Origin: a virus
Lineage: Duplodnaviria > Caudoviricetes
Direction: 5' to 3' (one strand)
IMG/VR virus record: IMGVR_UViG_3300042367_000084
Span: 1-28,310 of that record
DNA length: 28,310 nucleotides
The translations under genes and the position numbers were made by a program. The notes beneath the pieces are model-generated. The model did no database searches. It had not been told where the DNA came from and saw nothing but the letters and a program-made list of their open reading frames with translations. Below are positions 1 through 28,310 of this stretch, piece after piece (the first letter of the stretch is position 1; the number at the start of each line of letters is the position of its first letter).

Positions 1-1
1 A

Positions 2-352
2 TACTTGCATCAATACATGCGCAAAGAAGCAGTACAAGATGCACTTGAACGAGCACTAACGGAGATGCAGAATTATGTGGATGAAAATACGGAATTATTT
101 CCAAACGGGTTTACAGACTATTTTAGATTGGCTAACGCAAACCGTGTTTGTCATCACATCGCTAATGGTCGTATTAGTCCTTGGATTGTGTTTAACTGCG
201 ATTCGGGCATTGCATTCTTGGATACATTGGGCGAAGAGCAAATTACACAAATAATTGCAATGATTGACCCAGAGTATTGGCAACGTAAGTTTAAGGACTA
301 CTTAGCCGATACTGAATGGACTAAACAGATTTTAAAAGATGCAGGGCTATGA
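2..352 (+). CDS. Hypothetical phage protein, 5'-truncated by the window edge
   Basis: The frame is open from the window start. Its stop overlaps the next ATG (ATGA 349-352). No motif recognised. Confidence 0.75.
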   Translation, partial: YLHQYMRKEAVQDALERALTEMQNYVDENTELFPNGFTDYFRLANANRVCHHIANGRISPWIVFNCDSGIAFLDTLGEEQITQIIAMIDPEYWQRKFKDYLADTEWTKQILKDAGL

Positions 353-927
353 CCATTAAGTTTAATAGTGATATAGATATAGATTTTGCCGACCGAACAG
401 AGATATTGAATTTAATAGATCATGTACCTGCGAGCATACTAACTAATGGTAATTTTCGAAAACATGCGTCTGGAATCTATGCAACTGACATTCCTGTTGA
501 TCCATTTACAGGACAGGCAAGTTTAGATTATAATCTAGCTGAAGATCGCGGCTATGTTAAACTAGATTTTCTCAATGTTAATTTATATAAACAAGTTAAG
601 AACGAACAGCATCTAATTGAACTGATGCAAGAGCCGGACTGGGCTAAACTGTATGATCCAGACGTCTGTGCAAAACTTATGCACGTTAATGGGCACTATG
701 ATTTGTTACTACAGATGCCAGAGCCCGTAGATACTATTCCTAGACTGGCTATGTTCCTAGCTATCATTCGTCCCGCAAAAAGACACTTGGCTGGTAAGAC
801 TTGGAAGGAAGTTGCTGAAACTGTTTGGGATAAACCTGCGGATGATACTTATTATTTCAAAAAGGCTCACGGAATTGCGTACTCAAATCTGGTTGTGGTA
901 AATCTAAACTTACTTACATCTTCCTAA
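349..927 (+). CDS. Minimal DNA polymerase III alpha (DnaE/C-family)-like catalytic core, 192 aa
   Basis: Motifs collinear with DnaE: DIDIDF (cf. PDFDVDF), KHASG (KHAGG), GYVKLDFL (GLVKFDFL), LAIIRP (VALFRP), YFKKAHGIAY (FNKSHSAAY). Confidence 0.8.
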   Translation: MTIKFNSDIDIDFADRTEILNLIDHVPASILTNGNFRKHASGIYATDIPVDPFTGQASLDYNLAEDRGYVKLDFLNVNLYKQVKNEQHLIELMQEPDWAKLYDPDVCAKLMHVNGHYDLLLQMPEPVDTIPRLAMFLAIIRPAKRHLAGKTWKEVAETVWDKPADDTYYFKKAHGIAYSNLVVVNLNLLTSS

Positions 928-1285
928 TCAAGGTAATCGAACGACGTTTACTTCGTTTTGACGCAATTTCTCTTAGACTTACATACGGCCCATGTTGTAT
1001 TACAACATCTTTGCTGTTGAATGTTTTTAAACAAACTCTAAACTCTGTCCAATCCTGCTTTAAAAATACGTTAATGGGTATAAGCCTATTACTTTCCCAC
1101 CACCACTGATCTGCCATGGCTAAGAATACTGTTTTCTGCTCTATGGTACGCAGTGCAGCAAAGTCGTATATAGTGGTGATGAATTCATCTGCATTTTGAA
1201 CAATGCCAATATAATCATTTCCACCATACGTTATATACGATAAGAAGGGGTATTGATCGAGTAAATTCTTGTGACTGTCTTCCAT
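914..1285 (-). CDS. Hypothetical protein, 123 aa; the only convincing minus-strand gene
   Basis: Fills the gap between + strand genes, has globular composition and a GGA upstream, and a minus-strand TATAAATA lies at 1339-1346. Confidence 0.8.
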   Translation of the reverse strand: MEDSHKNLLDQYPFLSYITYGGNDYIGIVQNADEFITTIYDFAALRTIEQKTVFLAMADQWWWESNRLIPINVFLKQDWTEFRVCLKTFNSKDVVIQHGPYVSLREIASKRSKRRSITLIRKM

Positions 1286-1295
1286 TGAGTTCCGA

Positions 1296-1302
1296 CTAAA
1301 TA
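1296..1302 (+). promoter_or_regulatory. Putative late promoter (CTAAATA)
   Basis: TAAATA core in the intergenic gap before the structural gene at 1321. The same motif precedes many gene starts in this window. Confidence 0.55.
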
Positions 1303-1320
1303 TATAAAAGATGATCCAAT

Positions 1321-1812
1321 ATGCAGACTATCAAATCGTATTTATATCCAAATAAAATCATAGTTCAATTTCTGGACCCAGCCATCTTCACAGTGAGGAA
1401 TAGAGTCGTGTATAGCCGCCCAATTACAGTCTATCAAGGTATAGACAACCCGCTACAAGTTGTAGTTAACAATCAAGATCAAAAAACAATAAACACTACT
1501 GGTTACCTTGTGCAGTTAGATATACAAGATCCGATAAATCTTGGGTCTGTAGAAAGTCTAGCTGTGACTATGACTAATCCGACTAAAGGACAAGGCACCG
1601 TGACTATTCCACGAGATGTAGTTAACGCACTAGAGCAACGATTTTATAAAATAACAATTAAGTTAATTACAGTTAGCACTAATAAAGAGCAACCATTGTA
1701 CATTGATGACAATTACGGAGCTCAATTAGATTTAGAAGTATTACCGGGCTGGTATGAATCTATGCCGTTAACTTTAAATTCAGTAGAAGTAATCGATGGC
1801 GGAACAATTTAA
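1321..1812 (+). CDS. Probable virion structural/adaptor protein (BppU-like Ig fold), ending in IDGG
   Basis: Beta-rich 163-aa ORF with a VYQGIDN motif. Its stop overlaps the fibre gene start (TAATG). Confidence 0.65.
   Translation: MQTIKSYLYPNKIIVQFLDPAIFTVRNRVVYSRPITVYQGIDNPLQVVVNNQDQKTINTTGYLVQLDIQDPINLGSVESLAVTMTNPTKGQGTVTIPRDVVNALEQRFYKITIKLITVSTNKEQPLYIDDNYGAQLDLEVLPGWYESMPLTLNSVEVIDGGTI
1339..1346 (-). promoter_or_regulatory. Putative T4-type late promoter TATAAATA for the minus-strand gene, embedded in the CDS starting at 1321
   Basis: TATTTATA on the + strand is a perfect TATAAATA on the - strand, 54 nt upstream of ATG 1285. Confidence 0.55.
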
Positions 1813-4800
1813 TGACAATTTCATATGATAAACAAGTTTTAATTAAACGCGGTAATACTACTAGTGTTAGTAGTTATGTGGGTCCAATTGGCGAATTAGT
1901 ATTAAACACAGATACTTTTAAAGTATATGTACACGATGGCGTAACCGCTGGCGGGGTAGAAGTTACTGGATCAGGCGGCGGCAGTTATTCAAATGTTAAT
2001 GTTAAATCATACCTACAACAGTTTGATGGTAATATTGTTCCTACTGGCAACAACGTACATACCTTAGGCAGTGTCGATCACCAATGGAAAAGTTTATATG
2101 TAAGTAGTAATACAATTTATATTAATGGTATTCCGTTAAGCCTTGATATTGGCGGCAATCTTACAATAAATGGTAGCCCAATTAGCAGCACCATAACCTA
2201 CGGCGACATTAACGGTGCCCCGGTAGACATATCAGATTTAACTGACAGTGGCAACTTATTAATTGGTACTCCGGGCCCGCAGGGTCCTCAAGGAAATGTT
2301 GGTGCACAAGGCCCACAAGGCATTCAAGGCGAACCTGGTGCCACTGGCCCACGAGGCATACAAGGAAATGTCGGTGCTCAAGGACCACAAGGAGAGCAAG
2401 GCATTCAAGGAAATGTCGGTGCACAAGGACCACAAGGTGCTCAAGGCGAAGTCGGTGCAACCGGTGCACAAGGCATACAGGGAATACAGGGCAATGTTGG
2501 TGCTCAAGGAAGTACCGGTGCACAAGGCATTCAAGGCAATGTTGGTGCTACTGGCGCACAAGGCATACAGGGAATACAGGGCAATGTTGGTGCTCAAGGA
2601 AGTACCGGAGCACAAGGCATACAAGGCAATGTAGGCCCACAAGGAAGTACCGGAGCACAAGGCATACAAGGCAATGTAGGCGATCAAGGACCACGTGGCT
2701 TTACAGGTAATACAGGTGCAACTGGTGCACAAGGTGATACAGGTAATACAGGTGCAACTGGTGCACAAGGAACAAGTGTAACCCTATTAGGTAGTGTAGA
2801 TATTGTAGGTAACTTACCTGTAACTGCTAACGTGGGCGAAGGATGGATTGTTCAATCCAGTGGTAATTTATATCTATGGAATACTATATCAAGCACATGG
2901 AATGACATAGGACAGATTGTAGGGCCTCAAGGTGACCCAGGTGTACAAGGACCACGTGGCTTTACGGGCAACGTTGGTGCAGAAGGTCCACAGGGCATAC
3001 AGGGCGAACAAGGAATACAAGGCGAACAAGGCATACAAGGAAATATAGGTTCACAAGGCGAACAGGGCATACAAGGCGCACAAGGAATACAGGGCGAACA
3101 AGGAATACAAGGCGAACAGGGCATACAAGGCAATGTCGGTCCACAAGGCGAACAGGGCATACAGGGCGAACAGGGCATACAGGGCGAACAAGGAATACAG
3201 GGCGAACAAGGCATACAAGGAAATATAGGTTCACAAGGCGAACAGGGCATACAAGGCAATATTGGTGCTCAAGGACCACAAGGAGATCAAGGGCCACAGG
3301 GAGTTTCCGGAGCAGATGGCGCACCTGGAGCAGATGGTGCACAGGGACCAGCAGGTAATGACGGAGCACCCGGAGCAGATGCTTTATGGAACTTTACTGG
3401 TGCGTATGGTGGTGGCAATAGTTATGCTATCGGTGATGTTGCTACCTACGGTGGCGAAACTTGGTATCGCATTGATGCTAATGGCGGCAATACAGGTAAT
3501 ACACCCGCTGAAGGAACATTCTGGACTAAGATAGCAGAAAAAGGCGCTGCTGGTGTCGATGCTAATCCAGACGCTGTAGTCAACGGTCTATTTAATATTA
3601 CATTAAATGCCACCGGCGACTTTATTCCTAGTGCAGACATACTACAAGACCTAGGCAGTACTACAAAAAGATTCCGTCACTTATACGTTGGACCAGGATC
3701 AGTTTACATTGGTAACAATGTTATTACAGAAGCAGCAACAGGTGGACTAGTTCTTCCAGGTGTTACTCGTGCTACAGGCTATTACGCAGAAGAAGTTGAC
3801 GACGAAGATGAATGGGGCAGTAATCCCACTATCACAGGCACAGTTACAGTCATTGATGCTCAACGTTATGAAATACTAGCAGGACGACCAGCAAGTGCTA
3901 ATTACGCACCAGCAACTTATATAGCACAAAAAGACGGCAATAAAGTTGACGAAATAACTGTTGACGAAACTGGCGGCGGTTGGACTCAGACTGAAGCATA
4001 CTACGCTCGCGACAACAACATGTATGCTACTAACGTAGCAGATGCTATTAACAATTTTAACGCAGGCGACTGGCAACAGATTCCTTTCCGTGTAAATTTA
4101 AAAGCAGAAGACACAGAATACGAAGACATTTTTGGCGGTGGAACAACACTGCCTTCACAGTCTGGTCAAGAAGGAAAATTTTTAAGAACAGATGGCAGTA
4201 ATTTAAGTTGGGTCACAGTAACTGGCGGCAATGCCGACTTGGGTGATTTTAGCATTGACGGTAGTACACTTGAAGCTGATTCAATGACTATCAAAACCGT
4301 TGATGGTGAATTAAACATCGAGTCAGACAGTAATGTCTATGTTAAAGTCGCAGGCGGAACAAAGTATTGGTCATTTGCTAATGACGGAGTACTATCACTA
4401 CCAGAAGGCGGAGACATTAGAGACAGTAATGGTAGTTCAGTATTAGGTGGCAATGCCAACACTGGAGACTTTACATTCGACGCAGACACTATCACAAACA
4501 ATGACGGAATGAAACTGACTACCAATAGAGGCACATTGGCCATGGGTACTGACATGGAAGTGCCAGGTGTAGCACAACACTTCCACATTGCCTTTGACGG
4601 TAGTAATAGTAATCCGCCCGCTAGTGATCTGTTCTTAGGTGACGACAACAACTATGTTAAATTACCTGGATATGAACTCAACCCAACTGCTCAATATGGT
4701 GTGGAGATTGGCACAAACAACAGAGGCCTTGGACCACAGAATGTCGAAGTTAATGAAGTAGATGAACTTGTGCCACCTGGTGGCGTTTGGCGTTTCTTTA

Positions 4801-7028
4801 TTGACCACGACACCTATCCTAACTTGGGCTCTGCTGTTAGCGTAGGTGACACAGTGACCACATCATGGGGGACACCCATAACTGCCACAATTACAGACGT
4901 TGTTGAAGAACCTGGCAACTACTGGAAAATCCATGTTGCTCAAGATATTACCGCTGGATTTCTTGATGAGGGAGAAACAGTCTCATTTGGTGCTTCAGGC
5001 GACAGCCATACTTGGCGTTTTGGCACAGATGGCGGATTAGTATTCCCAGACGACACAGTTCAGACCACAGCCTACATAAGTGGCACTAACGCTAACACTG
5101 GTAACGTTGTATTCGACGGTAATCAAATGTATGTAGGTGGCACAGGTTTCTTAAATTTAGAAACCGATACCGGTGTTGCTGTTATTGGTACTAACGGTCC
5201 GCAACCATTACTTGTTAGTATAAACGAGGACGATAAAATATGGTCCTTTGATCCGGACGGTGGTATTACATTCCCAGATGCTACAGTTCAGACCACAGCC
5301 TACACTGGACAATCGGGCGGTAGTAGTACAGTAGTTCGCCAGGACACAGCACCTACAGCCTCAAATGGCACACTATGGTTTAACACAGTAGAAGGCAGAC
5401 TCTACATCAAGTATAGCGATGTTTGGGTAGATGCGGCTCCTTTAGTTCAACCTCCACCAGACACTGACATTGATGTTAATTCAATCACATTCCCAGACGC
5501 TACAGTTCAGACTTCAGCATACATTAATAGGTTGGACAACGGTGACTATACAGCATTGTTTAGTGAAGATGGGTGGTTAAGAGTACGCAAACCCAGCACT
5601 GAACAAAACTATTTTAACCTTGTACCGTTTAAAAACGAAGACGATACATATGGAGTACAAATTGACATAGACAATCAAGCAGGTTGGTCATTTTTAAACA
5701 ATGGTACTTTATCATTGCCCGCATCTAGCAATGACTTATATACAACAACTAACGCATTAATTAAATCTATCGCAGATATACAAATTAGTGCTGGAGATGA
5801 TGTAGGCAGTAATTGGGTGTTTGGCGGCAATGGTGATTTACTATTACCCCAAGGCAGCGTCATAGGTGAAACAGACACTACCACAGTTATTACACCGCCA
5901 GGAGCAAGTGCTGGTCAGAGTTTGGTTATTCGTCCAACTTCGATCACTGGAATTACTTCCAACTATCCAAGTGGATTTGCTGACGGTGATACTATTGTAT
6001 TATCTGTTACTCCTAATAATGGCGGCTCAGTAACCGGCACAGTGGATTACACATTTACAGGAGCCACTAGTGAGCAATTAGGTCGTGCGTTAACAGGCAC
6101 ATTGACATTTAGCAATGAAGGTTTTAAATCAATAACTTGGACTGTACCAGTATCAAGCAGTATCACAACCTTTACATTCACACTTAGCAATGCGTCAGGA
6201 TTTAGTATTAGTGCGCTTGCACCTTATACATTAACACGAACTGGTAGTAGTGAAACAAGTCACGTTCACCTTGTAGCAGGCGATCCCACAACCACTGACC
6301 TATATCTAGGTGATGATGACCAGTATGTCAAGATTGAGAAGAATGGCGGCGATGTTGTTATTGGCACTGACGCAAATACCAAACACTGGCGCTTTGATGA
6401 AACTGGTACTACAACATTACCAGGTGCCGTGGTCAACAGCACAGTGGCCAAGACTGGTGTAGTATTACCGACAACTACGGGTGTTGTTGACACACTGGCC
6501 CACGATTCTGTGCTGACCGGGCTAACTGATGCTACATACGGTCCGTTTACACGAGATGTAGTGACATTCAGTGTTGTGGTAACTAGCGGAGTTATTAATT
6601 CTTTCAGTAACATTACTGTCAGCGGTGATTTACCTGTTAACGCTGTAATAGGCACACTTGACAGCGGAGATATTAGTGGCACATCAGGTACTACTATTAC
6701 TTTGACAGTTGCTACAGTAGTACAAGCAACACCAACAGCCATAGACCTAACCAAATCTATCAACAAACTAACTGACGGTGTTTACACACTGGCCAACGGT
6801 GTAGAAGGGCAGATCATGTACCTAGTGGCACAAAATGGTGTTGTTCCGACTGACGTGAGTGTATTAGTTGCCAATAGTCGTAATATAGGCGTTGGCACGT
6901 TGTTGCCATTCAGCGTATACGACAATTCTGATGATAGTTATTATGGTAATATCGGTGGCTTCTGTACTTTAATCTTTACAGACGGTGCTTGGCAACAAAG
7001 TGGCGGAGCATGGGGTATAATAACTTAA
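1812..7028 (+). CDS. Long tail fibre-like protein: Mtd_N-type N-terminus, two collagen segments, CBM5/12-like module, repeated shaft modules
   Basis: VLIKRG...[12 protein letters not shown]...[10 protein letters not shown]-terminus; GXY repeats; W..Y..GD.ATY.G..W...W module at ~3387-3545; recurring WxFxxDGxLxF/LP motifs. Confidence 0.85.
2265..2777 (+). repeat. Collagen-like Gly-X-Y tandem repeat, segment 1
   Basis: Uninterrupted [15 protein letters not shown] triplets, with near-exact nucleotide duplications. Confidence 0.95.
2922..3380 (+). repeat. Collagen-like Gly-X-Y tandem repeat, segment 2
   Basis: GEQ-GIQ 18-nt units (ggcgaacarggmatacar), then GAD/GAP triplets. Confidence 0.95.
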
Positions 7029-7029
7029 C

Positions 7030-7037
7030 GATAAATA
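7030..7037 (+). promoter_or_regulatory. Putative late promoter (GATAAATA)
   Basis: Lies in the 25-nt gap after the fibre gene stop, followed by an AGGA SD and ATG 7054. Confidence 0.65.
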
Positions 7038-7053
7038 CTAATAGGACAAGAAA

Positions 7054-7266
7054 ATGGCAATAACATTTCCAACAGAGCCCACACTAGGGCAAGAATACGT
7101 AGGTGACAACTCTGTGACCTACCAATGGACCGGCAGCATTTGGAGCGCACAAGTTCCTTGGCTAGCAGGTAGAGCACAGTATGTAGCAGAGGGCGGGTTT
7201 GCGGATCAAACCTACAACGATAACTTAGACAACACCATCGACGGTGGCAACGGAGCAAAACAATGA
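7054..7266 (+). CDS. Small virion adaptor-like protein, 70 aa (FPxxP...YxW...W; C-terminal IDGG)
   Basis: AGGA SD; ATGA overlap with the next fibre gene; motif typical of phage fibre-associated modules. Confidence 0.75.
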   Translation: MAITFPTEPTLGQEYVGDNSVTYQWTGSIWSAQVPWLAGRAQYVAEGGFADQTYNDNLDNTIDGGNGAKQ

Positions 7267-10200
7267 CAACAAGAATTAAACTACGCCGTGACATAGCGGC
7301 CAACTGGACACAAAATAATCCTGTACTGGCCGAGGGTGAACCAGGATTAGAAACAGATACTGGCAAGGTCAAGTATGGTAATGGTACCACTCCTTGGAAC
7401 AGTTTAGACTACAGTGGAGCCGGAGCTGCAAGTCTTACAGACGAAGGCAACGTTGTGATCACAGCAGGATCAACAGAGCATTGGATTGCCACACAGCGTA
7501 AAGAACAGGGAGGTACTACTCCCAGTGCTCTGCGTTATGACAGCCAAGGTAACCTGTACTCATTGACCAGAACCTATGACGACAGCGCCGATTACGATGT
7601 CACAGTTATTACCAAATACACAGCCACAGGCAACATAGCCTGGCAAAAAACATTTAGTGATACTTATCCGATAGCCCTAGCAGTGGACAGTTCAGATCGT
7701 GCTTACATTACTTTAGGAGCCGGCGACCCAGTAATCACAGTGATCAAGTTTGATATCATAGGTGAGATACTGTGGAAGAAAGACTATAACATTGGTCCGA
7801 TTCCAGCATACGGTGCTTACATTGAAGAAAAGAGCACTACTACATTGGCCTTAGCGATTATGATCGCCAGCGATGGCCCCGAACCTACCAATGTGTTGGT
7901 AATGGAAATTAGTGCTGCCAATGGTTCAGTGCTGTTGAAAAAATCCTTACAACAACCCGGCGATGTAATAGTGGTGGTCACTGGTATGGATGTTGATCCT
8001 GATGAGAATGTTTTTGTCACTGGTTGGTATAACGATGCCGGTGTTGGTAAGATGTTCATTGAAAAATTAGACGAAGACCTAGAGCCTGTATGGACTAAGA
8101 GTCTAGAAGCACCTGACAACTATGATATGTACGGTGGCGACTGTGCCTCAGATGCTCTGGGCAATATCTATGTGGTAGGTGCCTATGAAGTTGAAACTAC
8201 CAACAGTGATATCAATAACACTCCAGAAGCGTCTGCTGGCATATTGACCAAGTTAAATTCCAGCGGTGTAGTAATGTGGACACGCAGACTTGGCCCAGGA
8301 CCTTGCGGCAGTTGGATTGCGGGATTGACAGCCACAGCCACAGGCGATGTTTATCTATCATCCTTGACATTTGCCAAGAAAACTGGCCCACTACCTGGCG
8401 CTTCTGAATATGAACGACAAAATCTTGGACAGAACAAGATGATCGTGGTTCGCTATGACTCACAGGGCGAGGTAGTTTGGCAACGCTATGTTGATGTGGC
8501 CAACCTAGAAGAAGAGGAACCTGATGATCCAGAATTCACCCGCGGTCAGGCCATAGCAGTATTTGATGACAAGTTTGCGGTAGATGGATACGGCTACAGT
8601 TGGAATACCACACCGTTTGAAAGCGGCAGTACAGCAGACAACGAATACGATTACTTTGTGACACAGTTGCCTACAGAAGGCACAACATTGACCATCGGTG
8701 GTTTAAACTTTACAGAAAGCCGTGTGCCAGCTCGCTTTGTGACTCACACTACCAGCGACAGTCCTTTGACCCACGCAAACTGGGAAGAAACTATTACAGC
8801 AGAAACTTCTACACTGGTAGCAGACACTGATATTAAAATAGCCAACAGCCTAGTACAGAGCGAAACTTACCAATATACATTTGGTGCTGATGGTACACTG
8901 ACCATACCTAACGATGGCGATCTTAAACTAACACAAACACAGGTTGGTTGGCTTTTTGCCCTAGACGCCCGCGACGGCGGCGGCGACATTGAAGGCGATT
9001 GTATCGCAGTTGACTCACAGGGCAACAGTTACATAGCAGGTGAGGAGGATGACAATGACCGCACATTTGTAATGAAGGTCAGTCCTGAAGGCGATAGACT
9101 GTGGAGTATGAACATCGACGAAACTGACGACGGTGATTATGGTTATACAACCAGCCTCAAAATTCATCCTGTCACAGGCAATATTATGGTGCTAGGTGGA
9201 ATTTGGGACACTTACTCCTACGGCGTGTTGTACACTATAGATCAAGATACTGGTCGTCTTTTAAATGTTACAGAATTCAAAGACAGTGACGCTGACGTTG
9301 ACCCAACCACCATCGCCTATACCAACACAGGAGACTATGTGATAGGTGGTAGTAAGAACGGCGAGTTCAGTCCAGAGTATCCTGTAGTTCCACAAACAGG
9401 CAGTGGCACTGGTACTATTGTAATTTTAAGAAGTGCTGTTCCTGTTGACAACATCAGTACTAATTGGCAGATTGGCGGCACAGGTATTACACCGTTTCAA
9501 AGCATTGAGTACATAGAACGCTATCAAAATTTAACTGGCACAACCAGACAAGGTACAGGTGCTACATTTGACATCACCAACAACGGTGATGGTACTTATA
9601 GTGTTTCGGTTGTTAGTGGTGGTACAGACTATCTAGCAGGGCACAAGATCAAGATTTTAGGTACAAGTTTAGTTGGCGTACCTGGAGCAACACCGGACAA
9701 CGATATCATCATTACAGTAGGGAGTAGCAACGGCGGCGCCATTAACGGTATAACTCATACGGGAACAGCCGCTGGAACCACAGTGGCAACTGATACTGAA
9801 GTATCAGGCACTAACTACGAAGTAGGTTCAGGATTGGTGTTTACATTTGAAGGTCCTAGAGATACTAACGACTACAGCAATCGCTGGGGTGATAATATCA
9901 CCACAAACGGTTCAAACTATGTCAACGGTGATGTTGTTACTGTACTAGGTACAAGTCTGGGCGGCACCAGCCCTGCTAACGATCTAACCATTAACCTCTA
10001 TAAAGACGAGTCTAATTTTTACATTGACAGTAGATCAGGCACAGCACAAAGCACAACTTGGAAGATAGAAACAACCGCACAGGTTGACTTTACCGATGTT
10101 GAAGGTGCTTGGAGCATTACCTATTCAAGACAAAATGAATGTCTACTGATCACTCCCACTTGGCAGCGTACATTTGGCACAGGTACAGATAGTGATGATA

Positions 10201-11420
10201 CTATCAAGGCCGTGGCCATAGATAGTGAAGGTAATATCATTGCGGTAGGTGATGGATATGGAGAATTAGCAGCGGACAGTTTTCAAGATCTAGCCGTGGT
10301 CTACAAGTTCAACAGCACAGGTACACTACAATGGGCTCGTCAACTCAACACTGAAAATGACCATCACTACGGAGACAGCGTGGTGACCATAGGCACAGAC
10401 ATCTATGTCGTACACGAAAACGACGAGAATGATGCTTATGTCAGCAAGTTGGACAGCACGGGCACAGTCAAATGGCAAAGACGCACTGATGGCGATGACA
10501 TAACCATTGCCCGCACACCGGACGGAAATCTATTGGTGGCCACTGAAGACGAGGTCACTGATGTCGACGACGATGTTATTAAAATATTCCTACTAACACC
10601 CGCAGGAGAAACTGTGTGGAAGCGTTGGCTGTCTGCTATTACCAACGACGACACTTGGATTGGCAGCACCGGCGAATGTTTAGTCACAGACGCCGACAGT
10701 TTCTATATCACAGGACGCTTTGAGACTGACTTTGGTGGTGGTGATAATTGGGCTTGGGCCGCTCGCTTGCCTCTAGATGGCTCGGGCACAGGCGAGTATG
10801 GACAGTTCCGCTACACAGATGTCAATTCAATGACCAACGATCTCAGCAATTTCAACTATAGTATTGATGTTGTTGATATAGACGATGCGAATAACTATGC
10901 TGGCATATTCGGCGACAGCAGTGATCCAGTGGTTAAAACTACCACCGCAGTGACTGTGATTACTAACAACATCAACGACTATGAAGTTGACGGCTACTAT
11001 CCGCCAATGATTTTAGAAACTGTGCGTGACACAGACGGTGGCAACATTGTGTTCCCCGATGGTACCCGTCAGAATACTTCAGCCACAGACATTCCACAGA
11101 GACTGTTCAATGGCGTAGATTACACCCTGGGTATGGAAGATCGTGGACATCACATTCTCTGTACTGACGATATTCAAAGCATTCGTATTCCCTACAATGC
11201 TCGTGTAGAGTTCCCAATAGGCACAGTGATTACCTTTGTGAATCCCCGTGGCGATAGTGTGATCATCAACACAGAAGGCGGCAGTATACAAGTGATGATC
11301 CCAGGTGATGATAATTACCCAGGCGGTGGCAGTTTTTATGTGTCTGAGTACGGTATGGCCACGCTGTTAAAGATTGGTATGGACTCGTGGGTGTTGGCCG
11401 GCAATGTTGGCGTAGATTAA
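7263..11420 (+). CDS. Tail fibre/spike-like protein: Mtd_N-type N-terminus, two beta-propeller regions, C-terminal fibre-tip domain
   Basis: RIKLRRD...NPVLAEGEPGLETDTGKVKYGNG N-terminus; repeated (A/V)xDSxGNxY...K(Y/F)xxxGxxxW blades; ends FPIGT...ATLLKI..DSWVLAG. Confidence 0.85.
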   Translation: MTTRIKLRRDIAANWTQNNPVLAEGEPGLETDTGKVKYGNGTTPWNSLDYSGAGAASLTDEGNVVITAGSTEHWIATQRKEQGGTTPSALRYDSQGNLYSLTRTYDDSADYDVTVITKYTATGNIAWQKTFSDTYPIALAVDSSDRAYITLGAGDPVITVIKFDIIGEILWKKDYNIGPIPAYGAYIEEKSTTTLALAIMIASDGPEPTNVLVMEISAANGSVLLKKSLQQPGDVIVVVTGMDVDPDENVFVTGWYNDAGVGKMFIEKLDEDLEPVWTKSLEAPDNYDMYGGDCASDALGNIYVVGAYEVETTNSDINNTPEASAGILTKLNSSGVVMWTRRLGPGPCGSWIAGLTATATGDVYLSSLTFAKKTGPLPGASEYERQNLGQNKMIVVRYDSQGEVVWQRYVDVANLEEEEPDDPEFTRGQAIAVFDDKFAVDGYGYSWNTTPFESGSTADNEYDYFVTQLPTEGTTLTIGGLNFTESRVPARFVTHTTSDSPLTHANWEETITAETSTLVADTDIKIANSLVQSETYQYTFGADGTLTIPNDGDLKLTQTQVGWLFALDARDGGGDIEGDCIAVDSQGNSYIAGEEDDNDRTFVMKVSPEGDRLWSMNIDETDDGDYGYTTSLKIHPVTGNIMVLGGIWDTYSYGVLYTIDQDTGRLLNVTEFKDSDADVDPTTIAYTNTGDYVIGGSKNGEFSPEYPVVPQTGSGTGTIVILRSAVPVDNISTNWQIGGTGITPFQSIEYIERYQNLTGTTRQGTGATFDITNNGDGTYSVSVVSGGTDYLAGHKIKILGTSLVGVPGATPDNDIIITVGSSNGGAINGITHTGTAAGTTVATDTEVSGTNYEVGSGLVFTFEGPRDTNDYSNRWGDNITTNGSNYVNGDVVTVLGTSLGGTSPANDLTINLYKDESNFYIDSRSGTAQSTTWKIETTAQVDFTDVEGAWSITYSRQNECLLITPTWQRTFGTGTDSDDTIKAVAIDSEGNIIAVGDGYGELAADSFQDLAVVYKFNSTGTLQWARQLNTENDHHYGDSVVTIGTDIYVVHENDENDAYVSKLDSTGTVKWQRRTDGDDITIARTPDGNLLVATEDEVTDVDDDVIKIFLLTPAGETVWKRWLSAITNDDTWIGSTGECLVTDADSFYITGRFETDFGGGDNWAWAARLPLDGSGTGEYGQFRYTDVNSMTNDLSNFNYSIDVVDIDDANNYAGIFGDSSDPVVKTTTAVTVITNNINDYEVDGYYPPMILETVRDTDGGNIVFPDGTRQNTSATDIPQRLFNGVDYTLGMEDRGHHILCTDDIQSIRIPYNARVEFPIGTVITFVNPRGDSVIINTEGGSIQVMIPGDDNYPGGGSFYVSEYGMATLLKIGMDSWVLAGNVGVD

Positions 11421-11429
11421 GGAATTACT

Positions 11430-13922
11430 ATGCCCATATCACAAATATTATTAACGGCAAACAGTGGCGGAGGTGGCGGTTCCAATATCAACTTCTACGG
11501 TTGGGTATCATCGATGAATGAAGGATCAACTAATACTGTAAATGTGGACTACGCAAACTATCCGCCAACTACCATATATTGGCAGATTGTAAATGATGGC
11601 ACATCTAACGATGACTTTGTCGCTGGTGAGCCTGGTGGCGCACAGCTCGGAAATTTCCAAATAAGTGGTACTGGTAGTACTAATTTTAGTTGGACCACCA
11701 CAGAGGATCTTACCACCGAAGGCAACGAGAATTATCTGTTACAGGTGGGTACTGTTCTTGGCGGCACCAATCTACTTAATGAGACATTGACTATTACTGA
11801 CACAAGTATAACTCCACCTACGCCAACTTATTCATTGGCTCCAGGTGGCGCCAACAACGTCAATGAAGGCAGTGGTCTACAATTTAATGTAGGAGGAACT
11901 GATGTTCCGGCGGGCACCTATTATTGGACTATAGAAACTGGCGCAGAAGATTTTGCCACAACTGATGGAGAAGTTAGTGTTAGTGCCGGCACAGGCCTTA
12001 CTCTGGGATCATTTATATTAACACCCACTGAGGATGCTACTACCGAAGGAACAGAACAATTTACAGTTGCCCTTCGCTCAGTTAGCATCACTGGTGATAT
12101 ATTAGCATCTAGTGGGGCAGACATCAATGACACAAGTCTAACACCACCACCAGAGCCAACTTATACACTAACAGCATTAGGCAGCTTGGCCAGTGCAACC
12201 AGCGTGGACGAAGGCAGCAGTGCAGCATTTGAAGTCGGCGGCACTAATATTGTCGACGGAACTTATTACTGGACCATAGAATCTAACAGTGAGGACTTTG
12301 CCACCTCGAATGGTGAATTCTCAATCACCAGTAATACGGGATCATTCTTTGTAGTGCCCACTACTGATGATACCACAGAAGGAGAACAGACATTTACAGT
12401 GTCTATTCGTTCAGTTAGCGTAACCGGTACAGTATTAGCAACCAGCGATGCATTTACTATCAATGACACAAGTCTTGATCCAGAGCCAACTTATGAAGTT
12501 ACACCAGCGGCTAATAATGTCGACGAAGGCAGTAGTTTAGAATTTACAGTTAGCGGAACTAATATTACAAATGGAACCTATTACTGGACCATACAAGATA
12601 ATATCAGTGACTTTGATACAAGCAGTGGCGAAGTCACTATCACCGACAATGCCGGATCATTTACAGTAACACCTTCTGCCGATGCCACAACAGAAGGCTC
12701 AGAGACCTTCACAGTCAGTCTTCGAGAAGGTAGTATCGCCGGAATAATATTAGCGAACAGCACATCGGTCACTATCAACGATACTAGTCTTGATCCAGAG
12801 CCACCGTTTAGTTTACAGTTTAATCAACCTCAAGGAGATTATCTATCAACACCTGCCAGCACCGACTGGAACTTGGGCACATCTTGGACCATAGAGTTCT
12901 GGTTAAACGCCAATCGTTCAGGTGATGGCAGCGCAAATATGACTGGCGGCATATGGGGCTTGTTAAATCAAGAAGGTTGGGCCGCAACTAATGCTATAAA
13001 CATAGCAATAAGTGACAGCAAATTAGTTGTTGGTCAAGGCGCTCAATATGACGATGTACGATACACTGAACCTACTCCAGCGCAATGGACACACGTGGCC
13101 ATTGTCAACGACGCAGGCACACAGAAAGTATTCTATAATGGTGTTGAGCAGACTAAAGTTTCAGGAACATTTGGCACAGCCAACTATACTAACTCTACAG
13201 ACAGTTTAGCCATAGGTAATATAAGCGGTGGCAACAACAGTTTTGATGGCAAGATGGCCATGGTTAGAATCAGTAACACGGCCAAGTATGCCGCGGCATT
13301 TACTTCCACAGTGACTTATGGTGTTGAATCAGATACTCGATTGTTCTTGGACTTGGGTTACCCGTTATCTGATACATCTTATTATGAGTTGAATAATGTA
13401 TCGGTAGTCGCTAACAATCTGACCACTATCTTTATTTCCAAGTCAGCGTATCCTAATTTAGATAAACAAGTTCGAGTAGGAAATACCGTAACAAATACTA
13501 GCGATTCTACAACTTGCATAGTCACCGCAGCAGTATTCACAGCAGATCCCGATAATTGGGGAGTAGATGTTTCACCTGGATGGGGCGGCGTGACCACAGT
13601 AAACTTCACTGGTGCTAGACATACTATCGTCAACAACGGTACAACTGTGAGTGAAGAGTTCCCGAACACATTCACTGGATTAGTACATCCTTATGGTGGC
13701 GGCACCTTTGGCACTACATACTGTCTTGTAGATGATCCTAGATTGGCTGAGGCTACGGCTATACCAGTTGGTGCTAGAATAACCAGCAACATAGCAGGCT
13801 TTGGCACTAGAACTGTAATAGGAAATCAGGTAGACTTCAGCGGTGGCAGAACCATAACATACGATAATACCGGGTTGACCGGCAATACCAGCACTTCACA
13901 TGTGTTTAACTTCTATTGGTAA
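11430..13922 (+). CDS. Adhesin-like virion protein with four Calx-beta/Ig-like repeats and a LamG (concanavalin A-like) domain
   Basis: AAGGA SD; four ~105-110-aa repeats (V.EG...YYWTI...DF...D.TTEG.E.F...INDTS); WTIEFW...WTHVAIV...FYNGV...FDGKMAMVRIS LamG signature. Confidence 0.85.
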   Translation: MPISQILLTANSGGGGGSNINFYGWVSSMNEGSTNTVNVDYANYPPTTIYWQIVNDGTSNDDFVAGEPGGAQLGNFQISGTGSTNFSWTTTEDLTTEGNENYLLQVGTVLGGTNLLNETLTITDTSITPPTPTYSLAPGGANNVNEGSGLQFNVGGTDVPAGTYYWTIETGAEDFATTDGEVSVSAGTGLTLGSFILTPTEDATTEGTEQFTVALRSVSITGDILASSGADINDTSLTPPPEPTYTLTALGSLASATSVDEGSSAAFEVGGTNIVDGTYYWTIESNSEDFATSNGEFSITSNTGSFFVVPTTDDTTEGEQTFTVSIRSVSVTGTVLATSDAFTINDTSLDPEPTYEVTPAANNVDEGSSLEFTVSGTNITNGTYYWTIQDNISDFDTSSGEVTITDNAGSFTVTPSADATTEGSETFTVSLREGSIAGIILANSTSVTINDTSLDPEPPFSLQFNQPQGDYLSTPASTDWNLGTSWTIEFWLNANRSGDGSANMTGGIWGLLNQEGWAATNAINIAISDSKLVVGQGAQYDDVRYTEPTPAQWTHVAIVNDAGTQKVFYNGVEQTKVSGTFGTANYTNSTDSLAIGNISGGNNSFDGKMAMVRISNTAKYAAAFTSTVTYGVESDTRLFLDLGYPLSDTSYYELNNVSVVANNLTTIFISKSAYPNLDKQVRVGNTVTNTSDSTTCIVTAAVFTADPDNWGVDVSPGWGGVTTVNFTGARHTIVNNGTTVSEEFPNTFTGLVHPYGGGTFGTTYCLVDDPRLAEATAIPVGARITSNIAGFGTRTVIGNQVDFSGGRTITYDNTGLTGNTSTSHVFNFYW
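11511..12788 (+). repeat. Four tandem ~320-nt domain repeats within the adhesin gene
   Basis: Recurring nucleotide blocks tattactggaccatag, atcaatgacacaagtct and ccagagccaacttat. Confidence 0.85.
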
Positions 13923-13925
13923 TTG

Positions 13926-14357
13926 ATGTTTGAACAACATAGGCTGGCAGTTGACGCAGGGTTGGCAGAACTGATACAACATCAGCGTGGTTTGGACTAT
14001 AGACGCAGGTACGGAGCAGGCTGGCAGAGTATAGGGTATACTGGTCAGCCTTTTCCATGGTTTGAATCAACCTATAGGGCAGTAGAAGCACAAGTAGGTA
14101 CTATAGACACATGGTGGTTTAATGCGAACCTACAGGGCGAAGGCACGGGTTGGCATAGTCACAGCCAGTGGGACAAGGTTGGGGTGCTGTATGTACAGGT
14201 ACCTGCGGGTCTTATAGAGTTTAAGAAGGGTGAAGCATATTGGACTGAGAGCCCGCAAGCAGGAGATCTGCTAGTATTTCCTGGTAGTTTAGAGCATAGA
14301 GTACTGCCTAACACCAGCCAGGCAGTTAGGATCAGCATAGCGTTCAATTTCAAGTAA
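13926..14357 (+). CDS. 2OG-Fe(II) oxygenase superfamily protein (TIGR02466/2OG-FeII_Oxy_5-like)
   Basis: WHSH...GVLYV...GDLLVFPGSLEHRV...RISIAFNF. The start could be TTG 13923 or ATG 13926. Confidence 0.8.
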   Translation: MFEQHRLAVDAGLAELIQHQRGLDYRRRYGAGWQSIGYTGQPFPWFESTYRAVEAQVGTIDTWWFNANLQGEGTGWHSHSQWDKVGVLYVQVPAGLIEFKKGEAYWTESPQAGDLLVFPGSLEHRVLPNTSQAVRISIAFNFK

Positions 14358-14360
14358 ATA
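14354..14360 (+). promoter_or_regulatory. Putative late promoter (GTAAATA) directly before the desaturase start
   Basis: TAAATA, then 4 nt, then ATG 14365; no SD present. Confidence 0.5.
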
Positions 14361-14364
14361 CTTG

Positions 14365-15075
14365 ATGGGAATCATACTATCAACTCTACTAATGACTCAT
14401 GTCACTATGGCATGTGTTACACTTTATCTACATCGCAGTCAAAGTCACAAGGGAATTCAATTCCATCCTGCGTTAGCACATGCCATGCGTTTTTGGTTGT
14501 GGCTCACAACGGGTATGAATACTAAAGCATGGGTAGCAGTACATCGCAAACATCATCAAACAACTGATGTAGAAGGTGACCCTCATAGTCCGCACGTATT
14601 TGGACTACTAACAGTAATGACCACTGGTATGAAGTTGTACAACACACCATGTCGATCAGCAGACTTTGTTATGAAGTATGGAGCTGGTACTCCTAAAGAT
14701 TGGATTGAACGTCGACTGTACACTCCATATCCTATACTAGGTTTGTTCATAATGCTATCTTTTGATTTACTATTATTTGGCGCCTGGGGATTACTAGTAT
14801 GGGCAGTACAAGTTGCTTGGATTCCTGTGGCGGCAGGTAGTTTAATTAACGGACTAGGACATTGGTGGGGGTATCGTAACGGTGAAACTCAAGATCGTAG
14901 TCGTAATATTAGCCCATTTGGCGTTATAGTCGCTGGAGAAGAGCTACATAACAATCATCATTTAGACCCAGCTGATCCTAAGTTTAGTCGTAAGCCTTGG
15001 GAGTTTGACATAGCTTGGATGTATATTACTATATTTAGATATCTGCGTTTGGCAAAATTAACTCAAAAACATTGA
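14365..15075 (+). CDS. Membrane fatty-acid (delta-9/DesA-like) desaturase
   Basis: Three His boxes HRSQSH, HRKHH and HNNHH; GDPHSP; INGLGHWWGYRN; WEFDIAW; hydrophobic segments. Confidence 0.92.
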   Translation: MGIILSTLLMTHVTMACVTLYLHRSQSHKGIQFHPALAHAMRFWLWLTTGMNTKAWVAVHRKHHQTTDVEGDPHSPHVFGLLTVMTTGMKLYNTPCRSADFVMKYGAGTPKDWIERRLYTPYPILGLFIMLSFDLLLFGAWGLLVWAVQVAWIPVAAGSLINGLGHWWGYRNGETQDRSRNISPFGVIVAGEELHNNHHLDPADPKFSRKPWEFDIAWMYITIFRYLRLAKLTQKH

Positions 15076-15100
15076 CTTATCCTACAATTTAGTATATAAT
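15072..15100 (+). promoter_or_regulatory. Sigma70-type promoter TTGACT-N17-TATAAT for the primase operon
   Basis: Near-consensus hexamers at 15072-15077 and 15095-15100; ATG follows after 6 nt. Confidence 0.8.
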
Positions 15101-15106
15101 AACTAT

Positions 15107-16138
15107 ATGCTGAACATCATCTCTGATTTCATTAAAAGTATTTTACCTGCAAAGCGTAAAACAACTCCCAGCGGTTGGATTAGCTTTAATGCACCTTGTT
15201 GTATACACAACGGTGACTCGGCAGATACTAGAGGTCGTGGCGGCCTAACTGCTAATGCAGATGGTAGTGTGTCGTATCACTGTTTTAACTGTAACTTCAA
15301 AGCATCGTATCAACCAGGCAGGCACTTAACATTTAAGTTTCGCAAACTATTATCCTGGATGGGCGCAGGTGATAGCGATGTTAAACGATTGGTAATTGAA
15401 GCTATTCGTATCAAAGACCTAGTAGCACCAGAACAGGTAAAAGAACCAGAAGAAAAGATTGAGTTTAAAGTTCGTAAGTTACCCAAAGATGCGTTAAGTT
15501 TCCAACAACTACTTACACATCACATATTAGATGACTTTAATAATGTTCCTACACTGCTAAATTCGGCAGTTGACTACATTAAAGCACGTAAGATTGATCA
15601 TACCAAGTATGACTTTTATTGGACTGACAGTACAGAGCACAGTCTACATCAACGTGTGATCATTCCTATGATTTGGGAAGGTAACACCATTGGGTATACA
15701 AGTCGTGCATTTACTGATGGAGTTAAACCCAAGTATTACAGTCACTATGAACCTAACTTTGTGTTTAATACCAACAATCAAAAACGCGACAGTAAGTTTG
15801 TTATTGTCTGTGAAGGTCCGTTTGATGCTATGGCCGTAGATGGTGTAGCGGTACTGGGTAATGAAGTTGCAGAACAACAAGCAGACATTATTGACGCACT
15901 GGGACGTGAAGTTATAGTAGTCGCCGACGCAGATAAGAGTGGTGTTAAACTTGTTGATGCGGCTGTTAAATATGGTTGGAGTGTTAGCTTTCCGGTTTGG
16001 CAAGAAGACGCCGACTGTAAAGACATCAGTGACGCAGTAATTAAGTATGGTAAACTGTTTGTGCTTAAAACTATCATTGATGCTAAAGAATCAAGCAAAT
16101 TAAAAATTGAATTACTACGCAAGAGACGATATGCTTAA
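15107..16138 (+). CDS. DNA primase (Zn-binding domain plus TOPRIM)
   Basis: PCC...YHCFNC zinc domain; IVCEGPFDA and DADKSG TOPRIM motifs; KDISD; helicase downstream. Confidence 0.9.
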   Translation: MLNIISDFIKSILPAKRKTTPSGWISFNAPCCIHNGDSADTRGRGGLTANADGSVSYHCFNCNFKASYQPGRHLTFKFRKLLSWMGAGDSDVKRLVIEAIRIKDLVAPEQVKEPEEKIEFKVRKLPKDALSFQQLLTHHILDDFNNVPTLLNSAVDYIKARKIDHTKYDFYWTDSTEHSLHQRVIIPMIWEGNTIGYTSRAFTDGVKPKYYSHYEPNFVFNTNNQKRDSKFVIVCEGPFDAMAVDGVAVLGNEVAEQQADIIDALGREVIVVADADKSGVKLVDAAVKYGWSVSFPVWQEDADCKDISDAVIKYGKLFVLKTIIDAKESSKLKIELLRKRRYA

Positions 16139-17039
16139 TCAAATTACCGGATTTCATATCGAACCAACAAACATGTGTACATTAAAATGTCCACGCTGCG
16201 CACGTACGAAATTTATCGAGCAATTTCCATCACAGTGGACTAATAAAAATTTAAATTTAGCAGATTTAAAACAATTCTTAGATATTGATCTGACAGATAA
16301 AGATATATCTCTTTGTGGAAACTACGGTGATCCGATATATTATCCGCAGATATTTGAGATGATTGAATATTTTAAAAGTGCTGGTGCAAATATTATACTA
16401 TCTACAAATGGCAGTTATAAATCATGGGATTGGTGGCGGCAGCTAGCTGACTTGCTAGATTATAAAGATACTGTAATATATGGAATAGATGGCATACCTG
16501 AAAATTTTACCCAATACAGAATTAATGCTGATTGGCCTTCTATTAAACTTGGTATAGATGTATTAACAAAAACTAACATTAATACAGTGTGGCAATACAT
16601 ACCTTTTTCATTTAATGAAGATACCATTGACCAAGCTCGAACATTAGCTCAAACTTTGGGCTTTGATGAATTTTTAATATTACCCAGTGATCGATGGGAC
16701 GAAAATGATACTTTACAATCGGCTAATTATACTGGGGATAGAACTACAGCGATAGTTAATTGGAAAACTAATTTAGATCGCACAAGTGAAATTGATCCTA
16801 AATGTAAAACATTAAATAATCAACATTACATATCAGCTGATGGATATTATATGCCTTGTTGTTTTGTTGGAGATCATAGATTCTACTACAAGAGTGAATT
16901 TTATAAAAACCGATCGCAATACAATATAAGTAATACTACCATTAGTAAAATACTAGCATCAAATCAATCAAAAGACTTTTATAATACTTTAGAAGATGCT
17001 AAACTTAATTATTGTACTTTTAACTGTCCAAAACTATGA
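16131..17039 (+). CDS. Radical SAM protein with a C-terminal Cys-rich (twitch/SPASM-like) domain
   Basis: CTLKCPRC (CxxxCxxC), CGNYGDP, STNGS, GIDG; C...GYYMPCC...CTFNC. ATG 16131 is preferred over TTG 16107. Confidence 0.88.
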   Translation: MLNQITGFHIEPTNMCTLKCPRCARTKFIEQFPSQWTNKNLNLADLKQFLDIDLTDKDISLCGNYGDPIYYPQIFEMIEYFKSAGANIILSTNGSYKSWDWWRQLADLLDYKDTVIYGIDGIPENFTQYRINADWPSIKLGIDVLTKTNINTVWQYIPFSFNEDTIDQARTLAQTLGFDEFLILPSDRWDENDTLQSANYTGDRTTAIVNWKTNLDRTSEIDPKCKTLNNQHYISADGYYMPCCFVGDHRFYYKSEFYKNRSQYNISNTTISKILASNQSKDFYNTLEDAKLNYCTFNCPKL

Positions 17040-18445
17040 GCAAAGAATATTCAGCAGACCTACAAAGGTTATTTTTAGAAATGATGTTACAAGACCCGCA
17101 GAGTTATGTGCGGGTGCAGAACATTTATAATCCCGAAAACTTTGATAGAAGTTTACGTGAAGCTGCTAAATTTATTAAACAGCACAGTGACGAATATAGA
17201 ACATTGCCTACTATTGATCAAGTACAGGCGGTGACTACAGTTACACTTAAAAATGTACCTGACTTAACAGAAGATCACTACAGTTGGTTTATGACAGAGT
17301 TTGAGGGCTTTACTAAACGTAATGAACTTGAACGTGCAATTCTTGCGGCAGCTGATATGTTAGAAAAGGGTGAGTATGATCCAGTTGAAAAACTAATTAA
17401 AGATGCTGTACAAATATCTCTTACTAAAGACATGGGTACAGAATACTTTGAAGACCCTAGAGCTCGTATTGACAAATACTTTAACAGTGGCGGACAGGTA
17501 AGTACTGGCTGGCCACAAATGGATAAGATACTTTACGGTGGCTTTAGTCGAGGCGAACTTAACATCTTTGCTGGTGGTTCCGGTTCGGGTAAATCTTTGG
17601 TTATGATGAACATTGCACTTAGCTGGTTGCAAGCAGGTCTGAGCGGTGTGTATGTAACATTAGAGTTGAGTGAAGAACTATGCTCGTTACGTACAGATGC
17701 TATGCTTACTGGCATGAGTACAAAAGACATTAGAAAAGATATTGAAACAACTGAACTTAAAGTTAAGATGGTGGGTAAAAAGTCTGGACAATATCGTGTT
17801 AAAGGATTCCCTGCACAGAGTAATGTCAATGACATACGTAGTTACTTAAAAGAAGTGCAGATTCAAACTGGTATTAAAGTTGACTTTGTTATGGTAGATT
17901 ATTTAGATTTAGTAATGCCCGTATCAATTAAAGTTAATCCAAATGACCAGTTTATCAAAGACAAGTATGTAGCAGAAGAACTGCGTAACTTAGCCAAAGA
18001 ACTTAATGTATTGCTGGTAACAGCTTCGCAGTTGAATCGTTCAGCAGTAGAAGAAATTGAATTTGACCATAGCCATATTGCTGGTGGTATATCTAAGATC
18101 AATACAGCAGATAACGTGTTTGGTATCTTTACAAGTCGTGCTATGAAAGAACGTGGCAGATATCAATTACAATGTATGAAGTCGCGTAGTTCAACTGGTG
18201 TAGGGCACAAAGTAGATTTAACTTATAATATTGAAACTATGCGTATCACAGACGAGGGCGAAGAAGCCGCAGGTGATGGCAATGGTGCTAGTCGCAATAT
18301 TAATAATGTCTTAAACAATATTAAATCTAGTAGTACAGTCAATAAAGACACTGGTGAAATTACAAACATGCCAAAGATTAATGCCACAGTTGACAGTAGC
18401 AAACTTAAAAGTATGCTGGCTGGCCTGAAGAATAGTGGCGAATGA
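17036..18445 (+). CDS. Replicative SF4 helicase (DnaB/T4 gp41-like)
   Basis: Walker A AGGSGSGKS, Walker B VMVDYLD, TASQLNR, KSR. Confidence 0.93.
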   Translation: MSKEYSADLQRLFLEMMLQDPQSYVRVQNIYNPENFDRSLREAAKFIKQHSDEYRTLPTIDQVQAVTTVTLKNVPDLTEDHYSWFMTEFEGFTKRNELERAILAAADMLEKGEYDPVEKLIKDAVQISLTKDMGTEYFEDPRARIDKYFNSGGQVSTGWPQMDKILYGGFSRGELNIFAGGSGSGKSLVMMNIALSWLQAGLSGVYVTLELSEELCSLRTDAMLTGMSTKDIRKDIETTELKVKMVGKKSGQYRVKGFPAQSNVNDIRSYLKEVQIQTGIKVDFVMVDYLDLVMPVSIKVNPNDQFIKDKYVAEELRNLAKELNVLLVTASQLNRSAVEEIEFDHSHIAGGISKINTADNVFGIFTSRAMKERGRYQLQCMKSRSSTGVGHKVDLTYNIETMRITDEGEEAAGDGNGASRNINNVLNNIKSSSTVNKDTGEITNMPKINATVDSSKLKSMLAGLKNSGE

Positions 18446-19077
18446 ATCTAGTTTGTTTTTCAAATAACACTGGCGGCGGCGTCCTGTGTGATTTATTAAA
18501 TAATAAAACTCCCAGTATGGATGGTTATAAATGTACTGGTGCAGAACATTCTTTATTAAAGATAACTGATAGCCCGACAATTTCACGTACTGTAGATGAA
18601 CCTTCATGGAATCGTAGACTGACTCAGCTATTATCTCGCACTAATCAGAATCGATGGATAGGAACTCATTATCATCCTAGTGCAATTTCCTTAGCGCCAT
18701 TTGAAACTGTTATTGCCATTACCACTGAATCTCGTGAAAGTAAACTATATAGATGGTTGCGATATTATAACGGATGGTTTAAGATAGCCGAATCTGGTTG
18801 GCAAGAAACATCTAACCTAGACCAAATTGACAAAGTTCGTTGCCTAGCAAAAAATGTATTTGAAACATTTGAATCACATCCACAATGCACTAATGTTGAA
18901 TTTGCTGACATAGTGTCAGGCGAATTTATTTCCAAACATAACCTAAATAAAGAACATTTTGCTATCTGGCAACAAAACAATCCGTGGCTGTATAGTGATA
19001 GTAATACTTGGGCTGTTGATAGATTTAATGAAGCTGAATACGAAATAATCAACCAAACTCCTTTCAAATATCTTTAA
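18442..19077 (+). CDS. Hypothetical protein, possibly sulfotransferase/P-loop-like fold
   Basis: ATGA overlap with the helicase. The N-terminal FSNNTGG..L..LL and GTH pattern is only weakly suggestive. Confidence 0.6.
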   Translation: MNLVCFSNNTGGGVLCDLLNNKTPSMDGYKCTGAEHSLLKITDSPTISRTVDEPSWNRRLTQLLSRTNQNRWIGTHYHPSAISLAPFETVIAITTESRESKLYRWLRYYNGWFKIAESGWQETSNLDQIDKVRCLAKNVFETFESHPQCTNVEFADIVSGEFISKHNLNKEHFAIWQQNNPWLYSDSNTWAVDRFNEAEYEIINQTPFKYL

Positions 19078-19106
19078 TAAATACATAACAACGATACATT
19101 AAGGAT
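19070..19106 (+). promoter_or_regulatory. Late promoter (TAAATA 19078-19083) within an SD-sequestering hairpin
   Basis: ATCTTTAAT (19070-78) can pair with ATTAAGGAT (19098-106), which contains the AAGGA SD of ORF 19112. Confidence 0.5.
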
Positions 19107-19111
19107 CGATT

Positions 19112-19360
19112 TTGCAGAAGAATACAAAAAATATACTTTTTGAACTTGATCAACTGCTTAGGCACAAGGATAAAGCAAATCTGATTGAAAGCAGAGCTAA
19201 TAACATCATTAATGGTGCTATTAACCTGATTAATCACATCCGTGAAAACTATGATGCCGAACAGGCCGGCGAACTAGAGCGTCGTCTACTTAATGCAATC
19301 AAAGGTCAAGACCCAGCAAAATTTAGCCGCGGTATCAGGAAATTAAAAGATGAAGATTAA
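19112..19360 (+). CDS. Hypothetical phage protein, 82 aa (TTG start)
   Basis: AAGGA SD 6 nt upstream; helical composition. Confidence 0.75.
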   Translation: MQKNTKNILFELDQLLRHKDKANLIESRANNIINGAINLINHIRENYDAEQAGELERRLLNAIKGQDPAKFSRGIRKLKDED

Positions 19361-19790
19361 TGAAATATTGGCCGAAGCGGAAATTGACGATTTAATAGCA
19401 CAATCTACTGCTCCGGGAGTTAAAAAACCTGGAATAGTTGATAGATTTAATGCATCAGCACAACGCGGCGCGAATAGTGCTGCTACTCGTAAAGCAAATC
19501 CGGGAATAATCGGTGGAGCACTTAATGGTGTTGCAAAGGGCATTGATAGTGTATCAAATACTATAGCAAATACTACTAAGGGTATTCCAACTAGTTATGC
19601 CACAGCATTACCAAATACAACGCAAGGTACTGCACCAACTGCGTCCTTCTCTGGCACAAGCGGAGAACCAGTAGTTGCTCCTCAGAATGCAGAATATTTA
19701 AGAAAACTTGCTAATAATAAAGTAGCAACAACGGGAACAGATTCGCCGGAAGTTAATGCTGTAATTAAATCGGCTGGTTTATTAAAATAA
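19350..19790 (+). CDS. Low-complexity A/T/G-rich protein with MKINEILAE leader; possible internal head protein
   Basis: Leader shared with the next gene; lies in a putative late operon. Confidence 0.7.
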   Translation: MKINEILAEAEIDDLIAQSTAPGVKKPGIVDRFNASAQRGANSAATRKANPGIIGGALNGVAKGIDSVSNTIANTTKGIPTSYATALPNTTQGTAPTASFSGTSGEPVVAPQNAEYLRKLANNKVATTGTDSPEVNAVIKSAGLLK

Positions 19791-19805
19791 TAATAGAGAA
19801 CATAT

Positions 19806-20468
19806 ATGAAGATTAATGAAATATTAACAGAAAATACTGTAGATGAGAGCGTAGTTGATTCAGTTAAAAATTTAGGACAAAATTTTGCCAGCGGACTTAA
19901 AGGTGGTGCTAAAACAGGCGTACGAAATGCACAGGGAAAATTTACTAAAGCTGGCTTAATTGCAACTGCGGTTAACAAACTAGGTAAAGGAGTAGCCGCA
20001 ATACCTAAACTTCCACAAGCGGTTGCCGCAGCTAAAACAGGATATCAAGCATCACAAACATCAAAACAACAGGCAGAGCAAACTAAAAAAGTTGCAACCG
20101 GAGCATTGCAAAAATGGGTTGCAATTGATAAAAATATTAAATTATCAGGCCAACAAGCTCAGCCTGCGCAAGCAGTACAGTGGTTTACTACATTTACCGG
20201 ATCAGCACCAACTACTACCCCAGCTAATACATCTCTTAACACAATGTCTCAATGGGTGAATACAGAGGTTTCTAATTTTATGGCAAAACGAGCATTGGGT
20301 CCAGCTGCAACACCGGCACCAACACCAACAGTTGCTAAATCACAAACAACAAAATCAACAAAAACAACAGCACCATTGCCAACAATAGGCGGCATAGGAC
20401 CCAATGATCCGAGATACGCAGCACTAGCCGCAAAAACTAAAAATGCGCCAGCAACTCCTGTTCGATAA
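19806..20468 (+). CDS. Basic A/T/K-rich protein with MKINEILTE leader; possible internal head protein
   Basis: First 20 nt identical to the ORF at 19350; GAG SD-like sequence upstream. Confidence 0.72.
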   Translation: MKINEILTENTVDESVVDSVKNLGQNFASGLKGGAKTGVRNAQGKFTKAGLIATAVNKLGKGVAAIPKLPQAVAAAKTGYQASQTSKQQAEQTKKVATGALQKWVAIDKNIKLSGQQAQPAQAVQWFTTFTGSAPTTTPANTSLNTMSQWVNTEVSNFMAKRALGPAATPAPTPTVAKSQTTKSTKTTAPLPTIGGIGPNDPRYAALAAKTKNAPATPVR

Positions 20469-20479
20469 ATGGAAATTTA

Positions 20480-21736
20480 ATGAAGTTATTTGAAATAAAA
20501 AAACAAACACCGCAATGGTTACTTGCTGAAGCCGCAGGAGCAAAAGCAGTAAACCCGCACTTAGAACACTTGGAAGATTTAATCTTTAACAGTGGCTATG
20601 TAGGTGCGCTAGCGGCATTAGATTACGTAGAAAGTTTACGTGCTATGTTAGCAGAAGGTACAGGCACAACAACACAACTTACGGTTAAATGGGATGGTGC
20701 ACCAGCAATTATCTGCGGTATTGACCCAAGTGATAGTAAGTTTTTCATTGGTACTAAATCAGTATTTGCTAAAGGTGAACCTAAACGTTGCAAAACACCA
20801 AAAGACATTGATAAATGGTACAGCGCACAACCAGAGCTTGCGGCAAAACTAACAGCATCATTAAAATATCTGTCAAAACTTGGCATTGGTGGTGTAGTGC
20901 AAGGCGACCTAATGTTTACAGAAGGTGATATAACCACAGTGTCTATTAACAACGAAGATTGTTATGTGTTTACACCCAACACAATTACCTATGCTGTGCC
21001 AGTTAACAGCAACTTAGGACAACGTATTGCTCGAGCTAAACTTGGTATTATATTCCACACCAGCTACGAAGGTGATTCATTAGATGCAATGACAGCAAAC
21101 TACGGTGTAAACGTAAGTGGATTAACACCAACAGCAGACGTATGGTTTGATGACGCAACATATAAAGATTATACCGGCATTGCAAGTTTAACACCTAGTG
21201 AAAATGTCAAAATACAAAAACAAATTGCTGCCACACAAGCAACAATAGAAAAGATTGGGCAAGCTCGTTTTGATATTATACTAAACAACAAAGACTTTGC
21301 ACGTAGCATCAAGCCATTCATTAATCAGATGGTAAGACAAGGTGAGCAAGTGGGCGAACCTATGCAGTTCTTACAAAGATTTGTTGATTACTATAACAGC
21401 GAGCTAATGAAAGACATTGAGAACTTATCGGGTGGCATTGCCGGACGTGCGGCACAGGCTCGATTAGTTAAGATTAAAGAAAAAGAACAATGGGTAGCAG
21501 ACAATGCCAACAACCTATTGATCATACTTGCTACATACAAAAGAGTTATCGAACTTAAACATGCACTAATGCGCAAACTAGCGCAGGTAGACGGGATTGG
21601 TACATTCCAAAAGACCAACGATGGTTATAAAGTAACTGCTCCGGAAGGCTTTGTTGCTATAGGGCACGATGGCGGGGCAATTAAGTTAGTTGATAGGCTT
21701 GAATTCACACGTACAAACGCATTAAGACGTGCCTAA
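20480..21736 (+). CDS. Ligase-like nucleotidyltransferase-fold protein (DUF6267-like)
   Basis: HLEHLED, TVKWDGAP (KxDG motif I), QGDLMF (III-like), PEGFVA (IV), IKLVDR (V). The DUF name is from recall. Confidence 0.7.
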   Translation: MKLFEIKKQTPQWLLAEAAGAKAVNPHLEHLEDLIFNSGYVGALAALDYVESLRAMLAEGTGTTTQLTVKWDGAPAIICGIDPSDSKFFIGTKSVFAKGEPKRCKTPKDIDKWYSAQPELAAKLTASLKYLSKLGIGGVVQGDLMFTEGDITTVSINNEDCYVFTPNTITYAVPVNSNLGQRIARAKLGIIFHTSYEGDSLDAMTANYGVNVSGLTPTADVWFDDATYKDYTGIASLTPSENVKIQKQIAATQATIEKIGQARFDIILNNKDFARSIKPFINQMVRQGEQVGEPMQFLQRFVDYYNSELMKDIENLSGGIAGRAAQARLVKIKEKEQWVADNANNLLIILATYKRVIELKHALMRKLAQVDGIGTFQKTNDGYKVTAPEGFVAIGHDGGAIKLVDRLEFTRTNALRRA

Positions 21737-21772
21737 AAATACAAGCATTACTATACAGAATTTTGCATAGAT

Positions 21773-21805
21773 GATAAATAAAAGTATGCGCGAAAGCGTA
21801 AACTT
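21773..21805 (+). promoter_or_regulatory. Late promoter GATAAATA followed by a 5' GNRA-tetraloop hairpin
   Basis: GATAAATA 21773-80; AAGT-A-TGCGC-GAAA-GCGTA-A-ACTT 21782-21805; AGGAG SD at 21812-16. Confidence 0.7.
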
Positions 21806-21823
21806 AAAATTAGGAGAAATATT

Positions 21824-22123
21824 ATGGCTACACCAGCAAGAGTAAATGGCGGTGCTTTACCAGTAGTAACAACAGGTCGTGCATTAGACATGTTTACAGT
21901 ATCATTAACTAACGTTCACGTTAGTTATTCAGCAGTTGATAGTTTGTTTGAACAATTAGTTCGTCAACTAGAAATAGTAGGAACAGTTGAACTTTTAGGT
22001 ACACCAGCAAGCGGCGCTTTCCGTGTTGCAATTTCAGGTTCAGCTGCAACAGCAGGTGACTTGCAAACACTATTAGACGCAGCAGTTGCAGGTACTGTTA
22101 CAGTTGCAGACTATACATTCTAA
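21824..22123 (+). CDS. Small, probably abundant virion protein, 99 aa
   Basis: Has its own promoter, strong SD and terminator, and strongly biased codons (GCA, GTT/GTA, ACA, GGT). Confidence 0.8.
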   Translation: MATPARVNGGALPVVTTGRALDMFTVSLTNVHVSYSAVDSLFEQLVRQLEIVGTVELLGTPASGAFRVAISGSAATAGDLQTLLDAAVAGTVTVADYTF

Positions 22124-22146
22124 TATAAACTATTAAAATGTAAACT

Positions 22147-22177
22147 AAAAAGGCCACAATAATTTGTGGCTTTTTTT
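22147..22177 (+). terminator. Intrinsic terminator, possibly bidirectional
   Basis: AAAAAG-GCCACAA-TAAT-TTGTGGC-TTTTTTT. Confidence 0.88.
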
Positions 22178-22182
22178 ACGAC

Positions 22183-22190
22183 TATAAATA
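22183..22190 (+). promoter_or_regulatory. T4-consensus late promoter TATAAATA
   Basis: Perfect match just after the terminator; ATG 22196 follows after 5 nt. Confidence 0.7.
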
Positions 22191-22195
22191 TTGCT

Positions 22196-22618
22196 ATGGA
22201 AACATTGTATCGATATTACGCATATACCCTAATAGATATAACCGAAACGAAAGTACTAACACAGTCAGCAGAACAACAGAAGCAACGCAATCAACAACGT
22301 AATTGGGAAACAATAAATCAGTTATTAAGTTTGCGAGCACAGTTAATGGAATTTAATTATCTGCCTGCGGTCACTGATGATGTGGCAGAGTATTCATTTG
22401 GTATTAACTATACAGGTCTACATAAAATTTGGTCTTTTGACTTTGCAGTTGAGCGAGAAGATGTCTATGCAGTTAACCATGATAGGTACGGTATACTCAA
22501 GGATGATTTTAAACTTGCACCTATTATACTTGGTCTAGACGAAACAGCCAAACCCCCACTACCCTTATTCTACGCCAGCGGTGTAGATAAAAATATATAT
22601 TTTAAAACACGCATATAA
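22196..22618 (+). CDS. Hypothetical phage protein, 140 aa
   Basis: TLIDIT.T...RNQQRNWET motif. ATG 22196 was chosen because GTG 22166 lies inside the terminator stem. Confidence 0.75.
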   Translation: METLYRYYAYTLIDITETKVLTQSAEQQKQRNQQRNWETINQLLSLRAQLMEFNYLPAVTDDVAEYSFGINYTGLHKIWSFDFAVEREDVYAVNHDRYGILKDDFKLAPIILGLDETAKPPLPLFYASGVDKNIYFKTRI

Positions 22619-22636
22619 CCTACTACATTAAAATTA

Positions 22637-22734
22637 CTAAATATTAGTTGATGCAACAACATTAATCATGGCACATATTACGGCATAAACTAGGCTCAAA
22701 GAATACGCATCGCTACTAATAAAAGAGAGCGATA
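22637..22734 (+). promoter_or_regulatory. Late promoter (CTAAATA) plus a ~90-nt structured leader
   Basis: CTAAATA 22637-43; competing pairings TGATGC/GCATCG and ATCGCT/AGCGAT; three GGC(A/T) units. Confidence 0.45.
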
Positions 22735-22998
22735 ATGGCAAAACCTACAGATATTGAGAAAGAAAATTTAGAAGCACATGTCGAACTATGCGCCGTAAGG
22801 TACGGTAGCTTGGAAACTAAATTAAACAACTTAGAACAGCGCATGGATAAACTTGAGCTGCATCTGATTGACATTAAAAACAGCCTAACCGACAAAATAT
22901 CGGGTAATGACAAACAAACCATCAGCATCTTCACAACTATGATGGGCGTTGTATTAGCTGGACTTATTGGTTTTATTGCTCGCTCAATCTTTAAATAA
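22735..22998 (+). CDS. Coiled-coil protein with a C-terminal transmembrane helix (holin/XhlA-like architecture)
   Basis: Heptad L..L..R...LE region, hydrophobic IFTTMMGVVLAGLIGFIA, basic C-terminus. Confidence 0.65.
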   Translation: MAKPTDIEKENLEAHVELCAVRYGSLETKLNNLEQRMDKLELHLIDIKNSLTDKISGNDKQTISIFTTMMGVVLAGLIGFIARSIFK

Positions 22999-23012
22999 AA
23001 CTCTGCAATGCC

Positions 23013-23038
23013 ATCCTGTAATAAATACTTTATAGGAT
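23013..23038 (+). promoter_or_regulatory. Late promoter in the loop of an SD-sequestering hairpin
   Basis: ATCCTGTAA-[TAAATACT]-TTATAGGAT; the 3' arm holds the AGGA SD of ORF 23045. Confidence 0.6.
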
Positions 23039-23044
23039 AACATC

Positions 23045-23254
23045 ATGAAAATTGTTGAACTCACAAACAAACTACTACTAACAATCACAAACGAAGAACA
23101 CGAACTCTTAGAACAGTTCACTGGCGATAATACTATTGCTAAAAGTCAATTAGACGAACGCGAACAACTGATTGCAAATCAACTCACAGTCAAAGATGTA
23201 CTGTTAAGAACAAATGAAGCCGGCAAAATCTACTACAAAAAACGCATTGACTGA
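23045..23254 (+). CDS. Hypothetical protein, 69 aa, with MKIVEL leader
   Basis: AGGA SD and a late promoter upstream. Confidence 0.75.
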   Translation: MKIVELTNKLLLTITNEEHELLEQFTGDNTIAKSQLDEREQLIANQLTVKDVLLRTNEAGKIYYKKRID

Positions 23255-23705
23255 GATCGACGTTGAAAAGATACGTAGGTTTACAGAAGCAGAGTTGGCC
23301 AAACATAGTCGAGGTCCTCTGCCATTCTGCTATCAATTAGGCGCAGATACACTAATTGTAGGCAAGTACAAAATAACAAAAATAACAGACAAAAACTGGC
23401 GAATAACTAAAGATAATGAACAGATATTTGACTTTTTTAATAGAAAAGACGCCATATTTTATTGCATTGCCTTACACAAGCACAAATATGAATTAGCACA
23501 AGAAGTACGAGTTAATGATAATTTAATTGGTGTACTTGAATTTGACGCCATACTATATAGATATCGCTATAAACAAGCACAAGAGAAGAACGATGATTGG
23601 AATATCACACTATATTCTAATAAATACACTGAAACTATGCTTAGAATTGAAGAATCAAAGAAACAATTGAAGAAGTCTATTGTTTTGATAAATAATATTA
23701 AATAA
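23214..23705 (+). CDS. Hypothetical protein, 163 aa
   Basis: Long ORF filling the gap. The start is uncertain (41-nt overlap with the upstream gene). Confidence 0.7.
   Translation: MKPAKSTTKNALTEIDVEKIRRFTEAELAKHSRGPLPFCYQLGADTLIVGKYKITKITDKNWRITKDNEQIFDFFNRKDAIFYCIALHKHKYELAQEVRVNDNLIGVLEFDAILYRYRYKQAQEKNDDWNITLYSNKYTETMLRIEESKKQLKKSIVLINNIK
23687..23694 (+). promoter_or_regulatory. Putative late promoter GATAAATA
   Basis: Upstream of the AGGA SD and ATG 23727; a second TTAAATA lies at 23698-23704. Confidence 0.5.
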
Positions 23706-23726
23706 TTGCATTAGGAAGAATTAACC

Positions 23727-24404
23727 ATGAAACTATCAGAAATGTCACAGACATCTGCAAAAAGAATTAATAAAGTATTAGAAAGCCGTTTTGGCTTTGC
23801 TATTAACTATGACAATTTGTCTATTGCTAAAGCACAACGCCTGGGTGAAACAATTTCATTAAACCTAAACAAAATCCGTCATAGTGCGGATTTTCATCGT
23901 GCGGAAACAAATCCACGTTACATGGAATTGTTAACTGTACAAGAAGGCCTAAATACTTGGCTTACTGAACAACATCAACAACTAAATGAAGGCGAAGTTG
24001 GCAATGCAGAAGTATTGTTAGCTGCCAAAGATATGGTTGATAGTGTTCAGGACACCATTGAGAAAGTTGGTAAAATGCAAAATGAACAACTTCCACAATT
24101 ACTTGACAGCATCCGTGACCAAATTGGTAGTGAACAAGCTGATGCATTTAAAAATGCAGTTGGTGCTACATTAGATCAACTAATGCAAAACTTACAATCT
24201 GCACGTGAAGGTGTTGACACTGGTGTACGTGTATTAAGCGGTGAAGCAGTTGATCAACCAATGGCTTTGCCAGGTGATGAACTAGGTGCTGAATTACCTC
24301 CACCACCAGAAAGCGATTTTGATGCTGAAGAACCAGCTGATGGTTTTGCAGCTACTGATGCCGCTGTTGGTGGAACTGAAACATTAGGTAGAGAATTGCG
24401 CTAA
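23727..24404 (+). CDS. Acidic helical protein with MKLSEM leader; possible prohead core/scaffold component
   Basis: Helical, with an acidic Pro-rich tail and an internal LTE/LNE motif. Confidence 0.7.
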   Translation: MKLSEMSQTSAKRINKVLESRFGFAINYDNLSIAKAQRLGETISLNLNKIRHSADFHRAETNPRYMELLTVQEGLNTWLTEQHQQLNEGEVGNAEVLLAAKDMVDSVQDTIEKVGKMQNEQLPQLLDSIRDQIGSEQADAFKNAVGATLDQLMQNLQSAREGVDTGVRVLSGEAVDQPMALPGDELGAELPPPPESDFDAEEPADGFAATDAAVGGTETLGRELR

Positions 24405-24796
24405 TGCGTTTACGTGAATTTGCTCACGGCCCAACAAACACTCCAGAGTCTAACCTAGTTACTGCTCTGGAGTTATTACGTCACCGTTCGCAAGACAAAT
24501 CGGCATCGGCAACAATCAGCACACAAAGTCTTATTAATCTAGTGTTGAACACAGATCGTACATTCAGCTACGATGCACTAGTTGATGCAAATGAAAACAA
24601 TCCAGCAGTAAAAAATCTAATCAAAAGTTTCAATCAAGATCAAGTTGTTCTTGCTCCGCTACAAGGTAGTGAAGAAGAACCTACAACAACTAACACTAAT
24701 AGTGCAGAACAAAATACATTCCAAGCACCAGTAGATGATGTTACTAGCATGGCTAAACGTGCCGCTAAAACACGTGGTGCACCTGTAGCACAATAA
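24404..24796 (+). CDS. Hypothetical protein, 130 aa, with MRLREF leader
   Basis: TAATG coupling to the upstream gene. Confidence 0.75.
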   Translation: MRLREFAHGPTNTPESNLVTALELLRHRSQDKSASATISTQSLINLVLNTDRTFSYDALVDANENNPAVKNLIKSFNQDQVVLAPLQGSEEEPTTTNTNSAEQNTFQAPVDDVTSMAKRAAKTRGAPVAQ

Positions 24797-24806
24797 CTAA
24801 AACACA

Positions 24807-24856
24807 TTGACCTACCACTATAAATAGTATAGTATATTAGTATACTATTATAGGAG
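24807..24856 (+). promoter_or_regulatory. Overlapping sigma70-like (TTGACC-N17-TAGTAT) and late (TATAAATA) promoters, inverted repeat and SD for iscU
   Basis: TTGACC 24807-12, TATAAATA 24819-26, TAGTAT 24830-35; AATAGTATA (24823-31)/TATACTATT (24841-49); AGGAG 24852-56. Confidence 0.6.
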
Positions 24857-24862
24857 AGTATT

Positions 24863-24979
24863 ATGGCATATTCAACTGCTGTGTTAGATCACTACGAAAA
24901 TCCTAGAAATGTGGGATCTTTAGACAAGGAGAATGCGCAAGTTGGGACCGGAATCGTCGGTGCCCCAGCTTGCGGATGA
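24863..24979 (+). CDS. iscU: IscU N-terminal fragment, 38 aa; missed by the ORF track
   Basis: AGGAG SD; MAYSTAVLDHYENPRNVGSLDKENAQVGTGIVGAPACG followed by TGA matches IscU residues 1-38. Confidence 0.9.
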   Translation: MAYSTAVLDHYENPRNVGSLDKENAQVGTGIVGAPACG

Positions 24980-25245
24980 CAGGCGACGTCATGAAGTTAC
25001 AAATTCAAGTCGAAGACGGTATTATAATTGATGCAAAGTTCAAAACATACGGATGTGGTTCAGCAATTGCTAGTTCTAGTCTAGTAACAGAACTGCTTAA
25101 AGGTATGACCTTAGATGAAGCATCAACAATTAAAAATTCAGCAATAGCAGAAGAACTTGCATTACCGCCAGTTAAAATACATTGCAGTGTATTGGCAGAA
25201 GATGCTATTAAAGCTGCAATAAACGATTACAGGAATAAACAATAA
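24976..25245 (+). CDS. iscU: IscU C-terminal fragment, 89 aa
   Basis: MTGDVMKLQI...FKTYGCGSAIASSS...LPPVKIHCSVLAEDAIKAA; its ATG overlaps the N-fragment stop (ATGA). Confidence 0.88.
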   Translation: MTGDVMKLQIQVEDGIIIDAKFKTYGCGSAIASSSLVTELLKGMTLDEASTIKNSAIAEELALPPVKIHCSVLAEDAIKAAINDYRNKQ

Positions 25246-25397
25246 TGGAAGAAGTTGAAAGCCCATGTGTCGGCGTTTGCCAATTAATCAATGATGTATG
25301 TCGAGGTTGTAACAGAACAACCGATGAAGTAGTTGAGTGGTACAATTATACCAACGAACAAAAACAAGCAGTATTAGATAGAATATTTACTATATAG
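25245..25397 (+). CDS. DUF1289/YdhL-like small Cys-rich (putative Fe-S) protein, 50 aa; missed by the ORF track
   Basis: MEEVESPCVGVCQLINDVCRGCNRTTDEVVEW matches SPCxxxC...CxGCxR...E...W; TAATG coupling to iscU. Confidence 0.85.
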   Translation: MEEVESPCVGVCQLINDVCRGCNRTTDEVVEWYNYTNEQKQAVLDRIFTI

Positions 25398-25412
25398 TCT
25401 GATATTTATGTA

Positions 25413-25419
25413 CTAAATA
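25413..25419 (+). promoter_or_regulatory. Putative late promoter CTAAATA
   Basis: ATG 25425 follows after 5 nt; no SD present. Confidence 0.5.
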
Positions 25420-25424
25420 TTACT

Positions 25425-25781
25425 ATGAAATTTCCAGTGATTGAAATAGTGGATAGATACACTATTGCTGTAGTTAAATATGAAAAAACTCAAGGTGCCA
25501 ACCAAGAAGAACTTGATTTTTATATAGAACAAATGCAAGAAGTTAATTTAGATCTACAACATCAACTAATAGTTGAATTAATCGATCATCATAGATATGT
25601 GTGGTCGTTAGAAGATGACTTTAAAAAGAATCGTATAGACGGATTGCCACTAGACGAAATTGGCCAACGTGCATTACATATTAGAGACATTGGCCACAAG
25701 AGAGTTACTATTAAAAATACACTAGCTGAATTACTTGATGATCCAGTTAGAGAAATTAAACGTGATCATATTACCAAATGA
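25425..25781 (+). CDS. Helical hypothetical protein, DUF6165-like
   Basis: The EIVDRYTI..K...W.LED...R..IK...REIK pattern resembles that family, from recall. Confidence 0.6.
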   Translation: MKFPVIEIVDRYTIAVVKYEKTQGANQEELDFYIEQMQEVNLDLQHQLIVELIDHHRYVWSLEDDFKKNRIDGLPLDEIGQRALHIRDIGHKRVTIKNTLAELLDDPVREIKRDHITK

Positions 25782-26818
25782 TTTATCGATTAAACGCCAA
25801 CCATACACTTACTGAATTCAGTGATCGTTATGTAGAATACATTACAACACGCTATGTACCTGATGGCAGTTTAATAGTATCAATAGATGTCTTTGATTTT
25901 ACTGCCGGCGGGGTTGACCTTAGTCCGGCTGCTAGATCAATAATTGAAAATCATCTCGGTCATATAATCTTTGATTCATCCGGACATATTGTAGATTCTA
26001 ATCAATTATATCAAAATATTTTACAATTAAATTTAACTGTACCATTTTATCTATTAACGGGAGAATTTACCTATTGTAATCATCCGCCTGCCAATACACA
26101 TATAAAATTTTTTCCGTTTTGGACAGTATGGGCAAGTGCGCCGCATGCTATAGATGGTAATTTTAAAAATTATAATTTTTCTCAACAGCCTAAAAAATAT
26201 AAACTTAGTTGCTTAAACGGCATGCCTTGGCAGCATAGAAAATGGGTGTATTTACAACTTGCACATAAACCGTATTTTAATGATATGGTGTTTAGTTATG
26301 GCAATCGAGATGATAATATTTCGTGTAATAATTTCGATGAATTCCGATTAACCGACGAAGAAAATAATAAATTTGCACAATTACCAGCTAAATTTAAATT
26401 TACAGACAGGGATCAACATACTAAGATTGATATAACTATCGATCATCCAGCATATTTAGAAACATATATTAATCTAGTCACTGAAACTACTATAAATGGA
26501 AAATTCTCTATGCTCAGTGAAAAAACATTTAAACCAATTGTTGCTGGGCAATTATTCATATTAGTTGCTGCCGCCGGCGCAGTACAATTTTTACGAGATA
26601 TCGGCATTGATACATTTGATGATATTATTGATCATAGTTATGATACTCTAGTAGATAATAGATTGCGATTACTAGCAGTTATAGCACAAGTTGATCGTTT
26701 AATGACATTGGATATTGAGAGTATATACAATCAACTTAAACCTAGATTACAGCGTAATTCGGAATATATTCGATCTGAAGAATTTAGGCAACAATTTTCT
26801 TTGACCTTTGACAATTAA
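25778..26818 (+). CDS. Glycosyltransferase-like protein (GT-B, GT10-like C-terminus)
   Basis: YINLVTET...LSEKTFKPI...G..TFD..IDHSYD; CLNG...HR. Confidence 0.55.
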   Translation: MIYRLNANHTLTEFSDRYVEYITTRYVPDGSLIVSIDVFDFTAGGVDLSPAARSIIENHLGHIIFDSSGHIVDSNQLYQNILQLNLTVPFYLLTGEFTYCNHPPANTHIKFFPFWTVWASAPHAIDGNFKNYNFSQQPKKYKLSCLNGMPWQHRKWVYLQLAHKPYFNDMVFSYGNRDDNISCNNFDEFRLTDEENNKFAQLPAKFKFTDRDQHTKIDITIDHPAYLETYINLVTETTINGKFSMLSEKTFKPIVAGQLFILVAAAGAVQFLRDIGIDTFDDIIDHSYDTLVDNRLRLLAVIAQVDRLMTLDIESIYNQLKPRLQRNSEYIRSEEFRQQFSLTFDN

Positions 26819-26829
26819 CCTTATATACT
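26801..26829 (+). promoter_or_regulatory. Sigma70-type promoter TTGACC-N17-TATACT
   Basis: Hexamers at 26801-06 and 26824-29; ATG follows after 6 nt. Confidence 0.72.
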
Positions 26830-26835
26830 AATAGT

Positions 26836-27519
26836 ATGCTTATACAAAAATATGATTACACACCCATTAATCGCCAGAGCGAGAATGGAAAAAGACTTTA
26901 CAGTTTACCAGATGGTAGTAAGGTTCCTTCAGTAACAACAATCTTAGACAAGACAAAACCACCTGAAGCTAAGTTAGCCTTAGAAAACTGGCGGAAGTCA
27001 GTTGGCGAAAAGAAAGCACAGGAAATCACTACAGAAGCCGCTAATCGTGGAACACGTATGCACAAGTGGTTAGAAGACTATGTGCAGAACAATCGTCAAA
27101 TGGGCGAACCCGGTACTAATCCCTACAGTATACAAAGCCACAAGATGGCACAAAAGATTGTAGAGGAAGGATTGGTGCATGTAGATGAAGTATGGGGTAT
27201 TGAAGTGCCTTTATACGTTAGTGGACTGTATGCTGGTACAACTGACGCTTGTGGTGTACACAAAGGTAAACCGGCTATTTTAGACTACAAACAGACTAAT
27301 AAACCTAAGAAAACAGAGTGGGTTCAGGACTATTTCCTTCAATTATGTGCCTATGGACTAGCACATAACGAAACTCACGGAACAGACATTCGACAGGGTG
27401 TTATTCTAATGTGCAGTCAAGACTTCCAATACCAAACTTGGACAGTTGAAGGCGCTGAATGGGATATGTGGACTGAACGTTGGTTGAAAAGAGTGGAGCA
27501 GTATTATAATCTCAGCTAA
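26836..27519 (+). CDS. PD-(D/E)XK exonuclease (MGME1/RecB-like phage nuclease)
   Basis: PSVTTIL, RGTRMH, IEVPL, YAGTTD, LDYKQ, YFLQLCAY. Confidence 0.88.
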   Translation: MLIQKYDYTPINRQSENGKRLYSLPDGSKVPSVTTILDKTKPPEAKLALENWRKSVGEKKAQEITTEAANRGTRMHKWLEDYVQNNRQMGEPGTNPYSIQSHKMAQKIVEEGLVHVDEVWGIEVPLYVSGLYAGTTDACGVHKGKPAILDYKQTNKPKKTEWVQDYFLQLCAYGLAHNETHGTDIRQGVILMCSQDFQYQTWTVEGAEWDMWTERWLKRVEQYYNLS

Positions 27520-27522
27520 ATA
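27516..27522 (+). promoter_or_regulatory. Putative late promoter CTAAATA
   Basis: Overlaps the nuclease stop; AGGA SD and ATG 27546 lie downstream. Confidence 0.55.
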
Positions 27523-27545
27523 TAAAATATAGATAGGATATTAAT

Positions 27546-28136
27546 ATGGCTGTAACCCAAATCTCCAAAATACAAATCCGCAGAGGACTGCAAGAAAATT
27601 TACCACAACTTAGCTCGGCTGAACTAGGTTGGTCGATTGATGAACAACGATTGTTTATTGGGAATGGCACATTGGCTGAGGGCGCACCTGTAGTCGGTAT
27701 GACCGAAATCCTTACTACTCAAACTATATATAGTGAGTTAGCCCTTATTGAAGCATTACAAGGTAATGTTGCTAACATGACAGCAAACATTACTTCTATT
27801 CAGTCTGAACTTAATAGTTTAGAAGCAAATGTTGCATTGCATACATTTACATTTCCAGGCAATACACTAGTTGCTGCTAATACTACTATAACATTCGAAT
27901 CACTTTCTTCTCGCACAATTGATTATACTATTATTCGTGGCTCAACTTCACGAGTTGGTACACTTAAAGTCACTGAGCTGTTAGGCACATCATTGTACGA
28001 AGATGATTATGTTGAAACAGCTGACACCGGAGTTGTATTAGGATTTCAAAGCGATGTTAATGCAGCGATATTAACCTATACTACAACTAGTGGTGTCGAT
28101 GCTACATTTAACTATTATATAAAGACATTTATCTAA
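27546..28136 (+). CDS. Virion structural protein with Mtd_N-type N-terminus and a short coiled coil
   Basis: ISKIQIRRG...LPQLSSAELGWSIDEQRLFIGNG. Confidence 0.75.
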   Translation: MAVTQISKIQIRRGLQENLPQLSSAELGWSIDEQRLFIGNGTLAEGAPVVGMTEILTTQTIYSELALIEALQGNVANMTANITSIQSELNSLEANVALHTFTFPGNTLVAANTTITFESLSSRTIDYTIIRGSTSRVGTLKVTELLGTSLYEDDYVETADTGVVLGFQSDVNAAILTYTTTSGVDATFNYYIKTFI

Positions 28137-28144
28137 TATAAAAC

Positions 28145-28191
28145 TTGCAAAAAGTTGAAATATTATGTACACTGTATAGTATAAGTAAATA
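28145..28191 (+). promoter_or_regulatory. Candidate promoters for the ATP-cone gene (TTGCAA-N17-TACACT; GTAAATA)
   Basis: Hexamers at 28145-50 and 28168-73; late-like motif at 28185-91; AT-rich context. Confidence 0.4.
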
Positions 28192-28248
28192 CAACACAAC
28201 AATCAACAATACAAATTTAGAGCAGTACTAAATTACGAGGTTATCAAA

Positions 28249-28310
28249 TTGAGTATCATTCAAGTAATAAAACGTAGCGGTAGCCGCGCCCCGTTAGCAG
28301 TAGATAAATG
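28249..28310 (+). CDS. Start of an ATP-cone protein, probably ribonucleotide reductase large subunit (3'-truncated)
   Basis: GAGG SD at 28237-40, TTG start, MSIIQVIKRSGSRAPLAVDK (VxKRxG ATP-cone signature). Confidence 0.7.
   Translation, partial: MSIIQVIKRSGSRAPLAVDK

Follow-up and report, generated by a model that had tools for sequence, protein, structure and literature searches.

To our knowledge, programmed bypassing has been proven in very few systems. The closest described counterpart of the locus analysed here is T4 gene 60, in which a 50-nt bypass lies within the mobA HNH homing-endonuclease element and for which Topo2L homologues are described (10.1101/2022.08.31.505936). In the available part of that study, Manning and Atkins report that the take-off and landing codons of gene 60 homologues always fit one tRNA and that AGG substitutes for the stop in such homologues, and they note considerable latitude in P-site re-pairing. 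Short gaps are represented by the terminase of Streptomyces phage phiHau3, where a UUA bypass spans 10 nt (7 nt in a prophage) and where bypass of a UAA variant was shown by mass spectrometry in E. coli (PMC10732093, available text). The mitochondrial byps of Magnusiomyces tolerate imperfect take-off and landing codons via two-out-of-three pairing (PMC5009743, available text).

Here we describe an iscU gene of a freshwater phage in which 8 extra nt, with a stop as their first codon, lie directly 3' of a hairpin. Judged from sequence, the element is real, selected and mobile and would work like the gene 60/mobA cassette, yet it fails three features that define the latter. Common to the iscU gap and to gene 60, as the available text presents it, are a Gly take-off codon, a stop or AGG as the next codon, a Gly landing codon, RNA structure, a position some 40 codons into the gene, and a free-standing HNH-type gene just upstream that is sometimes lost; in both, the gap is proposed to shield its carrier from the carrier's own nuclease and to outlast nuclease loss. 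The two differ in host gene (iscU, or NifU_N, here; type II topoisomerase for gene 60) and in gap size (4-10 nt in iscU versus 20-50 in the gene 60 system), and iscU is otherwise unsplit, unlike the gene 60 system. In iscU the whole hairpin sits 5' of the gap, with its end on the take-off codon; in gene 60 the conserved stem-loop extends into the gap, and the 5' stem-loop is described as unconserved. The gene 60 take-off stem-loop, whose 5' side holds the take-off codon and whose tetraloop falls in the gap, has no conserved counterpart in iscU, and landing codons that fit one tRNA in gene 60 frequently misfit in iscU. A mini Shine-Dalgarno, which gene 60 carries 5-7 nt before landing, would have no room inside the iscU gap; in our phage the take-off GGA itself lies 5 nt before the landing codon. 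The gene 60 system is further characterised by a nascent-peptide signal and by protein sequencing of its junction peptide.

The phiHau3 system shares with iscU the short gap, the slow A-site codon and the 5' stem-loop (proposed for phiHau3), but its trigger is a rare UUA codon with a proposed regulatory role, few cases are known, and the available text gives no nuclease link (PMC10732093). Synthetic E. coli stop-hops resemble iscU in that the hop passes over a stop between like codons, and the review that describes them, in its available part, knew no natural in-frame case; byps differ in spanning 27-55 nt, in being mitochondrial and in using an unassigned codon (PMC5009743).

The gapped iscU locus

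The window, that is, the whole stretch of DNA analysed, is a 28-kb virus record (28,310 nt) that encodes DnaB, a primase, an exonuclease and virion-type genes. Its iscU lies on the plus strand, with the Shine-Dalgarno (SD) sequence AGGAGAG just 5' of 24863. Codons 1-38 (MAYS...GAPACG; 24863..24976) correspond to positions 1-35 of the Pfam NifU_N profile and end in the predicted take-off codon GGA (Gly38; 24974..24976). The coding gap (24977..24984, plus strand) comprises an in-frame TGA (24977-24979), the spacer CA and the predicted landing codon GGC (24982-24984), after which the gene continues from GAC for 86 codons, Asp39 to the stop (24985..25245; NifU_N profile 34-124; phrog_8429), including GCGS and LPPVKIHC. 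The residues on either side, Cys37 (TGC, 24971-24973) and Asp39, are given in IscU ligand numbering. An initial annotation, made from the letters alone, had described an 8-nt break in PACGDVM, and TGC GGA TGA CA GGC GAC is indeed what the sequence reads; the 38-aa and 89-aa ORFs it named (24863-24979 and 24976-25245) exist as adjoining parts of NifU_N, the SD, GCGS and LPPVKIHC are intact, and ATGA occurs at 349, 7263, 17036, 18442 and 25778 as it had listed. The ATGA overlap in iscU itself (24976..24979, plus strand) places an ATG in frame with the C-half, with no SD of its own. Upstream, the 66-nt intergenic stretch (24797..24862, plus strand) contains no HNH-like gene in the window; relatives carry one here. 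Five other viral contigs have the exact window junction and match the window at 100% identity over 3 kb; these contigs, together with the recurrence found blind (below), rule out an assembly slip.

The surroundings of the gene offer some minor observations. A DUF1289 gene with four Cys (25245-25397) abuts the iscU stop, in the place where most relatives have iscA, and its product is possibly a small Fe-S protein. Two conserved ORFs (23045-23254 and 23214-23705) have a 41-nt overlap when the first ATG is taken as the start, and the true start of the latter probably lies later than its first ATG. At 1812-7028, a 1738-aa protein carries long collagen-like Gly-X-Y repeats and neighbours other large virion-type ORFs.

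Recurrence of the gap and the hairpin that precedes it

We searched 7 of 64 parts of the collection with the C-half and took the best 80 of 588 relatives, chosen blind to the gap: eight had a gap at the same codon, the other 72 being intact. Relatives are thus not all continuous, and about a tenth of these close phage iscU genes are gapped and would pass for broken genes in annotation. Once identical junction regions had been merged, we had 93 gapped viral alleles with 33 distinct gap strings at the site PACG/DV. Gap lengths are 4 nt (1 allele), 6 nt (3), 7 nt (45), 8 nt (22), 9 nt (18) and 10 nt (4). The first gap codon is TGA in 44 alleles, TAG in 29, TAA in 15, TGT in 4 and AGG in 1, a stop thus being present in 88 of the 93, and the last gap triplet is GGN in 92. 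In general, a Gly codon is followed by a stop, then by a spacer of 0-4 nt and another Gly codon; the take-off GGN is universal in gapped alleles, but the search patterns demanded it. The Asp and Val codons after the gap vary synonymously. Take-off and landing codons agree in their first two bases in 92 of 93 alleles and fit one tRNA by ordinary wobble in 53, while the window pair, GGA to GGC, is mismatched for one tRNA. Several gap carriers are contigs of 260-525 kb.

Our patterns were anchored either downstream or upstream only, the latter being blind to the downstream side. The upstream-only pattern gave 119 matches, 114 of which are gapped iscU, and 113 of these resume at Gly-Asp-Val and one at Asp-Asp-Val; the other five comprise three unrelated sequences, one substitution and one one-base deletion. 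With no stop required by the pattern, 107 of the 114 gapped matches nonetheless have one. In metagenomes, a collection that overlaps the viral one, 107 of 120 matches are gapped iscU with gaps of 7-10 nt, all with the terminal GGN, and the remainder are 12 GC-rich chance hits and one intron-like gene. One further pattern mostly caught intact genes through an upstream TGTGG, and these served as controls. Across 185,579 bacterial and archaeal genomes, the gapped pattern, which covers GTGxxGAPACG-type genes, gave eight matches, none in iscU; among deposited phages, the junction had no DNA match, and 12 iscU/SufU records are listed there. A scan for Gly-stop-GG in two complete relatives and the window yielded 12 candidates, with a strong hairpin only at the three iscU sites, and there is no suppressor tRNA among the 13 and 33 tRNAs of the two complete relatives. 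In the literature outside subscription papers and preprint supplements we found no report of a gap in phage iscU.

Two contigs deserve separate mention. A 525-kb phage contig (G005) carries two iscU copies (139791-140057 and 411199-411465), at least one of them gapped (L364). In an AT-rich metagenome contig (L667), which is probably eukaryotic, iscU breaks in the same Gly codon into GT-AG intron-like sequence.

The initial annotation had pointed to a 5-bp stem within the junction (24976-24992). This stem exists, but it is weak (-2.8 kcal/mol) and its arms are lost across gap versions, and we rejected it as the relevant structure. What had been missed is a 16-bp RNA hairpin immediately upstream (24936..24974, plus strand), identified from the fold of the window and from covariation, with an outer helix of 11 bp (24936-24946 with 24964-24974) and an inner one of 5 bp (24947-24951 with 24957-24961); the pairing ends at 24974, with the first G of the take-off codon. 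In the window it folds at -29.5 kcal/mol for 86 nt (z -2.7). At least 10 of the 11 outer pairs can form in 92 of 92 gapped alleles and in 1 of 79 intact ones, and mean energies of the region are -24.6 and -12.8 kcal/mol, respectively.

We then compared related sequences on the structure taken from the window's own fold. Among 42 distinct hairpin versions, 95.8% of cells are paired (34-40% in slid controls), and 41 two-sided changes were counted, a figure that none of 500 shuffles reached (shuffled mean 13.5); the covarying pairs, four in number, do not exceed what shuffling gives (94 of 500). At one of the pairs all four Watson-Crick forms are represented (C-G 21, A-U 18, U-A 2, G-C 1). Because this pair forces it, the amino acid encoded at the position is Gln or His in 93 of 93 gapped alleles but in only 2 of 91 intact ones, the other 89 having Asp, Thr, Asn, Ser or another residue. 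A search of Rfam gave no match. One intact iscU (L048) carries the full hairpin of a gapped allele (L033), and likely represents a precise loss of the gap.

A putative upstream nuclease, a second gap and tract exchange

When neighbouring genes were clustered, 54 of 92 gapped loci and 1 of 79 intact ones had an ORF of about 200 aa that runs up to the start of iscU. A profile search over a larger set of loci, from which 13 alleles were excluded for short flanks, placed an HNH-like gene upstream of iscU in 68 of 86 gapped alleles, compared with 14 of 85 intact ones (p 5e-17, a value to be read with the alleles being non-independent). In relatives this gene ends at or overlaps the iscU start; it is absent from the window. 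Its product has a Cys4 motif, WNKG repeats and a segment of the form Asp-His...Asn...Asn, of which the Asp-His and the two Asn are invariant in 32 of 32 alignment rows. Matches to Pfam HNH fell below cut-off and those to PHROG HNH reached E 4e-4 to 1.5e-3; Foldseek returned mostly HNH nucleases, weakly (E 0.7-5), the best structural match (VIA) was 4h9d (Z 4.5, rmsd 4.2, 63 aligned), a PDB sequence search with the nuclease alignment gave nothing under E 0.1, and deposited phages yielded only three weak partial matches. From these features, the gene likely encodes an HNH nuclease.

Starting from the nuclease instead, we took the best 80 of 143 matches, 77 of which had an assessable locus. In 48 of these, iscU is gapped and has the canonical motif, and in 29 it is intact but always altered in VGAPACGDV (PSCG, TGSPACG, GDL); no intact canonical iscU lies behind the HNH-like gene at any of the 77 loci. 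Intact alleles without the HNH-like gene are canonical in 71 of 71 cases. A gap or a substitution at the target would be the pattern expected from two routes to self-immunity. The proposal that the gap is the footprint of a lost homing element is thus supported by the relatives with an HNH-like gene directly upstream, and the 8 nt of the window are probably the remnant of a mobile homing-endonuclease cassette, the nuclease gene of which this phage now lacks. A second, NUMOD3/HNH-like family also occurs directly upstream of iscU (L363:2593-3312, L180 and L031); with it, the alleles of L363 and L180 are gapped and that of L031, the one exception, is intact and canonical.

A dedicated scan at LPP/VKIHC uncovered a second gap in the same gene: 16 of 20 matches are iscU with a stop plus 2-3 nt after the Pro codon (contigs L547-L555, L558 and L560-L565). 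Here the take-off codon is CCN and the landing triplet CTN in 15 of 16 and ACG in one (5-nt gap), so that the two never match. The hairpin at this site is unrelated to the first, ends on the Pro codon and has an energy of -18.6 to -27.1 kcal/mol, whereas 1 of 168 intact alleles reaches -18 kcal/mol at this position. A DUF559/Vsr-like gene lies downstream in 10 of the 16 contigs, compared with one partial match in 148 intact alleles. Because the second element has a different hairpin and a different nuclease, the same hairpin-stop design appears to have arisen twice, independently, in iscU. The second gap also occurs in L341, L313, L340 and L401; some alleles combine both gaps, and would need two hops for one 125-aa protein.

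Comparison with other phages indicates that the first gap has moved between genomes. The window differs from the otherwise near-identical phage L002, whose iscU is intact, over about 150 nt (24913..25062, plus strand; joint at 24912-25063), but from about -60 to +45 nt it matches exactly gapped alleles of the more distant phages L359 and L001, and this identity with the nuclease-less window extends to a nuclease-bearing allele. A C-half tree of 156 rows was built without the 15 gapped alleles whose C-halves are short or incomplete. On it, gapped and intact alleles are intermingled, the state changing 29 times, with at least 10 changes forced by well-supported branches.

Outside the hairpin, pooled dN/dS, a check that the annotation had proposed for each half, is low in both halves: 0.19 (N) and 0.14 (C) in gapped alleles, 0.12 and 0.12 in intact ones (pairs kept at pS < 0.6: 1,019/3,916; 99/3,403; 464/3,741; 64/3,916). 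Nuclease-less gapped alleles give 0.18 and 0.06 from few pairs. The test is weakened because exchange with intact alleles can hold dN/dS low without expression of the gapped allele. The annotation's further suggestion of a recent pseudogene or assembly error is nonetheless refuted by the 33 gap strings, the covarying hairpin and the low dN/dS of both halves.

RNA data came from four metatranscriptome runs of one study, with junction contigs from two runs of one sample at a depth of about 7. These contigs span 24896-25092 with three other letters, no alignment gap and no deletion listed; the dominant contigs have 142 other letters in place of 24913-25062, which would fit the intact allele. Such contigs hide rare forms and may be DNA.

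A probable ribosomal hop and its rivals

We consider it probable that the gap represents a ribosomal hop, driven by the hairpin and shielding a homing target, in effect a scaled-down T4 gene 60/mobA cassette. From the sequence comparisons we infer a chain of steps in which the nuclease would cut intact iscU within the conserved GAPACG-DV codons, and repair would copy the nuclease gene and about 100-150 nt around the gap into the cut allele; the gap would break the nuclease target and render its carrier immune. In translation, the ribosome would pause at the stop directly after the take-off Gly codon, zipping of the hairpin would draw that codon out of the P site, and re-pairing at the next GG would give a 124-aa product, the IscU expected of the window, while ribosomes that terminate instead would release the 38-aa peptide. 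It is proposed that the gap persists after nuclease loss because the hop keeps iscU working. The kind of stop varies while its function is maintained, an indication that decoding is involved. Because gap lengths at the first site cover all three frames, we rejected readthrough or a single frameshift there; at the second site, readthrough is possible because 15 of 16 gaps are in frame. The main difficulty for the hop is that 40 of 93 codon pairs misfit one tRNA and that the second site never matches; in addition, five of the 93 alleles lack the stop.

The initial annotation had regarded the insertion as built to create a stop/start overlap, so that termination at TGA and coupled restart at the overlapping ATG would give 38-aa and 89-aa chains that assemble. 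Aeh1 nrdA, split by mobE, is reportedly such a gene in pieces, made as two chains, and shares with iscU a homing endonuclease tied to a broken conserved gene; there, however, the nuclease is said to lie between the halves, each with its own start, whereas in iscU it lies upstream and a second start is mostly missing. In favour of two chains, the ATG at 24976 lies in frame, the window makes common use of ATGA coupling, the ATG is kept in 18 eight-nt alleles, and the GGA/GGC pair of the window is unmatched; a restart could be a side route in this ATG-bearing subfamily. A two-chain IscU is unlikely because the ATGA restart, with an in-frame ATG before Asp, is available in only 18 of 93 alleles; the overlapping ATG is missing in the other 75, of which 60 have their only Met after Asp-Val, where a start would drop the conserved Asp, and 15 have neither. 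No in-frame ATG, GTG or TTG lies within 30 nt in 22 of 92 alleles, the ATG is out of frame in the 7-nt ATGAC forms, no SD precedes 24976, and Gly-Asp-Val is conserved ahead of the sole Met. The hairpin, the terminal GGN and the second site would also stay unexplained.

A ribosomal hop or RNA excision had been offered as a further pair of options, of which the short hop is the best-supported reading and excision, in which a nuclease and a ligase would recognise the hairpin, remove 4-10 nt and restore a continuous mRNA, is very unlikely. Excision needs no codon match, and so would accommodate the 40 unmatched pairs and the second site, and the GG direct repeat could mark its ends; it offers no reason, however, for any of three stops to be the first gap codon or for the last triplet at each site to resemble that site's own take-off codon. 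RtcB is found in none of five large carrier phage genomes, Rfam gave no match, and the RNA-library contigs across the junction retain the gap and so lean against excision, weakly, since contigs drop rare forms. Least likely of the three is a tolerated knock-out, in which a selfish cassette silences phage iscU, host IscU suffices and recombination with intact alleles conserves the sequence. The gene is described as auxiliary (PMC5332604, available text), and the interleaving on the tree, with tracts exchanged, would suit this account. It predicts, however, no covarying hairpin, kept stop, terminal GGN or narrow length range; the only early stops in complete gapped alleles (4 of 83) all belong to the second structured gap, and the low dN/dS of the nuclease-less gapped alleles, from few pairs, likewise stands against it.

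If the hop is true, homing nucleases would have, alongside introns and inteins, a third means of destroying the target while leaving the protein unchanged. The 33 gap versions at one codon, with a second element in the same small gene, form a natural allelic series that makes testable how far a 5' hairpin and a stop alone drive bypassing and how loose P-site re-pairing can be. A wider proposition could about equally well prove true or false when all of its parts are taken together: that in large aquatic phages homing endonucleases repeatedly assemble a minimal, portable device for hopping, consisting of a hairpin made from the gene's own codons and ending on the P-site codon, plus a stop; that the hairpin sets a jump of 4-10 nt while landing needs two of three bases; that the device arose twice in iscU, in both cases no more than three codons from a cysteine that is an Fe-S ligand; and that IscU output may depend on release-factor activity or, in Cys-codon alleles, on cysteine supply. 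In a gene for an Fe-S scaffold, a hungry Cys codon could act as a sensor of that supply.

Two kinds of allele depart from the stop. Contigs L191, L225, L268, L288 and L162 carry TGT, a Cys codon, in its place, and four of them resemble the 9-nt TAG version minus both A's. The shortest gap, of 4 nt (L111/L122, also L342/L353), lacks a stop, its A-site codon being AGG, and is preceded by a hairpin with a weakened outer stem.
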